From Promethearchaeota archaeon (GTDB lineage Archaea; Asgardarchaeota; Lokiarchaeia; Sigyniarchaeales; SOKP01), in assembly GCA_048940925.1 (NCBI GenBank), contig JBHLOC010000018.1, positions 22,501 through 86,500 of the forward strand: 64,000 nt of DNA, read 5' to 3'. The notes beneath the pieces are model-generated. The model was not told the origin of the DNA and did not search any database. It was given only the letters and a program-made list of their open reading frames with translations. A program made the translations under genes and the position numbers. Below, piece by piece: positions 1-64,000 of this stretch. How positions within the stretch are numbered: position 1 is the first letter of the stretch; the number at the start of each line of letters is the position of its first letter.

Positions 1-1275
1 TTAATTATAGCAATAGTAATCTCTTTAATCCTATCTTATTTTATTGCTAAAAAATTAAAACCTATATTTTTAGAAACAAGAGTAAGTTTTGGTGAAGTAA
101 CCAATACTATAAGAGAAAATATTGTGGGGGCTCAAGTAGTTCGTATGTTTAATACACAAAATAAAGAACATCAAAAATTCCAAAAAAATAATAATAGATT
201 TTATAATGCAAGTGTAGACTCTGTTAAATATAATTCCTTGTATATGCCTTCTATTTATGTTCTTATTGGAATTTTAACAATTGTTACATTATTTATTGGG
301 GGAATTTGGGTTATTAATGGAAGAATGCAGCTTCAAACAATAATTACTTTACTTTCCTACATTGCTTCACTAAGTTTTCCGTTAATGATGTTAGGTCAAA
401 TAATGTTGGTATATATTCAAGCAGATGCTGCACTCACCCGAGTAAGGGAAGTTTTGGAATCTACTCCAGATATAAAAGACTTTCCAGATGCTATTCCAAT
501 AGTTTCTTTAAAAGGGGATATTGAATTTGATAATGTTTCTTTTGGATATACTCATGATCGTAGGATTTTAAAAGATGTTTCATTTAAAATACCCGCAAGA
601 AAGACATTGGCAATTTTAGGCACTACTGGTTCTGGAAAATCTACAGTAATCAATCTAATTCCCCGTTTCTATGAAGTAAGCGATGGAAATATTAAAATTG
701 ATCATAAGGATATACGCAATTATAAATTAAAGGATTTAAGGCAAAATATTGGTATTGTATCACAGGAAACTTTCTTATTTAATAAATCTATTGCTAGTAA
801 TATTGCTTATGGGAAAGATGATTCTTCAAGAAATGAAATCATAAAAGCTGCTCAAATTGCTGATTTACATGATTTTATTATTTCTTTACCTAAAGGATAT
901 GATACTATTGTTGGTGAAAGAGGTACAAGACTATCTGGTGGACAAAAACAGCGATTATCAATAGCTCGAGCATTAATAATTAAACCCAAAATCTTAATTT
1001 TAGATGATTCAACAAGTTCTGTCGATGTTGAAACTGAATATAAAATTCAAAAAGCACTAGCGAAAATAACGAACGAGACCACAACTATTATTATAACCCA
1101 AAGAATATCTACAATCAGAGGAGCAGATAATATTTTAATTCTAGATAGGGGGCGTGTAGTTGGTTTTGGAACTCATGATGATTTGATTAAAAAAAATGTA
1201 TTATATAAACAAATCTACAAAACTCTATACCAAAAACAAAAATCAAAGATTAAGATAGAAGAAGGAAATTACTAA
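1..1275 (+). CDS. ABC exporter subunit (TMD+NBD fusion), 5'-truncated by the window edge
   Basis: Frame is open from base 1 (LIIAIVISLILS...). Walker A GTTGSGKS, signature LSGGQKQR, degenerate Walker B ILDD, as in the degenerate half of heterodimeric exporters. Confidence 0.93.
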   Translation, partial: LIIAIVISLILSYFIAKKLKPIFLETRVSFGEVTNTIRENIVGAQVVRMFNTQNKEHQKFQKNNNRFYNASVDSVKYNSLYMPSIYVLIGILTIVTLFIGGIWVINGRMQLQTIITLLSYIASLSFPLMMLGQIMLVYIQADAALTRVREVLESTPDIKDFPDAIPIVSLKGDIEFDNVSFGYTHDRRILKDVSFKIPARKTLAILGTTGSGKSTVINLIPRFYEVSDGNIKIDHKDIRNYKLKDLRQNIGIVSQETFLFNKSIASNIAYGKDDSSRNEIIKAAQIADLHDFIISLPKGYDTIVGERGTRLSGGQKQRLSIARALIIKPKILILDDSTSSVDVETEYKIQKALAKITNETTTIIITQRISTIRGADNILILDRGRVVGFGTHDDLIKKNVLYKQIYKTLYQKQKSKIKIEEGNY

Positions 1276-1290
1276 AGTGGTGAAACATTA

Positions 1291-3774
1291 GTGTATAACA
1301 ACCAAGAAGATAAAGATCAGGAGGAGCAAAAAGAAATAATTCAACCTAGCGCGAGTACTAGACGTCGATTTATGTTTGACGATGAGAAAGCTAAATTAGA
1401 GTATCCAAGAAAAAAATTATGGAAATGGTTATTCTCATATATAAAATCTTCCCAAAGGAAATTTTCGTTATATTTCATATTTTTATTATTAGGCACAGTA
1501 TTATCATCTGTAACCCCATTATTATCAGCAAGCATCATAGATAAAGGAATAGTTGGTAGAAATAGTGATTATATTCTGATAATGAGCACATTTTATTTAC
1601 TTTTAATGATTTTGATGGCGATATCTAATTATATATCTCAATTTGGAATGGGTAAAATTTCTCAGAGAATTACTTTTGAGATTAGAAATGATATTTTCTT
1701 CAAATTACAAGAAATGTCCTTAAGTTATTTTGATAAAAGATCATCAGGAGAGATTATATCAATAGCAACTAACGATGTTACAATCCTTAATCAATTAGTT
1801 GGGGGTCAATTTGTTCAAATTATAACTAGCTTTGTTTCTATTGTTCTAACAGTGGTGTTTATGTATATTTTAAATCCATTTTTAGCTCTTATTAGTATGA
1901 TAATTTTTCCCTTGTTTTTGATTACAACATATATTTTTAGAAAGATTGCAACTAAATTATTTAAAGAATCGAGGAAAGCCATTGGTAAAGTTACTGCTTC
2001 GATACAAGAAAATATTGAAGGCGCAAAAGTTGTTCAAGCATATGGGCAGGAAACAAGAGCTTCTTCTGAATTTGATAAAGCTAATATAGCAAATTACAAT
2101 GCAAACGTTAAAATTAGAAGATATATGGCAACTATGTTTCCCTTAATTACATTGATTACAACTATCCTCACAGCAGGAATTTTATTAATTGGAGGATTTA
2201 CAATTCTAGGGAATGTCGTTATTTTTGGTGTTCCTGTTTCAGTAGGGGTACTTAGTGCCTATATTAGTATTTTAAGCCAATTCTTCAGACCCTTCATGAT
2301 GTTAATGCAAACTCAACAAGTAATTGAAGCAGCTATGGCTGCAAGTGACCGAATATATTCTATATTAGAAGCAGAAGCAGAAATTCCAGAATACAGTTCA
2401 CCTAAAGTATTTAGTGATGTGAATGGGAGCATCGAATTTAGAGCTGTAAGTTTTGGTTACAAATTTAAAAATAATAGAATAGTTGATAAAAAACCTCTAG
2501 AAACTTCTATGATGAATCAAGTCATCAAGGCAATAAAATCCTTTCCTGAACCCTATTCATCTTTCATTCTCGATAATATGAAGTTTATGTCTAATAATAT
2601 TAGACAAAAGCTTTTTACAAATCTGATGGGAAGTGAACCAACTGAAATTCCAGAAAAAATTGATAAAGTTTTGGCTGAATTTCAATATGCTGTTCCTAAT
2701 ACAGTAATGGCAAGTAAACATTCTGAATATAAAAATAGTTTTAAACTTAAAACTTTAAAAGAGAATTTTAAAGAAACAAAAGATTTTACATTTGAACAAA
2801 TAGTATCACCAGAAACAGTACTTATGATGGTAAAATTCTTAGAAGAAGCATTACGAACAACAACTGGAATGCAACAGAATAATACTAGAATGGGAGAAAG
2901 TAGAAATTTAATTGGAGGAGATACGAGTCTTATATCATCTAGTACTATTAAAAGGATGCTTGCCAGTATAGAAATTTCTCCAGAAGTCCAAAAAGAGATA
3001 CCCAAGGTTGTATTGAACGCTATTAGAGAACAAAAAAAAATTATCCAACACGAACAATCAATGGGTTATGTTTTAAGAAATGTTGATTTAAAATTATCTT
3101 CAGGAAAAACATTAGCTATTGTAGGAGAAACTGGTGCAGGTAAGACTTCTTTAATCAAATTAATTGCACGATTTTATGATATAAATGATGGAAAAATTCT
3201 AATTGATGGTATAGACATTCGAGAAGTTCGAAAGGAAGATTTAAGAAATTTGATTGGGCTCGTCCCCCAGGATGCATTCATTTTTACGGGAACTATCAAG
3301 GAAAACATATTATATGCATTTGAAGATATAACTCCAGAATTAGAACAACGAATGATTGAAATCTCGAAATTTCTGGGTTTGCATAATTTCATTGAAACCC
3401 TATATAAGGATTATAATACAAAATTAAAAGAAAATGGTTCAAACATTTCTATTGGACAAAGGCAACTTATTGCTTTTGCGAGAGCCTTAATAACTAATCC
3501 TAAAATCCTAATATTGGATGAAGCTACATCCTCAGTTGATCCATATACTGAAACATTAATTCAAGATGCATTAAATAAAGCACGAAAGGGACGAACTACG
3601 ATTATTATAGCCCACCGTTTATCAACAATTAAAAACGCAGATCACATAATTGTTTTAAGTGCTGATAAAAAAGGAATAGTAGAACAAGGAGCTCACGAGA
3701 CTTTGCTTTCTTTGAATGGAAAATATAAACGTCTTTTAGAAATGCAACATCGAGATATCGATATAAGTAATTAA
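1291..3774 (+). CDS. ABC exporter subunit (TMD+NBD), partner of the upstream gene, with a ~200-aa insertion in the NBD
   Basis: Multi-helix TMD, Walker A GETGAGKT, ISIGQRQ, ILDEAT, AHRL. Confidence 0.93.
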   Translation: MYNNQEDKDQEEQKEIIQPSASTRRRFMFDDEKAKLEYPRKKLWKWLFSYIKSSQRKFSLYFIFLLLGTVLSSVTPLLSASIIDKGIVGRNSDYILIMSTFYLLLMILMAISNYISQFGMGKISQRITFEIRNDIFFKLQEMSLSYFDKRSSGEIISIATNDVTILNQLVGGQFVQIITSFVSIVLTVVFMYILNPFLALISMIIFPLFLITTYIFRKIATKLFKESRKAIGKVTASIQENIEGAKVVQAYGQETRASSEFDKANIANYNANVKIRRYMATMFPLITLITTILTAGILLIGGFTILGNVVIFGVPVSVGVLSAYISILSQFFRPFMMLMQTQQVIEAAMAASDRIYSILEAEAEIPEYSSPKVFSDVNGSIEFRAVSFGYKFKNNRIVDKKPLETSMMNQVIKAIKSFPEPYSSFILDNMKFMSNNIRQKLFTNLMGSEPTEIPEKIDKVLAEFQYAVPNTVMASKHSEYKNSFKLKTLKENFKETKDFTFEQIVSPETVLMMVKFLEEALRTTTGMQQNNTRMGESRNLIGGDTSLISSSTIKRMLASIEISPEVQKEIPKVVLNAIREQKKIIQHEQSMGYVLRNVDLKLSSGKTLAIVGETGAGKTSLIKLIARFYDINDGKILIDGIDIREVRKEDLRNLIGLVPQDAFIFTGTIKENILYAFEDITPELEQRMIEISKFLGLHNFIETLYKDYNTKLKENGSNISIGQRQLIAFARALITNPKILILDEATSSVDPYTETLIQDALNKARKGRTTIIIAHRLSTIKNADHIIVLSADKKGIVEQGAHETLLSLNGKYKRLLEMQHRDIDISN

Positions 3775-3810
3775 AATTTATCTTATTTTAATGTTTTTTA
3801 TCTTATATTT

Positions 3811-4650
3811 ATGAAAAAGCTAAATTATATTCTAGTTTTAATTTGCATAATTAACTATTTAGATTGGTGTACAATTATTCCATATTTTGATTATTCTGGA
3901 AAAAAAATATTCTATCAATGTAATGAGAATCATTCTCAAAATGCTATCATTTTTATTCATGGAGCAGGTGGAAATTCAAATATTTGGAAAGATCAACTAA
4001 AATTAAAAATAAATTATAACTTATATGCACTCGATTTACCTTCTCATAATAAATCAGATAATATCTCTGAGCTCTCTCTTGATATTTACATTAACGCTAT
4101 TAAAAATCTAATAAATTATATTGGAGCTGAAGAAATAATCTTATGTGGTCATTCATTAGGTGGAGCTATTATACAAGAGTTTTATTTTAAGTATCCAAAT
4201 GACGTCTCAGCTTTAATTTTATGCGGAACAGGAAGCAGATTACGTGTAGATCCACATATTCTAACCCAAATAAAAAGTAATTATCAAGGATATCTAAATG
4301 ACTTACAAACTGGTGCTTTTTATACTAAAACTCCAAAAGAGATAAAATTGAAAAGTATTGAAGAGACAACTAAGACTACCCCAGAAGTTACTTATATTGA
4401 TTTTGAAATATGTGATAATTTTGACACTTTAGATAAAACTAGTTCTATAGAGGTTCCTTGCTTGATTGTTTGTGGTAAACACGATAAATTAACTCCATTA
4501 AAATACTCAAAATTCTTTTACGATAACATTAACAATTCGAATTTAGTAATAATAAAGAAAGCAGGGCATATGGTGATGATTGAACAACCTAAGAAGTTAA
4601 ATAAAGCGATTGAAAATTTTATTAAAAATAATTTAAAAAAAAATAATTAG
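3811..4650 (+). CDS. alpha/beta hydrolase (true start possibly ATT at 3877)
   Basis: IFIHGAGG oxyanion motif, GHSLGG nucleophile elbow, catalytic D (HDKL) and H (AGHM). Confidence 0.9.
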   Translation: MKKLNYILVLICIINYLDWCTIIPYFDYSGKKIFYQCNENHSQNAIIFIHGAGGNSNIWKDQLKLKINYNLYALDLPSHNKSDNISELSLDIYINAIKNLINYIGAEEIILCGHSLGGAIIQEFYFKYPNDVSALILCGTGSRLRVDPHILTQIKSNYQGYLNDLQTGAFYTKTPKEIKLKSIEETTKTTPEVTYIDFEICDNFDTLDKTSSIEVPCLIVCGKHDKLTPLKYSKFFYDNINNSNLVIIKKAGHMVMIEQPKKLNKAIENFIKNNLKKNN

Positions 4651-5451
4651 ATGCCAAGAGAATATACGTATGGTCCTTTTCAATCAAGGCGATTAGGGCT
4701 CTCATTAGGCGTAAATGTTTTGTCAAATTATAAGTTATGCACTTTCAACTGTGTATATTGCGAGATTGGTTTAACATCTCAAGAACATTATGTGTCTCCA
4801 GAATTTAGAATAAAATTACCACCTTCTTCTAAGTTTAAAAAAGAATTAATTTCAATCTTAAAATATGTGCCTCATATTAATTCAATTACTTTTGGATATA
4901 ATGGTGAACCTACAATAAATGAGAATTTATTAGATTTCTTAGAAATAGCTTCACAGGTAAGAGAAGATTCAAATTGGATAAAAAAGAGACCTATTTTTAC
5001 CTTATTTACTAATTCTAGTACTTTGCATTTCAAAGATATAAGAGAAAGAGTCAAAGAATTTGAACTTGTGTTAGCAAAATTAGATGGCGCAACTAAAGAG
5101 GATTTTAGAAGGACTAATAGACCCCACAGTAAATCACCTGATATTGAAATTATTATTGAATCACTCATTAAACTAAGGCAAAAAATGCCTAAAGGACATA
5201 AATTAGCCATTCAAACTCTAATTTATAATTCCTATAGAGAAGATTTTATTCCAAATAATAATTATTTAAATTTGAACAAGTTAGCTCAAGCTTTAAAGAA
5301 GATTAGGCCTGATTTTATACAGATTTATTCAATAGCAAGAATTCCAGCAGAATATTTTGTCTACGCAATAGATGAAGAGAGAAAAAAAGAAATAGTAAAT
5401 GAATTAAAACTTAAAATTAATGATGAAGATATTAAAATAAATTATTATTAG
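4651..5451 (+). CDS. radical SAM protein
   Basis: YGPFQSRRLGLSLGVN N-terminus, CTFNCVYC cluster motif, GEPT. Confidence 0.9.
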   Translation: MPREYTYGPFQSRRLGLSLGVNVLSNYKLCTFNCVYCEIGLTSQEHYVSPEFRIKLPPSSKFKKELISILKYVPHINSITFGYNGEPTINENLLDFLEIASQVREDSNWIKKRPIFTLFTNSSTLHFKDIRERVKEFELVLAKLDGATKEDFRRTNRPHSKSPDIEIIIESLIKLRQKMPKGHKLAIQTLIYNSYREDFIPNNNYLNLNKLAQALKKIRPDFIQIYSIARIPAEYFVYAIDEERKKEIVNELKLKINDEDIKINYY

Positions 5452-5514
5452 TAGGTTAAATAAAAAAATTAATTATAAATTACGTGTGTATAAGAGTAGA
5501 TTTATTAAGATTTT

Positions 5515-6531
5515 TTGGTGATAAAAATCGACGAGAAATATATAGCAGGGGTGGATATTGGAGGTACATGGGTTAGAGTTGCTATAAGCAAAGTAGACTT
5601 AAAAGAAGAAGAAATTAGATCGAAACTTATAAGAACACCTAAAGATCATAAATATTCCATTGCTAATTCTGTGTGTGAAGTTTTTTCAGGACTCATATCA
5701 GAAAATTCTATTCAGAGTAGACAAATTTTAGGTATTGGAATAGCTTCTGCTGGTCCATTAAACACTGAAACTGGAATAGTCTTTAATAATGCTAATTTAG
5801 GATTTAGAGAAATTCATTTAAAAGATCCAATAAAAAAGAAATTTCCAGACATACCATTATATTTCATAAATGATTGTAATGGAGCTGTATTAGGGATACA
5901 TTATTTTGAGGCAGAAGAGAGGGAAAGAGATAACCTCGTTTATATCACCATATCTACAGGCGTTGGAGGAGGTGTTATTTGTAATGGTCATTTATTACTA
6001 GGAAAAGAAGGGAATGCAGCAGAAATAGGACATACAATAGTAGAACCAAGAAGTAGAGCCCAGTGTAATTGTGGGGCGTATGGATGTTGGGAAGCTTATA
6101 GTTCTGGAACAGGTGTTCGAAACAGGGCATTAGACGCATTAAAAAAAGGAAAATTTAACGCAGAAATATTAATGCAAATTGTAAAAGAAGATAGATCTAA
6201 AATCACAGCTAAAGAAGTTTTTCAAGCAGCAAGAGAAGGTGATGAATTATCCAAGAAGATAGTTGATGATTGTGTTTTCTATACCAAAATAGGTATTGGT
6301 ATTGTTAATAATTATTATGATTGTACTTCAATTTATTTTGGAGGAGCAATGATGAACGATAATGAACAGATTATTCCTCATTTAATTAAACAGTTTAAGA
6401 GGGATCCTATTAAATTCACTACGAATCATCCTCCAAAAATAAAATTAACAAAATATAGAGATGAAATAGGTTTACGAGGGGCATTAGCACTTGTAAAATA
6501 TAAAATTGAGAATCACCAAGTTATTTCTTAA
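5515..6531 (+). CDS. ROK family sugar kinase (glucokinase-like)
   Basis: GVDIGGT, INDCN, STGVGGG, AEIGH, CNCGAYGCWE. Confidence 0.92.
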   Translation: MVIKIDEKYIAGVDIGGTWVRVAISKVDLKEEEIRSKLIRTPKDHKYSIANSVCEVFSGLISENSIQSRQILGIGIASAGPLNTETGIVFNNANLGFREIHLKDPIKKKFPDIPLYFINDCNGAVLGIHYFEAEERERDNLVYITISTGVGGGVICNGHLLLGKEGNAAEIGHTIVEPRSRAQCNCGAYGCWEAYSSGTGVRNRALDALKKGKFNAEILMQIVKEDRSKITAKEVFQAAREGDELSKKIVDDCVFYTKIGIGIVNNYYDCTSIYFGGAMMNDNEQIIPHLIKQFKRDPIKFTTNHPPKIKLTKYRDEIGLRGALALVKYKIENHQVIS

Positions 6532-6558
6532 AATTGAATCAAAAAATAAGAAATTCTA

Positions 6559-7998
6559 ATGAAGCAGGAAAATTTGATATTCACATTGAGTGGAATACGA
6601 GGAATAGCAGAAAAAGATTTTGATTTCAATATCGTAAAAAAGATCAGTATTGCCTATGGATCATGGCTTGAAAGTACAACTAATCAAGTTATTGTAGGGA
6701 GAGATACCAGACCAAGTAGTAAATTCATTGAAAAAGCTGTTATTGAGGGATTAATCGCAGTTGGTTTAAATATTACCAATGTAGGAGTTTGTCCTACTCC
6801 GATCATTATCCATGCTAAAAAGAGCCTGAATATTCCTGGAGGTATTATTATCACGGGCTCCCATAACCCACAGCAGTGGAATGGACTAAAACTCTTATCA
6901 GCTAATACCTTTTTAAACAATGATGATATAAAAGAAATCTCAGCAAAAATAAATAAGGTTGATCTAAATCTTTATCCTTCAACTAAACATGAAGTAAATC
7001 AACATACCAAAAATTTGAATCCCATCCAGAATTATATTCAAGATTTAACTACTTATATTGATTATGAAAAAATTAAAAAGCGAAATGATCTTAGTGTTGT
7101 TATTGATACAGGAGCAGGCGCAGGTAAAATCGCAACACCTCAAGTTCTAAATAAAATAGGATGTAAAGTAAAAGTGATTAACAATGATTTACTCGTCAAT
7201 GACGTATTTCCAAGAGAAATTGAACCTATTGAAGAAAATTTAAAAGATTTAATAATGGAAGTATGGCAAGGTAACCATGATATTGGATTTGCACACGATT
7301 CTGATGCCGATAGATTAGCTATAATCGGAGAAAGTGGAATATATTATCCTGAAGATATTGGTTTGGCACTCATTACAGATTTTTATTTAAAAAAATTTTT
7401 TAACTCTGATAAAGAAATTATATTTATTACAAATTTAGCGTCTTCCTTAAGGTTTGAAGTGCTTGCTAAAAAATATAACGCGGAAGTCATCAGAACCCGA
7501 GTAGGAGAGAGATTTTTAGCAGAAAAAATGGAAATTTTAATTAAGGAAGAAAGTATAAAGTCGACAAATCGGTTAGTTTTTGGAGGAGAAGGTTCATGTG
7601 GGGGCTTTATGTTTCCTTATTTTAATAATACTAGAGATGGAATTTTTGCAGCTGTAAAAATAGTTGAAATTCTTGTTAGGTCTGAAAAAAAAATCTCAGA
7701 TCTAATAGCGAGGTTACCAAAATTTTATTCACAAAGAGAAAAAGTCAATATCGAGAATAAAGATACTAAACAGATAATCGATTTAGTAAAACACGAACTT
7801 ATTGAAGAAGGAGAACACATAATACAATATGATCTTGATCTCCGATTTGGTAAAGGGATGGAGTGGTTTGTTTTAATACACCCCTCCAATACTGAACAAG
7901 TTATTAGAATTATAAGTGAGGCTAAGCGAGAGTCATTAGCAAGAATATATTGTGAAGCTACAGCTGAATTAGTACGGCTAGTAATAAAAACGATTTAG
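6559..7998 (+). CDS. phosphohexomutase (phosphoglucomutase/phosphomannomutase/GlmM family)
   Basis: TGSHNP phosphoserine loop, DSDADR metal loop, GGEGS. Confidence 0.92.
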   Translation: MKQENLIFTLSGIRGIAEKDFDFNIVKKISIAYGSWLESTTNQVIVGRDTRPSSKFIEKAVIEGLIAVGLNITNVGVCPTPIIIHAKKSLNIPGGIIITGSHNPQQWNGLKLLSANTFLNNDDIKEISAKINKVDLNLYPSTKHEVNQHTKNLNPIQNYIQDLTTYIDYEKIKKRNDLSVVIDTGAGAGKIATPQVLNKIGCKVKVINNDLLVNDVFPREIEPIEENLKDLIMEVWQGNHDIGFAHDSDADRLAIIGESGIYYPEDIGLALITDFYLKKFFNSDKEIIFITNLASSLRFEVLAKKYNAEVIRTRVGERFLAEKMEILIKEESIKSTNRLVFGGEGSCGGFMFPYFNNTRDGIFAAVKIVEILVRSEKKISDLIARLPKFYSQREKVNIENKDTKQIIDLVKHELIEEGEHIIQYDLDLRFGKGMEWFVLIHPSNTEQVIRIISEAKRESLARIYCEATAELVRLVIKTI

Positions 7999-8129
7999 CC
8001 TTCAATTATGAATTTTGTAACAGGTAGTCCCATTTATTTCCCACTATTCACTTCAAATATTTATATACTTACGTAAAATTTAAATAATAAAATGTGATAT
8101 AATTACATTAAACATATTTGTTGATTACA

Positions 8130-8219
8130 TCATGGTAATTAAAGATTATTGGTGGATTGGGTTGGATTGTGGAGATGCACTAATCCGTACTCCGTCTATT
8201 AGTAAATCAATGACCATGA
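8130..8219 (+). ncRNA. candidate structured non-coding RNA (long hairpin)
   Basis: TCATGGT/ACCATGA, GATT/AATC, ATTGGTGGA/TCTATTAGT, TGGATT/AATCCG and GTG/CAC stack into one ~90-nt stem. G-U pairs favour the + strand. TATA-like TTTATATA near 8060-8067. Confidence 0.4.
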
Positions 8220-8485
8220 CATTAATGTATGTAGGTTTTAATGTACATCCTTAATACATTATCCTAATAAATACATAAAAATCAGCAAAACTTTGACACT
8301 CATCCTTTAACTTTTCATACGTTACTTAAAAAGTAACTTATAACCTTGACCTAAATCTCTGTTTCTTATAAGATTTCTACATAGTATTAGCTTTAGTGCA
8401 GAATAATTTCAAATTAGGGTAAATAAATATGTTTTTTTCCAATAAATAAATTTATGAAAAAATTTAAATAAATAAATAAAAAGAG

Positions 8486-8740
8486 GTGGAAATTTTGTTA
8501 GAATTAAAGGAATTGGCAGAAGATAGAGAAGCCGCTGAACTTAAGGAAGCTCAGGAATTAGTGAGATTTGAATTACTTGAGCTTAACTATTATAAAAAAC
8601 AAAAGAAACAAGCGAGATTAGAAAAAAGAAATTTAGAGTTATTAGACCTTTATGCGAAGCATAATCTAAGATACTTAGAAGAAAAGCAAAATTACTTAAG
8701 AAACCTAGAAGCCATAAGAGAAAATTATAGGAATTATTAA
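8486..8740 (+). CDS. small charged coiled-coil hypothetical protein (start probably TTG at 8495)
   Basis: E/L/K/R-rich helical ORF; GAGGTGG SD precedes the TTG. Confidence 0.55.
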   Translation: MEILLELKELAEDREAAELKEAQELVRFELLELNYYKKQKKQARLEKRNLELLDLYAKHNLRYLEEKQNYLRNLEAIRENYRNY

Positions 8741-8891
8741 TTCTGCTAACGAAATCGAAAATAAAGAAAGGTGAATCCTAATATCAGCAAGTAATAGAGA
8801 AATAGATAAAGAAGTAATAGATCTTGAGACTGTATATGATAAAGTAGAGAAATTTGGTTTTAAAATTCAGTTAAATAAATGGGAATCAAAT

Positions 8892-10049
8892 TTGAGGAAA
8901 TCGTATTTATTTCATTTTTTCATGGGTCTTCACTTGATTTCAGGAGTGTTAATACCGTTTTTCCTCACTTGGGGAAAATTAACATTCATTGAAGTAATGC
9001 TCTTACAAAGCTACTTTACAATAATGATTTTAACATTTGAGATTCCTTGCGGAGCTATAGCTGATTATATCAGTAGAAAGGTTTCTTTAATACTCGGGGC
9101 TTTCATCACCGCACTTGCAGCTCTTATCTATGGAAGTTATCCAAGCATAATAATTTTCATTATTGGTGAGACATTATGGGCTTTTGCTAGTGCTTTAACA
9201 ACTGGTACTGATCAAGCGTTTATCTTTGATACGTTGCGAAAGCTTGAAAGAGAGGATGATATTTCAAAAGTGATAGCTAGAAATAGGAGCTTTATGTTGT
9301 GTGGTATAATAATTTCAGCTCCAATCGGTTCAATCATCGGTGCTAATATATCATTAAATTTAGTAATGACTTTTATGTTTATCCCATTTTTCGTTGCAAC
9401 ATTAATATCTCTAACATTAGAAGAACCAAATCATGATTTAGAGAAAAAGAAATCTGAGAAATATATCACTATAGTAAAATCTGGCTTTAATGAACTCAAG
9501 AAAAACAGCGTTCTAAGAGTTTTATCATTTGAAATGATAATAACAGAGGTAGCAGTATCCTTTATAATTTGGCTGTATCAGCTTTATCTTGAAGCATTAC
9601 AGTTACAACTGATATTCTTTGGACTCGTAAGTGCAACAATGACTTTAATACAAATAATTTTTAACAATCTAGGAATAAAACTTCAAAATAGATATAATAA
9701 TAAGAAACAATTCCTACAATTTTATTCAATAATACCAGGAATAGGATTTATTCTTATGTCAATGATATTCTTTATACCAGTGAGTATTCCTTTAATTCTT
9801 ATAGTAATTGGATTTGGTTTTTCACGGAGTCTATTATTTACTAAGGGAATAAATAAACAAATTAAGACTCAGAATAGAGCTACGGTGATAAGCACAATAA
9901 GTATGATAGCAAGTCTGTTAAGAGTAATTCTTTATCCCCTCATTGGATTTCTTGGAATGATGAATTTAAATATAACATTTTTATTTCTTGGAGCTGTGAT
10001 AATCGTTTTTGCATTGATCTCAAGAATTAAGACCGAATATTTAGAATAA
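8892..10049 (+). CDS. MFS transporter (frame open upstream to an ATA at 8781)
   Basis: About 12 hydrophobic segments, EIPCGAIADYISRK motif A, RATVIS. Confidence 0.9.
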   Translation: MRKSYLFHFFMGLHLISGVLIPFFLTWGKLTFIEVMLLQSYFTIMILTFEIPCGAIADYISRKVSLILGAFITALAALIYGSYPSIIIFIIGETLWAFASALTTGTDQAFIFDTLRKLEREDDISKVIARNRSFMLCGIIISAPIGSIIGANISLNLVMTFMFIPFFVATLISLTLEEPNHDLEKKKSEKYITIVKSGFNELKKNSVLRVLSFEMIITEVAVSFIIWLYQLYLEALQLQLIFFGLVSATMTLIQIIFNNLGIKLQNRYNNKKQFLQFYSIIPGIGFILMSMIFFIPVSIPLILIVIGFGFSRSLLFTKGINKQIKTQNRATVISTISMIASLLRVILYPLIGFLGMMNLNITFLFLGAVIIVFALISRIKTEYLE

Positions 10050-10154
10050 AATTATTTTTTTTTTAAAATTTAAAAATTCAAAAAATAAAGAATGGAAAAA
10101 AATTAGAAAAATTAATAAGGATAAATTAGAAAGATCTGCAGGAGGGACTCAAAT

Positions 10155-11690
10155 ATGAAAAAAGTGTATATTACTACTCCTATTTATTATATAAATGCCG
10201 ATCCTCATATTGGACACGCCCATACTTCAATTATGGGTGATATTTTAAAACGATTTTTAAAAATGCGGGGGATTGATGTTTTCTATACAACAGGTGTTGA
10301 TGAGCATGGACAAAAAAACCAAGCTAGTACCCTTATGAGTGGTCTTCCCCAAGCAGAATATTTAGATCAACAATCGACAATCTATAGGTCCTTATTTGAA
10401 AAATTAAATATTTCCTTTGATTTTTTTGTCCGAACTTCGCATATAGGTCATAAAGATTATGTAAAGCAGGTTTTGAATGAACTTTTTAGGAAGAAATTGA
10501 TTTATAAAAAATATTATGAAGGTCTATATTGTCTTGGATGCGAACAATTTAAGAAACCCTCAGATTTGGATAAAAATGGTTTATGCACTGATCATAAAAA
10601 AATTCCAGAACTACAAAAAGAAATGAATTATTTTTTAAAGATTAGTGAATATCAATCTTGGTTAACGAATTACATAGAGGAAAATAAATACTTTATTCAA
10701 CCTCCTGTCTTCAAAAAAGAAGTATTAGCTATGCTAGAGGATCCATTAGAGGACTTATGTATTTCTCGTCCTAAAAGTAGAGTAACATTAGGAATTGATT
10801 TCCCTTTTGACGATGATTTTGTTACCTATGTATGGTTTGACGCCCTTTTAAATTATATCTCTAATCTTAAATTAAATTTTAAGGAAGAATCTGAATTTAA
10901 TGAATATTGGAGTAATAGCATACATTTATTGGCCAAAGATATTATTAAAACTCATTGTATCTATTGGCCTATACTGCTTAAACTTCTTGATATAGATCCA
11001 CCAAAATCTTTTCAGATTCATGGATTTTGGGTTGGTGAAGGAGGAATAAAAATGTCAAAATCATTAGGAAATATCATAGATCCAAAAAAACTCCAACAGG
11101 AAATTGGGACAGATGCAATGCGATACTATTTATGTAGCAAAATGACATATAAAGACTCACAGATTAGTATTTCGCTGATAAAATCTAATTATGAAGCTGA
11201 TTTAGCAAATAATATAGGAAATCTTCTATATCGTGCTTGTAAATTTACATTTAAGAATTTTAATGGGAAAATCCCTAAACCAGGAAAATTTGACCAAAGA
11301 GAAAAGGATATACACCTATTTTTAAGCAATCACATAAAATTAGATTTTAAGCAATTAAGTTTAAAAGTAGCTCATGACATAACCAAAAGAATTATCATAA
11401 TTGGAAATAGGCTTAATAAATATTTTAATGATGTGACTCCCTGGGAACTAGTAAAAGATAGAGATAGAATAGAGGAGTTGAAAGCAATATTATATACTGT
11501 ATTAGATGGGATTAAAATTCTTTTTGAACTTGCATATCCTATAATGCCGAATATTGCGAATGAGGTTTTAAAGATTATTGGAGCCAGTAAAATACCTGAT
11601 AAGATTATTAATTACGAGATAAAAGTAGGAAAACTCAAACCAGATTCAAAAATGTTAAAGCCTAAAATAATTTTTCCAAAATTAAATTGA
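10155..11690 (+). CDS. metG: methionine--tRNA ligase, short form
   Basis: YITTPIYYIN, HIGH, TGVDEHGQK, YVWFDAL, KMSKS. Confidence 0.93.
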   Translation: MKKVYITTPIYYINADPHIGHAHTSIMGDILKRFLKMRGIDVFYTTGVDEHGQKNQASTLMSGLPQAEYLDQQSTIYRSLFEKLNISFDFFVRTSHIGHKDYVKQVLNELFRKKLIYKKYYEGLYCLGCEQFKKPSDLDKNGLCTDHKKIPELQKEMNYFLKISEYQSWLTNYIEENKYFIQPPVFKKEVLAMLEDPLEDLCISRPKSRVTLGIDFPFDDDFVTYVWFDALLNYISNLKLNFKEESEFNEYWSNSIHLLAKDIIKTHCIYWPILLKLLDIDPPKSFQIHGFWVGEGGIKMSKSLGNIIDPKKLQQEIGTDAMRYYLCSKMTYKDSQISISLIKSNYEADLANNIGNLLYRACKFTFKNFNGKIPKPGKFDQREKDIHLFLSNHIKLDFKQLSLKVAHDITKRIIIIGNRLNKYFNDVTPWELVKDRDRIEELKAILYTVLDGIKILFELAYPIMPNIANEVLKIIGASKIPDKIINYEIKVGKLKPDSKMLKPKIIFPKLN

Positions 11691-11695
11691 ACTGA

Positions 11696-13522
11696 TTAAA
11701 GATTTAGGTTTTCTAAAATCTTTTCTGCTAATTTTTTTCCTATAATCTGAGACATTTCTTCAATAGATGCCTTTTTGATATTATCTACACTCCCAAAGTG
11801 ATTTAATAGCTTATTTCTTGTAACTGGACCAACTCCTTCAATATCATCCAAAATTGAGCCGATAATTCTTTTTTTCCTTTGTTTTTTATGAAGCCTCACA
11901 GCAAATCTATGGGCCTCATCACGAATTCTTTGAAATAACTTTAAAATTGGTGAGGTTCTTGGTAGAATAACAGGTTCATATTTATTAGGCATATAAATTT
12001 CTTCATACTTTTTAGCTAAGCCTATAATAGGAATTTCAAGACCTAATTCTTGTAACACAGAAATACCTGCATTTAATTGTCCTTTTCCGCCATCAACCAC
12101 AATTAAATCGGGAAGTTCTAAGTTACGTTTCAATAGCATGGAATACCTTCTTTTTAATACTTCTTTCATCATTGCTACATCATCAGGTGTCGATTTGGTT
12201 TTAATTTTAAAATGCCTATAATTTTTGTTATATGGCTTTCCATCTAAAAAGTAAACCATCGAACCTGTTGCGTCTCTTCCTTCTATATTTGATATATCAA
12301 AACCTTCAATGATCCTCGGCTTTTTTGGTAAACTTAAAATTTTTTTAGCTTCTTTTAATACTTCTTCTCTAAAATCCTTTTCATCCAATTTAATCTGTTC
12401 CATTTGAACTTGTTGATTGACAATAACCTTAGCATTTTTATTAGCGATTCTCATTAAGCTTTCTTCATATTCATCTTTAGGAGTCCTTATTATTATCTCC
12501 TTTTTCATATCTTTTAAATAGTCAATTAGAAGATGAAACTTTTTATTTACTTCAGCAATAACTATTGCTTCAGGTAATTGTGTTTTAAAGTCTTGGTAAT
12601 ACTGCTCTAAGATAGAAGAGAGCAATTCATTTTTTTGAATAAGCTTTTTTCTTAAATCGAAATTGAAGGAATTTTTATTTATAATTCTATTTTCTCTAAT
12701 TTGGATTATCACCATAGCCATATAATTATCCTCAGAGTAATATCCAATTATATCCTTGTTTACATCGGGGGTCAATAAAACATGCTGCTTATCTGTTGCA
12801 TGCTCAATATCATTTAATTTATCCCTCCAGAAAGCAGCTAATTCAAATTCTTGGGCTTTTGAAGCATTTTGCATTTTTTCCTCAATTTGTTTTTTTAAGT
12901 CACTTGTTTCTCCTTTTAAAAACATTTCGATTCTTTTGACATTATCAAGATATTCTTGTTTTGTTATTTTAGTAAAACATGGACCCGGGCAGAGTTTTAA
13001 TTGAAAATATAAACAGGGTCTCTTCTTTTTTTTAACAGGTTTTTTACATGAACAATAGGGAAAAATTTTTCTTAAATCTCTTAACACTCTTATAATTTCT
13101 TTTTTATCTGTATAGGGTCCTAAAAATAAGTTATCTTGAGAAAATTTTTCTGGATTCCTAATTACACGAATTCTAGGAAAAGCCTCAGCATAATAAATTG
13201 CTACCCATGGATAAGACTTAGAATCCCTCATAATTACATTAAATGGAGGGAGGTGTTTTTTGATTTGGATATTTTCTAAAAGGAGTGCTTCTTTTTCATT
13301 TTCTGTTATAATATATTCAATAGAATGAATTTTGCTTACTAATTCCTTGATTTTTTCCTCGTAATAAGGGTCATTATAACTAGTTTTCAAAAAATATTGA
13401 TTTACTCTTTTTTTAAGATTTATGGCTTTTCCAATATATAGTATTGAACCTTTCTTATCAATAAATAAATAAACTCCAGTTTCATTAGGGAGACTTTTTC
13501 TTTGTAATTCTATTTCATTCAT
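11696..13522 (-). CDS. uvrC: excinuclease ABC subunit C
   Basis: GIY-YIG (GVY...YIGKA), FDISN, VDGGKGQ, RDEAHRFA, C-terminal HhH. Confidence 0.97.
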   Translation of the reverse strand: MNEIELQRKSLPNETGVYLFIDKKGSILYIGKAINLKKRVNQYFLKTSYNDPYYEEKIKELVSKIHSIEYIITENEKEALLLENIQIKKHLPPFNVIMRDSKSYPWVAIYYAEAFPRIRVIRNPEKFSQDNLFLGPYTDKKEIIRVLRDLRKIFPYCSCKKPVKKKKRPCLYFQLKLCPGPCFTKITKQEYLDNVKRIEMFLKGETSDLKKQIEEKMQNASKAQEFELAAFWRDKLNDIEHATDKQHVLLTPDVNKDIIGYYSEDNYMAMVIIQIRENRIINKNSFNFDLRKKLIQKNELLSSILEQYYQDFKTQLPEAIVIAEVNKKFHLLIDYLKDMKKEIIIRTPKDEYEESLMRIANKNAKVIVNQQVQMEQIKLDEKDFREEVLKEAKKILSLPKKPRIIEGFDISNIEGRDATGSMVYFLDGKPYNKNYRHFKIKTKSTPDDVAMMKEVLKRRYSMLLKRNLELPDLIVVDGGKGQLNAGISVLQELGLEIPIIGLAKKYEEIYMPNKYEPVILPRTSPILKLFQRIRDEAHRFAVRLHKKQRKKRIIGSILDDIEGVGPVTRNKLLNHFGSVDNIKKASIEEMSQIIGKKLAEKILENLNL

Positions 13523-13732
13523 GGATAAATTGAAAGTTATCAGAATATATGATATGATAGTCGATTAAATTTTTTTATTTTTATTAATAAAGGGTTCAAG
13601 ATATAATTAATAATTAAAGAGATTAAATTTTATTAATTATTATTAAATATAAGAAACTCATAATGAGATTTAATTTTCAAGAAATTTTGAGTTTCCTATT
13701 TATAACCTATAAAATCTTCCTTACAAATAAAT

Positions 13733-13939
13733 ATGGTAAAAATAAGATTATGTCCAAAATGTAAAAAGCCAAAATTGAAAATGGCTGTTAATGTTTCGGG
13801 TTGGTTAGCACCTGATATGTATGAATGCACTGCTTGTGGTTATATTGGACTCTTTTATATTGAAGTTGATTCAGAAGATTATCAATTGGATCAAGAAGAA
13901 AGCTCTGTTAATTTAAAGGAAAAAGACAATAATGTGTGA
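13733..13939 (+). CDS. small zinc-ribbon protein
   Basis: CPKC...CTACGY; overlaps the start of the next gene. Confidence 0.75.
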   Translation: MVKIRLCPKCKKPKLKMAVNVSGWLAPDMYECTACGYIGLFYIEVDSEDYQLDQEESSVNLKEKDNNV

Positions 13940-14877
13940 TATTGATGGAACAACTACTAAAAGATGCTGAAAGAATTAGATCCCTTGAAATTCAAGGCGC
14001 TACTAATGTAGCTATTAGTGCGATTGATTTTTTAAGTAATTATGCGAAAAGATTAAAATGTGAAAACTTAGAGAGCGGTTTTGAGCATCTTTATAATGCA
14101 AGAGATATTTTAATTGAAACAAGACCAACTGAGCCAGCTATGAAAAATGGTTTAAAATTTATAATAAATAAATTAGAAGAAGAAAAAGATCATTGTGATG
14201 CGGAGTACATTTCTGATATTATTGAAAAGTATAAAAATCAATATTATGATATGCTCCAAAATTCAAAGAAAAAAATTGCTCAAATTGGTGCTCGGCGAAT
14301 CCCCGCTGCCAGTAAGAAATATATTGTAATGACTCACTGTCATTCATCTTTAGTTGTTGCTATTTTATTAGAAGCTAAAAAACAGGGAAAAAATTTCAAG
14401 GTAATAAATACTGAAACCCAACCGAGATTACAAGGTCGCAAGACAGCAGAAAAGCTATTAGATGCTGGAATTGAAGTTACTCACATTGTTGATAGCGCCA
14501 TGCGATGGGCTGTTAGACATTTTCAAGTAGATCTAATTATAATAGGGGCAGATAGCATAACTTCTGAGGGGACAATAATCAACAAAATAGGATCACGATT
14601 GTTGGCATTAGTAGCTCATGAAGAACACGTTCCTTTTTATGTTGCATCTCCCTTATTGAAATATAATCCAGAAACCAATCTGGGTATTTTAGAAACTATC
14701 GAAATGAGAGATCCAAACGAAATATGGGAAAATCCTCCTAAAGGGATTAAGATTCTAAATCCTGCATTCGAAACTGTAAGCAGAAGATATATTGATGGGT
14801 TAATTACAGAAGCGGGAATATTTGCTACGAGTCATGTACCAAATTATTTCGTTAAATTATATCCAGAAATGGCATAA
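13936..14877 (+). CDS. ribose-1,5-bisphosphate isomerase (eIF2B-like family)
   Basis: IQGATNVA, TRPTEP, THCHSS, ETQPRLQG, GADSI, NKIG, NPAFE; adjacent to RuBisCO. Confidence 0.9.
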   Translation: MILMEQLLKDAERIRSLEIQGATNVAISAIDFLSNYAKRLKCENLESGFEHLYNARDILIETRPTEPAMKNGLKFIINKLEEEKDHCDAEYISDIIEKYKNQYYDMLQNSKKKIAQIGARRIPAASKKYIVMTHCHSSLVVAILLEAKKQGKNFKVINTETQPRLQGRKTAEKLLDAGIEVTHIVDSAMRWAVRHFQVDLIIIGADSITSEGTIINKIGSRLLALVAHEEHVPFYVASPLLKYNPETNLGILETIEMRDPNEIWENPPKGIKILNPAFETVSRRYIDGLITEAGIFATSHVPNYFVKLYPEMA

Positions 14878-14887
14878 TTTTCTTTAT

Positions 14888-16168
14888 TTAAGACGTACCC
14901 CATTTTTCAATTGCTCTAGCTAATTCAATATTGTTTTTAGCATATTCTTTTAACTCATAACCTTCTAAAACAGCATTAATTGCTTGTCTAATTGCTTTTG
15001 CTCCAGCTTCAGTACCATCCGGATGTCCATGACACCCTCCTCCAAATTGAAATACCATATCCTTGCCTAAAATTTCGACTAATTCAGGAATATGCAATGG
15101 ACTTAAACCTCCCGAAGCAACCGGTAGAGTGGGTTTGATTGTTCCCCACTCTTGATTAAGAACTGTTTGATTATTGTCTTCAATTTTGGATTTTGTAATT
15201 ACTTGATTAATTTCTAATACTTCTTTTTTAGCACCTTCCATTTTTCCTACTACCGTTCCTGTATGTAATTGATCCATACCAATTAATCTCATTAGTTTTG
15301 CTAAAGCTAGCATTGTCACTCCATGCTTTTTATTTCTAGTAAAAGCGGCATGCATTGCTCTGTGAGCATGAAGTACTAGGTCTTTATCATCGAGATATTC
15401 TCTAATTTCTTGTAGGGCTGAAAAACCTATGGTTACTATATCTACCATTACATATTCTCCCCCATTATCAAAAACATAATCTGCTCGTTTTTTCATAGTG
15501 CTAAGAGGAGATGTTATATTCGGCATATAGAATTTCCTTTCTCCTATTTCTGTTTCAATTCTATCACGGATTTTCAATGTTTCTGTAATTCTTGTCTCAA
15601 ATTTATTAAAAACCATACTTGTTAAGTTTTCATCATCTTTAACAATGTCTAGTCCCCCTCTCCAAGCTTCTCCACACACTTTTGCATGCTCGATTTCATT
15701 CAATCCTACCTTGGGCTTTACAATTGTTCCTACAAGTGGACGATCTCTAACTTTGGTCAATTTTCTAATACCTTGAATTCCGAATTTTGGTCCCTTATAT
15801 GACTTTATAATATTTTGAGGAAAACTTATATCTAATAATCTCAAATATTTTAGAGCTTTCATTCCAAAAATATTTCCTGCAACAGCACTTAATATTTGAG
15901 GTATATTTTCAATTTCGAAAAGTTCTTGAGTATAAGCAATTTTTACAATATTTTTTTCAGGATTAATATAAAAAACCGCTGGCTTGAGTCTTCTAGCAAT
16001 ATCTGCAGATAAGGTAGCAATCTCTGTCCACGTTCCTATTGAGCTTTCTTTCGCAATTTCTTCACACGCTTGTTCAATATTTTTACAATCTGGTGCTTTT
16101 TCTACATAATACATTGCAATGAGATCATTCTCATTTGGTTTATAGCTTAAATTTATATAGTCTACCAA
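14888..16168 (-). CDS. rbcL: ribulose-1,5-bisphosphate carboxylase, form III
   Basis: ESSIGTW, KPKVGL, KDDE, HAHRAMHA, GKMEG, SGG, GGGCHGHP. Confidence 0.95.
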   Translation of the reverse strand: MVDYINLSYKPNENDLIAMYYVEKAPDCKNIEQACEEIAKESSIGTWTEIATLSADIARRLKPAVFYINPEKNIVKIAYTQELFEIENIPQILSAVAGNIFGMKALKYLRLLDISFPQNIIKSYKGPKFGIQGIRKLTKVRDRPLVGTIVKPKVGLNEIEHAKVCGEAWRGGLDIVKDDENLTSMVFNKFETRITETLKIRDRIETEIGERKFYMPNITSPLSTMKKRADYVFDNGGEYVMVDIVTIGFSALQEIREYLDDKDLVLHAHRAMHAAFTRNKKHGVTMLALAKLMRLIGMDQLHTGTVVGKMEGAKKEVLEINQVITKSKIEDNNQTVLNQEWGTIKPTLPVASGGLSPLHIPELVEILGKDMVFQFGGGCHGHPDGTEAGAKAIRQAINAVLEGYELKEYAKNNIELARAIEKWGTS

Positions 16169-16301
16169 TTAGTTTCACCAAACTTGATTTTATTTGCAAC
16201 ATAAATAAATGTATAAATATTTCTCAATAAGAAATGAGTTATAATTATAAAATCATAAAAAATTAATAATATTTTTAATTATCTTACAGAGTGAAGAATC
16301 T

Positions 16302-16613
16302 ATGAGTGAAGAAAAAAGCAAGATTATGACTATAAACGTTAAAGATCTTAGTTTTAAAAGTGAACAGTATGTTCTTGATTTGATAAGATTCTTATCAGAG
16401 GCACTACCTCAAATAAATCTTGATCGTGAAGCGAATGATATTAGTGTTGAAATGCCAATTGAATTATCTAAGAGAGCTTTAAAATTAAGAATTAAGAAAT
16501 TTTTGTATAAAAAAGGTTTAAACAAAGATTTTAGACCCATTTCACATAAATCAATAGATTCAGAAGGATATATTGTAAAAGAAAAGAAAATAGCAGAATT
16601 AAGTTATTATTAA
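16302..16613 (+). CDS. rpl22e: ribosomal protein eL22-like
   Basis: SKRALKLRIKKFLYKKGLNKDFRPIS resembles the eL22 core [24 protein letters not shown]; ~100 aa. Confidence 0.75.
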   Translation: MSEEKSKIMTINVKDLSFKSEQYVLDLIRFLSEALPQINLDREANDISVEMPIELSKRALKLRIKKFLYKKGLNKDFRPISHKSIDSEGYIVKEKKIAELSYY

Positions 16614-16663
16614 ACCTTATTCTCTTTAATTATAATTATATAGTTAAAAACCTATACTTAGTT

Positions 16664-17638
16664 GTGTCTTTGAATATTATAAATCTCAATTTATCAATCA
16701 ATTCTATTGATGACTTGATAAGATGTGTTAATTTAGCAAGTCTCTTAGAATTATCAGGGTGGCCAAAACCTGGAAATGTACATCGCACTAAAAATTTTGA
16801 ACGTACTAAATATGAACATTTTTTGGCAGGAATTACCGCTATTCAACCAAATTTTGGAGATTTTTGTAAAAGAATCTTCCAATATTCATTTGAAAATAAA
16901 AAAGATTTTAAAGAAATAAAAATGGGTCTCTTCTTTAAAAAAGCTGCACATGAAATGATGAGATGGCAAAGCGGAGGAAATGTATTATTAGGACATATTT
17001 TGATATTAAGTCCCCTTGTAGCTGCTGCTACAATTTGCTTAAAAAAAGGGAAAACTAACTTTTCAGATTTTAAATTCTATTTAACTAAAATTGTTGAAGA
17101 AGCTACTGTTGATGATACAATTTATTTATATAAGACAATAAAGCAATGCAACCCTGGAGGATTAGGGAAGATTGATAAATATGATATTTATGATGAAAAT
17201 GCATTAAGGGATATAAGATCAGATAAAATTAAATTAAAAAGAATTTTTGAATTATCCAAAGATTATGATTTAATTAGTTTAGAGTATTCTACTAGTTTTA
17301 AGATAATTCTAAGTGAAGGTCTTCCATATTTTTTAGAAGTATACAATAATTTTGGGGATCTAAATATAGCAATCGTAAATACATTTTTAAAGATACTTTC
17401 AGTACATCCAGATACCCTTATAATTAGAAAATCAGGATTAGATGCTGCCTTATATGTTTCAAAATCAGCATCAGAAATTTTGGAATTCGGAGGAATTTCT
17501 TCAGAAAAAGGTTTTAAACTGTCTTACCAATTAGATAAAGAATTACAAGAAAAAAAAGGGAAAATGAATCCAGGAACTACTGCTGATCTTCTTGCAGGAA
17601 TAATATTATGTGCTCTGCTTTTTGGTTTAAGATTTTAA
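16664..17638 (+). CDS. citG: triphosphoribosyl-dephospho-CoA synthase (CitG family)
   Basis: PKPGNVHR, DTLIIRK, NPGTTADL. Confidence 0.88.
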   Translation: MSLNIINLNLSINSIDDLIRCVNLASLLELSGWPKPGNVHRTKNFERTKYEHFLAGITAIQPNFGDFCKRIFQYSFENKKDFKEIKMGLFFKKAAHEMMRWQSGGNVLLGHILILSPLVAAATICLKKGKTNFSDFKFYLTKIVEEATVDDTIYLYKTIKQCNPGGLGKIDKYDIYDENALRDIRSDKIKLKRIFELSKDYDLISLEYSTSFKIILSEGLPYFLEVYNNFGDLNIAIVNTFLKILSVHPDTLIIRKSGLDAALYVSKSASEILEFGGISSEKGFKLSYQLDKELQEKKGKMNPGTTADLLAGIILCALLFGLRF

Positions 17639-17712
17639 ATTCCAAAAAATTATTTGGTAGAATTAATTATTTTTATTTAGTTTAAACTCAACACATATAG
17701 GATTAGAACTTT

Positions 17713-18063
17713 ATGGAATTCTGTGATGAATGTGGCAGTATGATGCTCCCTTCTAAGATAAATGGTAAAAAAGTATTTAAGTGTAAATGTGGTGCAATAA
17801 AAGATTTTTCTGAGGAAAAATCAGGATCTTACAAATTGACTACTAAGATTGAGCACTCTATCAGAAATGAGGTCACAAACTTAGCTGAAGTATTAGATTG
17901 GAAAGAAGAAAACTTACGGAGTACAATTAAGAACTTTAAATGTCCTCGGTGTGGGTATGACAAGGCACATCTAGAAACACGCCAAACAAGAAGTGCGGAT
18001 GAAGGAATGACCCATTTTATTGTGTGTCTAAAATGTGGTCGTCATATAAAAATAAGAAGTTAA
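17713..18063 (+). CDS. tfs: transcription elongation factor TFS (RpoM/TFIIS-like)
   Basis: N-terminal FCDECGSMM zinc ribbon; C-terminal CPRC...QTRSADEG...CLKC. Confidence 0.9.
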   Translation: MEFCDECGSMMLPSKINGKKVFKCKCGAIKDFSEEKSGSYKLTTKIEHSIRNEVTNLAEVLDWKEENLRSTIKNFKCPRCGYDKAHLETRQTRSADEGMTHFIVCLKCGRHIKIRS

Positions 18064-18075
18064 AACAAGAATTTA

Positions 18076-18372
18076 TTAATCAAAAAGCATTTTTAGCAAC
18101 TCTATTTTATCCATATCGATTAGTAAATCAATTTGTATAATCTTATTAGAATTTCTTATACCCGCGATAATTTTTATTTGTTTTGAAGAGATATCAAGCT
18201 TTTTTTTCAAAAAGTGTATTAATTCTTTATTCGCTTTATTTTGAACAGGTTTTGAACGAAGAAAAATTGTTAAATATTCATTATTATCAACTAGACGTTG
18301 ATTTTTTGAATTTGGTCTAATATTCAATTTTAGTATAAAAGTCTTATCTGATTTCTTTATAAGAAATGAAAT
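18076..18372 (-). CDS. DUF167/UPF0235 family protein (extended to an ATT start at 18372)
   Basis: IRPNSK...PVQNKANKELIHFL...IIAG..NSNK; GAGGA SD 7 nt before the ATT. Confidence 0.8.
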   Translation of the reverse strand: MSFLIKKSDKTFILKLNIRPNSKNQRLVDNNEYLTIFLRSKPVQNKANKELIHFLKKKLDISSKQIKIIAGIRNSNKIIQIDLLIDMDKIELLKMLFD

Positions 18373-18392
18373 TGTAAATTCCTCATATGTTT

Positions 18393-19781
18393 TTATATTA
18401 AATCGTCTATACTAGTTTTCAATCTAATATAAGAAGGTTTTGACAATCGAATACCACCCGCTAATTTGTGTCCCCCACCTAATCCTCCTAATTCATTTTT
18501 TATTTTAGAGATAATTTTATTTACACCATTCTCTGAATTATTTTCAAGGAATTTTCTTGAGCATCTGATACTTAGCTTAATTGTCCCTGATTTCTTTTCA
18601 AGACCACCTAATAATAAAATTTTATCAGAATCAAAAAGCCCATTTACAGTACTAAAACTTGCTGTATCCGACCAGTTACTTGGTGGAATTTTCCCTTTCA
18701 CTTCTACAAAAATTGCTTTCTCTGTTTCATAGCGAGGTAATTCATTAGCAATAATTTTCAAATTCTCTGAGAGATGTTCAATATATTCAGAATAAATAGT
18801 TTTTGCATAACGTGTTATGTTCCTCAACTGTATAATCGAAATAGCCGCACTGATATTTTTGAAGCATAAAATATTTAATAAAAGTGCATGTTCAAAAGCA
18901 AAGTTTAATAAGCCTGATTTATACGGGATAAGCGCATAATGACCAGTATTGTTCATATTTAATTCTTTTTGAATTTTATAAATTTCATTCTTGTTTAATT
19001 CAATAACTTTTTTTTTTGGATTTATTTGTAGATTATTTAAAAATATATTAATTTTTTGATCTGATTCTCCACCTAATCCCTCAATAAATGGTAAAATACT
19101 GTATTTTAGACCATTTTTTATAGAATTGTACATACTTCCAAAAAGAATAAGTCCATCTTTGTCTTCAATGAGCTCTTCATCTATCAATTCTTGATATACC
19201 TCACGATTATATGATTTAAGTTTATCCATCGATTTTAAAGAATCTCCAGCAATACCTATAACTGCTAACCATCCTTGCTTTATTATTTTTGGAGTTACTT
19301 CTTTAGCAAACATATATGCTAAAGTGGCTCCTGCTATATGTTCAAGTCCATCGTACCCATGCATAGTGGGGTTGACGAAAAATAAATTTTCAGGGAATTT
19401 AAAAATTTTAAAATCATCATCTACTTCATGGTGATCGAGAATAAAAAAAGTCTCTTTTCTGTTTCTTATTATTGGTATTAGTTCTGAGAGATTAGATCCC
19501 ACATCAGTAAAAAAAAAGGCAGTTTTAGGATTCTGTCTGCTAGATAAAATACCTTTTAAATAATTTGCCCAAGAAACAGATCTATTATAAATAAAATAAT
19601 CATAATTTAAATTTAACTTATATAATAAATTTTGGATTATATGAAGGCTACTAATTCCATCAGCATCATTATGGGATATAGTGATAACTTTTGAATAATC
19701 TCCATCTATAAAATGATCTACAGCGTTACCAAAATCTTCCATAAATTTTGATTTATCTGGCTTTTTGACCATTTTAATCAT
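18393..19781 (-). CDS. DHH family phosphoesterase (RecJ/GAN/Cdc45-like)
   Basis: HNDADG, TDVG, ILDHH, GIAGD, DHHA1 GGGH. Confidence 0.88.
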   Translation of the reverse strand: MIKMVKKPDKSKFMEDFGNAVDHFIDGDYSKVITISHNDADGISSLHIIQNLLYKLNLNYDYFIYNRSVSWANYLKGILSSRQNPKTAFFFTDVGSNLSELIPIIRNRKETFFILDHHEVDDDFKIFKFPENLFFVNPTMHGYDGLEHIAGATLAYMFAKEVTPKIIKQGWLAVIGIAGDSLKSMDKLKSYNREVYQELIDEELIEDKDGLILFGSMYNSIKNGLKYSILPFIEGLGGESDQKINIFLNNLQINPKKKVIELNKNEIYKIQKELNMNNTGHYALIPYKSGLLNFAFEHALLLNILCFKNISAAISIIQLRNITRYAKTIYSEYIEHLSENLKIIANELPRYETEKAIFVEVKGKIPPSNWSDTASFSTVNGLFDSDKILLLGGLEKKSGTIKLSIRCSRKFLENNSENGVNKIISKIKNELGGLGGGHKLAGGIRLSKPSYIRLKTSIDDLI

Positions 19782-20070
19782 TTTAAACCTAAATTTAATA
19801 ATCTATAATGTGTTCATTTTGTTAAATTGATCTAAATAAACTATAGTCAATTTAAAATTAGTAAAGCGCCAAAACTTCAAATTTAATTATACTAGATATA
19901 CTTTTTTTCATTAAAAATCTTATAAATTCCAAATAAATTTAATGGTTATAAATATTCCGATTTGTTTAGAGATTATAAGCGAAAAGTTGATAAAAATTAA
20001 AATCTGTAGAAAAATTATTTAAATTTAGTTAATTTTTTGTTGTAAATATCTTTGAACCAAACAACTAAAT

Positions 20071-21786
20071 ATGATTATTAATAATCAATCAAGAAAGATA
20101 AAATGGATAAGTATTTTTGCTGTAATTTTCATAATATTTGCTATTTGCCTTCCAGGAGCATTAAAATATGGGAACAGCAAATCTAACTCTGTTTTTAATC
20201 CAAATGATTCTATTAGAGATTCTAACAATACAAATTATTTTTCAAAGGAAAATTATAGTGAAATTCTTTCAACTGAAAAACATGGTTTAGGAAATATAAC
20301 TATAACTGACTTGATTTTTAATAGATTAGAATTAGGTATCTGTAGCAATAATGATACCTATCCTCTTCTTGCCAAAGATTTTAATTCTACTGCGATAAAT
20401 ATGACTATTGAAGGTTTTAAATTTATAAAAGTTGTCACACCAGCTAGGAATGACAATCTTGATGATTCTTTCCCCAATAAAAATAATATTACTGTACTTT
20501 TGAATGAATCTCTTTACTTTAAGTATAATAATTCAAAAACAGGCTATTTAATTTATCTTTCTCGTTTAGCAAAAACTCGTCTTATTGATTTCTATATACA
20601 GAATGGAACAAATAAAGTGAAACTTGAAGAAAAAACAGATTATCATTTTGATAAACATAATTTTATTGTATTTCACTATAAGGATTTTTTCCGCGAAGAT
20701 CCAACATTTAATTTTTCTGGCAAGATTTTTAATTTTTCAATGTATCTTATATGGGAATGGGATATATTTATAGAAAATTGGGATCTAGTCCAAACTAATG
20801 ATCTAATGGTAGGAAAAGCATTAGAAAATTACTCAGTTGATTATACATACAGTTTCAATTTAGTAGGAAAAAAGCATAACCAAAGCAATTTAGCTCCTTT
20901 TATTGATACAGATAATTTGTATGGTGCCTTGAGGATTGATTTATTTGATAAAGAGCTATTAAATGACCACATTTTAGAATTAAATAATGAGATAGTGGAT
21001 ATTAACACTCATTTAAATCCAAATAAAACTATAAATGTTTTACCATCTGATTTTTTTTTATTGAATTCTAGCAGTTTTAGATTAAATTTTACTACAATAT
21101 TCACCTTGAGATTTGTGGATCCTGTTGGAAGATTTTGGTCTATCGATAGACTTGTAGCAAAGCGGGATGTACGAGAAAGGATTTATTTTCCTTCCTTAAT
21201 TGCAGGACCAAAGCATTTTTATCTAAAATCTTTAACTTTTTATGAGCCTAGTATTCTTTTTGAAAATATGATTAGTGCTTATCCATTGTTCGAAAGAGAG
21301 ATGGATTATTATTATATAAATACATCTATACCGGGAGAAACGAAGTTGATGGTGAATATGCCTTTTCTGATTTTTGGAGAAACATGCCCTTTTAGCCTTA
21401 AGTATAATACTTCAACAACTTTGAAAATTATTATTACCGATACCATCCGTATGCCCTTAATAGGAGCAAAAGTTGAACTTTTTTATAATGGAGTAGAATA
21501 TGGAACATACATTTCAAATAATGAAGATCAACCAATACCGCTTGGAAACACAAATGAGAATGGTGAAATCATTCTAAATAACGTTATTATTGGAAATTAC
21601 ACTGTGAGAGTGTATTACAGAAATTCATTTATTAAGGAAGCCTCAGTCAATACTTACAAGGCAAGTAATTATGTGCGCACTAACATACTCCATTTTCCTG
21701 TCTGGATAGTGGTTTTTGGAGCCTTAAGTGGGACTTTTATAGCTATAGGTATGATATATTATCTAAAAAATAAAAAATTACGATAA
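20071..21786 (+). CDS. membrane-anchored extracellular protein with a C-terminal beta-sandwich (carboxypeptidase-regulatory-like) domain
   Basis: N-terminal signal/TM, many N-x-S/T sequons, PLIGAKVEL...TNENGEI...GNYTV, C-terminal TM with basic tail. Confidence 0.75.
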   Translation: MIINNQSRKIKWISIFAVIFIIFAICLPGALKYGNSKSNSVFNPNDSIRDSNNTNYFSKENYSEILSTEKHGLGNITITDLIFNRLELGICSNNDTYPLLAKDFNSTAINMTIEGFKFIKVVTPARNDNLDDSFPNKNNITVLLNESLYFKYNNSKTGYLIYLSRLAKTRLIDFYIQNGTNKVKLEEKTDYHFDKHNFIVFHYKDFFREDPTFNFSGKIFNFSMYLIWEWDIFIENWDLVQTNDLMVGKALENYSVDYTYSFNLVGKKHNQSNLAPFIDTDNLYGALRIDLFDKELLNDHILELNNEIVDINTHLNPNKTINVLPSDFFLLNSSSFRLNFTTIFTLRFVDPVGRFWSIDRLVAKRDVRERIYFPSLIAGPKHFYLKSLTFYEPSILFENMISAYPLFEREMDYYYINTSIPGETKLMVNMPFLIFGETCPFSLKYNTSTTLKIIITDTIRMPLIGAKVELFYNGVEYGTYISNNEDQPIPLGNTNENGEIILNNVIIGNYTVRVYYRNSFIKEASVNTYKASNYVRTNILHFPVWIVVFGALSGTFIAIGMIYYLKNKKLR

Positions 21787-21792
21787 ATTACT

Positions 21793-22119
21793 TTGATTGT
21801 TATTTTCTGTGATAATATAGAAGATTTTATTTTATTTTTAAAGAAACGAATAATGGATGAGATCTTTTATGAATTCAAAGAAATTACAAGTGATTCATTG
21901 TCAATTAAAGGAACTATTGAAATTGTGCTTCATTTTTTAGCTAAAATTGAAGAAATTATTGTACTTTATGAGACTAAGCAAATAATAGTGAAATCTAGTG
22001 ATTCTAATATTGATAAACAAGTAATTAACGCTTTAAAAAATATTTTTCAAGGAGTTGATGCCTCATTATCACTTGTAAAGGGAAAAATAAGAGAGATATT
22101 CCTAAGCTATTCTTCATAA
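21793..22119 (+). CDS. hypothetical protein
   Basis: 108-aa ORF directly after the previous gene; no recognised motif. Confidence 0.65.
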   Translation: MIVIFCDNIEDFILFLKKRIMDEIFYEFKEITSDSLSIKGTIEIVLHFLAKIEEIIVLYETKQIIVKSSDSNIDKQVINALKNIFQGVDASLSLVKGKIREIFLSYSS

Positions 22120-22158
22120 ATTTGAGGTAAAATAAGAGGAATATTTAATATTTTCATT

Positions 22159-23748
22159 TTATTTATGGTTGATTTGTTCCCCATATCCTATTAGTCGATA
22201 ACGCCTATTAATTATACGAGAAATAGCATATATGAAATCTTCAGGGGGACAAATAGGAGGTGTAAGTTTTATAATAACACTATTTTTTAAAATTTTCGTA
22301 ACAGTCCCACCTGTTTTTTCCGTTCCTACTACAAGTAATAATTTCTCTCCATGTTTGAGAGGTTGAACTTTCATTTGAACTTCAGATCCAATAACTCTAT
22401 CTAAAAGATTTACATTCAGCTCAACTTCGCTAAGAATTTTAGGTAATGTTCCTATTTTTCCAACTAAATGGCCAATTAGATGATCTCCTTTTGTTAACGC
22501 GGGATCTAATTTTGTACCTAACCCTATGAGACCTCCAGGTTTAGCATTTTCCAAAGGATTATTTCCTTGGCTTATACTTACAACCGTAGATTTTAATGGT
22601 ACATACTGATCTTTAACTCGTATCCCCGGGCTAATTTCGATTTGGTCTCCAACTATTATTTTTCCTTTTAAAACAGAGCCCCCTATTACACCACCTTTTA
22701 AATCCTTAATTTCTTTACCTGGACGATTGATATCAAAGGATCTCGCAATTAAAAATTGAAATGACTCCTCCTCTTTAAATTTTGGAGTAGGAATAACCTC
22801 TTCAAAAGCTCTTATTACAAGATTTATATTCGCCCCAAAAACTGCCGATAAGGGTATAATTGGAGCATTTTCAGCAACAGTTCCTTTTATAAATTCTTTT
22901 ATTTGTTGAAAGTTCTCTAAGGCTTGTTCTCGAGAAACAGCATCAATTTTATTTTGTAATATAATAATATTTTTTATGCCCGCAATATTTAAAGCCGCTA
23001 AGTGTTCCCGTGTTTGAGGTTGAGGGCATTGCTCATCAGCTGCAATTAAAAGGCAAGCCCCATTCATTAATGATGCACCACTTAACATAGTTGCCATTAA
23101 TATCTCATGACCAGGCGCATCAACAAATGAGATATTTCTTCTAAATTCTAGATTTCCTTTACATTTTGGGCAAGAGAATCGAGCTTGTCCTTTTTCTCTA
23201 TCTTTTTCTGCAAGATAAGCCGTTGTATATTCATTACATTCGGAACAATAAAGAATTGAGGCATTAGAATACCCTAACTTTATTGAAATTCCTCTTTCTT
23301 GCTCTTCTGAGTGGCGATCAGTCCAATCTCCAGTTAGGGCTTTTACTAGGGTTGTCTATATGTTTCATGAAGGATTCCTTCAAAAAATTCCATGATCAAC
23401 ATGCCCTACAAGCCCTATATTACATTCTGCTTGTTGTTTGATTAATTCTTTTATCTTCTTAGCTTTCTCTTTCGAAACTGGCTTTGCTTTAGGTTTAGAT
23501 ATCGTTTCTTCTTTAATTATTTCTTTCACTTCATCAGATTGTTCTATTTTTTGACTTTTCTTTAGAATTTTTTTAGCATTTGTAATATACTTCTCTGCTG
23601 TTGCTTTTCCAACACCTTTTATTTTTAGCTTTAATAAATCCTTGGGTTCAGCATTTGCAAGTTTTTCAACAGAATCAATATTAGCAGCCTTTAATCTTTC
23701 TGCTGTTGCTTTTCCAATTCCACTTACATCTTCCAATTTATATGACAT
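22159..23748 (-). CDS. eif2g: translation initiation factor aIF2 gamma with N-terminal helix-hairpin-helix extension; two exons join(23748..23388,23357..22159), 519 aa
   Basis: Exon 1 ends QAECNIGLVGHVDHG-A; exon 2 begins [31 protein letters not shown], then CSEC/CPKC zinc knuckle, DAPGHE, QPQTREH, NKID, RSFDIN. No stop between 23357 and 22159. Confidence 0.93.
23358..23387 (-). other. 30-nt bulge-helix-bulge-type intron in aIF2-gamma mRNA
   Basis: Removing TTTTTTGAAGGAATCCTTCATGAAACATAT restores GGA AAG ACA ACC (GKTT). Both junctions fall after the 2nd nt of 3-nt bulges around a 4-nt central helix. Confidence 0.85.
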
Positions 23749-23877
23749 TATAGTTTTATTTTATATTATTTAGGTCCTATATATCTAGTTTCCTAAGAAC
23801 AATTAAGCTAGTATTTTTTATTAAATTATTCAATATATTGACTACTTTAAAAAGAATTAACTTTAAGATCAATTAAA

Positions 23878-24102
23878 TTATTTTGTTTTAATTGTTTTAA
23901 TCCCACCAGGTTTTTTTTCCATCTCTTTATAGGACACTCTTAAAAGGCTATCTACATAAAAAGTCGATAGTTTTTTACAGTGATTACACATAATATAGAC
24001 AGGTGCTGGATATTGAGTAGGATCTATATCATCCATCTCAATCTTAAATGTAATTTTAGCTTCACAGTGTGGACAAAAATTAAATCGGAGAGGCATATTC
24101 AT
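23878..24102 (-). CDS. small zinc-ribbon protein
   Basis: CPHC...CNHC. Confidence 0.7.
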   Translation of the reverse strand: MNMPLRFNFCPHCEAKITFKIEMDDIDPTQYPAPVYIMCNHCKKLSTFYVDSLLRVSYKEMEKKPGGIKTIKTK

Positions 24103-24194
24103 TTAATTTAATTTTATAATAAATAGATTCTTATTTCTATTATATTTATTTTAATATAAAATTAATAGTAAAAATTACCTGTTACTGATTCTAA

Positions 24195-26321
24195 ATGGCT
24201 AAAGTATTATTAAAAATAATTATTTGTTCATTTCTTATACTTCTGATTTCCTTTCCATTTTTAAACTTATTATTAGTTTATTATGTGGATAATTCAAATA
24301 ATTTAGAGTTTCCAGGAACAGATATTGATCTTAGTAATAACTCTAAAGTCGATTTATCCTTATTACCAAAAATTGATTATGAAGTATTAAATAACCTTTG
24401 GTATAATCCAAAGATCGAAATGTTGATTATAACACCCAATAGATCCGATTTCATAAATACTATTAAACCATTGGCAGATTGGAAAAATGAAAAAGGTGTA
24501 AAGACGATTATCTTAAGTAATTATTCATTATATAATGGTGTGGATGATGCTAATTCTATTAGAAATATGATAAAAACTTACTATGAAAAAGAAAATATTA
24601 AATGGGTTCTTTTAGCTGGTGATGCCCAAGATGATTTGATCCCTATTAGAAAGGTTTATAATCCCGATGTATTAAGATGGGGTGAGGGAGCTAAAGAATC
24701 GATTCCAGGTGATTATTATAAACCAACTGATTTTTATTATGCGGATCTCACAGGCAGTTGGGATAGTGATGGTGATGGAAACTGGGGAGAGGCTCCTCAA
24801 GATAATACTTATGGTTTAGATGAGATCTCATGGATTCCTGAAGTCTATGTTGGTCGCTTTCCAGCTGATACAGCTAATGAACTTGAAATTTTGGTAAACA
24901 AAACATTAAATTATGAAGTGGATCCTAATATTGGTAATTGGATGAATAGAATGCTTTTAGCGGGCGGGATATCTAGTTATGTTCCCCAAGAATATGAAAG
25001 CCGCTTAACAGATTACATTATCCAAAATTATGCTAAATCTGAAATGAATTATACTCATTTAGTAGAAGAAGATGGTAACCTTACACAATCAAGTCTCAAA
25101 AATTATTTTAATCAGGGATACTCAACAGTAATAATGGCAGGTCATGGAAGCCCTACAGCTTTCTATCGAAATCCTAGTCGAGTAGGTTATTCATCTTCAG
25201 ATGCAAACTCAAGCTTGAATGCCTATATGCCGTCTTTAGTGTATCTCGATGCCTGTTCCACCTCTAGCTATGATTATAATGATAATAATTTAGGAGAAGT
25301 TTTAATAAATAGATTAAATGGTGGTGCTATTGGTACAATTGGAGCCCTAAGATTTAGTTATTATTTCGAAAATGATGATAATCTTGAAAAATTAAATCGT
25401 GGGAATGCGAAATTATTTTGGGAAGAATTTTTTCTTAATAAAAAATTTCAACAAGGTAAAGCATTGTATGATTCTAAGGTTTCTTACATAAATAGTGATT
25501 ATTATAAGAGAGGGGACGGATCTACTGATTATGATTTTGAACGTAAAAATATCTTAACTTATTGTCTTTTAGGTGATCCTGAAGTTGATATCTTTACTGA
25601 TCAACCAAGAAAAGCATTAGATCCATTTAGTGAAGATATTTATGCAGGTCAATTAGTTAGTCTTGTTATTAAAGATAAATATAATCAGATAGTTCCAAAT
25701 GCAAGAGTTCACTTTAAAACTGTAGATAACATATATTATACTGTATATGCGGATGCTAATGGAGTAGTAGAGTTTAGAGTTCCCGCACAAACCACTCAAA
25801 TATATAATGTGACAATTACGGGACATAATTTGATACCTTCCAATTTTAGTTTTTTAACATTAAGAGATAATACAATGCCAGAATTAAGCAGTGTAGATAT
25901 TGTTCCTCAAAACCCAAATACAGCAGATACTCTTTATTTCAATATCACAGCTTTTGATAATCTTTCGGGGTTAGAAAGTGTCTATCTATTCATTTCTAAA
26001 GATAATTTCAAACATTATTCCAATTATAGCGGGTCAAATGGAATCTTAGATAATGAACGCAGGTTTATGCTCGATATTGGTAAATTAAAACCTGGAAAAT
26101 ATTCGTACCTTATCACTTTAAGAGATTATGCTAATAATACAAAAATTTTTTATGATAACAGTTTTAAATTTACAATACCTAGACCTTTGATGGATTATAT
26201 ACTTCCTATTTCTTTAATGATAATAATAGGAGCTGCAGGAATTTCAATTTTTATCTTTTATGAGGGATTCCTAACCTATTTCAAAAAAATAAGAAATTTT
26301 GAAAAAAATTTATCATCATAG
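24195..26321 (+). CDS. C25 (gingipain-like) cysteine peptidase, membrane anchored
   Basis: LADWKNEKG, WVLLAGD, TDFYYADL, VGRFP, catalytic GHG and DACS, LLGDP; N- and C-terminal TM segments. Confidence 0.88.
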   Translation: MAKVLLKIIICSFLILLISFPFLNLLLVYYVDNSNNLEFPGTDIDLSNNSKVDLSLLPKIDYEVLNNLWYNPKIEMLIITPNRSDFINTIKPLADWKNEKGVKTIILSNYSLYNGVDDANSIRNMIKTYYEKENIKWVLLAGDAQDDLIPIRKVYNPDVLRWGEGAKESIPGDYYKPTDFYYADLTGSWDSDGDGNWGEAPQDNTYGLDEISWIPEVYVGRFPADTANELEILVNKTLNYEVDPNIGNWMNRMLLAGGISSYVPQEYESRLTDYIIQNYAKSEMNYTHLVEEDGNLTQSSLKNYFNQGYSTVIMAGHGSPTAFYRNPSRVGYSSSDANSSLNAYMPSLVYLDACSTSSYDYNDNNLGEVLINRLNGGAIGTIGALRFSYYFENDDNLEKLNRGNAKLFWEEFFLNKKFQQGKALYDSKVSYINSDYYKRGDGSTDYDFERKNILTYCLLGDPEVDIFTDQPRKALDPFSEDIYAGQLVSLVIKDKYNQIVPNARVHFKTVDNIYYTVYADANGVVEFRVPAQTTQIYNVTITGHNLIPSNFSFLTLRDNTMPELSSVDIVPQNPNTADTLYFNITAFDNLSGLESVYLFISKDNFKHYSNYSGSNGILDNERRFMLDIGKLKPGKYSYLITLRDYANNTKIFYDNSFKFTIPRPLMDYILPISLMIIIGAAGISIFIFYEGFLTYFKKIRNFEKNLSS

Positions 26322-26322
26322 T

Positions 26323-26880
26323 TTAGTGTTCTTGCTTTTCGATTTTATCTTTCTTCATTCTTAATAAGTATAAAATTGAACTCACACTCCCGAAAATACC
26401 TTGGATAATTAAGGCTAAAGATATTAATAAAACAGCTAGTAAATCCTTAAAAACAAATAGAAATATAATAATAAAAATTCCAGCTACTGTAAATTTCAAA
26501 ATAGAGGAAAGTTCGCTGAATACAATTTTCCAGCTTTTAGATTCCTTTACTCTCATTTCTAACTCTTCATGATATTTTTCTTCTCCAATTTCTTTTATAT
26601 ACCAGCTCCCTTCTATGTTATTTGCAAAAATTAAAATACTCCACCATAATATAAAGAAACTAAAATAAAAATCTAATGACCCTAATATTATAATAGGTAT
26701 TTGCATTAGAATCATTCCTTTCCAACCTACACGTCTAGCTATTTTGTTTGTTTCTAATTTCAATTCTTTAGAAACATATCTAGTGCTAAGTATATCAAGT
26801 AATCTTCCTATAAATGTTAAAAATGCATTTATCAAATATTGATACCAGTGTACATCACGTATAATTAATTGAAATATCAT
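26323..26880 (-). CDS. hypothetical membrane protein
   Basis: Four to five hydrophobic segments; AGGAG SD. Confidence 0.75.
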   Translation of the reverse strand: MIFQLIIRDVHWYQYLINAFLTFIGRLLDILSTRYVSKELKLETNKIARRVGWKGMILMQIPIIILGSLDFYFSFFILWWSILIFANNIEGSWYIKEIGEEKYHEELEMRVKESKSWKIVFSELSSILKFTVAGIFIIIFLFVFKDLLAVLLISLALIIQGIFGSVSSILYLLRMKKDKIEKQEH

Positions 26881-27035
26881 ATTCTTCAGCTCTCCTTGCG
26901 ATCTTCCTTTTGAATTTAATCTTTTTAATGAAAAACTTTTTTTATTACTCTTTATTCTTCTAACTACACTTTACCAAATAAGTAAAGATTTACATTGTAA
27001 ATAATAGTACTTATTAGATGGTAAAATGTGGTTTT

Positions 27036-27216
27036 ATAACCACATAAATATATAGCATTTTGCTAAGCGCCGGATGTTAAACTTATAAGTGTTGCAGGAT
27101 AGTACTGCAGTTGCGATCTGTGGGAAACCTCAAACTGTGAGTTCGCTCACGGTCATGGCTTTAAAGGATAATACCCGGTCCCATCCGAACCCGGAAACGC
27201 TTATTTATGTGGTTAT
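27036..27216 (+). repeat. inverted repeats and BHB-like processing stem enclosing the permuted 5S gene
   Basis: ATAACCACATAAATA (27036-27050) / TATTTATGTGGTTAT (27202-27216); TAAGCG (27064-27069) / CGCTTA (27198-27203); CCGG (27070-27073) / CCGG (27191-27194). Confidence 0.85.
27076..27196 (+). rRNA. rrf: 5S ribosomal RNA, circularly permuted gene (predicted 121-nt circular product)
   Basis: Canonical 3' half (GTTAAAC...AGTACTGCAG...CTGTGGGAAACC...ACTGTGAG, 27076-27141) precedes the canonical 5' half (CTCACGGTCATGGC...CCCGGTCCCATCCGAACCCGGAA, 27146-27196). Helix I is closed by TTCG. Loop C CCCATCCGAAC and loop E AGTA/GAAA are present. Confidence 0.9.
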
Positions 27217-27312
27217 TAATGACATTAACCTTTTGTTTCTCTAAAAATAAATTTTTATACGATTAATTATAAATCTAATTAATATTTCATAATAAATTAG
27301 CTGAAAACACAT

Positions 27313-27864
27313 ATGCCAAAAAAGTATATAGTTTTCTTTAAAACTATCGGTAGAAAATGGTTTCTATTTCTTATTATTATAATAATTATCGTGGCAATTT
27401 ATAACCCCATAGCTGCAATTTGGATGACTGGCATCACTTTAATATTATTCTTTTTATCTTATATTCCAGGAATATTATTTAAGAAGAAATTGCTCAAATT
27501 TATGAATAAATTTTTTAAAATTGAAGATGAATTAATAGCTCGAACATTAAAGAAACCCTTGAAAAGAATTCAAGAATATATGTTTGATTTTTCTCAAAAA
27601 CAAGATAAAAAGAAATGGTTGATTGTATTTCTAAATAAACAATATATATTTTACCATCAAAAAACCATTCAGGCATTTATGGATCTTTTCAAAAAAGGTT
27701 ATAGTGAGAAAGAAATTCTTGATAATCTAACTGATTACAAAATCGACATTAGAGCTGAGGTTAAAGCAATAAAAGATACTTTAATTAAACTTAAAAGAAT
27801 AAGTGAAAGAGAGATTTCTGTAAAAGAACGTTATGAAAAACAAAGATTTAAATCATCACTTTAG
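27313..27864 (+). CDS. hypothetical membrane protein
   Basis: Two N-terminal TM helices and a basic soluble domain. Confidence 0.75.
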   Translation: MPKKYIVFFKTIGRKWFLFLIIIIIIVAIYNPIAAIWMTGITLILFFLSYIPGILFKKKLLKFMNKFFKIEDELIARTLKKPLKRIQEYMFDFSQKQDKKKWLIVFLNKQYIFYHQKTIQAFMDLFKKGYSEKEILDNLTDYKIDIRAEVKAIKDTLIKLKRISEREISVKERYEKQRFKSSL

Positions 27865-27899
27865 AAAAGAATTAATTATAAAAAAGAAAAAAATAATAT

Positions 27900-28193
27900 T
27901 TAATCTATAGCTCCGAATTTTAGATCAAAACTATAATATTTTCGAACTGGTTTTTTAACATTCCAAACACAATTTAAACCTTTCTCGAACTGAACAAGAT
28001 CACCTTTCTTGAATTCTATTTTCTCTCCTGTATTTGGATCTGTTACTTCTACTTCTCCCTCAAGAACATAGCAAGTTTCAGTATCTCCATAAGACCAATC
28101 AAATTCACTTACTTCTTTACTCCACGTTCCCCAGGATTTAACATTTAATTTATCTAATTGCTCTTCGGACGGTACATTCTTTTTCATTTTCAT
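27900..28193 (-). CDS. cupin domain protein (DUF861-like)
   Basis: WGTWSKE...FDWSY...ETCYVLEGEV...GDLVQF..G..CVW.V..PVRKYY. Confidence 0.88.
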   Translation of the reverse strand: MKMKKNVPSEEQLDKLNVKSWGTWSKEVSEFDWSYGDTETCYVLEGEVEVTDPNTGEKIEFKKGDLVQFEKGLNCVWNVKKPVRKYYSFDLKFGAID

Positions 28194-28547
28194 TTTTAAC
28201 GCACTTAAAATAAAATTTCAATTATGTTTTATTAAATATTTTTTAAACAATGAATTGAGAGAAAATATTGTTCCTAGATTAATAAAATTTATTTTGAAAA
28301 TCAATATTAATGAATTATATTATCAAAAAAGAATAAAAAACAAAAAGAAAAAATTATTCTCATAAATATTAATTTAAGTTTAAAATTCTGATTAAGTAAA
28401 CAATATTAAATCAAAAAAAGATTATAATTATAACATAAAATTATTAATCTATTTTAAAAGCCTTTACATCTAATAATTAAGATAGCTCGGTCAAAAGTCA
28501 AAACAAGATTAGAAGATTATCCAAAAAAATAAAATGAGATAATTTCC

Positions 28548-29069
28548 ATGCCTAAGAAATTTATACTCAAGATCCTTACAGCGGGAGAAGGGGGTGTTGG
28601 CAAAACTACGCTCTTACATAGATACGTAGAAGGTAAATTCTCATCAGAAACGAAAATGACTATTGGAGTAGAGTTTTTTCTGAAAGAAGTCGAAATTGAT
28701 CAAAAACAATGCACCCTCCAACTCTGGGATTTTGGAGGACAAGAGAGATTTCGTTTTTTACTTGAAAGTTATGTATTAGGAGCGAAAGGTGCATTACTAA
28801 TGTTCGATTTGACTAGGATCTCAAGCCTTGAAAATCTAAATCAATGGATAAGGATCGTTCGAAAGGGAGATCCAAACCTCCCAGTCCTCTTTCTTGGTAC
28901 TAAATTGGATTTGGAAAATGAGATTCAGGTTGATGATGATTATGCAAAATCTTTTTTAAATGAATTTAATTTAATGGGCTTTTTAAAAATCTCTTCAAAA
29001 ACTGGTGAAAATGTTAGTGAGGCTTTTAGTATATTAACAAAAAAAATATTAGAGCGACAGACTTATTGA
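28548..29069 (+). CDS. Rab-like small GTPase
   Basis: GEGGVGKT, TIGVEF, WDFGGQERF, TKLD, SSK. Confidence 0.93.
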   Translation: MPKKFILKILTAGEGGVGKTTLLHRYVEGKFSSETKMTIGVEFFLKEVEIDQKQCTLQLWDFGGQERFRFLLESYVLGAKGALLMFDLTRISSLENLNQWIRIVRKGDPNLPVLFLGTKLDLENEIQVDDDYAKSFLNEFNLMGFLKISSKTGENVSEAFSILTKKILERQTY

Positions 29070-29072
29070 AAA

Positions 29073-29510
29073 TTGAGCCTCAATTTAATCATTATTGATT
29101 CTAATTTTATTCTTCTTCCTTTTCAATTTAAAGTGGATTATTTACATGAAATAAGGCACATTATAGAGGGTAAACTTAAGTTCATTATATACCAACAAGT
29201 TTTGAATGAACTTGAATCAAAGAAAAAAAGAGAATCTCGTGCTACTAAATTTATCAGGCTTCTTGAGTCAGGTTTATCATATTTAGACAAGCATAAAAGT
29301 GATTATGATTTTAATTTTTTGGATGATGTTAAAAACTCTGATGAGACCACAGATGATTTTCTATTGAGAAAACTAACAGGCTTAAAAAAGGAAGGTAATA
29401 TCCTTTATCTTGCTTCAAATGATTCAGAATTACGTAAAAAAGCAAGAGAACGAGAAATAAATACAATTTTCCTTAGGAAAAAAAAATATTTGTTTATAGA
29501 GAGAGTTTAA
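29073..29510 (+). CDS. PIN domain protein (Fcf1/Utp24-like)
   Basis: IIDSNF, VLNELE, TDDFL, ASNDSELRKKA, FLRKK. Confidence 0.82.
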   Translation: MSLNLIIIDSNFILLPFQFKVDYLHEIRHIIEGKLKFIIYQQVLNELESKKKRESRATKFIRLLESGLSYLDKHKSDYDFNFLDDVKNSDETTDDFLLRKLTGLKKEGNILYLASNDSELRKKAREREINTIFLRKKKYLFIERV

Positions 29511-29666
29511 AAAATTATTAATAGGACTATAAAATCATATTATATATTAGAATATAAATTAGTAATTGCATTTAAAAGATTCAATAAAGAATTGTTATAC
29601 TTTAGTTATTCCAAGGTTTATCTAAAATCGAGATTTATCGCACAATTATAAATAGGAGGGAAAAGG

Positions 29667-30182
29667 TTGTCCAAACCAATGATTATAAAGTGTATTACAG
29701 CAGGAGATGGTGGTGTGGGTAAAACAACACTCCTTTATCGATATGTGGAGGGAAGATTTTTAGCAGACACACGTATGACCTTAGGTGTAGAGTTTTTCAT
29801 AAAAGAAGTAGATGTTGGAAGGAAAAAGATAAATTTACAGGTGTGGGATTTTGGAGGTCAGGAGCATTTTCGACCATTATTAAAAAATTATGCATTGGGG
29901 GCAAGGGGAGCATTATTACTTTTTGATCTTACTAGACCATCAAGCTTAGACAAAATTGACCAATGGGTTAATATCTGTAGAGAAGATAACCCCAATATAC
30001 CTATTATTTTTTTGGGTACAAAACTAGATTTAACTGATTTAATATCTGTTGATGACAGTTATGCATTGAGATTTAAAACTAAGTATAATTTTCTTGATTA
30101 TTTAAAAATCTCCTCGAAAACTGGTGAAAATGTGAATTTAGCATTTAAGATGTTAGCAAAAGAAATCATAAGGAATTTATAA
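29667..30182 (+). CDS. Rab-like small GTPase, paralog of 28548-29069
   Basis: GDGGVGKT, TLGVEF, WDFGGQ, TKLD, SSK. Confidence 0.93.
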   Translation: MSKPMIIKCITAGDGGVGKTTLLYRYVEGRFLADTRMTLGVEFFIKEVDVGRKKINLQVWDFGGQEHFRPLLKNYALGARGALLLFDLTRPSSLDKIDQWVNICREDNPNIPIIFLGTKLDLTDLISVDDSYALRFKTKYNFLDYLKISSKTGENVNLAFKMLAKEIIRNL

Positions 30183-30198
30183 GATTGTACTCTTAATA

Positions 30199-31398
30199 TT
30201 AAATCCTGTTCATCAGAATATTTGTAATAGCTTTTTTATTTAAATTAACAGGATTATTCTTTAATCCAGTCTTTTCTAAAATTTTATTAATATCATCTTC
30301 TTTTATGCCATATTTAGCTAGCTTATCAATTTTTAAATCTTCTGTCCATTTTTCAAGAGTTTTTATTAATATTGTAGTATAGTGGTCTATTTCATCGTTG
30401 TCTATCTCTTCTTTACCTATTAATAAAGCACCAATTTTAGCATGTTTTCTCAACCCTACTTTACCTGATGGTCCAGATTCCAGCAAAATTTTAATATTCA
30501 TCTTAGTAGCTTCAGCTAGAAGTGTACCACATATTACACCATGAGGAACATCAAAAAATCCTCCAATTGAAGAAGCTAATCCATGAACTATTCCTAAACC
30601 TGCATTTGCTAATGAAATTCCGGACATAAGTGAGCCATATGCCATTGCTGCTCGAACATTGATATTTGATGCTCCAGTTGAACACGCTAAGATTAAATTT
30701 TCACTCATATATTTCATCCCACTTAAAGCTAAAGCATCAGTTATAGGATTAGCTTTTGGAGAGACATAAGCTTCAAGTAATTGTGTAAAGGCATCCATTC
30801 CACACGCGGCAGAAATAGCTGGTGGACAAGAAATCATTAACTCAGGATCGATTATTGCTACATTTGGTATTAAATTATCGTGACGAAGGGATTTCTTAAA
30901 CCCATTTGGACCTATCTCACTAATAACTGCATTTTTAGTAGCTTCACTTCCTGTACCTGATGTAGTTGGAATCGCTATATATGGAATTTTCTGACCATCA
31001 TGAACTTTGTCGCCTACTCCTTCTAAGTAATTCTTAATTGAATCTCTTTTTGGAATCATTGCGGAAATTGCTTTACCTGCATCTGTAACACTTCCTCCTC
31101 CTATACCAACGACTAAATCAGGTTTATTATCTCTATATTGTCTTGCTACGTTATCAACTATATTAGGAGAAGGTTCACCCGAAATTGAAACAACTGAATA
31201 GTTGTATGATGCATTTTCTAATTTGTTTATTATCTCATCCCACTTTCCAGATCTTTTAAGTGATTTTTCACCTATTACAAACAACATATTCTTTCCATAC
31301 ATAGGCAATATATCAAAAAGTTGAGTTAATTTACCAGAACCAAAAATTATATGAGGGATACTAGCAAAATTAAAAGAAAAAACCATGTTATTCATCAT
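30199..31398 (-). CDS. iron-containing alcohol dehydrogenase
   Basis: GGGSVTD, PTTSGTGSE, DAFTQ, GIVHGL, VPHG. Confidence 0.93.
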   Translation of the reverse strand: MMNNMVFSFNFASIPHIIFGSGKLTQLFDILPMYGKNMLFVIGEKSLKRSGKWDEIINKLENASYNYSVVSISGEPSPNIVDNVARQYRDNKPDLVVGIGGGSVTDAGKAISAMIPKRDSIKNYLEGVGDKVHDGQKIPYIAIPTTSGTGSEATKNAVISEIGPNGFKKSLRHDNLIPNVAIIDPELMISCPPAISAACGMDAFTQLLEAYVSPKANPITDALALSGMKYMSENLILACSTGASNINVRAAMAYGSLMSGISLANAGLGIVHGLASSIGGFFDVPHGVICGTLLAEATKMNIKILLESGPSGKVGLRKHAKIGALLIGKEEIDNDEIDHYTTILIKTLEKWTEDLKIDKLAKYGIKEDDINKILEKTGLKNNPVNLNKKAITNILMNRI

Positions 31399-31553
31399 AT
31401 TTGATTTTACTTTTACCTTAATTATAATATTTTCAAACTAAAATAAAATTTTAATGCATGTAACATTAAATCATTAATATTGCTATAATAAGATTTTTAA
31501 CTTAGCTTAGATAATTTGTTTTATAATACGAGATGAAGGAATACTGATTTAAA

Positions 31554-31892
31554 ATGAAAAAAGTCAATGAAAATGAATTTGAATACAGAAAAGGAGAAAG
31601 TGGCGTAAAATATTTAATGCGAGGACCAAGTATAGATTGGGGATTAATATTACTGAAACCAGGTGAAATGATGGGTGATAAAGCCCATGGACATAATTTC
31701 ATTGATGAAACATTCTATTTTGTAGAGGGTAATGGTGTTATGATTGTTAATGATAAAGAATTTCCAGCACCTCAAGGTAGTGTATTTCTTTGTGAACCCA
31801 AAGAAATGCATAATATCAGGAATGATTCTGATAAATCCATCAAAATTGTATTTATTAAGGGAGAATACAAGCCGGATGATAAGATTGAATAA
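31554..31892 (+). CDS. cupin domain protein
   Basis: HGH...ETFYFVEGNG...PKEMHNIRN. Confidence 0.88.
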   Translation: MKKVNENEFEYRKGESGVKYLMRGPSIDWGLILLKPGEMMGDKAHGHNFIDETFYFVEGNGVMIVNDKEFPAPQGSVFLCEPKEMHNIRNDSDKSIKIVFIKGEYKPDDKIE

Positions 31893-31925
31893 TAAATTTT
31901 AGATAAAAAATAATTGAGAGATAAT

Positions 31926-32303
31926 ATGGCTAAAAAAAAAGGAAAAAAAGGAAAGAAAGGAAGATCATCTGATCAACCAGTAATTACTAGGGTTAAATTC
32001 CCGAATAAAGAACTGGGAGAAATGTTCGCAATTGTGATTGATATTTTAGGAGGAGATAGGATGCGAGTATTCTGTGAGGATGGTAAACACCGAATAGGAA
32101 GAATTCGTGGTAAAATAAAGAAGAGGGTATGGATAAGGCGCGGAGATCTGACGATAGTGAATCCATGGGACTGGGAAACTGAAACTAAAGATGGATTAGG
32201 GAAATGCGAGATCACATGGAGATATACACGCGCTGAAATCTCATGGCTTGAGCGTAAAAATAGAATTCCAGATATATTAGATATAAATAATATCCCTTTT
32301 TAA
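31926..32303 (+). CDS. eif1a: translation initiation factor aIF1A
   Basis: Basic N-tail, LGGDRMRVFCEDG...RIRGKIKKRVWIRRGD...PWDW...WRY; ATG at 31926. Confidence 0.95.
   Translation: MAKKKGKKGKKGRSSDQPVITRVKFPNKELGEMFAIVIDILGGDRMRVFCEDGKHRIGRIRGKIKKRVWIRRGDLTIVNPWDWETETKDGLGKCEITWRYTRAEISWLERKNRIPDILDINNIPF
32246..32302 (+). repeat. direct repeat copy 1 (3' end of aIF1A)
   Basis: 57 nt, 3 mismatches to 32792-32848. Confidence 0.9.
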
Positions 32304-32427
32304 TTCAGATAATAGGCGAAGTTTTCTCACAGATATAACAAGATTTAAATTGAACTATCTATCACTATAATGTAAATCATAATAACTCATCTAAATTTTA
32401 CAAATTTTGGATTGAAAAAGTGTCAAT

Positions 32428-32709
32428 ATGCGTGATAAAAGGAAAATTATAATAAAAGATCCTAAATTATGGAATCTTTGAAATTCATTAAGAGGAATTA
32501 TTTTTTTAGCCTATCAAAAAGAGCTTGAAGAGACTGAGGAGGATAGGCTCAATTGGTCACGTAGGAGATCATTAAGAAAATCAATTTGCTTATGCCAAAT
32601 ATGTGGGCAGATTGATAAAGATATGATCTATATTTCAAATTTAGACTAATGGCTTTGTATTGATTGTCAATCTCTCAGAGAGAAAGCAGATTCTCAAAGA
32701 GTCGAATAA
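32428..32709 (+). pseudogene. disrupted small Cys-rich (zinc-finger-like) gene
   Basis: MRDKRKIIIKDPKLWNL*NSLRG...SICLCQICGQIDKDMIYISNLD*WLCIDC...; one frame with internal TGA and TAA. Confidence 0.7.
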
Positions 32710-32791
32710 AGCTTAAAAGAATAATATATCTAGGGGAATTAATAATTCCTTAAAATTCATTTTATTTAAAATAATTAAAAGTTTAATAGTA

Positions 32792-32848
32792 GCTTGAGCG
32801 TAAAAATAGAATTCCAGAGATATTAGATATTAATAATATCCCATTTTA
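32792..32848 (+). repeat. direct repeat copy 2 (displaced aIF1A 3' end, att-like)
   Basis: Encodes LERKNRIPEILDINNIPF versus LERKNRIPDILDINNIPF in the gene. Confidence 0.9.
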
Positions 32849-33021
32849 TCACATTAAATATAATAGGCTCTCTACTCTAGTATTTAAACCTTTTTAACAC
32901 AATTGACATTTAGAATCACAAAAAAGCAAAATTTTATAACGTAGTAATACCTAGTAAGCTTATACTTATTTTTCTTTTTATATTTTTAAAACCCAAATTC
33001 AAATGAGATTCGTGATAAAAC

Positions 33022-33774
33022 TTGTCTGAAAAAGAAGAAAATTTAAATGAAGGTGAAGAATTTTCGATTGATGAGAGCTCTTTATCGGAATCTGAAGAAG
33101 AAAAAGGAGAATTAACAACTCTTTTTGCTGTAAGAACAACAATTAATCAAGAGAGTAATATTCTCAAACAAATTTTTTATCGTTTCCGTATATTAGACAC
33201 TATACCTGATATCCGCGCTATGCTTGTTTCTCCTCTTCTACCGGGCTATATATTTTTCGAAGCTCCCACTAAGAGAGAGGTTCAAATCGCTGTACAAGGA
33301 ATACCTCATATCAAAGGAAGAATTGTCCAAAATATCGAATTAAGTGAATTGAAACATGTTTTACTCCCAAGAAGTGTCACTGAATATTTAGAAGAAGGAG
33401 ACACGGTTGAAATTATTAGTGGTGTGTTTGAAGGTGCAAGAGCTATCGTCATGCGGATGCCTCATGATACATCAAGCAGTGAGGAAGTTGTTGTTCGATT
33501 GCTACAAGAAGAAACTCCTATAACAATTAAAATTCATGGAGATTTTTTAAAGCTAGTTGAAAAGAAGAAACCTGTCGCTGAGATTGTCCCTGAAATTAAA
33601 GTTTCAGGAGGTACTGTCACAGATATAGAAAAAGCAATATCTTTTGAAGATGAATTTGAAGAGTTTGAAGAGGAATATCCAGAAAGTTTGAGAAGTGAAG
33701 AAACTGAAGAATACTCTGATGAAGAAGAGGAACTCGAAGAAGAAGATGAATGGGCTAAATTTGATGGTTTCTAA
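33022..33774 (+). CDS. spt5: transcription elongation factor Spt5 (NGN+KOW) with acidic tails
   Basis: FAVRTTINQE, LPGYIFFE, KOW GDTVEIISGVFEG. Confidence 0.9.
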   Translation: MSEKEENLNEGEEFSIDESSLSESEEEKGELTTLFAVRTTINQESNILKQIFYRFRILDTIPDIRAMLVSPLLPGYIFFEAPTKREVQIAVQGIPHIKGRIVQNIELSELKHVLLPRSVTEYLEEGDTVEIISGVFEGARAIVMRMPHDTSSSEEVVVRLLQEETPITIKIHGDFLKLVEKKKPVAEIVPEIKVSGGTVTDIEKAISFEDEFEEFEEEYPESLRSEETEEYSDEEEELEEEDEWAKFDGF

Positions 33775-33992
33775 CTCAAATTTATTTACATTCAATTTTT
33801 TTATTTCAATAATAGGGATAAATTGCATTAATTAAACAAATCTTTTGTTCTCATATGAAATAGAATGGAAATATTGCTATTCGTTGCATTAACCTTATGA
33901 ATCTAATAAATAAGAGGATTTTTATATTTGAACTTTTTTTAAAGAAATAATAAAAATTTGAAATTTAGAGTAAAAATCATCTATTGAGTTAA

Positions 33993-34742
33993 ATGATTAA
34001 AAATATCTTCATCATGAAATCCACAGGGGAGTTAATTTTTTATAAAACCTATGAAGATATTTTTAATGTAAAACTTACAAGTAGTTTTTTAAGTGCGATC
34101 TTCTCATTTGTAAAACAAACATTAAAAACTGAAGAATTATCTGAAATTGAAGTAGGGCTCTTTAGGTTTATATTTGAAATTGAGAAAATGGGGAATGATG
34201 AATTACTATTTGCATTATTTAGTGATCGAACTGAAAATTTAATCGAGTTAAGAAAACAATTACGAGAAGTAAAAAATCAATTTTTAAATAGATTTGATGT
34301 TAACTTATTAACTGATCATTATGATGGCGAGATTTCAAAATTTCTCGATTTTGAAAATAATATTAATGACATCATGGAAAGTAGTAAGCCATTGATCTCA
34401 AAAGAAATCCATGGAGATTTAATAAATATTTTTAATGAGCTGCATACATTCTCTTCTTTCGTCGTATCTTCAGCATTATTAACTCAGACAGGAAGAGTAA
34501 TAGTTTCCTATTTAGAACATAATGTTCTTACAGAAATCATACGACTTCTAGAGGGTAGATTTCTGGCAGGAAATTATAAAGTTAATGAGCTAATATCATT
34601 AGAAAAATTTGGCGTGCTTTCATTGGTAGGAATCAATGATAGTTATATATCAGTAATTCAATTTAAAAAAAATTGCCCTTTTGAGACAGGGTTAGTCATT
34701 TCAAAAAGATTCTCAAATAGACTGCAAAAACTTATTTGTTAA
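33993..34742 (+). CDS. longin-like + roadblock-like domain protein
   Basis: MIKNIFIMKSTGELIFYK...LTSSFLSAIFSF (longin-type N-terminus); C-terminal SSALLTQTGRVIVS (roadblock-type). Confidence 0.7.
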   Translation: MIKNIFIMKSTGELIFYKTYEDIFNVKLTSSFLSAIFSFVKQTLKTEELSEIEVGLFRFIFEIEKMGNDELLFALFSDRTENLIELRKQLREVKNQFLNRFDVNLLTDHYDGEISKFLDFENNINDIMESSKPLISKEIHGDLINIFNELHTFSSFVVSSALLTQTGRVIVSYLEHNVLTEIIRLLEGRFLAGNYKVNELISLEKFGVLSLVGINDSYISVIQFKKNCPFETGLVISKRFSNRLQKLIC

Positions 34743-34933
34743 ATTTTTTGAGATAAATTGACCGAAATATAGTAATTATTATCTATTTCATAAAAAATTT
34801 TAAAAAAACAATAAGCCAATATGTAATATCGTTAATTTGATTTCCAAAAATTAAAAAGTCATTTTACATTTTACACTAGTGTAATTACTTATCTAATAAA
34901 CATAAAATAAATAAGAATTAGGGGTAAAAATAA

Positions 34934-36217
34934 ATGTCAAGATTTGTTGATCAGGTTATCAATGATGAGATTTTAGATAAACTAAGCCTAAAGAATCGAT
35001 ATTCCTTTTTAAATAATAATCTAATGGCAATTTTAACTGCAGACCAATTTAATTTCCTGAAAAGAGTTCAAAAGTTTTGTATGAGATTTGAAAAGAAAAA
35101 TGGGATCACTCACGGTCCAAATGAAGATATATACGAATGGATACCAACTTTTGGAGCTGAGGGTTATATTACAAGAGCACATAATTTTGAAATGATTGAT
35201 GTCAATTATGAATACTATGGGGCTGTGCCTGATTTTCTGCGCTATTTAGCCATTGATATGTTTGATACTCAATTCGCAATGGGAAGTGGTGCTACAGTAT
35301 TAGCAATTAATCCTATTTATGAGCACCATGAAAATATTCCTGAGAGGCTAGATGCGATAAAAGATCTTGTGACAGGCAAAGGATCAGGCTGCATATGTAT
35401 CACGGAACCTGAAAGAGGTTCTGATGCAGTCCACCAATTAAGCACTTGTGACGAGCAGGAAGATGGCAGCTTTTTACTCAATGGTGAAAAGGTTTTTAAT
35501 ACTAATGCCCCAAAAGCAAAATGGGCTGTTGCTTATGCTACTGCAGAAAAGAACAATGGAAATTTAATGGCACAGTTCTTGATCAATACAAACTGGGAAG
35601 GGTGGAAGTGTGAAAGAGTGAACATTCCCTGGGTTCCAAAACTATATTTAGGTCATGAATGGTTTGAAAATCTTAGAGTTCCAAAAGAATATATCTTAGG
35701 ACCTGTCGGTAAAGGAAGAGAACATCTCTTTGAAGGCTTAGTCCCTGAGCGAATTGGTATTGCATGTGGAGCCATTTCTCAATGTTGGGGAGCAATATCT
35801 CACGCTGCAATTTATGCTAATTTAAGAAAACAATTTGATCAAGAAATCCTTAAATTTCAAGGGGTTGGATTTCTTTTAACAGATTTATGGGCAAAAACTA
35901 CGAATTTAACCCTGGGACTATTAAAATTCTGTGAAGCTTACGACGATAAGATGGAAAAATTCGAAGGAAAAATACCTGGAAATATTTCACGAGCAATGGT
36001 TGCAAGTGCCTCTCAATTTAAGTATCATTGTACTAATCTTTCTAAACGAATCTGTTATGAAGCTGCCAATTTAATGGGTGGCGCAGGATTATCAGATAAT
36101 ACCATGATGCAAGATTATGTAAATATTTCCAGAATTCAAGAAATTGTAGGAGGAAGCAGACAAATTCAACAATACATTATGAGTATGGCACTCCGCCAAC
36201 TATTTAAAATGATATAA
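34934..36217 (+). CDS. acyl-CoA dehydrogenase
   Basis: ITEPERGSDA, LNGEKVF, RKQFD, MGGAG, EIVGG. Confidence 0.92.
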   Translation: MSRFVDQVINDEILDKLSLKNRYSFLNNNLMAILTADQFNFLKRVQKFCMRFEKKNGITHGPNEDIYEWIPTFGAEGYITRAHNFEMIDVNYEYYGAVPDFLRYLAIDMFDTQFAMGSGATVLAINPIYEHHENIPERLDAIKDLVTGKGSGCICITEPERGSDAVHQLSTCDEQEDGSFLLNGEKVFNTNAPKAKWAVAYATAEKNNGNLMAQFLINTNWEGWKCERVNIPWVPKLYLGHEWFENLRVPKEYILGPVGKGREHLFEGLVPERIGIACGAISQCWGAISHAAIYANLRKQFDQEILKFQGVGFLLTDLWAKTTNLTLGLLKFCEAYDDKMEKFEGKIPGNISRAMVASASQFKYHCTNLSKRICYEAANLMGGAGLSDNTMMQDYVNISRIQEIVGGSRQIQQYIMSMALRQLFKMI

Positions 36218-36220
36218 ACT

Positions 36221-36232
36221 CTTTTTTTTTTT
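36221..36232 (+). terminator. oligo-T archaeal terminator candidate
   Basis: Long T run directly after the stop codon at 36217. Confidence 0.45.
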
Positions 36233-36531
36233 ATTAGATATTTCTTTTTACTTATTCTATATTAATAATTCCTAACTAACTAATCTCAGAAGAGAGAAAC
36301 ATGGAAGAATTACTTAATATTGCGAAAAATGCCTTTCCACCAGTATCAGGAAGGACTTGAAAAACATTATAAACAGTTTTTTATCCAATTTTATTCATAC
36401 CTTCTTTTGATCAAATCAATTTAATTTAACGTATAATTTTAAAATTAGAATTTCTTTTTGAAGATATTGTTTTATTATTGAAAAATTGATATAAATTATA
36501 TCATAATTAAAAATTATGAGAGTTAAGTACT

Positions 36532-37824
36532 ATGAGTGAAAATAAGCGATATAAAACTCAGGTTATTAATGATGAGATCCTTGAAAAATTAAGTCTTGAA
36601 CACCGTTATAATTTTGTAAAAGATAATCTAAGAGTAATTTTAACTGAGGCTCAATTTAATTTTCTTACAAAAGTTCAGGATTTCTGCTTAAACTATGAAT
36701 CTAAAAATAAAATAACCCATGGTCCTAATGAGGACGTTTATGAGTGGTATGCTGATTTTGGAAAAGAGGGTTATATCACCCGACAAACGCCATATGAATG
36801 CATAGACTTGAATTATGAAGAATACGGAATGGCTTTTGAATTTATGAGAATTCTCGCTCTTGATAACTTCGATCCTCAATTTGCAATGGGTTCGGGAGCA
36901 ACTGTTATTTGTCTTAACCCGATTTATGCCCACCATGAAAACATTCCCGAAAGACTAGAAGCTTTGAAAGAGCTTGTCACGGGTCAAGCAGTGGGGTGCT
37001 TGTTAATGACTGAACCAGAAAGAGGATCTGATGCAGTTCATCAATTAACGACTTGTGATGAACAGGAAGACGGGAGCTTTTTGCTTAACGGAACCAAGAT
37101 TTTTAATACCAATGCGCCCAAATCAAAATGGGCTGTTGCATATGCCACAGCAGAAGAAAATCAAGGTAATTTAATGGGACAGTTTTTAATTAATACTTCT
37201 TGGGAGGGGTGGAACTGTGAACGTGTAGGAATACCCTGGGTGCCAAAACTGTTTATAGGAAAGGAACTCCTTGAGAATCTGAGAGTACCAAAAGAGTACG
37301 TCTTGGGAGGAATTGGTAAAGGAAGAGAGCATCTTTTTGAAGGGTTGATTCCCGAGAGAATAGCTATCGCAGTGAGGTGTATAAGTGCGTGTTGGGGCGC
37401 GTTAGCTCATGCTGTTATTTATGCCAATATGAGAAAGCAATTCGATCAACAAATTTTGCTGTTTCAAGGAGTTGGTTTTTCATTAGCAGATTTATGGGCT
37501 AAAACAACAGCATTGACTCATGGAGTCCTAAAGTTCGCAGAAATTTACGATGAGAAACACGAAAAATATGGTGACAACTTACCAGATCCGATAGCTCAGT
37601 CAATGGTTAACTCAGCAAGTCAATATAAATATATATGTGCCAATTTAGCTAAAGAAGTATGCTTTGAAGCGGCTAATTTAATGGGAGGAGCTGGTGTATG
37701 TGATAATACTTTAATGCATGATTATATTAGTGTTTCACGGATCTTAGAAGTAGTAGGAGGTACAAAACAGATCCAGCAATTTATAATGAGCAGAGGCCTG
37801 AAAAGACTATTTAAAACCCTTTAA
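36532..37824 (+). CDS. acyl-CoA dehydrogenase, tandem paralog
   Basis: MTEPERGSDA, LNGTKIF, RKQFD, MGGAG; colinear with the upstream copy. Confidence 0.92.
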   Translation: MSENKRYKTQVINDEILEKLSLEHRYNFVKDNLRVILTEAQFNFLTKVQDFCLNYESKNKITHGPNEDVYEWYADFGKEGYITRQTPYECIDLNYEEYGMAFEFMRILALDNFDPQFAMGSGATVICLNPIYAHHENIPERLEALKELVTGQAVGCLLMTEPERGSDAVHQLTTCDEQEDGSFLLNGTKIFNTNAPKSKWAVAYATAEENQGNLMGQFLINTSWEGWNCERVGIPWVPKLFIGKELLENLRVPKEYVLGGIGKGREHLFEGLIPERIAIAVRCISACWGALAHAVIYANMRKQFDQQILLFQGVGFSLADLWAKTTALTHGVLKFAEIYDEKHEKYGDNLPDPIAQSMVNSASQYKYICANLAKEVCFEAANLMGGAGVCDNTLMHDYISVSRILEVVGGTKQIQQFIMSRGLKRLFKTL

Positions 37825-37889
37825 ATTAATTTTTTTTCAAAGAAAGAAATAGAAAGAAAACAAAAGTTAATTTTTTTATTTATTATAGG

Positions 37890-38099
37890 TTATTCCTCTT
37901 CTTCTTCTTCCAATAGTTCTTCTATTTTATCTTCTAATTCTTCAATTTTATCGTCGATTTCAGCGATTTTATTATATGTTTCACATGTCTCGCACGCATC
38001 GGGTTCCTCGCATTTTGGGAGAGTATCACAAATTTCCTCTAATTTATCTCTCTCATCTAATAGTTTTTCAATTTCCTCTTCTAGTTTTTCAATACTCAT
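37890..38099 (-). CDS. small acidic coiled-coil protein with four Cys
   Basis: Heptad-rich helices either side of C-x5-C-x5-C-x2-C; AGGTGTG SD. Confidence 0.75.
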   Translation of the reverse strand: MSIEKLEEEIEKLLDERDKLEEICDTLPKCEEPDACETCETYNKIAEIDDKIEELEDKIEELLEEEEEE

Positions 38100-38168
38100 A
38101 TTTCACACCTATTTTTGTTAAGGTAATTAAGAAGTGATAATTTAATTTTTTTTCTTTGCAAATTTTTT

Positions 38169-38999
38169 TTATCTAAAAAAAGTCAAATACACATATGTAA
38201 CTATCAATATCGCTATGATGATCAAGAAAAGAATAATAAAACATTTCCTTGATTTCTTACTTTTTATAAATTCTTTCCCTTCTAAGATAAGAGTTTCTTG
38301 ATCACCATTATCCAGTGTTGTATCTTTAATTAAAAACTGCCCAGTATCAGTTTGAATTATCTCTAATTCTTCCCTTTTTTGCAATTTTTTAGTTAATTTT
38401 CTGAATTCCTTTACTGATTTCTTAATTAAATCTTGAGTTTCTTTGGGTAAATCATCATCCCGAATTTCAAGATCTTGTGTCATAAAATCTAAACCAACAG
38501 TTAACTTGTAATCTGCTTCAAACTCTTTATTAACAAAAGATTTGATTAATGAAGACTTCCCTACAGCAGCTTCCCCAACAAGCAATATTTTAAACCTAAA
38601 ATGATCAGAATTGATAATTTCACCTAACCTTGCTTTAAAATCTAGCAATGAGATTAATGCTAACCTATAAAATAACTTATCTACGTTATTTTTTTCTAAG
38701 GCTGATGTTTCTATAAACTCAAATAGATTGTATTGATTTAATTTTTGAAGTATTTTATCTTTTGGAACTGCTTCTCCGATATCTTTCTTTAAATCATTTT
38801 TATTTCCAACTAAGATAATTGGGATGTTTCCTGAATGTTCACGTAAATCTTTAAAATATTCGTCAATATTTTCGAGGGTATCAGGTCTAGAAAGATCAAA
38901 TACTAATGCAACTGTAGCAACTCCGTTAAAAAAATCAGTTTTAAAGAAGCTAAACCGCTCTTGACCTGCGATATCCCAAAGACTTAGAGTTACTCTCAT
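38169..38999 (-). CDS. circularly permuted Rab-like GTPase with C-terminal membrane anchor
   Basis: Order WDIAGQERF (G3), GNKND (G4), ETSA (G5), GEAAVGKS (G1), TVGLDF (G2), charged helix, hydrophobic tail. Confidence 0.85.
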   Translation of the reverse strand: MRVTLSLWDIAGQERFSFFKTDFFNGVATVALVFDLSRPDTLENIDEYFKDLREHSGNIPIILVGNKNDLKKDIGEAVPKDKILQKLNQYNLFEFIETSALEKNNVDKLFYRLALISLLDFKARLGEIINSDHFRFKILLVGEAAVGKSSLIKSFVNKEFEADYKLTVGLDFMTQDLEIRDDDLPKETQDLIKKSVKEFRKLTKKLQKREELEIIQTDTGQFLIKDTTLDNGDQETLILEGKEFIKSKKSRKCFIILFLIIIAILIVTYVYLTFFR

Positions 39000-39136
39000 T
39001 AAAGGTTCAGACCTCTACTTTTGGTTCAATAAGATAATTTTAATTGTCATTATTATAAAATATTAAAAATTGATATAATTTAAAATTAAAAAAGCGATTT
39101 CAATTTATTGAATAAATAATTAGAATTCTATATTTA

Positions 39137-39649
39137 CTATAATTTTTTCTCTAAAATTTCTAGCATGTCTTCTTCGAGAGTAGGATGCCATTTTGGATTT
39201 TCAACTATAGTGCCTATAAGATCACCAGTTTTGTTAAAGAAATAGAATGTTGGGATTGCTTTTAAGTCAAATTTTGGATCAACAGCTTCAGGTGGAGAAC
39301 GTTTTTTATGCCATCTAGGCTCTCCGGGTTTATCTATAGCGTTTACCATAATGCCATACAAAATTTGTAATGTTACATCATCTGAACTTATGGTTTTCAT
39401 TATTTTTATCATATAAGGCACATTCTTAGTGCAATCAGGGCACCAATCTGCACCCAATACAACTATTTTTAACTTTTGATTTTTTTCTTTCAATATATTT
39501 TGGATTTTTTCAATAATTTCTGACTTTGGTGTATAATTTTCAAGATTGCTGTTGATTATTGGCTTATCTTTATTGAGATTTATATACTCATCAGGAGTTA
39601 AAGTTGGAGATATTAGATCGTAATATTTTAATTCACTCATATTTAACAT
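39137..39649 (-). CDS. thioredoxin-like protein
   Basis: GADWCPDC, AIPTFYF. Confidence 0.85.
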   Translation of the reverse strand: MLNMSELKYYDLISPTLTPDEYINLNKDKPIINSNLENYTPKSEIIEKIQNILKEKNQKLKIVVLGADWCPDCTKNVPYMIKIMKTISSDDVTLQILYGIMVNAIDKPGEPRWHKKRSPPEAVDPKFDLKAIPTFYFFNKTGDLIGTIVENPKWHPTLEEDMLEILEKKL

Positions 39650-39792
39650 AAGAGAAATCTTTTTTAAAAAAATTATTTTAATAACTAATAAAAATTCATC
39701 AGATAAACATTATTAGGAAGAAATTATAAAAATTGTTGGAAATTTACTTTTACCTCCTATTCACTGAAAAAAATGAAAAAGGTGTAGTTTAA

Positions 39793-41631
39793 ATGATAAA
39801 AGGATTTAGAGGAAGTTTGTTATCAATAGATTTAACAAAATCTAAAGTAAGTAAAATACCATTAGACAATGAAATTGCTAAAACTTATCTTGGAGGTGCA
39901 GGTTATGCTTGTCGTTATTTATATGATAAATTGGATAAAAATACAGATCCTCTTTCTCCTGAAAATATCTTAATAATAATGAATGGCCCCTTAAATGGTA
40001 CTTTTGCACCTAATACAGGAAGATGGGTTGTATGTTCAAAATCTCCTTATACGGACATATGGGGGGAATCTAATTGTGGTAGTTGGTTTGGAGCAGAAAT
40101 AAAAAAAGCAGGATATGATGGGATAATAATTTCTGGAGCTTCAGACGTTCCAGTTTATATAGAAATTAATGATGAGGAAGTAAATATAAAAGATGCAGGT
40201 TTCTTATGGGGAAAAGGTACTTATTTTACTACCAAGAAACTCAAAGAAGTTTTTGGGAACCCTAAAGCTAAAGTTGCTTGTATAGGTCAGGCTGGCGAAA
40301 ATCTTGTTAAATATGCTAATATAATCTCTGAAGAAAGAGCGGCAGGAAGAACGGGTATGGGAGCTATTTTAGGAGCGAAAAATTTAAAAGGAATTATTGT
40401 TAAAGGTAGTAAAACTCACTTAGACGTAGCCAATGAAGAAAATCTAAAAGTAGCAATTAAAAATGCAAGAGATTATGTACGATCCGCTATTACTACTGAA
40501 GCTCTACGTTTATTTGGCACATCAGCTTTATTAGATACATATAATATTACAGGAGAATTAGACATTAAATATTTTAATCAATCACCATGGAAAAACGCTT
40601 ATAAGATTTCTGGTATCACTATGGCACAAGATCTACTGGTTAAAAATAGATATTGTCATTCATGTGTGATAGGATGTGGTCGTAGAGTCGCTATTAAAGA
40701 AGGTGTATATAAAACAGAAGAAATAGAAGGGCCTGAATATGAAACGATTGTAAGTTATGGGAGTTTATTTTTAAATGATAATCTAGAATCAATTGTATAT
40801 ATGAATAAAAAATGTTTTGACTATGGAATAGATACTATAAGTTCTGGAGGAGTAATTTGCTGTTTAACCCATCATTTTCTTTTAAATAATATTTCTTCCA
40901 AAGAAATTGATGGAATAAAACCTGAATGGGGTAATATTAATATTGCTGAAAAACTTTTAGAAAAAGTTGTTTATCGAGAGGGGATAGGTAATGTCTTAGC
41001 AGAAGGATCTAACGCTCTTGCCAGAAAATTTAATTTTTCTCAAGATGAGATTGCTACAGTAAATGGATTAGAAGTTACTTACCATGATATACGATCTAAT
41101 TATGGGATGGCAATTGCTTATGGTCTTGGAGGGGCACATAAAGGACCTTCACATAATCTCTGTGATATGTATTATGTGTTAATGGGGATACCATTCGAAG
41201 AGATAAATGCTCCAACACTGACACTTGATAATTTTTCAGACGATGAAGATATGGCAAAAACTTGTTCAAAAATTATGGATTATCGGGCGCTATATAGTTC
41301 TATTATAATGTGTTCTTTTTGTAATCCGTTACCCTCTCAAGTTGCAGCTTTAATAGAACATACTACTGGTTTGAAATTTGGTTTAGATGAAATTAAATTA
41401 TATGGAGAAAGGATTTTGAATCTTAAAAGAATGTTTAATATTAAAATGGGTTTGACTCCTGCCGATGACAGATTACCACAAATTCTTTTAAGACCTTTTT
41501 CAAATGGTGGATCTGCTGGAAAGTCGCCGAATTTTGAAAAGTTAAAGAAATTATTTTATCAATATCGTGAGTGGGACCTAGTAACTGGAAAACCAAGTGA
41601 AAAAAAGTTAAAAACATTGAATATAAAATAA
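39793..41631 (+). CDS. aor: aldehyde:ferredoxin oxidoreductase family protein
   Basis: KSPYT, AAGRTGMGA, KNLK, CHSCVIGC, GPEYET, GIDTIS. Confidence 0.93.
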   Translation: MIKGFRGSLLSIDLTKSKVSKIPLDNEIAKTYLGGAGYACRYLYDKLDKNTDPLSPENILIIMNGPLNGTFAPNTGRWVVCSKSPYTDIWGESNCGSWFGAEIKKAGYDGIIISGASDVPVYIEINDEEVNIKDAGFLWGKGTYFTTKKLKEVFGNPKAKVACIGQAGENLVKYANIISEERAAGRTGMGAILGAKNLKGIIVKGSKTHLDVANEENLKVAIKNARDYVRSAITTEALRLFGTSALLDTYNITGELDIKYFNQSPWKNAYKISGITMAQDLLVKNRYCHSCVIGCGRRVAIKEGVYKTEEIEGPEYETIVSYGSLFLNDNLESIVYMNKKCFDYGIDTISSGGVICCLTHHFLLNNISSKEIDGIKPEWGNINIAEKLLEKVVYREGIGNVLAEGSNALARKFNFSQDEIATVNGLEVTYHDIRSNYGMAIAYGLGGAHKGPSHNLCDMYYVLMGIPFEEINAPTLTLDNFSDDEDMAKTCSKIMDYRALYSSIIMCSFCNPLPSQVAALIEHTTGLKFGLDEIKLYGERILNLKRMFNIKMGLTPADDRLPQILLRPFSNGGSAGKSPNFEKLKKLFYQYREWDLVTGKPSEKKLKTLNIK

Positions 41632-41653
41632 GATCCTCATGGAATTACTGTAT

Positions 41654-42184
41654 TTATTCTCTTTTTTTACTTTTTAAGATTAATTTTGTTAATAAATTGA
41701 ATATTTTGTGGACATTTTCTCCAGTTTTAGAGCTACATTCTATAAAACCATCAGCATCTTTGAGGTTTGCTATCTCCATTGCCTTTCTAGTTGAGATCTC
41801 TTTAAGATGCATTAAATCAGTTTTTCCACCAACAAAGATGATAGGTATATCATATTCAATTTCTTTTTTAACAATCTCAAACCAATCATCTACATGAGCT
41901 AATGATCCATAATTAGTAATATCATACATAAAAATAGCTCCACTTGCGCCTCGGATGTAAGAAGGAAAAAGAAATCTGAATCTTTCCTCTCCAGCAAAAT
42001 CCCAAATTTGAAGTTTTACCATTTCATCATCTACTTCAATTGCTTTCAATAAAAAGTCTACACCTAATGTCATTTGAATGTTTTCCTTAAATAGATTCGT
42101 TAAGAATCTGTGAGCTAAAGTAGTCTTTCCGGTTTTACTATCTCCAAATAGTACTATTTTGAAAGTTGAAGTATAAGATGCCAA
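41654..42184 (-). CDS. Rab-like small GTPase
   Basis: GDSKTGKT, TLGVDF, WDFAGEERF, GKTD, CSSK. Confidence 0.92.
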   Translation of the reverse strand: MASYTSTFKIVLFGDSKTGKTTLAHRFLTNLFKENIQMTLGVDFLLKAIEVDDEMVKLQIWDFAGEERFRFLFPSYIRGASGAIFMYDITNYGSLAHVDDWFEIVKKEIEYDIPIIFVGGKTDLMHLKEISTRKAMEIANLKDADGFIECSSKTGENVHKIFNLLTKLILKSKKRE

Positions 42185-42296
42185 CCCACTAGACCCAAAC
42201 TAATTATTTAACCTAACTTTATAGGTATCTAGTTGATAACATGATTAATATAGGTTTGTCATTTAAAAATTTATTTTTGAGTTGTGAAAAATCCGA

Positions 42297-44624
42297 TTAA
42301 TTTTTGAGCAATTCTTTTTTATTATTTTCTATTAGTATATTTAAAAGCTTACGAGCTCCCTCTTTTGATAAATGCTGATTTTGATTTCCACACTTTGGAG
42401 AGTATATACAACCTCCACAACCTTCAGAACAGTTACAGGAATTTAATAGTTCATACGTCAAAAAAAATAACTTTTCTAATTTTTGATATAATAATTCTGA
42501 AATTCCTATACCTCCTCTATATGCATCATAAATATAGATTATTGGTTGTTGTTTCACGGGGTCAAAATCTATTGAAACACCGCCCAAATCCCATCGGGAA
42601 ATTTGAGCTAATGTTGGCGCTATTGCTATCATAGCATGTTCAATAGCATGGATACAATCACCTATTAAATACCCTTTTGCCTCAATTTCTTTTTGATAAT
42701 CAAAAGGTATTAGGAACCAAAGTGCCTGACTCTCAAATTCAATAAGAGGGATATCTTCTAATGGGTGTCGTGACCGAATTTCTTGAGTTACGGTATCAAT
42801 AACTTTATAGGAGTAATATTGATGTTCTACTTTTACATTGCCGAAAAAGGCTTCAATTTCGTTATTTGGGCCGATTTTACTTTCAGATATTATTTCGAGG
42901 GGAGTAATATCTGTATGTTTTAAAGATTGAGTATAATAATCAACATTTGCTTTTTTCAAATATATTAGCCTCTTAATTAAATCGAGTTCTTCCACTATAT
43001 ACATCTCTGCTTCGTATAAATAAACAGCTCCCTCATGTAGATCGCGAAAAACATAACTTTCATCCTCAACAGTTAAGAGTTCTTCACTTGAATCAGTTCT
43101 AAGTAAAATTTTATAACTCTTAGTCGAGAGATCATTTAGTCCAAATCTCTCATTGGGAAAGAAATCACTATTCCAATAATACTTATCACCTCTATGCATA
43201 ATAAAAGATTCTGAAACCAATTCTTCCAAACATTCTATAAATAAATCTTTATTATTAATACCAAATTTCTCAAAATCACCGATTTTAATGGGAATTTCTT
43301 TAGATCCACAACATAAGTGATTTTTTATAAGATATTTATTGTTTAATGTAATAAGAATATCTTCTTTAATAGGTCCAAATAACTGATCAGGATTATGAAT
43401 ATAAAATAAATCTAATGGATTAGTCATAGGAATGAGTGTTGATATAGAGAGATCAGTTCCTCTTCCAGAACGTCCAATTTGTTGTTTAAAACTTGAAATA
43501 GTTCCTGGAAAACCCGAAGTAATTGTAGCGTTTAAATCGCCTATATCAATTCCTAATTCAAGAGCATTAGTAGAACTTATACCTAAAATCTTTTTATTTT
43601 TAAAATTTTGCTCTATTTCCCTTCTTTTTGTCTTACTTATTCCTGCTCGATAACTATATATTTTATCTTTTAACCTAGGAATAGCATTTCGAGTCCAAAT
43701 TGCCTGTAATTCAGCCATTTTTCTTGAAAGTGTAAAAGTCAGCGTTTGAATTCCATTCTTAAATTTTAAATGACTTACAAATAAATTCTTAGTTTCTTGA
43801 TGAGCTGATCGATATTTATTAGAAACTTCATCATATGGTAAATCCCATAGTATCACTTTTTTAGTACCTGAAGGAGAATCATCTTTCTCAATAATAACAA
43901 ATTCTTCACCAACTAATTTCTCAGAAAATTCTTTTGGATTATGAATTGTAGCACTTGATAAGATCCATTGTGGGTTAATATTATAAGTCTCAAGCATTCG
44001 TTTTAATCTTCTAAGTAATAATGCAAAATTTGAGCCAAAAATCCCCCGATATATATGAATTTCATCCAATACAATATATTTAAGATTTTGACATATTCTC
44101 CTCCACTTTTGTTTAAACCAAGGTAAATAAAAATGAAGTCCATAAGGATTAGTAATGATAATATTAGCGTTAGATAACACAAGTCTTTTTTGGTTAGCCT
44201 CTACATCTCCATCGTAAACACCAACTCTATTTTGTTTAATATTTGTCTCTGATAATAGTTTTGATAAAATTGCATGTTGATCTCTAGCTAATGCTTTAGT
44301 TGGGAAGATATAAATTGCTGTTGTTTTAGGGTCTTTAAAAATTGATTGTAATACAGGGATATTGTAACAAAGAGATTTTCCAGATGCGGTAGAAGTAACT
44401 ATAACTGTATTTTTACCATTGCCAATCATATTTATTGCTTCTGCTTGGTGTCTCCATAATTTAATATTATTTTCATCAAGCCAGCGTTGGAGTCGTTTTC
44501 TAAGAGGTTCTTTCAGATCACCATATTGAGCTTTCTTTTCAGGAATATGTTCTATATGACATATTTGATTATGATAATAATCTTGAGATTTTATGAACTC
44601 TAAAAATTCCTCGAAATCAACCAT
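42297..44624 (-). CDS. DEAH-box helicase with C-terminal DUF1998/MZB domain (MrfA/Hrq1 family)
   Basis: TASGKS, DEIH, SAT, ALELGIDIG, QQIGRSGR, C-terminal CNC...GCGGC...KCGN. Confidence 0.92.
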   Translation of the reverse strand: MVDFEEFLEFIKSQDYYHNQICHIEHIPEKKAQYGDLKEPLRKRLQRWLDENNIKLWRHQAEAINMIGNGKNTVIVTSTASGKSLCYNIPVLQSIFKDPKTTAIYIFPTKALARDQHAILSKLLSETNIKQNRVGVYDGDVEANQKRLVLSNANIIITNPYGLHFYLPWFKQKWRRICQNLKYIVLDEIHIYRGIFGSNFALLLRRLKRMLETYNINPQWILSSATIHNPKEFSEKLVGEEFVIIEKDDSPSGTKKVILWDLPYDEVSNKYRSAHQETKNLFVSHLKFKNGIQTLTFTLSRKMAELQAIWTRNAIPRLKDKIYSYRAGISKTKRREIEQNFKNKKILGISSTNALELGIDIGDLNATITSGFPGTISSFKQQIGRSGRGTDLSISTLIPMTNPLDLFYIHNPDQLFGPIKEDILITLNNKYLIKNHLCCGSKEIPIKIGDFEKFGINNKDLFIECLEELVSESFIMHRGDKYYWNSDFFPNERFGLNDLSTKSYKILLRTDSSEELLTVEDESYVFRDLHEGAVYLYEAEMYIVEELDLIKRLIYLKKANVDYYTQSLKHTDITPLEIISESKIGPNNEIEAFFGNVKVEHQYYSYKVIDTVTQEIRSRHPLEDIPLIEFESQALWFLIPFDYQKEIEAKGYLIGDCIHAIEHAMIAIAPTLAQISRWDLGGVSIDFDPVKQQPIIYIYDAYRGGIGISELLYQKLEKLFFLTYELLNSCNCSEGCGGCIYSPKCGNQNQHLSKEGARKLLNILIENNKKELLKN

Positions 44625-44862
44625 AAATAGTCTAACTATCTATAATGTTCAATATCAATTAAAAATTATAAAGAGAATAGGATTAATTATTTTCCAAAAA
44701 AGTTTCTTAATTTACCATAATTGAAAAAATAATTCAGGTTCTTTTTGATATAGCTTTTGGAAATAGAATATATTGCTATTTATCTACTACAATTTTAAAA
44801 ATACTAACATTTTAATGAAATCGTATCAAATTTATATAAACAACTATCTATTTTTGTATAAA

Positions 44863-45861
44863 ATGACTGACATTGACTGGGAAAAAATCGAATTTTTACA
44901 ATTTTTAAATGAATATGATAAAGATATTATTATTCAAAATGCTCCAGAATTATTATATTCAAAAAAAGATAAAGAACATGAAGCATTCAATTCTTTAATT
45001 GCATTTTTTTTCCTTTCTGGGGCATTACTGATTTATATTGCTCTTAGTTATTTTCTAGCATCTGTCTATTTCAATTTAATTTTATTAATTGTTGTAATAA
45101 TTATAGCAGGGATTATTGACGTTTTATTATTTATTAATTATATTAAATCTAATGTATATATTAAACCATTAGAATGTTGGGTCGAAATTTTCAAAGGTAA
45201 AGAACAAGATGATTTTAATTTTTATTGTTTTGTTTATTATCCCGTGTTTTCTGGAAAATGTCATCCCAATGAAGCTAAGAATGCTATTTTGAAACTCTAT
45301 CAAGAACAAATCTTAAGGAGTAAAATTGATATTACTCAAATTGAAGTTTATTTAAAGATAAGTAAACAAAGTCATAAAAAAATTGGTTATTTTTTTCAAT
45401 ATGCTGAAGGGAAATCTTTTATTTATGAGGAAGTAAATCGCAATTCTTGGAAATTTTTTTCATCTGATATATCAGGAGATGATAATTTTATTGCAATAGC
45501 AAATTGGTATCACCAGTTTGAATGGCGTAATGATCTTGAATTCGATTTTGACAAATTACATGAATATGCTCCTTGGGTTATTCAAAGATGGGATGCTGAC
45601 AATTTAAAACCCTTAAATGATGATTTTAAAAAAAAAATTAATTGGGATTTGAGAGATATTAACTCAAGCCCAAAATTAAAACCATGGTTAGATAATTTTG
45701 AAGATCAAGCTTATGAAAATCCAAAGCCTGATAGAGAAATGAGAATAATTAATGAAGCTATTGATAAAATTATAGGATATGAAAAAGAAATAAAAAAAGC
45801 AAGAGATATAAAAGAAGAACTTCCGATGTTTAAATCATATTTTAGGGATTTAAATTTCTAA
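44863..45861 (+). CDS. hypothetical membrane protein (start reassigned to ATG 44863)
   Basis: Two TM helices and a Trp-rich soluble region; TATA box TTTATATAAA at 44831-44840 fits a leaderless start. Confidence 0.7.
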   Translation: MTDIDWEKIEFLQFLNEYDKDIIIQNAPELLYSKKDKEHEAFNSLIAFFFLSGALLIYIALSYFLASVYFNLILLIVVIIIAGIIDVLLFINYIKSNVYIKPLECWVEIFKGKEQDDFNFYCFVYYPVFSGKCHPNEAKNAILKLYQEQILRSKIDITQIEVYLKISKQSHKKIGYFFQYAEGKSFIYEEVNRNSWKFFSSDISGDDNFIAIANWYHQFEWRNDLEFDFDKLHEYAPWVIQRWDADNLKPLNDDFKKKINWDLRDINSSPKLKPWLDNFEDQAYENPKPDREMRIINEAIDKIIGYEKEIKKARDIKEELPMFKSYFRDLNF

Positions 45862-47404
45862 ACATCTCTTTATTCCTTTTATAAATCTTCAAATACTCAC
45901 TAAATAACTTCTCATAAATTCTTTTGTTTTTAGAATTAGGAGCATATTTATTCTTAATTTTAATCAAGGGAATCGCATCTGAAAAATTGTTTAGCATCCC
46001 TAAACCAACCATAGAGATAATTGCAGAACCTTTAGCAGCAGATAGATCGGGATCTTCCATTTGTATAATATCTCGTCCTAAAATGTCTGCTAAAATTTGA
46101 CACCACAAATCCGACTTAGCACCACCTCCGATAAAATTGATTTCTTTAGTTTTTCCAACTAGTTTTTCTATATAAATCAATGCCCATTTGATATTATATG
46201 CAACACCCTCATATACTGCCCTTAATAGGTCTTCTCTTTTATGATTTAGTCCTAAATTGTAAAATCCACCTCGAACATTAGGATTATTTAAAGGACTTCG
46301 TTCTCCAAACATCCACGGTGTAAATATTAGATTCTTAGCTCCAATTTCTGTTTTTGCAACAATAGAATCCAAATATGCATAAAAGTCATTTTTATTTTCT
46401 TTAAATTTTTCTATATCTGCATTAAACGTTTGATTTATAATCCAATCGAGACAAGCTCCTCCTGTTTCTTGTTTTGAAATACATAAGTAATTATCTTGCG
46501 AAGAGCATATACTACCTGTATAGTGGAGAAGATCTTTCAATCGTTCTGAGGTGTGAGCTGCAACCCAGTCAGCAGTTCCTAAACATATAATTGGTCGATT
46601 ATTCAAAATTGCTCCTGAACCTATTGCAGCAGAAGTTAAATCACCAGAGCCAACTAAAACAGGAATTCCTGGTTTTAACCCTAACTCTTCTGAAGCATTG
46701 GGTGTCAGTTCTCCCGCAATTTCTACAGCTTTTTTTATCTGAGGTAATTTTTCTTTATCTATTTTAAACTTAGTTAATATCTTTTCTGACCATATAAATT
46801 TATCAATATTACTATCCATCATCCAAGAGGTATTACCTAAGTCTCTTGAAGTAACAACATTATTAGTACATCGATAGATAATAAAATCCTTAACACTTAG
46901 AAATTTAAAGGTTTTTTCATATAATTCTGGATAATTTTCTTTTATCCATAAAATATGAGATATGGGATCTTTTCCGTTATGTCCAGGAGCACCACCTGTG
47001 ATTTTAAGAAACATGAGTAATTTCCTTAATCCAAAACCTGAAATTTTTATAATGCCCTTTGAAAATTTTCGTGTTGTAATAGCGGCACGTGTATCTAACC
47101 AACTAATACAGCTCATTAAGGGGTAACCATTTTTGTCTATAGGTACAGTACAATTCATTTGACAATCGAATATTAAAGCTATTATTTGCTCTGAGTTTAT
47201 ATTACTCTTTTGAATTAAATTTTGAGTTGCTCTTTTTACCGCTTTCCAAAAATCTTCTGTATTTTGTTCTGCCCATCCCGGTTTAGGATATTCTAATGGA
47301 TAATCTTCTTTAATTTGAGCTACTAAATTTAGTTTCAAATCAAATAATGCCCCTTTATTTCCAGATGTTCCTAAATCATGAGTTAATATATATTTTTGTT
47401 CCAA
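45842..47404 (-). CDS. FGGY carbohydrate kinase (xylulokinase-like)
   Basis: HDLGTS, GWAEQ, WLDTRA, GSGD, GERSP, GGGAKS. Confidence 0.92.
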   Translation of the reverse strand: MEQKYILTHDLGTSGNKGALFDLKLNLVAQIKEDYPLEYPKPGWAEQNTEDFWKAVKRATQNLIQKSNINSEQIIALIFDCQMNCTVPIDKNGYPLMSCISWLDTRAAITTRKFSKGIIKISGFGLRKLLMFLKITGGAPGHNGKDPISHILWIKENYPELYEKTFKFLSVKDFIIYRCTNNVVTSRDLGNTSWMMDSNIDKFIWSEKILTKFKIDKEKLPQIKKAVEIAGELTPNASEELGLKPGIPVLVGSGDLTSAAIGSGAILNNRPIICLGTADWVAAHTSERLKDLLHYTGSICSSQDNYLCISKQETGGACLDWIINQTFNADIEKFKENKNDFYAYLDSIVAKTEIGAKNLIFTPWMFGERSPLNNPNVRGGFYNLGLNHKREDLLRAVYEGVAYNIKWALIYIEKLVGKTKEINFIGGGAKSDLWCQILADILGRDIIQMEDPDLSAAKGSAIISMVGLGMLNNFSDAIPLIKIKNKYAPNSKNKRIYEKLFSEYLKIYKRNKEMFRNLNP

Positions 47405-47630
47405 ATTTATCCCCTTATTTTTTGAATATTAATAATATGTATTGAATTTGAATTATTAATAATTTCTAAATTTTTGCCAGTTTTTTGAAAGGAGGTCTTT
47501 TTCTTCTATTCTTAATAATATAAATAGCGGGTAACTATATTATTTATAATTTCATAATAAAAACTTATAGCAAGTTATATAAAAAGATAAAAAAGAATCA
47601 AAATAATAGGAAGAAAAAAAGGTAAATACT

Positions 47631-49055
47631 ATGGAATACATAAGCGATATTTCGAGTCTTGAAATTCCAACAAACAAAATTTCTTATAATAAAAAATCTC
47701 ATGTGTTATCAGTAGAAATTTTGGAATTCATGTTTGTAGGGATTTATAAAAAATCTACAAGGATTAGTAAAATTTTAGATGATATCTACGCCTCTTTAGG
47801 TGAAATTCATATTAACCGCAACGATATAAGTTTTGTCGATTATTATACTAATATCAAAATCTCTGAAACTGATAAACTAAAACATTTAAAATTAGTAGAA
47901 AAAGAGAAAATAGAAAAAGAAGACAAAAAATTAGTTGATAAACGTAAGTTTGAGGAAGAAGAAATAGAAGATTTATTTGAAGTTGAAGAAGAACTCATTG
48001 ATGAAGATAGAGCAAGGATGACTTCTGCAGTCGACGATGCTGAATTTACGGCAATAAAATATGAAGAGGAAAAAGTAGTGAAAAGAGATGAGATGGAAAA
48101 GAAAGAAATAGTAAGAGAAAAGGAAGTTACAAAAGCTAAAAAAAAAAGAGCTGAGATACCTCCCCCAGCACCTCCCGCAGGTGGTGCAGCTCCAGCAAGA
48201 AAGGCACCCTTTCCACCTAGTGAAGCTCCAAAAGCTGAACCCACAACTACAGAGGCTCCTCCTCCACCTCCTTCTGATATATTAGCAGGACCAAAAGCTC
48301 CTGCTGCTTCAGAACCTGTATCATCAATAATTGCTCCAGAAGAAGAACCTCAACTAAGTGTTTATGAGATTAATATGGGACTTCAATATTATTCTGTAAT
48401 GATGGAACAAAGGAGCTATTTGTTTTACGTTTATTTTTCACATAAAGAGTTGAAAATTGTCGATGAAGAAGGGAAAACCATTTATGAGACAACAATTAAA
48501 ATAGTAACCAAAAAAGCAGAGCCTCCAGTTTTAGATTTAAAAATCGAAGGGGAAGGTTTTGAGGTGCATCCGATATTTGGGAAAGTAGAAGTGAAGAAAG
48601 ATGCAGTGAATCCGCCTGTTATGATTTTTTCAATTATGCCACTAAAGTCGAAGAAAGAGAAAAAGAAAAAAAAAGAAAGCGAAAGGAGATTTTTAAATGT
48701 ATATATCGAATTTGAAGAAAAAATCATCAGTCATACAATCCTATCTATAATTGTGCAACCAAAGTATTTCCGACTTGAACTTGGACCAATACATTTAAAT
48801 CTCAGTAAAAGAACAGCAACAATAATTTCTTTTATATCAATATTAATTGCAGGAGTTTCCTTGGTATATACATCATTATCTATTGACCCCTCTTCAACAT
48901 TCATGGATCTATTAAGTGGATTCGCACCTGGTTTAGGTTCAATAACATTTATTGCTATTTTCTTAGTAACTTTATTCAAGGAAGGAATTTATCCACTTAA
49001 AGAGAAAATTAGTGCTTTTCTAAATTTTGATCAAGCAGGAGTTCTAATAAAATAA
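47631..49055 (+). CDS. hypothetical membrane protein with acidic and Pro/Ala-rich linker
   Basis: Charged region, polyproline tracts, beta-rich domain, two C-terminal TM helices. Confidence 0.8.
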   Translation: MEYISDISSLEIPTNKISYNKKSHVLSVEILEFMFVGIYKKSTRISKILDDIYASLGEIHINRNDISFVDYYTNIKISETDKLKHLKLVEKEKIEKEDKKLVDKRKFEEEEIEDLFEVEEELIDEDRARMTSAVDDAEFTAIKYEEEKVVKRDEMEKKEIVREKEVTKAKKKRAEIPPPAPPAGGAAPARKAPFPPSEAPKAEPTTTEAPPPPPSDILAGPKAPAASEPVSSIIAPEEEPQLSVYEINMGLQYYSVMMEQRSYLFYVYFSHKELKIVDEEGKTIYETTIKIVTKKAEPPVLDLKIEGEGFEVHPIFGKVEVKKDAVNPPVMIFSIMPLKSKKEKKKKKESERRFLNVYIEFEEKIISHTILSIIVQPKYFRLELGPIHLNLSKRTATIISFISILIAGVSLVYTSLSIDPSSTFMDLLSGFAPGLGSITFIAIFLVTLFKEGIYPLKEKISAFLNFDQAGVLIK

Positions 49056-49504
49056 CTTTTCTATAATTTTCTTTTAACTTTTTTATTTTTTACACATTTT
49101 TATCTTTTACACCTAGATTTTATTTCATATTAAATATCCAATGATTCAGTTGAGTTTTTACAGTTACAGCTCCTTCCCTCAAAGAACAGTATTTATAAAA
49201 AAAATTTATTAAAATAACCTTTTATTTAATTAATTAGTTATTTATCTTTTTAATAAAAAGCTAAACCTTTTATAACGTTTAATAATATAATATTTCGATA
49301 AAAAAGAGATTTAGAACTAAAAGAAATTCAAAAAATATTTCTCGAGATATTTTGAAATGAAAAAATTGAATTTTTGCGAATATTTTCAACTAATTATGAC
49401 AAAAAAGATATTGCAAAGCAAATAAATTTCTGATACTTTGGTTATATAAACCATTTCCCTTTAAAGATATTTAAAAATATGAATGAAAAAGGTGGATCAT
49501 AATA

Positions 49505-50335
49505 ATTGATAGGAATAAAATAGAAGGTCTAATTCTAGCAGCAGGTAATTCTAGTAGGTTTAATTTTAAAGATAATAGATTTAAAAAGTATTTTTTGAGG
49601 TTGAACAATTCTAATATTTTAGGGTATATTATTGCTGGAATGATTGAAGCAGGAATCAGAAAAATAAAGATTGTTGCTAGTAAAATTTCTAATAAATTAA
49701 GATACAAAAAAAGAATTTTAAAATCTATAGTTCCACCATTAATAAATTTACGTAATATTAAATTAGATGTCATTGAAAATAAAATTCTAGAGAGGGAAAA
49801 TGGATATAGCATGATTTTAGGGCTCAATACAATTTCTTCTAAATATATTTTATTATCAATGGCAGATCATATATTTTCAAAAAACGTATTTTCTCAAATG
49901 GTAAAGAACTATAAAGGAAATGATATCCTTTTAGCTACGGATCCAATGCATCGCAAGGGATATTACGACATAGAGGATGCAACTAAAGTATATGGGAGAA
50001 ATTCCTTTATCATCGATATAGGAAAGGAGTTATCTTATTATAATCGTTTAGATATGGGTGTATTTATATTAAAATCGAAAAGTATTAAAAAAATCTGCGA
50101 GAGAGTCACATCAAACTTATATAAATTTGGCGTGACAAATGTTATTCTATCAGGTCTTAATTCTGATTTAAATGTTGGATATTATGATTTTCCAAATACC
50201 ATATGGTTAGACATTGATGATTATGAAATATACCTCAAATTAAAAAGACTTTTTAATAATGAATCTAACTTTTATCCTTTTGGTTTAATCCCCCCTAAGT
50301 ACATTGCTTATTCGAATAAAGAAAAAAAAAACTAA
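49505..50335 (+). CDS. NTP transferase, CTP:inositol-1-phosphate cytidylyltransferase-like (extended to an ATT/ATA start near 49502-49505)
   Basis: GLILAAGNSSRF lies in frame upstream of the called TTG (49595); ENGYS, MADHIF, ATKV, WLDID. Confidence 0.8.
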   Translation: MDRNKIEGLILAAGNSSRFNFKDNRFKKYFLRLNNSNILGYIIAGMIEAGIRKIKIVASKISNKLRYKKRILKSIVPPLINLRNIKLDVIENKILERENGYSMILGLNTISSKYILLSMADHIFSKNVFSQMVKNYKGNDILLATDPMHRKGYYDIEDATKVYGRNSFIIDIGKELSYYNRLDMGVFILKSKSIKKICERVTSNLYKFGVTNVILSGLNSDLNVGYYDFPNTIWLDIDDYEIYLKLKRLFNNESNFYPFGLIPPKYIAYSNKEKKN

Positions 50336-51710
50336 GGTTAAGATAATGTTAAATAAGATTAAACAATACAAATTAGTTAATCGAAGTTCAATTAATTCTA
50401 TTGGAATTATATTTCTACCTGATGATCCATTTCTTATTAAAAAACAACCTTTCTTTTTAAAAAAATTATGTGGATTATCTATAATAGAAAGAAACATCCG
50501 TACTTTTATCAATAATGGGATTAAAGATGTATTTATTTTAACTAATAGTACAGAAGATTTAAATGGTGATGATTTGGATAAAAATGTCCATATAAGAAAA
50601 ATAAAATCGCTAGATATGATTAAGGATTCTTTAAACCAAGGAAAAATTTTAAATAAAGAAATTGAATATGGTATTCTTTTAAATGGCGGAATTCTAATTG
50701 ACGATAGGATAATCTCATCTTTATTAAATTCTGATGAGGAAATAATTTACATACAAGGAAAAAACATTGAGACAAACCGTAATAAAAACCAATTAGAAAA
50801 TTTAGCTTGTAAGATAAAAATTAATATAATAAATTTATATACTCAAGCAGATTCATCATTTTCTTTTAAAGATTTCATTAATTCCTCTTCTTTTAATAAA
50901 AGCTCTTATCATTCAACAGATGAAATCGCTACTTATAAATCAGATATGAGAAGAAACGTACCAATATCTATTTATGTATTTCAAAATTCTAATGATTTCA
51001 AATCAGCAAAAAAATCCCTTGTAAAGAAGACACAAAAAGGGACCTTGGATTTTATTGCTTGGTACTTTAATCGATATTTTGAAAATTTTTTTGTATATGT
51101 AATAGCTGATTCTAAAATTACTGCTAATCATGTTACTATTATTGTAAATATCTTCGGATTTTTTGTGTTATTTTTATTTTTAGTACATTATTGGTTGATC
51201 GGTCTTGTTTTATTAATCTTAATTAATATTTTAGATGGTGTGGATGGTAAACTCGCTCGTTTAAGAATGAAAGAAAGCAAAGCAGGGCACATGGAACACA
51301 CATTTGATCAGTTATATGAGCAAGCAATTTATGTGGGAATAGGACTTGGAGCGTATTTTATAATTGACTCTTTATATGTTATTATTGTTTTAATTATAAT
51401 GCTTTTAATGGATTCTTTTAATCGACATTGTTCCATGCAATATAAAGAAGTAATGGGGATTACTTTAGCTGATAGCAGTCGATTTGATCAAATCTTTCGA
51501 AAATTTGATGGAAGAAGAAATATTTATACTTTACATATCTTAATTTTTGGTATTTTAGGTCATTTTGAATATGCTATTTTTTCAATTTGTGTTCATGCTA
51601 TTATCACGAGTATAATTTATTCTATTCAAGCAATTAGACACATGAAAAAGTTAGATAATATTAAATTAAAATATTTTACTTCAAAAACTACAGAGGTGAA
51701 TAATTATTAG
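50304..51710 (+). CDS. CDP-alcohol phosphatidyltransferase with degenerate N-terminal NTP-transferase-like domain (DIPP-synthase-like)
   Basis: ITANHVT, DGVDGKLAR...G..MEHTFD family motif, multiple TM helices. Confidence 0.85.
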   Translation: MLIRIKKKKTKVKIMLNKIKQYKLVNRSSINSIGIIFLPDDPFLIKKQPFFLKKLCGLSIIERNIRTFINNGIKDVFILTNSTEDLNGDDLDKNVHIRKIKSLDMIKDSLNQGKILNKEIEYGILLNGGILIDDRIISSLLNSDEEIIYIQGKNIETNRNKNQLENLACKIKINIINLYTQADSSFSFKDFINSSSFNKSSYHSTDEIATYKSDMRRNVPISIYVFQNSNDFKSAKKSLVKKTQKGTLDFIAWYFNRYFENFFVYVIADSKITANHVTIIVNIFGFFVLFLFLVHYWLIGLVLLILINILDGVDGKLARLRMKESKAGHMEHTFDQLYEQAIYVGIGLGAYFIIDSLYVIIVLIIMLLMDSFNRHCSMQYKEVMGITLADSSRFDQIFRKFDGRRNIYTLHILIFGILGHFEYAIFSICVHAIITSIIYSIQAIRHMKKLDNIKLKYFTSKTTEVNNY

Positions 51711-52860
51711 TAATATAAAAATTGCAATTGCTGGAATTGGTAATTGCGCTTGTTCTTTAATTCAAGGAATCCATTATTATAAAACAAAAACAAAAAAGGA
51801 TGCTATTGGCTTAATGCATTGGGATATTGGAGGAAAAAGACCAGGAGATATTAAAGTTGTAGCAGCTTTTGATATAGACCGAAGGAAAGTTGGAAAAGAT
51901 GTATCAAAGGCTATTTTTCAACCACCTAATTGCACAAAAATATTTTGTAAGCAAATTCCTAAAACAGGAATTATTGTTAAAATGGGAAAAATTTTAGATA
52001 GTTTCGCAGATCATATGAACTACTACAATGAGGATTATACATTCATTTTATCTGATCAAAAAGAACCAACACAAGAAGAAATTATTCAAGAACTCAAATC
52101 TTCAAAATCAGATATGCTTATAAATTATCTTCCAGTTGGCTCTGAAAGAGCGGTAAAATTTTATGCTGAATGTGCATTAAAAGCAAAAGTAGGTTTCTTA
52201 AATTGTGTGCCTGTTTTTATCGCGAGTGATCCAAATTGGGCTCAGAAATTTAAAAGGGATAACATAGCAATAATGGGTGATGATATTAAGTCTCAAATAG
52301 GGGCGACAATAGTACACAGAGTCTTAACAAATCTTTTCAAAAATAGAGGTGTAAAACTTATGCGTACATATCAACTTAATACAGGAGGTAATACAGATTT
52401 CTTGAATATGCTTGATAAGCATAGACTTATTTCGAAAAAACAGTCAAAAACGGAAGCTGTTCAATCGCAAGCAGCAATTAGATTGAAAAATGAAAACATA
52501 CATATTGGACCAAGTGATTGGGTTCCTTGGCAAAAAGATAATAAAGTATGTTTTATTAGAATGGAGGGAAATATATTTGGCAACATTCCTATAAATCTCG
52601 AATTACGTCTTTCAGTAGAAGATTCTCCTAATTCTGCGGGAGTCGTTATTGATGCCATAAGATGTTTAAAGTTAGCTATAGAGAGAAAACAAGGTGGTGT
52701 TTTGTATGAACCCTCTTCATACTTTATGAAACATCCACCAATACAATATACCGACGATGAAGCATATCAATTGACAGAAGAATTTATAAATGGTGTCTCA
52801 GAAGTAAGAATATCTTTAATTGATAAATTGATTGAGCAAAATGAAAATGGTACTGAATAA
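51706..52860 (+). CDS. ino1: myo-inositol-1-phosphate synthase (ATT start inferred at 51706)
   Basis: IKIAIAGIGNCACSLIQG Rossmann motif upstream of ATG 51814; NYLPVGS, GDDIKSQ, QLNTGGNTDF, VEDSPNSAG. Confidence 0.92.
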   Translation: MSNIKIAIAGIGNCACSLIQGIHYYKTKTKKDAIGLMHWDIGGKRPGDIKVVAAFDIDRRKVGKDVSKAIFQPPNCTKIFCKQIPKTGIIVKMGKILDSFADHMNYYNEDYTFILSDQKEPTQEEIIQELKSSKSDMLINYLPVGSERAVKFYAECALKAKVGFLNCVPVFIASDPNWAQKFKRDNIAIMGDDIKSQIGATIVHRVLTNLFKNRGVKLMRTYQLNTGGNTDFLNMLDKHRLISKKQSKTEAVQSQAAIRLKNENIHIGPSDWVPWQKDNKVCFIRMEGNIFGNIPINLELRLSVEDSPNSAGVVIDAIRCLKLAIERKQGGVLYEPSSYFMKHPPIQYTDDEAYQLTEEFINGVSEVRISLIDKLIEQNENGTE

Positions 52861-53036
52861 TAGGTTTAAAACAACTTTAAGCTGTAAATAATATTAAATT
52901 TGATTTTTTTTAAGTTGTTCATTAGAGGTCTTATATACACTGATCCTCTTAAAGAAAAATTTATGCCTTTTTATATTTGGTCCAAGAAGATGTTTTAATA
53001 AAGTAGATGTTAAATTGGTTTTTCTCTCACTTATTT

Positions 53037-53945
53037 TTATTTTTTTTGACTTTTAACTCCTATCTCATTCCAAAATTTCGTTTTTAATTCACTTAGTTGT
53101 TTATTCTTTAATTTAGCAAAATATAAAAATCTTTTAGCGATAAGTGGATATTCATTAATTTTCAAGGATTTTATTAATCCTGCTGATTCTGCTTTATCAG
53201 CCATAATTTCACTCATTATACTGATATAATTAGATTCACTAACAGTTGAAATAATAGAATCGTTATCATTTATTTCAAGTTCGATGTCTAATTTTCTGTA
53301 ATTTAGAAATTGTTGTTCAAAGGTATTTCTCATTCCAGAACCTCTTTCTCTCCATACAAATGGATATTTAATTAGTTCGCTAAAATCCACCAAATTTTTA
53401 CCTCGTTTTAGTAATTCATGGTTTGGAGAACAAATAAATTTAAACTCATCTTCACCAATTTTGATGAAATCAAAATCTCCCTCGCGATAACTCATAAAAC
53501 TACCGATCCCTGCGAAATCAGCCCTATTTTTCTTTAGATTTTCAAGAGATTTTTGAGAATTGTTAATTGCTATTTTAAAGTTTACATTTGGATTTTCATT
53601 TCTAAAATCTGCTATATACCGCGGCAAAATATGAGAGCCTGGAATTGTTGAGGCACTTATTTTAATATCTTCAAAAAATTGAGTTTTTAATTGTGAAATT
53701 TCTTGCTGGCAATTATCCCATATATTTATTATCTGTTCAGCATTTTTGAGTAATATATTTCCCGCTTTAGTTAATTCAAATTTTTTTGTTGTTCTATTAA
53801 TTAGAGTAACATCACCAAAATCTTTCTCTAATTGCGATATTTGATGTGATAACGTGCTTTGAGAAATAGGGAGTTCTTTGGCTAATTTCGAGAAGCTCTT
53901 ATATTGAGTTAATTTTATGAAGTTTCTTAAATATTCGATATTCAT
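53037..53945 (-). CDS. LysR family regulator (resembles the selenium/sulfur-metabolism-associated type)
   Basis: SFSKLAKELPISQSTLSHQISQLE HTH, ASTIPG, RERGSG. Confidence 0.9.
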   Translation of the reverse strand: MNIEYLRNFIKLTQYKSFSKLAKELPISQSTLSHQISQLEKDFGDVTLINRTTKKFELTKAGNILLKNAEQIINIWDNCQQEISQLKTQFFEDIKISASTIPGSHILPRYIADFRNENPNVNFKIAINNSQKSLENLKKNRADFAGIGSFMSYREGDFDFIKIGEDEFKFICSPNHELLKRGKNLVDFSELIKYPFVWRERGSGMRNTFEQQFLNYRKLDIELEINDNDSIISTVSESNYISIMSEIMADKAESAGLIKSLKINEYPLIAKRFLYFAKLKNKQLSELKTKFWNEIGVKSQKK

Positions 53946-54012
53946 TCTCTACAAAACCCTCTTAATGGTTCCAATATTGTGTTTATAAATATAAAGTAAT
54001 TAATGCTTTTTT

Positions 54013-54035
54013 ATTTATCGATTTTTTAAATAAAT
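54013..54035. promoter_or_regulatory. candidate LysR operator
   Basis: Interrupted palindrome ATTTAT-CGATTTTTTAA-ATAAAT containing T-N11-A, between the divergent LysR and dsrE genes; AT-rich background weakens it. Confidence 0.3.
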
Positions 54036-54115
54036 TATAACGAAAAAATTAATAAATTTTGTATTCTCAATTTAATTATCAACTCTAAATTAAAAAAAAG
54101 AAAGGATAATTAGAT

Positions 54116-54475
54116 GTGACTGAAAAAAAGAAAATATTCACTATAGTAATTGGAGATGGAGGTTATACTGCTGAACGCCCATATACTATGTTAAGATTTG
54201 CTTATACTGCATTATTGGAAGACCATAAAATTAACATATTCTTAGTTGAAGATGGTATTTTTGTAGGAAAAAAGAATCAAGATCCTACAACTTACGATAA
54301 TTTAGGAAAGTGGATGAGGGATGTCATCGAAGAGGGAGCAAAAGTAAAAGCTTGTGGAGTATGTATGAAAGCGCGTGGAATGTCTGAGGATGAATTAATG
54401 AATGGAATAGAAAAAACAACTATGAATGGATTTGTTGAGATGTGTGAAGAAGCTGATAATATTTTATTTAGTTAA
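54116..54475 (+). CDS. DsrE/TusD-like sulfur relay protein
   Basis: IFLVEDGI, ACGVCMKARG. Confidence 0.88.
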   Translation: MTEKKKIFTIVIGDGGYTAERPYTMLRFAYTALLEDHKINIFLVEDGIFVGKKNQDPTTYDNLGKWMRDVIEEGAKVKACGVCMKARGMSEDELMNGIEKTTMNGFVEMCEEADNILFS

Positions 54476-54492
54476 AAAGGGAGTTATAAATT

Positions 54493-54720
54493 ATGGCAGA
54501 ATCTCGTAAGTTAGATTGTTCTGGGTTTGTTTGTCCATTGCCAGTAGCAAGAACCAAAAGGGAATTACTTGAAATGGAAAGTGGGGAAATTCTTGAAGTA
54601 TTTGGGGATTACGTTGAAGCAGGTGAAAATATAAAACGATATATAAATAAACACGGAGATAAAGTTATAGAATTCAAAATTGAAGGAGAAAATTATTATT
54701 TAAAAATCGAAAAGGCTTAA
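54493..54720 (+). CDS. tusA: TusA/SirA family sulfurtransferase
   Basis: LDCSGFVCPLP, GEILEV. Confidence 0.88.
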   Translation: MAESRKLDCSGFVCPLPVARTKRELLEMESGEILEVFGDYVEAGENIKRYINKHGDKVIEFKIEGENYYLKIEKA

Positions 54721-54972
54721 TTTATTCATTAAGTCTACAAATTCAAATGTTATAAAAAAATTATTTCTGCTTTTTATTTTTTTGAGTAAAATACTATTAT
54801 TAATTTAATTTCAATTCGTATTTTTCCTTAGAACATGGATTTCTAAGTATTAAGAGTTTTTATAAAGAGATATTCGAATAATTTTTAATAAAAATTTTTT
54901 ATCAAAAACATATTTAATAATTAGACTATTTTAGATATAGCATTTGCTTTAGTAATTCGATAGATATTTCTT

Positions 54973-55452
54973 ATGAAAAAAGAATACATAATTCGCAAAG
55001 CTGTCTCTTCTGATGCTAAGGGAATTCATGAGGTTCTATTAGGAGCATTTGAAGAATTTCGCAAGTATTATTCACCAGAAGGCTTTTCAGATACTGTGCT
55101 ATCAGAAAAAATTGCTTTAGAACGCATGAAGGAAATGACAGTTTTTGTTGCTATTAATCGTGAGGGAAAAGTAATAGGAACTATTGGTTGGAAAAAAGTA
55201 AGTAGGAAAGAAGGACATATACGCGGAATGGCGGTTGATCCTAAAAAGCAAGGAAAAAATAGTCCCGCTGCTGATTTATTACAAAAAATTGAAGAAGATG
55301 CCCAAACACAAGGTTGTACCTATTTAACTTTAGATACAACTGCAGTTTTAAAAAGAGCTCAAAATTTTTATAAAAAGCATGGATTTAAGAAAACAGGTAA
55401 AATAGGAGATTTTTTTGGATCAATCATCTATGAATTTGCTAAAAAATTTTAA
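54973..55452 (+). CDS. GNAT N-acetyltransferase
   Basis: MAVDPKKQG, AQNFYKKHGF. Confidence 0.9.
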   Translation: MKKEYIIRKAVSSDAKGIHEVLLGAFEEFRKYYSPEGFSDTVLSEKIALERMKEMTVFVAINREGKVIGTIGWKKVSRKEGHIRGMAVDPKKQGKNSPAADLLQKIEEDAQTQGCTYLTLDTTAVLKRAQNFYKKHGFKKTGKIGDFFGSIIYEFAKKF

Positions 55453-55477
55453 GCAGATAAAAAAATTAAATCACTCA

Positions 55478-56281
55478 CTATTTAAATGGCTTTCTGCATC
55501 GAATAATTAGAAACCAAGGAATAATTCGAGAATCATATTCCTCTGGATACTTTTTTAATGTCTCATCATCAACGTAGGGTTCACAAAACTTTTCCAATAT
55601 AAAACCTGTTTCAATAAGGAGATTCAACCATTCAGATAAAGTTCGAGTAAATCGTGGAATTCGAAATTTTCTCATTCCTTCAGTTATTTCTTTTGGTGCA
55701 GCTCCAAATATCCATTCTTCAAACTCACCGTTATAATTCTTAAAATAGTTCCGAACAATAAATCCTGTTTTTTTACCTTCCTTATTTCTAACCCACTCAC
55801 AATCATTACCTGCAAAACAAGGATGTATAATTGAAAATTGAAAAAATCCATCAGGTTTAATAACTCTATAAACTTCTGATATTGCCTTTTCATTTTCAGC
55901 AATATCCATAATACTCATTGTTGCCATGGCAAAATCAAAACAGTTTTCTGCAAAAGGGAGTTCCGTCCCACTGGCAACTTTATATTTTATTCCTAAGGGA
56001 TCTTTCTGTTCGGCTTCTTTTGCATACTTTATAAATTCTTTAGAAATATCTATTGCAGTCATCATTGCTCCCTTTTTTGCTGCAATTCTTGTATTATACC
56101 CTTCTCCACAACCAATATCCAAACCCTTTAAATTTAAAATATCAGGTAAAATTTTGAAAAAAGCAGGAGAATTTATTAAATCTCTGCATCGATCATATCC
56201 CATCCTTACGAGTTTAGTCCAGTTTTCAGCATTTTCATCCCATAATTTGCCAACTTCTTTATTATCCAGCTGAATCACCAT
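55478..56281 (-). CDS. class I SAM-dependent methyltransferase
   Basis: LDIGCGEG, AIDIS, LPF...FD, RVIKPDG. Confidence 0.9.
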   Translation of the reverse strand: MVIQLDNKEVGKLWDENAENWTKLVRMGYDRCRDLINSPAFFKILPDILNLKGLDIGCGEGYNTRIAAKKGAMMTAIDISKEFIKYAKEAEQKDPLGIKYKVASGTELPFAENCFDFAMATMSIMDIAENEKAISEVYRVIKPDGFFQFSIIHPCFAGNDCEWVRNKEGKKTGFIVRNYFKNYNGEFEEWIFGAAPKEITEGMRKFRIPRFTRTLSEWLNLLIETGFILEKFCEPYVDDETLKKYPEEYDSRIIPWFLIIRCRKPFK

Positions 56282-56344
56282 TATATGCTCAAGTAGATTA
56301 TAGAGTTAAATAATATTGAACTCACTTTATAATAAATCAAATTC

Positions 56345-56659
56345 TTAGTTAAAGATTCGTAAATGGCAACGTAAGTAAGTGGACTGACGTCTATGACTAT
56401 TACCGCCATGAAAGAATAAAATTAAAGGAAACCCACCCTTTTGGAGGTTAGTATCCCTTACTGCCTCTTGGTTCCAACGAGTGAAAAGTGTGTATTTATC
56501 TTGTGTGTTTTTATCTTAATCTTGCCCTTTATATTCATCTGTGGCAGGATACCAAAATTCTACTGGTAATTTTCTCTATCGATATTCATCACTTACTTCC
56601 TGTGTGCGTACACCTACAAGGAATGGCCTTCGAGCGAAAGAATCATGTTTAGTATTCAT
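56345..56659 (-). pseudogene. truncated alpha/beta hydrolase (PAF-acetylhydrolase/dienelactone hydrolase-like) pseudogene
   Basis: MNTKHDSFARRPFLVGVRTQ...YR*RKLPVEFWYPA...GQD*...AVRD...FPLILFFHGGNSHRRQSTYL; in-frame TAG and TAA; ends before the nucleophile motif. Confidence 0.75.
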
Positions 56660-56818
56660 TTTACTTCACTTTTTAGAAAAACTTTAATATTAACCATATT
56701 TCTAAATCCAAATTTAATCATATATTGAAATATATATAATTTATACCAAATCTATATATTGTTTTAAGAAAGAATATACAATAATGAACTTTTCAAAAAA
56801 TTGAGGTTATATTAACTT

Positions 56819-57715
56819 ATGTCCTTACAGAAAATGACTACAAAAAAAATTATTGAGAAAAAGCAAAAGGGAGAAAAAATAGTTACAATAACAGCATATG
56901 ACTATTCGATAGGAAAAATAGTGGATGAATGTGGATTTGATTTAATTCTAGTAGGGGATTCACTTTCACAGGTAATTCTTGGTCATGAAAATACATTAGG
57001 AGTCACATTGGACGAGATGATACATCATACTAAAGCTGTTTCGAGAGGGGTTTCCAACGCGTTATTGGTTGGTGATATGCCCTTTCTTTCTTATAAAGTA
57101 GATGTGAAAGATGCTGTGTATAACGCAGGGAGATTTATTCAAGAAGGAGGTGCTGAAGCTGTGAAAGTTGAAGGAGGTACAGAAATTTTGCCAACAATAA
57201 AAGCAATTATTGATGCAGATATTGAAGTAATGGGCCATATTGGTTTAACTCCCCAAAAAGTTTATAGATTTGGAGGACATATAGTTCAAGGAAGAACTGT
57301 AGATGCCGCAAAGAAATTAATAATGGATGCAATAAATTTGCAAAATACTGGCGTGTTTTCTATTGTTTTAGAAGGTATTCCATGGCAGATTGCAAAAATG
57401 GTGACAAGTATAGTAGATATCCCAACTATAGGTATTGGAGCTGGACAATATTGTGATGGGCAAATAATAATTATTTACGATATGCTTGGTGTTTTTACAG
57501 AATTTAAGCCAAAATTTGTAAAATATTTTGGTAAAATTGGAGAAGCGATTAGAAAAGCTTTAAACACTTACAAAGATGAGATTATAAACTTAAAATATCC
57601 TGATTTAGAGCATTCCTATGAATATCCAACTGATGATTTAAGTGAAATCAATAATTGGTTTGAAAGCGCTGATGTTAACAAGGAAGCAAAAAAATTAAAA
57701 GAAGATTTAATATAA
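56819..57715 (+). CDS. panB: 3-methyl-2-oxobutanoate hydroxymethyltransferase
   Basis: TAYDY, ILVGDSL, GDMPF, VKVEGG, GHIGLTPQ, IGIGAG..CDGQ. Confidence 0.96.
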   Translation: MSLQKMTTKKIIEKKQKGEKIVTITAYDYSIGKIVDECGFDLILVGDSLSQVILGHENTLGVTLDEMIHHTKAVSRGVSNALLVGDMPFLSYKVDVKDAVYNAGRFIQEGGAEAVKVEGGTEILPTIKAIIDADIEVMGHIGLTPQKVYRFGGHIVQGRTVDAAKKLIMDAINLQNTGVFSIVLEGIPWQIAKMVTSIVDIPTIGIGAGQYCDGQIIIIYDMLGVFTEFKPKFVKYFGKIGEAIRKALNTYKDEIINLKYPDLEHSYEYPTDDLSEINNWFESADVNKEAKKLKEDLI

Positions 57716-57748
57716 ATTCTAAAGTAAATAACTTATTTTTTCACTATC

Positions 57749-58063
57749 ATGGTTACTATAACCAGTTATGCTGATTTTGAGAGAAATGTCGGTGAAAAAG
57801 TTAAGATTATAGGAAAAATAGCAAAAGAAATTTGGCAACATCTCACAACATTTATAGATTCTCATCCGTTCATGAATTATTTCGATTTAGCTGATGGTTA
57901 TCAGATTGTTATATATACTAAGGATTCTATTTCCTGTAAAGAAAATATGGAACTTATAGGTCAATTGTTAAAGGTGGAGGGTGAACATAAAAATCCAAGA
58001 TCCAAAATAAATGATAAATATTTTGAATATCAATTACTTGTAGACTCTTGGAAATGTTTATAA
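57749..58063 (+). CDS. hypothetical protein (possible OB-like fold)
   Basis: 104 aa, beta-rich, GEKVKIIG pattern. Confidence 0.7.
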   Translation: MVTITSYADFERNVGEKVKIIGKIAKEIWQHLTTFIDSHPFMNYFDLADGYQIVIYTKDSISCKENMELIGQLLKVEGEHKNPRSKINDKYFEYQLLVDSWKCL

Positions 58064-58205
58064 TTTAAAAAACTTGACTTCGATTTACCTTTTATTTATA
58101 TCACTTTCTATGAATTTTAATTGATTTCTCAAAAAATACATTTATATTTACTAATTTTTACTTTGAAATAATTTAATTTAATACTAATTATGAGGTGAAA
58201 TGTGT

Positions 58206-58310
58206 ATGGTAAAAGTTGAATGTTCGAAATGTGGGACCACTTTTGAAGGAAAAACAGAAAAAAAAGCGAAGAAAAAATTAGTGAAGCATGCAAAAAAACA
58301 CCATTCTTAA
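58206..58310 (+). CDS. 34-aa C2H2-type/DUF1059-like zinc-finger microprotein (absent from ORF track)
   Basis: MVKVECSKCGTTFEGKTEKKAKKKLVKHAKKHHS; GAGGTGA SD at 58192-58198. Confidence 0.75.
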   Translation: MVKVECSKCGTTFEGKTEKKAKKKLVKHAKKHHS

Positions 58311-58369
58311 AGAACTTTTGAGATAATCTTTTATAATTAATTTTTTTCCATAATAGTATAATTTTTTTT

Positions 58370-60166
58370 TTATTTTTTAGAGTTCTTTATAGTTACATCT
58401 TTTTCTTTCACTTTTTCTTCCCCATAGGGCTTGGAAGGTTTTGAAGCATCGATGGGGGTGTTGCATATCCAGCAAACATTTTCTAAATCAGTTAACGCTC
58501 GAGCACAATTTTCACAATAGATAGCATTGCATTTGCAGCTGAACATGAATCCTGATATTTCCCCCTTGCACACTAAACAAACTTTCCGCTCTTCATGAAT
58601 TGATACTTTCTCCTCCTCAACATGAATAATTAATTCAGAACGGTTCCGAAGTAAATGATAAAGTTGTTTGTCTACACCCGCTAACTTTATCCGTTCTTCC
58701 ATGGATACATTTACATCTTTTAATCCTTCCCACATGCCTATTTGGTTATTTAAATTATTATGTTCAATGTAGATTTTAGTAGCTAATTGGTTAAAATTCC
58801 ATCTTTCTGCTATTTGTTGAGCTTGAGTCAAGAATCGGTGAGCATTTTTAATATTTAAGGTCAATAACGCCAATTTACCCTTCAAATAATAAATCTCAGC
58901 TAATAATATGTAAGAGTGGCTCGTTTCAGCAAGATCTAAAAGTTGATTAATATAAGATTCTAAATCTTCTAATATTTCCAAATCGTTTAGCATTTGTAAT
59001 TCGATTAAGAGTAATTCACACAAGTTAAGGAGCACAGCAACGGTTAGTTCATAATTAACTCCCCCTTTATTAAGGATTTGTTTCAAGATTTCTTCAGACT
59101 CGCCTCTTTTTGTAGCTCGACGACTTGTTTTCAATAATAAAGCTTTATTAAAAAGAAACGTAATATCAGCCGTGGGATCTTTCAACTGGTAATTAATTTG
59201 CTCCATTTGGTCAAGATATTGCTGTGCGCGTTCAATATCGCCCTTTTCAATTAATATTTGAATTATATAGTCGTAGTTATTTAAAACATAAGTTAGCGTT
59301 CCCAGCTCATTGAAGATTGTAGAACTTTGCTCTAAATATACTAAGGCTTTATCCAATTCGCCTTTCTTCAAGAAATTTCCACCCATAAAATTAAAGACAG
59401 TTGCAATATAGAATTTATTATTGAGTTCCTTGAACTTAGCTAAAGATTGCTCACATAATTTCAAACTACGATCAAAATCCCCTTTTAGACCGTATATAGA
59501 TCCCATAACTAAAAGAACTATGGTACTCCAATATTTATTGTGTCTTTCTTCAAAAATAGCTAATGTTTGCTTCGCTAACTTTAAAGCATTATTAAATTCT
59601 CCCTTTAGAAAAAAGAGAACATGTATTTTTATTAAAAGAGATATTCCAACGTTCTTTTTGGCATCACATTCTTTATACAATTCAATACTGTATTCAAGAT
59701 ACTCCATGGCTTTATCTGCATCAGTTTTAATCCAAGCGAAAAATGTAGCTTTAACTAAAAAAATATGGGCTTTTCTTAGTTTGTACTCTATGGATGGTTT
59801 TTGCGTATATGTTTTTAGGAGGTCTTCTGCCTGAGTTATCAATTTTTCAGCTTTTTTTTCAACCCAAAGAAATATTAGAGCTTCTACCATATGAAGTAAA
59901 GTATCAATAGATAAAAAAGTATCCCCTCGCCCTAAACTCTTTTTATATGTTTCCTCCGCAAGGTTGAAAAGATCATTAAATAATCCCTGTTGGAATAATA
60001 TTTCACATTCGAGGAGGTTATATAATATAATATCACGGATTGAATAATCTCCCTTTTCCTTGAATTCATCAATTAATTGAAGTGCTTCCTCATGTGCACC
60101 CTCCTCAATGAGTTGTTTTATAGTAATATATTTTTTCGGTTCATCTTTTAAATATGGATTGAACAT
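58370..60166 (-). CDS. TPR protein with C-terminal RING-like Cys8 domain
   Basis: TPR repeats; CLVC...CKC..IYCENC...CWIC. Confidence 0.88.
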   Translation of the reverse strand: MFNPYLKDEPKKYITIKQLIEEGAHEEALQLIDEFKEKGDYSIRDIILYNLLECEILFQQGLFNDLFNLAEETYKKSLGRGDTFLSIDTLLHMVEALIFLWVEKKAEKLITQAEDLLKTYTQKPSIEYKLRKAHIFLVKATFFAWIKTDADKAMEYLEYSIELYKECDAKKNVGISLLIKIHVLFFLKGEFNNALKLAKQTLAIFEERHNKYWSTIVLLVMGSIYGLKGDFDRSLKLCEQSLAKFKELNNKFYIATVFNFMGGNFLKKGELDKALVYLEQSSTIFNELGTLTYVLNNYDYIIQILIEKGDIERAQQYLDQMEQINYQLKDPTADITFLFNKALLLKTSRRATKRGESEEILKQILNKGGVNYELTVAVLLNLCELLLIELQMLNDLEILEDLESYINQLLDLAETSHSYILLAEIYYLKGKLALLTLNIKNAHRFLTQAQQIAERWNFNQLATKIYIEHNNLNNQIGMWEGLKDVNVSMEERIKLAGVDKQLYHLLRNRSELIIHVEEEKVSIHEERKVCLVCKGEISGFMFSCKCNAIYCENCARALTDLENVCWICNTPIDASKPSKPYGEEKVKEKDVTIKNSKK

Positions 60167-60242
60167 GATAAAATCTCTCTCAAGCTATAATTAATAACCA
60201 TTCTCTCTTTATCTCATAATTTTTATAAAAAAACTTCCTGAA

Positions 60243-62303
60243 TTAATTTGATGCATTATTTTTATCTTTATTTTTATTAATTTTTTTAGTCTTAACTTTT
60301 TCGCCGATTTCTTCTTTAACATAAGGTTTTATGGGTTTTGAAATATCGATGGGAGCACCGCATACCCAACACGCGTTTTCTAAATCAGTTAAAGCTCGAG
60401 CACAGTTTTCACAATAAATAGCATCACAGTCGCAAATATAAATATAGCCCAATACATCTCCTTTACAAATTAGGCATATTTTCCGTTCTCTATGAATTGA
60501 AACTTTTTCTTCAACGATTTGAGCGGTTATTATTGTACTTTTTTGGAGAACTTCTTTCATGTGTTTATTTAATCCTGCTAGTTTTATACGTTCTGTTAAA
60601 GACATTTCAGCATCTTTTAGATCTTCCCATATGCTTATGTGGTCAATTAAATTCTCATGTTCAGTGGAAATTTTAATAGCTAATTGATTGAGACCAAACC
60701 TTTCAGCTATTTTTTGAGCTTGAGTTAAAAAACGCCGAGCTGTTTTCATATCTAAGGTCAATAAGGCTAATTTCGCTTTTAGAAAGTAAATTTCAGCAAA
60801 TAAAAAAACAGAATGGCTCTTTTCAGCAATAGTTAATAGTTGCCCTGTAAAATGATTAATCTCCTCTAACACATCTAAATCATTGGTTAGGCTTAATTCA
60901 GTCAGAAGTAATTCACATAAGTTAAAAAGGGCATCTATGGAGATTACATAATTTTGTTTTTTTGTTTCAATAATTTGTTTGAAAATTTCTTCAGCTTTAC
61001 CTCTATCACGGGATCGGGTACTAGTTTTTAATAATTGTGCCTTAGAAATCATATATATTAATTTAGAAAATTCATCATTTAATTGATTCTTCATTTGCTC
61101 TAATTCTTCAAGAGCCTTCCAAGCCTGTTCAAGCTTCCCTTTGTCAATTAGAATCCTAATTAAAAAATCATAATTATTAACCACAGCTGATAAATTTCCT
61201 ATTTCCTTATTTAATTTTATACTCAGTTCTATATACTCTAATGCTTGTTCTAAATCTCCTGCAATTCTATAAATTTCTGACATATTATTAAAAGCTTGAG
61301 CCATAAAGAATTTATTACCAACTTTTTTGAATATTTCTAGACTTTTTTCATAAAATAGAATACCATTATCAATTTCACCCTTAACACTGTATATTACTGC
61401 TAGACCTTCAAGGCTATATGCAATTTGAAATTGATTATGGGTTATTTCAGTAAAGGTACGACCTAATTCTGCATATTCTAAAGCTTCATCTAACTCACCT
61501 TTAGTCGTATAAATCCCACTGATGTCTCTTAACAATAATCCGGTAAAATAATTATTTTTTAGTTCCTTAAAAATGATAATTGCTTCCTCATAAATACTAA
61601 TACAGCGATCCAAATCTCCTTTATGGAAATATGTTAAACCTTTAATATAAAGGCTGAAAGCAGTTAAGATTTTATTGTTGTTTTCTTTTGAAAGAGTAAG
61701 TGATCTCTTTCCTAACATCAGAGCATTGTCTAATTCTCCTTTAAAAGTCGTAAGTATCAATGCTTTATATAATAAAGGTTTAACAAGTTCTATTTTAGCA
61801 CTAACTTCTTCGTATATTTTTATACTGCGGTCAAGGTACTCCATTCCTTTGTCTCCCTCACTTTTGATCCATGCTGAAAAAAATCCTCTCAAAACATATA
61901 TATTGGCTTCCATTAGCCTGTATTCCTCTAGTGATTCTTGGCTTTGAGACTTTAGAAGTTCTTCTGCCTGTGTTATTATTCCCTCAACTCTTATGGTGTC
62001 AGTAAGCCATATTAAAGATTCTGCCAATTTCAACAAAGCATCAATAGATAAGTAGTTTTCTCCTAATCCCAAACTCTGCTGATAGCTTTCTTCAGCAAGT
62101 TTAGATAAATCCTCCCATAAACCTTGTTGATTTAAAATCCTACATTTGAGAAGGTTAAATAATATAATATCGCGGGGTGAATATTCTCCTTTTTCCTTGA
62201 ATTTATCAATCATTTGAAGTGCTTCATCAAGCTTACCTTCAATAATGAGTTTTTCTGTCAGAAAATATTCTTCAGGTTTTTCTTTTGAATTCCGCTCGTT
62301 CAT
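60243..62303 (-). CDS. TPR protein with C-terminal RING-like Cys8 domain
   Basis: TPR repeats; CLIC...CDC..IYCENC...CWVC. Confidence 0.88.
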   Translation of the reverse strand: MNERNSKEKPEEYFLTEKLIIEGKLDEALQMIDKFKEKGEYSPRDIILFNLLKCRILNQQGLWEDLSKLAEESYQQSLGLGENYLSIDALLKLAESLIWLTDTIRVEGIITQAEELLKSQSQESLEEYRLMEANIYVLRGFFSAWIKSEGDKGMEYLDRSIKIYEEVSAKIELVKPLLYKALILTTFKGELDNALMLGKRSLTLSKENNNKILTAFSLYIKGLTYFHKGDLDRCISIYEEAIIIFKELKNNYFTGLLLRDISGIYTTKGELDEALEYAELGRTFTEITHNQFQIAYSLEGLAVIYSVKGEIDNGILFYEKSLEIFKKVGNKFFMAQAFNNMSEIYRIAGDLEQALEYIELSIKLNKEIGNLSAVVNNYDFLIRILIDKGKLEQAWKALEELEQMKNQLNDEFSKLIYMISKAQLLKTSTRSRDRGKAEEIFKQIIETKKQNYVISIDALFNLCELLLTELSLTNDLDVLEEINHFTGQLLTIAEKSHSVFLFAEIYFLKAKLALLTLDMKTARRFLTQAQKIAERFGLNQLAIKISTEHENLIDHISIWEDLKDAEMSLTERIKLAGLNKHMKEVLQKSTIITAQIVEEKVSIHRERKICLICKGDVLGYIYICDCDAIYCENCARALTDLENACWVCGAPIDISKPIKPYVKEEIGEKVKTKKINKNKDKNNASN

Positions 62304-62411
62304 TTAAGAATAATAATTACATTTTATTATTTAAAGTTTGATTGATCATTAAAAAAAAGTATTTTACTACCTTAAAAAATGCGATAGACTTAAAAAGAGT
62401 TTTATTTGTAT

Positions 62412-64000
62412 TTACTTACTTTCTTTTTTGTCTTTTATAATTTTACTTTCTTCCCCAATTTCTTCTTTAACATAAGGTTTTATGGGTTTTGAGATATCAA
62501 TAGGCATACCACATACCCAACATGCATTTTCTAAATCAGTTAATGCTCGAGCACAGTTCTCACAATAGATAGCATTGCAAGTGCAGCTGAACATAAATCC
62601 TGATATTGCACCTTTACAGACTATACAGATTTTCCTTTCCTTATGCACTGTTATTTGGTCTTCTGTAACTTGAATAGTTAAAGGAGTGCGATTATGGAGG
62701 AGAAGTTCCATTTGTTCATCCATTCCCGCTAACTTTATTCGTTCTGATAAGGAAATATCTTTCTCTTTTAAGTCATCCCACATGTTTAATTGATTACGTA
62801 ATTTATCATGTTCCAGAGAAATTTTAGTTGCCAATTGGTTATACCCCCACCTTTCTGCGATTCGCTGAGCTTGAGTTAAGTATTTTCTTGCTTCTTTCAT
62901 ATCTAAAATTAATAAGGCCATTTTTCCTTTTAGAAAATATGTTTCAGCTAAGAGATAATATGAATTTCCTTTTTCAGCAAGATCCAATAGTTGAGCAATT
63001 AGGGGATTTATTTCATCCATCACTTCTATATCGTTAATTATGCGTAATTCAGTTAAGAGTAATTCACACAAGTTAAGAAGAACTATTATGGTCAATTCAT
63101 AACTTATATCCTTATTTTTGAGGAGTTGATTGAATATTTTTTCGGCCTTAACCCTATTGCGGGCTCGAAGACTTGTTTTCAATAGCAAAGCCTTATTAAA
63201 AAGATAAGCTAAATTGCTTTCTTTGTCTTTTAATTGACTATTTATTTGCTCCCAATTATGAAGAAAATTCTGAGCTCTTTCAAGATCGCCCTTATCAATT
63301 AATATTTGAATTAAAAAATCGTGAACAGTAGCAATGCCTCTTAAGTTTCTCAATTCTTGCTGTAGTGCCAGACTTTGTTCTAAGCACTCTAATGCTCGAT
63401 CCAACTCTCCTTTTATTCTATATTTTTCACCCACATTGTTAAGGAGAACCGCTATCAACCTTTTATTGTTAAGTTCCTTAAAAAGTGCCAAGCTCTGCTC
63501 TAAAAGCATAATACAGTGGTCTAAATCCCCTCGAAAGTAATATACAGCAGCTATACGATTAAAGCTATTAGCAATGTAAAATTTTTTAGTGCTTTCCTTG
63601 GCAAGAGCTAAGCTTCGCTCCGCATATTTTGAAGCACGAATTAATTCACCTTTATATTTGGCTAGTATATATGCGATCTCAGAAAGAGATTGGTTAATTT
63701 CATGTTTAATCCCTAATTTTTCTCGTAGTGCTAAGCTGTACTCATAATGCTTTAACACCTGATCTATATCACCTTTATATTCGTTAAATACTCCTTTAAG
63801 GTATGCTATATTAGCCTCTCTTTGCGTGTAAGCTGTTGGTTCTTTTTCTGGTGAGTTTTTTAATAGTTCTTCTCCCTGATTAATAATATCGTTAGCTTTA
63901 TCGAACATATCAAGGAATATTAAAGCAAAAGCCATCCACTTTAATGCATCAATTGATAGGAAATTTTTTCCTAATCCTAAACTCTCATTATATGTTTCTT
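62412..64000 (-). CDS. TPR protein with C-terminal RING-like Cys8 domain, 5'-truncated by the window edge
   Basis: Frame continues upstream of 63935 (LGLGKNFLSIDALKW, matching the paralogs); CIVC...CTC..IYCENC...CWVC. Confidence 0.88.
   Translation of the reverse strand, partial: ETYNESLGLGKNFLSIDALKWMAFALIFLDMFDKANDIINQGEELLKNSPEKEPTAYTQREANIAYLKGVFNEYKGDIDQVLKHYEYSLALREKLGIKHEINQSLSEIAYILAKYKGELIRASKYAERSLALAKESTKKFYIANSFNRIAAVYYFRGDLDHCIMLLEQSLALFKELNNKRLIAVLLNNVGEKYRIKGELDRALECLEQSLALQQELRNLRGIATVHDFLIQILIDKGDLERAQNFLHNWEQINSQLKDKESNLAYLFNKALLLKTSLRARNRVKAEKIFNQLLKNKDISYELTIIVLLNLCELLLTELRIINDIEVMDEINPLIAQLLDLAEKGNSYYLLAETYFLKGKMALLILDMKEARKYLTQAQRIAERWGYNQLATKISLEHDKLRNQLNMWDDLKEKDISLSERIKLAGMDEQMELLLHNRTPLTIQVTEDQITVHKERKICIVCKGAISGFMFSCTCNAIYCENCARALTDLENACWVCGMPIDISKPIKPYVKEEIGEESKIIKDKKESK

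Follow-up and report, generated by a model that had tools for sequence, protein, structure and literature searches.

A putative 30-nucleotide BHB intron divides the P-loop lysine codon of aIF2-gamma in an Asgard archaeon

Introns of the bulge-helix-bulge (BHB) type in archaeal mRNA are best known from the cbf5 pre-mRNA of Crenarchaeota (Aeropyrum, Sulfolobus and Desulfurococcales; Watanabe 2002, Yokobori 2009 = PMC2738675), as was also stated in the original prediction for the locus described here. The two-subunit form of the tRNA-intron endonuclease, EndA, has been linked to a relaxed substrate range and to the splicing of cbf5 (PMC2738675, PMC5829648). In Haloferax volcanii, the HVO_1309 transcript carries a BHB intron in its 5' UTR, the processing of which by EndA has been shown both in vivo and in vitro (PMC7714728). 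For Asgard archaea, a 2026 preprint describes tRNA genes that are heavily interrupted, with non-canonical BHB introns being very abundant in the tRNA genes of some of these organisms, and makes no mention of mRNAs (bioRxiv 10.64898/2026.10.13.758758). In the searchable literature, BHB introns within coding sequence are reported only for crenarchaeal cbf5, to which the one haloarchaeal 5' UTR case can be added, and no mRNA BHB intron is reported for Asgard archaea or for aIF2. In eukaryotes, the HAC1 and XBP1 mRNAs undergo unconventional cytoplasmic splicing by IRE1 and a tRNA ligase, which is RtcB in animals; the XBP1 intron is 26 nt in length, IRE1 recognises two 7-nt stem-loops, and the splicing is regulated by stress.

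Herein we describe a 30-nt insert in the gene for the initiation factor GTPase aIF2-gamma, located within the 64-kb stretch of DNA that was analysed (positions 1-64000, referred to as the window), and we put forward the proposal, which we consider very likely to be correct, that it is an archaeal BHB intron in the coding sequence of the aIF2-gamma pre-mRNA that is spliced by EndA and RtcB. Such an intron would resemble that of cbf5 in that it is short, lies in coding sequence, has a relaxed BHB with a cut between the second and third bulge residues, occurs together with a two-subunit EndA of broad specificity, and is patchy among relatives with both gain and loss. It differs from the cbf5 intron in its host, a translation initiation factor GTPase in which the P-loop is split, in its phylum (Asgard/Promethearchaeota), in being one of several in its genome, and in having its presence or absence tied to recombination of gene segments; moreover, cbf5 splicing has been shown experimentally, whereas the aIF2-gamma intron is known here from sequence alone. 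The two are not orthologous, as they are of the same class but reside in different genes (here one with GTP_EFTU and eIF2_C domains) and in different phyla. With the BHB introns of Asgard tRNA genes the insert shares the motif, the presumed enzymes and a similar size range, and its genome also looks rich in tRNA introns, but the host RNA is an mRNA. HVO_1309 is likewise an mRNA with a BHB intron, although in that case the intron lies in the untranslated leader and interrupts no reading frame. What the proposed reaction would have in common with HAC1/XBP1 is protein-only cutting and joining, a short mRNA intron, the machinery of tRNA ligation, and an active protein that depends on splicing; those systems use IRE1, whereas we propose EndA acting on a BHB. 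The host had been predicted from the DNA to be an Asgard archaeon, in agreement with its near relatives, which are filed as Promethearchaeota/Promethearchaeia.

The minus strand reads GTT GAT CAT GGA A, followed by the 30-nt insert (23387..23358) and then by AG ACA ACC, such that the lysine codon of GHVDHG^KTT is divided after its first base (phase 1; the caret marks the division here and the cut below). The length of the insert is a multiple of three and it contains in-frame TGA, TGA and TAG codons, the frame without splicing being G I F stop R N P S stop N I stop T T. As the first stop is encountered three codons into the insert, no functional aIF2-gamma would be produced without splicing. 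The upstream open reading frame (23748..23380, 122 aa) terminates in GHVDHGIF and a stop codon, while downstream an open frame of 396 aa extends from 23349 to 22162. When all excisions of 15-59 nt were tried at all four splits of the lysine codon, K-T-T-L-V was regained solely by an excision of 30 nt after the first lysine base, giving a spliced gene of 519 aa. The putative exon 1 (23388..23748, minus strand), defined by the open frame and the GHVDHG codons, holds 120 codons and the first base of the P-loop lysine codon; exon 2 (22159..23357, minus strand), defined by its open frame and its Pfam domains, starts with the last two lysine bases and continues as TTLVKAL... to the stop codon, with no start codon before 23097. 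The intron between them (23358..23387, minus strand, phase 1) is delimited by the unique excision, by the colinearity of intronless relatives and by covariation of its hairpin, and opens with the last base of the 5' bulge, continues through the hairpin h', of 10 positions and with a loop of 3 nt, into the sequence ACAT, and closes with bases 1 and 2 of the 3' bulge. The original prediction is upheld: the unspliced frame runs into TGA, TGA and TAG; only the 30-nt excision restores GHVDHGKTT; the gene is otherwise intact, with an open downstream frame and no second aIF2-gamma copy; and gene callers make two fragments of it, as the open reading frame list does.

The insert is present, and spanned without gaps, in contigs of three other studies, and intronless relatives from the same metagenome runs cease to match the window at precisely 23388, where exon 1 ends. 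Samples that contain the organism are of sediment or mangrove origin, and among the runs listed for the locus none is of RNA. Its occurrence in independent assemblies and the point at which the relatives diverge together show that it is not an assembly artefact. Contigs of close relatives from one metagenome differ from the window within the intron at two places, 23358 and 23366, one being the second base of the 3' bulge and the other a change of a hairpin G.U pair to A-U, both compatible with the structure. The hairpin sequence of the intron has no other occurrence in the genome, for which reason a multi-copy mobile element was rejected.

The insert and its flanks can be folded as a BHB motif extending over 23351..23400 (minus strand), with the layout of helix, 3-nt bulge, 4-bp helix, 3-nt bulge and helix, as judged from the sequence, from pair counts on 29 orthologous sites and from the published cut rule (PMC2738675). 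In the order of transcription (all on the minus strand), the 5' strand of the exon helix h, GTTG(A)TC (23400-23394), pairs with GACAAC and is followed by the 5' strand of the central helix H, ATGG (23393-23390), and the 5' bulge AA^T (23389-23387), which would be cut between 23388 and 23387. The intron hairpin h' pairs 23386-23377 with 23373-23364 around an AAT loop (23376-23374), its 10 positions including one U.U mismatch and one G.U pair, and leads into the 3' strand of H, ACAT (23363-23360), the 3' bulge AT^A (23359-23357), with a predicted cut between 23358 and 23357, and the 3' strand of h, GACAAC (23356-23351). In the allele of this genome (G000), ATGG/ACAT forms three pairs and one G.A mismatch adjoining the 5' bulge, and h has one bulged A. 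EndA cuts "between the second and third residues of the bulges" (PMC2738675), and cuts after the second bulge base fall at exactly the junctions that GHVDHGKTT demands. The helices, bulges and AAT loop that had been predicted are all found in the sequence, and the predicted coincidence of the protein-derived junctions with the EndA cut rule holds when that rule is taken from the literature (PMC2738675). Under a strict descriptor (H at least 3/4, h' at least 9/10 and h at least 2/3 paired) with an intron length of 30, there are 1,065 fits in the 9.62 million positions of the genome, or about 1e-4 per pre-specified site. The folding energy is indistinguishable from that of shuffled sequences (z = -1.0 for 61 nt and -1.8 for 111 nt; the genome has 29.6% GC), and the minimum-free-energy fold adopts a slightly different register at the 5' bulge. 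Because the folding energy is weak, the case for a BHB rests on comparative evidence.

This evidence comes from the order as a whole, in which carriers were first sought through short open frames and their loci then fetched. Inserts of 29-32 nt at the identical site and phase occur in 29 of its 141 aIF2-gamma genes, all within one family, of which there are 134 genomes, and spread over at least nine genera, with six in the genus considered here. Four genomes of this genus have a closely similar insert of 30 nt in this position, and the insert is absent from 47 of its 53 other genomes, where the genes are colinear; in intronless alleles GHVDHGKTT is continuous. The 29 intron-bearing alleles all retain the GHVDHG codons, have the junction in phase 1 after the second bulge base, and share a layout consisting of exon ATGG (ACGG in one genome), a 5' bulge of A or T followed by A^N, a hairpin, one of CCAT, CTAT, ACAT, CCAC or CCGT, and a 3' bulge NN^A. 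A second intron, hinted at in five relatives by the entry "1 TAA inside", was rejected, since this TAA is the natural stop codon.

When one BHB structure was counted on the alignment of the 29 sequences, 83.4% of cells were paired compared with 71.8% in column shuffles (a value reached by 0 of 500) and 32-47% with the partners slid, 60 cells were changed on both sides compared with 20.7 +/- 3.5 expected in shuffles, and the covariation score was 0.302 compared with 0.121 (0 of 500), although it should be noted that the sequences are related rather than independent, so that these shuffle statistics are descriptive and overstate the support. Compensatory changes are seen in nine of the ten pairs of h'. 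The central helix is paired in 93.8% of cells; its fourth pair is G-C in 22 of 28 distinct orthologous sequences, and its pair 12-46 is U-A in 27 sequences and C-G in one, there being one genome in which a change of the exon histidine codon from CAT to CAC is compensated by a change of CCAT to CCGT in the intron. The exon-exon pair 6-54, between the third base of the valine codon and that of the second threonine codon, occurs as AU (6), GC (6), CG (2) and UA (1). The codons at the junction follow the same pattern, with histidine encoded by CAT in 25 of 26 intron alleles (the single CAC being the compensated one) versus 9 of 21 intronless alleles, and lysine by AAG in 20 of 26 versus 6 of 21. 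Codon choice and pairing together match the expectation under selection for an EndA substrate. Within the set of the four closest introns, no pair is changed on both sides and h is only about half paired (as counted with helix 1 one column out of register), and RNAalifold on the 29-sequence alignment recovers only three pairs, the G/C-richest. The comparison proposed with the original prediction did yield same-position inserts with compensatory changes, in 29 genomes, and the exon helix h that it described is present, but this helix is poorly kept among the four closest introns and draws its support only from the family as a whole.

The enzymes for such a reaction are encoded in the genome. 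There are two EndA paralogs (PF01974), on C58 and C18 of G000; one of them retains the catalytic Tyr, His and Lys residues and resembles most closely the catalytic subunit of the heterotetramer of Aeropyrum pernix. In the other, Phe and Thr replace the Tyr and His, and it is therefore a structural, non-catalytic subunit. RtcB is also present (E=9e-167). We considered whether other machinery, such as an unrecognised hairpin-specific nuclease or a ribozyme-like reaction, could remove the insert with the BHB-like geometry being incidental, given that EndA cleavage is here deduced from sequence and that the G000 BHB is imperfect. We regard this as improbable, however, because the parts that are conserved and covary are those of an EndA substrate, namely the 4-bp helix, the two 3-nt bulges and the flanking helices, because the junction follows bulge base 2 in 29 of 29 genomes, and because 30 nt is too short for known self-splicing introns.

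The gene itself is the sole aIF2-gamma in a genome rated 100% complete, the next matches being paralogs that are 26-31% identical. Within exon 1 are an N-terminal helix-hairpin-helix domain (HHH_5 in Pfam, E=7e-12), a linker rich in lysine and the beginning of G1 (GHVDHG). Exon 2 covers what remains of the G domain (Pfam GTP_EFTU, profile positions 44-187), domain II (GTP_EFTU_D2) and the C-terminal domain of eIF2-gamma (eIF2_C). The dN/dS ratio is 0.06-0.09 for exon 2 in lineages including intron-bearing alleles and 0.18-0.30 for exon 1 (the 5' part) among intron-bearing alleles, and by this measure the gene is in use and under purifying selection, and exon 1 belongs to it. These values bear upon the possibility that the locus is a pseudogene with a neutral inactivating insertion, aIF2-gamma function being supplied otherwise. 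The three in-frame stops and the two fragments seen by gene callers would fit a pseudogene, but the single copy, the lack of any other lesion, the constraint on both exons and the retention of the insert at one site in 29 genomes with structure-preserving substitutions make it highly improbable. The N-terminal extension of about 120 aa, with its HHH_5 domain and Lys-rich linker (window 23389-23748, minus strand), is an observation in its own right. Ordinary archaeal aIF2-gamma is about 410 aa in length; open frames of about 515-606 aa in most genomes suggest that the extension is widespread in the order. Directly upstream of aIF2-gamma, on the same strand, lies a gene for a 74-aa protein with two CxxC pairs that is zinc-ribbon-like (window 23878-24102, minus strand). 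No Rfam family was matched at E<=0.01 anywhere in the 64-kb window, and hence no 5S rRNA gene close to aIF2-gamma.

Two further readings would leave the 30 nt in the mRNA or remove it from the DNA, and to each we assign only a slight chance. The first is that the ribosome bypasses the insert, by hopping as in phage T4 gene 60, or reads through it, and the stop codon directly after the take-off region together with the hairpin is superficially like gene 60. The lysine codon, however, is split as A^AG, there is no landing codon matching the GGA take-off codon and hopping would not rebuild GKT, whereas read-through would require that both TGA and TAG be decoded and would place 10 residues where the P-loop lysine should be; in addition, some related introns, at 29 and 32 nt, have lengths that are not divisible by three. 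According to the second, the 30 nt are removed from the DNA by programmed excision or phase variation, or the two open frames give two polypeptides that assemble, for neither of which is there anything beyond the split frames themselves. Joints lacking the insert are found only in contigs of diverged relatives and in none from the same strain, and no flanking direct repeats exist that would allow precise excision; two chains could not form a P-loop divided between Gly and Lys, and exon 2 lacks a start codon until 23097. An intein was rejected on sequence grounds.

Returning to the BHB intron, its distribution within the genus is best understood from the mosaic structure of the gene. Sliding windows delimit a tract at about 23290..23880 (not assigned to a strand) that takes in the promoter region, all of exon 1 together with the intron, and the first 60 nt or so of exon 2. 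Inside the tract, G000 shows 5-17% differences to the intron alleles of the genus versus 27-37% to its sister G018, while outside it, on both sides, the order is reversed and G000 resembles G018. The whole-gene tree places G000 as sister to the intronless G018, with three other carriers clustering elsewhere. A tree of the 5' 480 nt unites the four G000-type alleles in a single clade (support 100%), and a grouping of G000 with G018 is rejected (AU p = 8e-5); in the 3' 1,100 nt, each of these alleles stands beside a different intronless relative and a grouping of the four is rejected (AU p = 4e-36). The tract and the split trees therefore indicate that intron presence and absence in the genus change through homologous recombination of the 5' segment. 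In G000 the switch point follows the intron site by about 60 to 90 nt, and in G054 by about 180 nt. G043 and G057 carry a different intron type and are near-identical to the intronless G012 downstream and about 30% different from it upstream, the switch lying 20 to 50 nt after the intron site. The gene is accordingly a recombination mosaic in several species of the genus (loci L004, L009, L024, L035 and L040), with three distinct switches situated 20-200 nt past the intron site, and these may be clustered simply because strong sequence conservation begins at the P-loop. As these comparisons have it, the intron is a family-wide polymorphism that, within the genus, has been transferred between species or lost along with the 5' segment. 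The foreign tract starts in the spacer between the gene for the 74-aa zinc-ribbon-like protein and aIF2-gamma. Genus g13, the intron of which looks similar, was considered as an intergeneric donor of the G000-type 5' cassette and rejected, its 5' region being only 68% identical and not grouping with the cassette.

Similar inserts occur elsewhere in the genome. A strict BHB scan followed by Pfam searches on the exon halves, which gives a lower bound and not a census, indicates that at least two other genes, and probably five, are split in mid-domain by the same type of element. In an EF-2 family GTPase, profile positions 3-35 and 49-187 of GTP_EFTU lie on either side of the insert, and in a methylmalonyl-CoA mutase (MM_CoA_mutase) the profile is divided into positions 2-54 and 58-512; the 5' junction of the mutase intron, CATGGAA^, is identical to that of aIF2-gamma. 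Genes for a GH38 mannosidase, a nucleoside/AMP phosphorylase and an AIR-synthase-like protein are likely also split by BHB-like inserts. The five inserts, 30-31 nt in length, are located in G000 at C32:27895-27924 (minus), C71:54629-54659 (plus), C43:76068-76097 (minus), C64:13177-13206 (minus) and C30:66095-66124 (plus), and the genome scan for other split genes that had been suggested with the prediction has thus returned two clean mid-domain cases and three likely ones. A loose BHB descriptor gave no genome-wide enrichment, with 5,132 ORF-fusing sites versus 5,168 expected, because gene boundaries dominate such "fusing" sites, and a stricter scan was confounded at short lengths by intergenic hairpins. 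In this genome rated 100% complete, aragorn finds only 34 tRNA genes, 22 of which are called with introns, which suggests that multiple or non-canonical introns conceal many others.

We now propose the following mechanism for the maturation of the aIF2-gamma mRNA, which must almost certainly be cut and rejoined by the enzymes of tRNA splicing. In the transcript, ATGG at the end of exon 1 and ACAT close to the intron's 3' end would form a 4-bp helix flanked by two 3-nt bulges, with the intron hairpin h' on one side and the exon-exon helix h on the other. A two-subunit EndA, made up of the catalytic and the non-catalytic paralog, would cut after the second base of each bulge, and RtcB would ligate the exons to create the AAG lysine codon of GHVDHGKTT and hence an mRNA for a protein of 519 aa, with the intron probably being released as a circle. 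The predicted spliced junction is CATGGAA-AGACAACC, and a spliced read would consist of ...GATCATGGAA joined to AGACAACCC... The cleavage, ligation and circle formation are steps that we infer, and they build upon direct observation of the insert, the unique repair of the frame, the conservation and covariation of the BHB, the selection acting on the gene as well as on synonymous sites in the exons, and the genes for the enzymes. The comparative support for the mechanism is about as strong as can be expected from sequence alone.

The feature is real, and is very probably an EndA/RtcB-spliced mRNA intron in a new gene and a new phylum, making an essential, single-copy translation factor dependent on a BHB intron that is not alone in its genome. 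For annotation, the consequence is that genes split by BHB introns are called as two fragments or as pseudogenes, and such split calls affect estimates of completeness and the metabolic inferences drawn from Asgard MAGs. For the evolution of introns, the family offers a same-site polymorphism across genera, the recruitment of exon synonymous sites into a splice motif, and turnover by recombination. The finding is also relevant to the question of how far mRNA splicing was already present in the archaeal relatives of eukaryotes before eukaryotes arose. Beyond the single gene, we see somewhat better than even chances that the aIF2-gamma intron is one piece of an mRNA-splicing regime extending across a family of Lokiarchaeia-type Asgard archaea. 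If so, dozens of protein genes, many of them for core machinery, would carry introns of about 30 nt that are spliced by EndA and RtcB, are situated in the most conserved motifs, are polymorphic between species, and are spread and lost by recombination. The production of aIF2-gamma, and hence translation initiation, would be coupled to the machinery of tRNA splicing, and protein-only splicing of mRNA would be routine in the closest archaeal relatives of eukaryotes.

What the first reader, a model, noticed from the sequence alone, without database searches (positions are those of the whole stretch)
27036..27216. Circularly permuted 5S rRNA gene with a terminal BHB-like motif that would splice it into a 121-nt circle
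Seen: every 5S element is present but the halves are swapped. 27076-27141 is the normal 3' half and 27146-27196 the normal 5' half; the usual ends of helix I (ACTGTGAG/CTCACGGT) are joined by TTCG. The new ends lie in a stem: TAAGCG/CGCTTA outer helix, AAA bulge (27195-27197), 4-bp CCGG/CCGG central helix, and ATG (27074-27076) on the other strand. The inner side pairs poorly, so it is a relaxed BHB/BHL. Established: the archaeal splicing endonuclease EndA cuts after the 2nd bulge nucleotide, and BHB-driven circularisation rescues permuted SRP RNA in Thermoproteus and permuted tRNAs in Thermofilum. Inference: cuts at 27075|27076 and 27196|27197 plus ligation give ...CCGAACCCGGAA-GUUAAAC..., the conserved helix III/loop B sequence, at 121 nt. 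The ribosome would then carry a covalently closed 5S rRNA. I know of no described permuted 5S gene, and a linear covariance model could miss or only half-hit it.
Basis: partly seen in the sequence, partly recalled or inferred. Interest (0 to 1): 0.97.

Follow-up and report, generated by a model that had tools for sequence, protein, structure and literature searches.

The report
Back-to-front 5S rRNA gene, circularised
This Loki-group Asgard archaeon encodes its only 5S ribosomal RNA with the back half first, between tRNA-intron-type cut signals, so a normal 5S can form only by cutting the transcript out and joining its ends into a 121-base ring; this kind of ring is seen in environmental RNA from relatives.

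Summary
Observation confirmed; interpretation supported. Window 27076-27196 is a complete 5S rRNA in permuted order: 3' half, UUCG cap on helix I, 5' half. It is the only 5S-like locus in the genome.

Rotated, it matches canonical 5S of the sister family end to end (47.7 vs 18.6 bits). All five helices co-vary. The new ends lie in a relaxed bulge-helix-bulge motif. Its outer helix and 4-bp central helix co-vary across 18 relatives.

A model of the permuted core hits 118 of 131 genomes of the family, nearly all once. The sister family (0 of 14) keeps normal genes.

Relatives use two other break points (loop C, loop B) and carry 30-nt inserts at three sites. One rule, cut after the second bulge base, restores the same canonical 5S in every case.

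The genome has a catalytic plus a non-catalytic EndA subunit, and RtcB.

Metatranscriptome contigs from three studies bridge the predicted joint and have the size of closed 120-121-nt cycles. They come from relatives, not provably this organism.

Not shown: that the ring stays closed in the ribosome.

No paper found describes a permuted archaeal 5S gene. This scan has noted the same thing before in at least 92 other genomes and on this stretch.

The parts
26930..26947 (+). Putative archaeal promoter (BRE/TATA-like GAAAAACTTTTTTTATTA). Relatives have AAAGTTTAATTATTAG at the same place.
   Evidence: Conserved block in the alignment of 33 upstream regions. Promoter function is inferred, not tested.
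26971..27024 (+). Conserved structured leader element: a long hairpin (TTACCA-AATAAGTA ... TACTTATT-AGA-TGGTAA) with a 3-nt bulge on its 3' strand. Function unknown.
   Evidence: 14 consensus pairs, 5 of them with compensatory changes. In relatives it can also be drawn as a second BHB-like motif. Not resolved.
27036..27049 (+). 5' strand of the 14-bp outer processing stem.
   Evidence: Pairs with 27203-27216. 86% of cells paired across 18 type A genes, 5 pairs with changes on both sides. Present in the MFE fold.
27053..27065 (+). Small leader hairpin (TAGC-ATTTT-GCTA) between the outer stem and the BHB.
   Evidence: All 4 pairs show changes on both sides, 72.5% of cells paired. Type B genes have the equivalent GTAGC-AATTC-GCTAC.
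27066..27069 (+). Outer BHB helix h1, 5' strand (AGCG).
   Evidence: Pairs with CGCT 27198-27201. 98.6% paired, 3 of 4 pairs with changes on both sides; examples are AAAATG/CATTTT in L065 and TATCT/AGATA in L071.
27070..27073 (+). Central 4-bp BHB helix H, leader strand (CCGG). It copies the 5' strand of helix III.
   Evidence: Pairs with 27191-27194. 100% paired in 18 genes. The second pair is CG 13, UG 3, UA 2, and changes together with helix III.
27074..27076 (+). 5' bulge AUG. Predicted cut at 27075|27076.
   Evidence: Cutting after the second bulge base makes the RNA start at G27076 of GUUAAAC. The same register holds in all relatives.
27076..27141 (+). 5S rRNA 3' half: helix II 3' strand, helix V, loop E, helix IV, loop D, helix I 3' strand.
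   Evidence: aligns to profile positions 53-115. (co-variation in helices II, IV and V).
27142..27145 (+). UUCG tetraloop that caps helix I where a normal 5S has its two ends.
   Evidence: The loop is TTCG, TTAG, TTTG, TACG or TCCG in relatives. Helix I is 100% paired with two AU/GC switches. RNA contigs run through it.
27146..27196 (+). 5S rRNA 5' half: helix I 5' strand, loop A, helix II 5' strand, loop B, helix III, loop C.
   Evidence: Rfam positions 26-52 match at 27172-27197. Full alignment after rotation.
27191..27194 (+). Central BHB helix H', which is also the 3' strand of helix III of the mature 5S (CCGG).
27195..27197 (+). 3' bulge AAA. Predicted cut at 27196|27197.
   Evidence: The RNA then ends ...CCCGGAA. 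Contigs in RNA runs continue from 27196 into GTTAAAC (tables 5c and 7).
27198..27201 (+). Outer BHB helix h1, 3' strand (CGCT).
27203..27216 (+). 3' strand of the outer processing stem.
27231..27256 (+). T-runs (TTTT, TTT, TTTTT) that may end transcription.
   Evidence: Sequence only. Relatives have similar T-runs after the stem. Inferred.

Best explanation
Window 27076-27196 is the genome's single 5S rRNA gene, encoded in circularly permuted order. It is transcribed with a leader of roughly 110 nt and a short trailer. Leader and trailer pair in three steps: a 14-bp outer stem, a 4-bp helix, and then a 4-bp central helix in which a leader CCGG stands in for the 5' strand of helix III. This presents two 3-nt bulges, a relaxed bulge-helix-bulge. 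The (alpha-beta)2 splicing endonuclease cuts after the second base of each bulge (27075|27076 and 27196|27197). RtcB joins the 2',3'-cyclic phosphate and 5'-OH ends. The product is a 121-nt covalently closed RNA that restores the conserved CCCGGAA-GUUAAAC stretch. Helix III can then re-form, and the RNA has the full 5S fold with helix I capped by UUCG. Shown here: the permutation, that it is the only 5S, conservation and co-variation of the motif, presence of the enzymes, and joint-bridging RNA in kin. Inferred: which enzymes act, and that the ring is the form that sits in the ribosome.
For: There is no Rfam hit at gathering score in the window. The only RF00001 signal in the whole genome is this locus. 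The rotated sequence aligns end to end with nine canonical 5S genes of the sister family at 49-63% identity. It scores 47.7 bits over profile positions 3-115, against 18.6 bits for the native order. For the mature 5S fold, 92.8% of cells are paired against 34-47% for slid controls, and 12 pairs change on both sides. For the precursor fold, 90.9% are paired and 23 pairs change on both sides; h1 is 98.6% paired and the central helix 100%. The permuted-core model R1 hits 118 of 131 family genomes, nearly all once, and none of 14 in the sister family, which has normal genes at 53-69 bits. Break points in loop C (type B) and loop B (type C), plus 17 inserts of 30-31 nt at three sites, all restore the same canonical sequence under the same cut rule. 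Spliced bodies are 119-122 nt. The genome has one EndA with Tyr/His/Lys kept, a paralog with Tyr to Phe and His to Thr, and RtcB. Asgard EndA is reported as broad-specificity (alpha-beta)2 (PMC5829648). In RNA, a 75-nt insert identical to 27097-27171 runs through the UUCG cap. Contigs with 3 differences on 27070-27111 read CCGGTCCCATCCGAAC followed by CCGGAAGTTAAAC. Records in three studies are 150-151 nt with matching ends, which equals a 120-121-nt cycle plus k-1.
Against: The joint-bridging records are assembled contigs from relatives (88-99% alike), not raw reads of this organism. Contigs cannot show ends or amounts. A mixture of type A and type B transcripts could in principle close a de Bruijn cycle. 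The inner helix of the motif is weak (at most G76-C90, U77-A89, U78-A88), so this is a relaxed motif. The minimum-energy fold pairs the leader CCGG with the other CCGG (27175-78); the BHB conformer is 3.8 kcal/mol less stable. Rfam's covariance model could not be run on the rotated sequence. Nothing here shows the RNA inside ribosomes.
Confidence: 0.85

Rival explanations
1. The ring is only an intermediate. After ligation the RNA is re-opened elsewhere, for example in the UUCG cap of helix I as in permuted tRNA maturation, and the ribosome carries a linear 5S.
For: [quoted passage not shown] Contigs cannot show RNA ends.
Against: The cap is a 4-nt tetraloop on a fully paired, co-varying helix, with no spacer to remove. 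RNA contigs at the highest depths run through it, including a 75-nt adapter-flanked insert identical to the window. Cycle-sized contigs need every 31-mer around the ring to be present.
Confidence: 0.1
2. The transcript is trimmed but never ligated. The ribosome uses a linear, permuted 5S with its ends at the helix III / loop B side.
For: Permuted 5S rRNAs exist in organelles (PMC4267664).
Against: Contigs in three studies join ...CCCGGAA to GTTAAAC.... The flanks form a splicing-type motif whose register restores the canonical sequence at three different break points. Unligated ends would break a conserved stretch next to helix III.
Confidence: 0.03
3. The locus is a pseudogene or an assembly artefact, and the real 5S gene is unassembled.
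For: The genome is a 90-contig draft with 8.4% contamination. rRNA genes are often missing from such bins.
Against: The same arrangement occurs nearly always as a single hit in 118 of 131 independently assembled genomes, including single-contig ones (G006, G023). There is compensatory change in every helix. Matching RNA is abundant. No canonical 5S was found in any of the family genomes searched.
Confidence: 0.02

Closest known systems
Permuted, circularised SRP RNA gene of Thermoproteus tenax / T. uzoniensis (Plagens et al. 2015, PMC4731332)
   Same: A universal structured RNA whose gene halves are swapped. The new ends lie in a BHB formed by leader and trailer. A heterotetrameric splicing endonuclease cuts it, RtcB is proposed to ligate it, and the ring is the functional form. 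It also explained a 'missing' gene.
   Different: Here the RNA is a ribosomal RNA. The trait spans a whole family (118 of 131 genomes), not two species. Break points differ between close relatives, and BHB inserts sit in the same gene. Cleavage and protein binding were shown at the bench for the SRP RNA, not here.
Circularly permuted tRNA genes (Cyanidioschyzon merolae, Thermofilum pendens; from my own knowledge, not re-read here)
   Same: 3' half before 5' half, BHB at the new ends, circular RNA made by the tRNA splicing machinery.
   Different: Permuted tRNAs are re-opened at the joined native ends to give a linear tRNA. Here the native ends are joined by a bare tetraloop and no re-opening signal is seen.
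BHB-dependent circular pre-16S/pre-23S rRNA, circular 23S in ribosomes, and permuted 23S of Pyrococcus (PMC12918454, PMC7758197)
   Same: A processing stem with a BHB, EndA cleavage and ligation of an rRNA into a ring. In some lineages the ring stays in the ribosome.
   Different: Those genes are collinear, and any permutation arises at the RNA level. PMC12918454 states that 5S rRNAs are not processed this way. Here the gene itself is permuted, so ligation is needed to build the fold.
Permuted organellar 5S rRNAs (Valach et al. 2014, PMC4267664)
   Same: 5S rRNA with a rearranged order of its halves, missed by standard models.
   Different: Organellar, with no BHB motif or splicing-endonuclease pathway.
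Minor circular forms of canonical 5S rRNA in Halobacterium and Sulfolobus (PMC12558985)
   Same: Covalently circular 5S-derived RNA in archaea.
   Different: Those have variable joints from normal genes and were interpreted as possibly linked to degradation. Here there is one fixed joint dictated by the gene.

Membership tests
5S rRNA (Rfam RF00001) | Full-length match to the family model at or above 38 bits | tested here: not met
   In native order only positions 26-52 match, at 22.1 bits. The covariance model cannot be given a rotated sequence with these tools.
5S rRNA (Rfam RF00001) | End-to-end sequence homology to canonical 5S once the halves are put in normal order | tested here: met
   Profile of nine sister-family 5S genes: rotated 47.7 bits over positions 3-115 of 118; native 18.6 bits over 49-115. 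Alignment.
5S rRNA (Rfam RF00001) | Three-way junction with helices I-V, supported by compensatory change | tested here: met
   37 pairs, 92.8% of cells paired against 34-47% for slid controls, 12 pairs changed on both sides. The rotated sequence folds into this shape.
5S rRNA (Rfam RF00001) | Acts as the cell's 5S (only copy, expressed, in ribosomes) | tested here: inconclusive
   It is the only 5S-like locus in the genome, and matching RNA is abundant in metatranscriptomes. Ribosome association is not testable here.
Bulge-helix-bulge (hBHBh') substrate of archaeal splicing endonuclease | Central helix of exactly 4 bp | tested here: met
   27070-73 with 27191-94. 100% paired in 18 genes, with CG/UG/UA at the second pair.
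Bulge-helix-bulge (hBHBh') substrate of archaeal splicing endonuclease | A 3-nt bulge on each strand, 3' of its central-helix strand | tested here: met
   AUG 27074-76 and AAA 27195-97. The same geometry holds at type B, type C and all 17 inserts.
Bulge-helix-bulge (hBHBh') substrate of archaeal splicing endonuclease | Flanking helices on both sides | tested here: inconclusive
   The outer helix is present and co-varies (98.6% paired). The inner helix is at most 3 invariant pairs that compete with helix II, and it is absent in type B. The motif is therefore relaxed (hBH-like). The MFE fold prefers another partner for the leader CCGG by 3.8 kcal/mol.
Bulge-helix-bulge (hBHBh') substrate of archaeal splicing endonuclease | Cleaved by EndA at the two bulges | not testable with these tools
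   Indirect only. The cut rule restores canonical sequence at six different sites. The genome has a catalytic and a non-catalytic EndA subunit.
Permuted RNA genes rescued by circularisation (Thermoproteus SRP RNA type) | Gene halves swapped, native ends joined, new ends in a BHB | tested here: met
Permuted RNA genes rescued by circularisation (Thermoproteus SRP RNA type) | RNA molecules that carry the ligated joint | tested here: inconclusive
   'Goes back' joints occur in runs of three studies, and records have the size and matching ends of 120-121-nt cycles. These are contigs from relatives 88-99% alike, and no raw reads were available.
Permuted RNA genes rescued by circularisation (Thermoproteus SRP RNA type) | Broad-specificity EndA and RtcB ligase present | tested here: met
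   PF01974 twice (102 and 70 bits) and PF01139 (556 bits). One EndA keeps Tyr/His/Lys; the other has Phe and Thr at the first two. PMC5829648 reports (alpha-beta)2 EndA with the L1 loop in Asgard.
Organellar permuted 5S rRNA (Valach 2014) | Encoded in a mitochondrial or plastid genome, matured without a BHB | tested here: not met
   The contig belongs to a 4.8-Mb Promethearchaeota genome, and the ends lie in a BHB.

The most novel reading that the evidence does not exclude
Working ribosomes of this whole Lokiarchaeial family, and probably of many other Asgard lineages that lack a canonical 5S, carry a covalently closed 5S rRNA. In addition, the gene is a hot spot of splicing-dependent rearrangement. 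The break point has moved at least three times between loop C and the helix III/loop B side among close relatives, and 30-nt BHB inserts come and go at three sites. This is as if a ring-shaped product freed the gene from any fixed start and end. The route could be duplication and deletion, or recombination with copies of the ring; that part is pure conjecture.
Probability: 0.5. Interest if true: 0.92.

Novelty: new variant of a known kind. Interest (0 to 1): 0.86.

Why it matters
5S rRNA is universal and is taken to be a linear molecule with its ends in helix I. Here a whole family of the archaea closest to eukaryotes can only make it by tRNA-type splicing and ligation. That ties ribosome assembly to EndA/RtcB activity and predicts a ring-shaped rRNA in the large subunit. 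It also explains why standard annotation reports no 5S gene in these genomes: in a sample of the phylum, only 49 of 151 genomes have a canonical hit. It supplies a natural series (three break points plus introns at three sites) for studying how permuted RNA genes arise. It gives clear, cheap bench tests.

Tried and rejected
- The Rfam scan at gathering score found nothing, and the E-value scan found only a 27-nt piece.
I substituted a profile HMM of sister-family 5S genes.
- A generic scan for BHB geometry in the AT-rich flanks gave many chance hits. Geometry alone is not evidence; only sites that restore the canonical sequence were counted.
- The RNAfold minimum-energy structure does not show the BHB conformer.
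- Model R1 did not detect the type C gene of family f3 or anything in f4, so the spread outside family f1 is not settled here. The f4 hit L022 looks like an unpermuted but odd 5S and was not pursued.
- RNA runs show zero depth on 26990-27069 and 27200-27260 in all four runs. This fits removal of the flanks, but lack of cover in contig data is not counted as evidence.
- RNAalifold on the upstream leader gave a near-zero energy (-0.51 kcal/mol). The hairpin is conserved but its structure is only weakly supported.

Full report
**1. What is in the sequence**

- 27076-27141 starts GTTAAAC and ends ACTGTGAG. This is the 5S 3' half.
- 27142-27145 is TTCG.
- 27146-27196 starts CTCACGGTCATGG and ends GAACCCGGAA. 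This is the 5S 5' half.
- The flanks pair in three steps: a 14-bp stem (27036-49 with 27203-16), AGCG/CGCT (27066-69 with 27198-201), and CCGG/CCGG (27070-73 with 27191-94).
- ATG (27074-76) and AAA (27195-97) are left unpaired on opposite strands.
- A small hairpin (27053-65) sits in the leader.
- The only ORF across the locus is a 51-codon GTG frame (27089-27244). I take it as chance.

**2. It is a 5S rRNA, and the only one**

- Rfam finds nothing at gathering score in the window. At permissive settings it finds only model positions 26-52 (22.1 bits).
- That is also the only RF00001 signal in the 4.8-Mb genome.
- Putting the halves in normal order gives a 121-nt sequence that aligns end to end with nine canonical 5S genes of the sister family at 49-63% identity. 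It folds into the three-way junction.
- A profile HMM of those nine genes scores the rotated form 47.7 bits over positions 3-115 of 118. The native order scores 18.6 bits, for the 3' half only.
- On 18 distinct type A genes, the mature 5S fold has 92.8% of cells paired, against 34-47% for slid controls. Twelve pairs change on both sides.

**3. The processing motif**

- On the same alignment the precursor fold has 90.9% of cells paired (slid controls 34-46%) and 23 pairs with changes on both sides.
- The outer BHB helix is 98.6% paired and is fully replaced in some genes: AAAATG/CATTTT in L065, TATCT/AGATA in L071.
- The central helix is paired in every gene. Where helix III changes from CCGG/CCGG to CTGG/CCAG (L042, L071), the leader copy changes with it.
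- Each strand reads outer helix, 4-bp helix, 3-nt bulge. This is the layout of archaeal splice sites as I recall it, with the cut after the second bulge base. The layout and rule come from my own knowledge. The comparative data below test them.
- The inner helix is at most three invariant pairs, so the motif is relaxed.
- The minimum-energy fold keeps the stems but pairs the leader CCGG with the other CCGG at 27175-78. Forcing the BHB costs 3.8 kcal/mol.

**4. Relatives**

- Record titles identify the lineage as Promethearchaeota (Loki group).
- A covariance model of the shared permuted core (R1) hits 118 of 131 genomes of the window's family, in 12 of 13 genera. Nearly every genome has a single hit; two have a second, partial one. 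It hits none of 14 genomes in the sister family.
- The sister family has ordinary 5S genes at 53-69 bits, including three in tandem in a single-contig genome.
- The family contains a second arrangement, type B. Its break is in loop C (...ACCCGGTC | CCATCCGAAC...) and its flanks are GCG-CTGG-AA|C and CCGG-TC|A-CGC.
- A third arrangement, type C, occurs in another family of the order. Its break is in loop B, with flanks CGC-CCGA-AA|A and TCGG-AA|A-GCG. The body is 121 nt.
- Sixteen genes carry one or two inserts of 30-31 nt, at three sites. In window terms the sites are 27116|27117, 27189|27190 and 27184|27185. Each insert is bounded by a 4-bp helix and two 3-nt bulges.
- In every case, cutting after the second bulge base gives the same canonical 5S. 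Spliced bodies are 119-122 nt. Six sites obeying one register cannot be chance.
- On a tree of the 103-nt core, the A/B label needs four changes, and three are forced by well-supported branches. This is a short gene tree, so take it as a lead.

**5. Enzymes**

- The genome has two PF01974 genes and one RtcB gene.
- The 198-aa EndA is most like the Aeropyrum pernix chain 3P1Z_B. It keeps Tyr, His and Lys at the positions that I recall as the catalytic triad.
- In the alignment to the Methanocaldococcus jannaschii enzyme, the 200-aa paralog has Phe and Thr at the first two of these positions.
- This fits an (alpha-beta)2 enzyme. PMC5829648 reports that type for Asgard archaea and lists it among the types able to cut non-canonical motifs.

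**6. RNA**

Seven metatranscriptome runs share words with the locus. Four, from four studies, were laid on it. All are assembled contigs, so they cannot show RNA ends or amounts.
- X1 holds a 75-nt adapter-flanked insert identical to 27097-27171. It runs through the UUCG cap.
- X1 also holds two contigs (depth 90 and 185) with three differences on 27070-27111. Upstream they read CCGGTCCCATCCGAAC, so they cross both the type B and the type A break points.
- 'Goes back' joints link 27194/27196 to GTTAAAC... in X1 and X2. X4 has a similar joint from a CCCAG-type relative.
- From tables 5, 7 and 8, X1 record 4 (150 nt), X2 record 9 (150 nt) and X3 record 16 (151 nt) each go once around a 120-121-nt sequence and repeat their first 30 bases at the end.
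- That is what a k=31 assembler gives for a closed cycle. This reading is my inference, and the k value comes from my recollection of how these contigs are built.
- A sequence that crosses the cap and both break points is not collinear with a canonical, type A or type B gene.
- Caveats: the records are 88-99% alike to the window, so they come from kin. A mix of type A and type B transcripts could in principle close such a cycle.

**7. Surroundings**

- The locus lies in a 432-nt gap between a minus-strand ORF (26323-26880) and a plus-strand ORF (27313-27864). No other rRNA gene is in the window.
- Upstream there is a conserved BRE/TATA-like block (26930-47) and a conserved leader hairpin (26971-27024) with a 3-nt bulge.
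- In relatives the hairpin can also be drawn as a BHB-like motif. I could not settle that.
- T-runs follow the outer stem.

**8. Mechanism and rivals**

The best reading is transcription of about 275 nt, formation of the leader-trailer stem, EndA cuts at 27075|27076 and 27196|27197, and RtcB ligation to a 121-nt ring. Helix III then re-forms once the leader copy has gone.
- A re-opened ring is the main rival. I put it at about 0.1, because the cap is a bare tetraloop on a co-varying helix and RNA contigs run through it.
- An unligated permuted 5S, and a pseudogene or artefact, are unlikely (see the Rival explanations section).

**9. Known or new**

- The mechanism is that of the permuted SRP RNA of Thermoproteus (PMC4731332) and of permuted tRNAs.
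- Ring-shaped and permuted 23S rRNAs are known (PMC12918454, PMC7758197). Permuted 5S rRNAs are known in organelles (PMC4267664). Minor 5S circles occur in Halobacterium and Sulfolobus (PMC12558985).
- Seven full-text searches found no paper on a permuted archaeal 5S gene. PMC12918454 states that 5S is not processed by circularisation.
- This scan has noted the same thing on this stretch and in at least 92 other genomes. I treated those notes as leads.
- My own phylum sample shows a canonical 5S in only 49 of 151 Asgard genomes.
- What this report adds for the Loki group: the family-wide count, three break points, the inserts, retention of normal genes in the sister family, and the co-variation of the leader with helix III.

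Noticed in passing
L012-L017, L019-L021, L023-L025, L027, L028, L030 and others (for example L017:1434-1632): Type B genes in the same genus. The 5S is permuted at a different point (loop C, ...ACCCGGTC|CCATCC...), with flanks GCG-CTGG-AA|C and CCGG-TC|A-CGC. There are 25 distinct genes. Rfam aligns their leader plus 3' half as a false full-length 5S at 23-32 bits.
   Followed up: yes
L011 (G026, another family of the order), minus strand around the RF00001 hit: Type C. This is a GC-richer 5S gene permuted in loop B, with helix I closed by a 7-nt loop and flanks CGC-CCGA-AA|A and TCGG-AA|A-GCG. The body is 121 nt.
   Followed up: partly
L013, L015, L018, L026, L028, L030, L033, L038, L040, L054, L058, L065, L066, L068, L072, L076: Inserts of 30-31 nt lie inside the 5S gene at three sites (helix IV/loop D and two places in loop C). 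Each has a 4-bp helix and two 3-nt bulges, and excision restores the canonical sequence. L033 has two. I know of no described 5S rRNA introns of this kind.
   Followed up: yes
window 26971-27024; alignment A4: A conserved structured leader element lies between the putative promoter and the processing stem. It has an invariant AAATAACCG-like stretch in most relatives and a 3-nt bulge. In relatives it can be drawn as a second BHB-like motif that would release about 33-37 nt.
   Followed up: partly
L046 (CAZRKO010000109.1, near the contig end): Only the helix I cap and the 5S 5' half with a type B 3' flank are present. The upstream sequence is unrelated. This could be a remnant, a split gene or a chimeric contig.
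   Followed up: no
G115:C109:4504-4606 and 5308-5382: One family genome has a second, partial hit to the permuted-core model about 700 nt from the first.
   Followed up: no
L004 (G032:C1:1399892-1400758): A single-contig genome of the sister family has three canonical 5S genes in tandem, about 375 nt apart. This contrasts with the single permuted copy in the window's family.
   Followed up: no
record titles (L039, L040, L043, L055, L057, L063, L069, L074, L075): Several contigs with near-identical Loki-type permuted 5S genes are deposited under the names Hermod-, Hod-, Thor- or Odinarchaeota. The submitters' labels probably do not reflect the lineage.
   Followed up: no
window 27070-27073 vs 27175-27178 and 27191-27194: The leader CCGG can pair with either CCGG of helix III. 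The thermodynamic optimum uses the wrong one for splicing. In type B genes that other CCGG is the one used.
   Followed up: partly
L022 (G031, family f4): An apparently unpermuted 5S-like gene has a normal 5' half but an unrecognisable helix IV/V arm (28.6 bits). The other three f4 genomes gave no 5S hit with either model.
   Followed up: no

What the first reader, a model, noticed from the sequence alone, without database searches (positions are those of the whole stretch)
38169..38999. Tail-anchored Rab-like GTPase with permuted motif order G3-G4-G5-G1-G2
Seen: the protein starts at strand beta3 (RVTLSLWDIAGQERF), runs through NKND and ETSA to helix 5, then a short linker leads to FKILLVGEAAVGKS and YKLTVGLDF, a charged helix and a ~20-aa hydrophobic tail. 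An in-frame TAG and a GAGGT SD lie just upstream and no G1 sequence is visible there, so it is not simply a truncated call. Each motif occurs exactly once and the break is in the beta2-beta3 hairpin. Established: YlqF/YawG, RsgA and cpRAS permutants use G4-G5-G1-G2-G3, and eukaryotic Rabs attach by prenylation. Inference: a differently permuted small GTPase whose switch I is tethered to a membrane anchor.
Basis: partly seen in the sequence, partly recalled or inferred. Interest (0 to 1): 0.8.

Follow-up and report, generated by a model that had tools for sequence, protein, structure and literature searches.

The report
Circularly permuted, tail-anchored Asgard Rab-like GTPase
This Asgard archaeal gene encodes a real, conserved Rab-like GTP switch whose two sequence halves are swapped and which carries its own membrane anchor. 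The same swap was described in 2008 for the eukaryotic cpRAS domain, so this is a separate archaeal case, not found in the papers searched, and not a new topology.

Summary
The ORF at window 38169-38999 (minus strand, 276 aa) matches Pfam Ras and human Rab11B in two swapped pieces. It starts at strand beta3 and ends after beta2, giving the order G3-G4-G5-G1-G2, then a charged helix, a disordered linker and a C-terminal transmembrane helix.

It is not a truncation. An in-frame TAG lies six codons upstream, and all 120 closest database homologues have the same order with all catalytic residues invariant.

The isolated domain folds in AlphaFold2 as one confident unit (pTM 0.85).

Un-permuted trees make the family monophyletic (support 97-99). 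It sits among canonical-order GTPases that include this genome's own paralogues. Uninterrupted full-length copies were found in 70 of 400 Asgard genomes, all in two families of one order. The anchored form is inferred to be ancestral, and soluble forms of about 220 aa are later losses.

cpRAS (Elias & Novotny 2008) already has the order G3-G4-G5-G1-G2. Published CPRas sequences carry Ras-type motifs, while this family carries Rab-type motifs, so the two permutations are probably independent.

No paper in the library describes the archaeal family. The scan has noted it before on other genomes, with the same conclusion.

The parts
38169..38999 (-). Whole gene: 276-aa circularly permuted, tail-anchored Rab-like GTPase (P0001)
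38640..38999 (-). Segment A, residues 1-120: beta3 to alpha5 of the Ras fold. It carries G3 (DIAGQ 9-13, nt 38961-38975), G4 (NKND 66-69, nt 38793-38804) and G5 (ETSA 97-100, nt 38700-38711).
   Evidence: Pfam Ras profile 47-157. Rab11B 57-163. VIA-align places model 1-122 on RhoA/Rab11 residues about 51-181 with Z 12.5-13 and rmsd 1.6-1.9 A.
38604..38639 (-). Connector, residues 121-132, joining alpha5 to beta1. It is conserved (R124, G126, E127, then H133 F134 R135 F136) and holds a short predicted strand at 128-130.
   Evidence: Alignments A1/A3; AF2 secondary structure
38457..38603 (-). Segment B, residues 133-181: beta1, P-loop G1 (GEAAVGKS 142-149, nt 38553-38576), alpha1, switch I with G2 Thr167 (nt 38499-38501), and beta2
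   Evidence: Rab11B 4-50 aligns to query 133-179; MMR_HSR1 profile 1-46
38346..38444 (-). Charged helix, residues 186-218, entered through the conserved D-x-x-L-P-x-E motif that follows beta2
   Evidence: AF2 helix 186-218; P185 and E187 nearly invariant
38256..38345 (-). Low-confidence, probably disordered linker, residues 219-248
   Evidence: pLDDT below 50 over 218-250
38175..38243 (-). C-terminal transmembrane helix, residues 253-275. Basic residues precede it and one residue follows it, which is the tail-anchor arrangement.
   Evidence: Hydropathy 3.12; AF2 helix 249-275
39011..39017 (-). In-frame TAG (39015-39017) overlapping GAGGT (39011-39015), just upstream of the ATG. This excludes an upstream coding extension.

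Best explanation
The gene encodes a functional small GTPase of the Rab-like branch of the Ras superfamily whose domain is circularly permuted. The chain begins at beta3 (G3) and runs through G4, G5 and alpha5. A conserved 12-residue connector then leads into beta1/P-loop (G1), alpha1, switch I (G2) and beta2. The two pieces are predicted to close into one ordinary Ras-like domain with a complete nucleotide pocket. From the end of beta2 the chain continues as a charged helix, a flexible linker and a single C-terminal TM helix, so the G domain is permanently tethered to the cytoplasmic face of the membrane. Shown here: the permutation, conservation of all catalytic residues, a single predicted domain, one origin of the family, and its restriction to two families of one Asgard order. 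Inferred: it binds and hydrolyses GTP and works as a membrane-resident switch that recruits effectors. The TM anchor would replace the prenyl tail that Asgard Rab-like proteins lack, so it could not cycle on and off the membrane as Rab does with GDI. Also inferred: it arose within the Asgard paralogue expansion, most simply by fusion of two adjacent tandem GTPase genes followed by loss of both ends, independently of eukaryotic cpRAS. The anchored form is inferred to be ancestral, and the soluble forms of about 215-245 aa in the same genus are secondary losses.
For: Swapped two-piece matches to Pfam Ras and to Rab11B. All top 60 PDB sequence hits are Rabs, including Thorarchaeota Rab 7ezb. 120/120 top homologues show the order G3..G4..G5..G1. 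D9, G12, Q13, K67, D69, S99, G142, G147, K148 and T167 are invariant in both alignments; N66 and T98 are invariant in A1 and at least 90% conserved in A3. AF2 of residues 1-185 gives pLDDT 84.4 and pTM 0.85, with low confidence only at 14-19 (switch II) and 159-169 (switch I). The full-length model has strands and helices in the expected Ras order, then helix 186-218 and a TM helix. This genome has about 69 canonical-order paralogues and only one permuted gene. Trees of un-permuted units recover one permuted clade with support 99 (FastTree), 99 and 97 (IQ-TREE). That clade sits inside a 96-supported group with canonical-order proteins, including own paralogues C48_8631 and C48_9320, which are adjacent tandem genes. 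The five named eukaryotic Rab-type proteins that the tree print-out lists lie further away. Uninterrupted full-length matches occur in 70 of 400 Asgard genomes, all in families f1 and f2 of one order. In the window's genus, 49 of 53 other genomes have it, and the four without are 58-88% complete. Stop-to-stop frames exceed the proteins by only a few codons. Parsimony on the family tree gives an anchored root. Published CPRas sequences carry Ras signatures (DTAGQEEYS.MRDQY, YDPTIEDSYRKQ) and a 5-8 residue connector, against WD[IT][AG]GQERF, YKLT[VI]GLDF and a 12-13 residue connector here.
Against: There are no biochemical data, so GTP binding, hydrolysis, membrane insertion and oligomeric state are all inferred. 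Model coordinates could not be inspected. Closure of the fold therefore rests on pTM and pLDDT, not on observed contacts between beta1 and beta3/beta4. Structure aligners matched only residues 1-122 because they align sequentially. No extant tandem-fusion intermediate was found next to the clade in the trees. No CPRas sequence could be put in a tree, so independence from cpRAS rests on motif comparison and on where the clade sits. Many close relatives lack the TM helix, so the anchor is not essential to the family.
Confidence: 0.85

Rival explanations
1. The fold closes only between chains. Segment B of one molecule completes segment A of another, giving a domain-swapped dimer or oligomer, perhaps assisted by the long charged helix.
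For: The natural beta2-beta3 hairpin is cut and a long helix follows beta2. AF2 monomer predictions cannot exclude swapping.
Against: The monomer model of the isolated domain is confident overall (pTM 0.85). The connector is long enough (12 residues) and conserved. In Ras folds the alpha5 C-terminus and the beta1 N-terminus lie on the same face (established geometry).
Confidence: 0.1
2. The archaeal family and eukaryotic cpRAS/CPRas share one permutation event, either by vertical inheritance into eukaryotes or by transfer.
For: The motif order and break point are identical. A 2026 paper lists CPRas as potentially present in LECA (PMC13393502). Both connectors contain P-R-x-G.
Against: CPRas domains are unmistakably Ras-type in switch I, switch II and beta1, and the authors place them inside the eukaryotic RAS family. 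The Asgard clade is Rab-type and sits among canonical-order GTPases that include this genome's paralogues. The family was found in only one Asgard order. It has no VWA or macroglobulin partner domains.
Confidence: 0.05
3. It is a broken gene: a strain-specific deletion or truncation of a tandem two-GTPase protein, or a mis-called start.
For: Tandem GTPase proteins and adjacent tandem GTPase genes exist and align across their junction.
Against: There is an in-frame stop six codons upstream and no room for 55 further residues. The same architecture and the same N-terminus occur in 120/120 homologues and in 70 genomes, with all catalytic residues conserved.
Confidence: 0.02

Closest known systems
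cpRAS domain of eukaryotic CPRas proteins (Elias & Novotny 2008, Biol Direct 3:21, PMC2430557)
   Same: Both are Ras-superfamily GTPase domains permuted to G3-G4-G5-G1-G2. The chain break is in the beta2-beta3 hairpin, and alpha5 is joined to beta1 by a short connector. All G motifs are retained.
   Different: cpRAS is found only in eukaryotes and is Ras-family in sequence (TIE-type G2, DTAGQEEYS switch II). It is embedded in 840-970 aa cpRAS-VWA proteins or in one 3933-aa macroglobulin-like protein, and its connector is 5-8 residues. The archaeal protein is Rab-like and stand-alone (about 215-280 aa) or fused to C-terminal membrane modules. Its connector is a conserved 12-13 residues, and it was found in only one Asgard order.
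Canonical Asgard Rab-like GTPases, for example Thorarchaeota Rab (PDB 7ezb; Tran et al. 2024, PMC10933270)
   Same: They share the sequence family and the same G motifs. They are also the nearest relatives in the trees, and like this protein they lack C-terminal prenylation cysteines.
   Different: They have the canonical order G1-G5 and no membrane anchor. Tran et al. report no membrane targeting and no prenylation signal. This family is permuted and was ancestrally TM-anchored.
YlqF/YawG/RsgA (YRG) circularly permuted GTPases
   Same: They are natural circular permutants of the P-loop GTPase fold.
   Different: Their order is G4-G5-G1-G2-G3, with the break after beta3 and before alpha2. They are ancient ribosome-assembly factors found in all domains of life. 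The only match here is a sub-threshold colinear hit of the G4-G5-G1-G2 part to YqeH (21 bits against a cut-off of 297).

Membership tests
Ras-superfamily small GTPase | All five G motifs (GxxxxGK[ST], switch I Thr, DxxG, NKxD, SA[KL]) with Ras-like spacing | tested here: met
   Motifs are at 142-149, T167, 9-12, 66-69 and 98-100, and they are invariant or at least 90% conserved in the family alignments of 127 and 131 sequences. Pfam Ras E = 1.4e-37.
Ras-superfamily small GTPase | Ras-like alpha/beta fold forming one domain | tested here: met
   AF2 domain model has pTM 0.85. Residues 1-122 superpose on Rho/Rab structures at Z 12.5-13 and rmsd 1.6-1.9 A. The placement of segment B could not be inspected directly.
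Ras-superfamily small GTPase | Binds and hydrolyses GTP | not testable with these tools
   Needs purified protein.
Rab family proper | RabF1-F5 signature motifs | tested here: inconclusive
   RabF1-like VGLDF is present. The other positions are only loosely Rab-like (TLSLW, RFSFFK, FFNGV, LVFDLS). All top 60 PDB sequence hits are Rabs.
Rab family proper | C-terminal prenylatable cysteines | tested here: not met
   The protein ends in a TM helix plus Arg, and the only Cys in the tail (C253) is at the start of that helix.
cpRAS (CPRas) | Motif order G3-G4-G5-G1-G2 with the break between beta2 and beta3 | tested here: met
   against the definition in PMC2430557.
cpRAS (CPRas) | RAS-family sequence signatures (TIE G2, Ras switch II) | tested here: not met
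   G2 here is T-V-G-L-D-F and switch II is GQERFSFF. Published CPRas sequences have PTIEDSY and GQEEYS.MRDQY.
cpRAS (CPRas) | Combination with a VWA/Sec23-24 trunk domain or macroglobulin-like domains, in eukaryotes | tested here: not met
   No such Pfam domains in this protein or in the longer relatives. All named sources are Asgard MAGs.
cpRAS (CPRas) | Common descent with CPRas domains, shown by phylogeny | not tested
   No CPRas sequence was available by reference, so only motif-level reading of the supplement was possible.
YlqF/YawG/RsgA cpGTPases | Motif order G4-G5-G1-G2-G3 | tested here: not met
   G3 precedes G4 at the N-terminus. The YqeH hit is far below its cut-off.
Tail-anchored membrane protein | A single TM helix at the extreme C-terminus, no N-terminal signal sequence, and the bulk of the protein cytosolic | tested here: met
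   TM 253-275 of 276 residues, with KSKKSRK before it. The N-terminus is a beta strand of the G domain.
Tail-anchored membrane protein | Post-translational insertion, for example by Get3/ArsA | not testable with these tools
   Two full-length ArsA-family genes are present in the genome, but that family matched in all 14 control genomes, so this says little.

The most novel reading that the evidence does not exclude
Cutting the beta2-beta3 hairpin and hanging the membrane stalk on the end of beta2 may make this a mechanically new kind of switch. Nucleotide-dependent movement of switch I and the interswitch strand, as in the Arf interswitch toggle, would pass straight into the conserved LPxE motif and charged helix, and so into the membrane tether. 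The switch would then change the posture or partners of the stalk without cycling on and off the membrane.
Probability: 0.15. Interest if true: 0.75.

Novelty: new variant of a known kind. Interest (0 to 1): 0.55.

Why it matters
The G3-G4-G5-G1-G2 permutation was once argued to be incompatible with folding. Until now it was documented only in the rare eukaryotic cpRAS domain, for which the cpRAS paper offered only a homology model. A second, independent and strongly conserved natural case shows that the Ras fold tolerates this cut repeatedly. This case is also a small stand-alone protein, well suited to crystallography and nucleotide assays.

It also bears on an open question about Asgard archaea. 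Their many Rab-like GTPases lack prenylation signals, and the ones tested showed no membrane targeting (PMC10933270). Here one lineage solved membrane attachment with an intrinsic tail anchor, or with larger C-terminal membrane modules. [quoted passage not shown]

Tried and rejected
1. Partner test. Complex prediction of the GTPase (1-225) with the conserved downstream 69-aa acidic Cys4 protein gave no verdict and no support. This is not evidence either way.

2. Co-occurrence. The 69-aa gene lies downstream of the GTPase in 13 of 14 loci from the window's genus and in 3 of 8 more distant loci. Its distribution does not follow the GTPase, though. It is present in g4 (37/42 genomes) where the GTPase is almost absent (1/42), and it was not found in g3 or g8, where the GTPase is present. 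In g4 and g5 a protein of about 680 aa occupies the slot. I therefore treat the adjacency as inherited synteny and not as a functional pair.

4. A search of longer proteins (484-2000 aa) found eukaryotic multi-GTPase and Rab-fusion proteins but no CPRas and no close tandem precursor.

5. Tandem two-GTPase proteins do not fall next to the permuted clade in the trees.

6. P0237, a 243-aa protein with the same A-B order, groups with eukaryotic Rab-type proteins and not with the Asgard clade. It is a separate event or a gene-model artefact.

7. The HMM search at E <= 1e-30 also picks up canonical paralogues (segment A only) and matches that read through stops across two adjacent genes. I therefore counted only uninterrupted full-length matches.

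8. Foldseek and VIA-align align sequentially and cannot show where segment B sits.

9. NCBIfam has no specific model for the family, only the generic small_GTP domain.

10. Eight literature searches found no description of an archaeal permuted Rab-like GTPase.

Full report
**The observation**

The ORF at window 38169..38999 on the minus strand encodes 276 residues. Pfam Ras (PF00071, E = 1.4e-37) matches it in two stretches. Residues 2-114 align to profile positions 47-157 of 162. The N-terminal part of GTPase profiles (MMR_HSR1 positions 1-46) matches residues 137-182.

A sequence search of the PDB shows the swap directly. Against human Rab11B (4ojk_A), query 133-179 aligns with Rab11B 4-50 and query 5-113 aligns with Rab11B 57-163. 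The chain is therefore cut in the beta2-beta3 hairpin and rejoined between alpha5 and beta1.

Each G motif occurs once:
- G3: DIAGQ, residues 9-13
- G4: NKND, residues 66-69
- G5: ETSA, residues 97-100
- G1: GEAAVGKS, residues 142-149
- G2: Thr167

The internal spacings equal those of Ras (K148+12 = F160, K148+19 = T167).

Upstream of the ATG there is an in-frame TAG six codons away (39015-39017), overlapping a GAGGT. Then comes a 137-bp AT-rich spacer before a thioredoxin-like gene. Nothing upstream could encode the roughly 55 residues of a G1-G2 segment.

The C-terminus is KSKKSRK followed by a 23-residue hydrophobic helix (253-275) and one Arg. The mean hydropathy is 3.12 over 19 residues.

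**Not a local accident**

A search of 5.8 billion proteins returned thousands of GTPase hits. The 120 best are 57-83% identical and 208-278 aa long, and where named they come from Asgard MAGs. All 120 have the motif order G3, G4, G5, G1, and they start one to a few residues before the beta3 strand.

In alignments of 127 and 131 sequences these residues are invariant in both: D9, G12, Q13 (the catalytic Gln), K67, D69, S99, G142, G147, K148 and T167. N66 and T98 are invariant in the first alignment and at least 90% conserved in the second.

The connector is also conserved (R124, G126, E127, H133, F134, R135, F136), and so is a D-x-x-L-P-x-E motif after beta2. Stop-to-stop frames in other genomes exceed the proteins by only a few codons.

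The exhaustive representative search found a second, more divergent group of 280-755 aa (P0127, P0129, P0130, P0132, P0139, P0143, P0146). In these the same permuted domain is followed by one of two things. Some have a TM tail. Others have a proline-rich linker, a conserved domain with no Pfam match, and hydrophobic helices. Where named, they are also Asgard.

**Fold**

AlphaFold2 on the full protein gives the Ras elements in the order beta3, alpha2, beta4, alpha3, beta5, alpha4, beta6, alpha5. Next come a short strand in the connector, then beta1, alpha1 and beta2. After that come a helix at 186-218, a low-confidence stretch at 218-250 and a helix at 249-275 (pLDDT 78.4, pTM 0.69).

The domain alone (residues 1-185) gives pLDDT 84.4 and pTM 0.85. 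Low confidence is confined to residues 14-19 and 159-169, which are switch II and switch I. A pTM that high over 185 residues requires the 50-residue G1-G2 piece to be placed confidently against the 120-residue piece. I read this as one closed domain.

I could not inspect coordinates. Foldseek and VIA-align, which align sequentially, matched only residues 1-122 to residues about 51-181 of Rho and Rab structures (Z 12.5-13, rmsd 1.6-1.9 A). A domain-swapped oligomer is therefore not excluded.

**Origin and distribution**

The genome is 4.8 Mb with 29.6% GC. It holds about 69 small-GTPase ORFs in canonical order and exactly one permuted gene.

I cut every protein into the two homologous segments, joined them in canonical order and built trees. 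Both permuted groups together form one clade. Support was 99 with FastTree on 212 rows, SH-aLRT 99 with IQ-TREE on 107 rows, and 97 on 172 rows.

That clade sits inside a 96-supported group with canonical-order proteins. Five of these are from this genome, and two of them (C48_8631 and C48_9320) are adjacent tandem genes. The five named eukaryotic Rab-type proteins that the tree print-out lists lie further out. The root is not known, so "nested" is relative. Even so, the nearest relatives are ordinary GTPases, several of them this genome's own paralogues.

With a family profile, uninterrupted full-length matches occurred in 70 of 400 genomes of the phylum. All 70 are in families f1 and f2 of one order. 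In the window's genus, 49 of 53 other genomes have one, and the four without are 58-88% complete. Elsewhere the profile hit only segment A of canonical genes, or read through stops across two adjacent genes.

Those adjacent tandem genes are the obvious raw material for permutation by fusion and terminal loss. That route is an inference, and no intermediate was found.

Mapping the hydrophobic tail on the family tree gives an anchored ancestor. The soluble forms, about 215-245 aa, make up two large derived clades. Each genome listed has one copy, either anchored or soluble.

**Comparison with what is known**

The cpRAS paper states the opposite. cpRAS was introduced precisely as a G3-G4-G5-G1-G2 domain with the beta2-beta3 turn broken, correcting an earlier claim that such a permutant could not fold (PMC2430557). 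The topology is therefore already known.

Family membership is a separate question. CPRas sequences in that paper's supplement carry Ras signatures throughout (DTAGQEEYS.MRDQY, YDPTIEDSYRKQ, YK.V..G.GGVGKS). Their connector is 5-8 residues, and they sit in 840-970 aa VWA proteins of eukaryotes.

The archaeal family has WD[IT][AG]GQERF and YKLT[VI]GLDF, and a 12-13 residue connector. It has no such partner domains, and its top 60 PDB sequence hits are all Rabs. Together with the tree position, this makes an independent origin much the more likely reading.

I could not place a CPRas domain in a tree, because no reference to one was available. A 2026 paper notes that CPRas may go back to LECA. 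Both connectors contain P-R-x-G, which I regard as a probable helix-cap coincidence.

The YlqF/YawG/RsgA type has a different order and break point, and the only hit to it is far below threshold.

Eight literature searches found no description of an archaeal permuted Rab-like GTPase. The structural study of Asgard Rab-like proteins mentions neither permutation nor TM anchors. It stresses that those proteins lack prenylation signals and did not go to membranes.

**How it most likely works**

All nucleotide-binding and catalytic residues are present and conserved, so the protein is most likely an active GTP/GDP switch (inferred). In Ras folds the beta2-beta3 turn, the N-terminus and the alpha5 C-terminus all lie on the face away from the nucleotide (textbook geometry). 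The new termini therefore leave the switch face free. The tether leaves from roughly the same side as the hypervariable tail of a normal Rab.

The G domain would be held at the cytoplasmic face by a helix, a flexible linker and a tail anchor. A protein anchored this way cannot be extracted by a GDI-like factor. Its regulation would have to act on effector binding and not on membrane cycling (inferred).

A more adventurous idea is that the freed beta2 strand transmits nucleotide state into the conserved LPxE helix. This is possible but untested.

**Surroundings**

The gene lies between a Thioredoxin_9 gene and a conserved 69-aa acidic protein with a C-x5-C-x5-C-x2-C knuckle between two helices. 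Acyl-CoA dehydrogenase and aldehyde:ferredoxin oxidoreductase genes lie beyond them.

The small gene keeps its place downstream of the GTPase in 13 of 14 loci from the window's genus and in 3 of 8 more distant loci. It is also present in 37 of 42 genomes of a genus that almost entirely lacks the GTPase, and it was not found in two genera that have the GTPase. There the slot is filled by a protein of about 680 aa. I therefore do not propose it as a partner.

**Earlier notes of this scan**

I had already reached the cpRAS paper and the family picture before looking at the earlier notes. The notes show that the same family was reported on other genomes with the same verdict. They agree with this report and did not change it.

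**Verdict**

This is a real, conserved, lineage-restricted Asgard family of circularly permuted Rab-like GTPases that was ancestrally membrane-anchored. It is a new variant of a known kind (the cpRAS-type permutation), probably independent in origin and not found in the papers searched. It is of moderate interest for protein-fold evolution and for the membrane biology of Asgard GTPases.

Noticed in passing
window 37890-38099 (-): A 69-aa very acidic protein: two predicted helices around an invariant C-D-T-L-x-x-C...D-x-C-x-T-C knuckle, ending in a poly-Glu tail, with no Pfam or NCBIfam family. It is present in 115 of 135 genomes of the family, usually next to an acyl-CoA dehydrogenase gene. 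Its distribution does not follow the permuted GTPase.
   Followed up: yes
window 39137-39649 (-): A Thioredoxin_9-type protein with a CPDC motif lies directly upstream of the GTPase. The same neighbour is found in related genomes (L011, L022, L023, L035, L037).
   Followed up: partly
window 28548-29069 (+), 29667-30182 (+), 41654-42184 (-): Three canonical-order small GTPase genes lie in the same window. They belong to a set of about 69 paralogues in this genome, and many paralogues sit in adjacent tandem pairs (for example contig C48 8631-9167 and 9320-9856).
   Followed up: partly
L025:5989-7785 (+) (P0130), and P0127, P0129, P0143, P0146: Divergent members of the permuted family carry a conserved C-terminal domain with no Pfam match (motifs such as FPGC..VP, DARKD..A.F.ITP, TPTKVVKQT). 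Hydrophobic helices follow the domain, and a proline-rich linker precedes it.
   Followed up: partly
L035:3633-5669 (+), L037:1926-3980 (+), L022:3154-5205 (+): A conserved protein of about 680 aa, with no Pfam hit on record for the L022 copy and a coiled-coil C-terminus, sits between the thioredoxin gene and the 69-aa gene. In genera that lack the permuted GTPase it occupies that slot, and in L022 it lies beside the GTPase.
   Followed up: no
P0001 residues 123-126, compared with the CPRas connectors in PMC2430557 Additional file 1: The archaeal connector (consensus K-P-R-L-G-E) and the CPRas connector (T-P-R-x-G) both contain P-R-x-G just after alpha5. This is probably a convergent helix cap and turn, but it is unexplained.
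   Followed up: no
P0237 (243 aa, source unknown): A Rab-type protein with the same A-B order that groups with eukaryotic Rab-type proteins and not with the Asgard clade. It is either a third independent permutation or a gene-model artefact across tandem Rab genes.
   Followed up: partly
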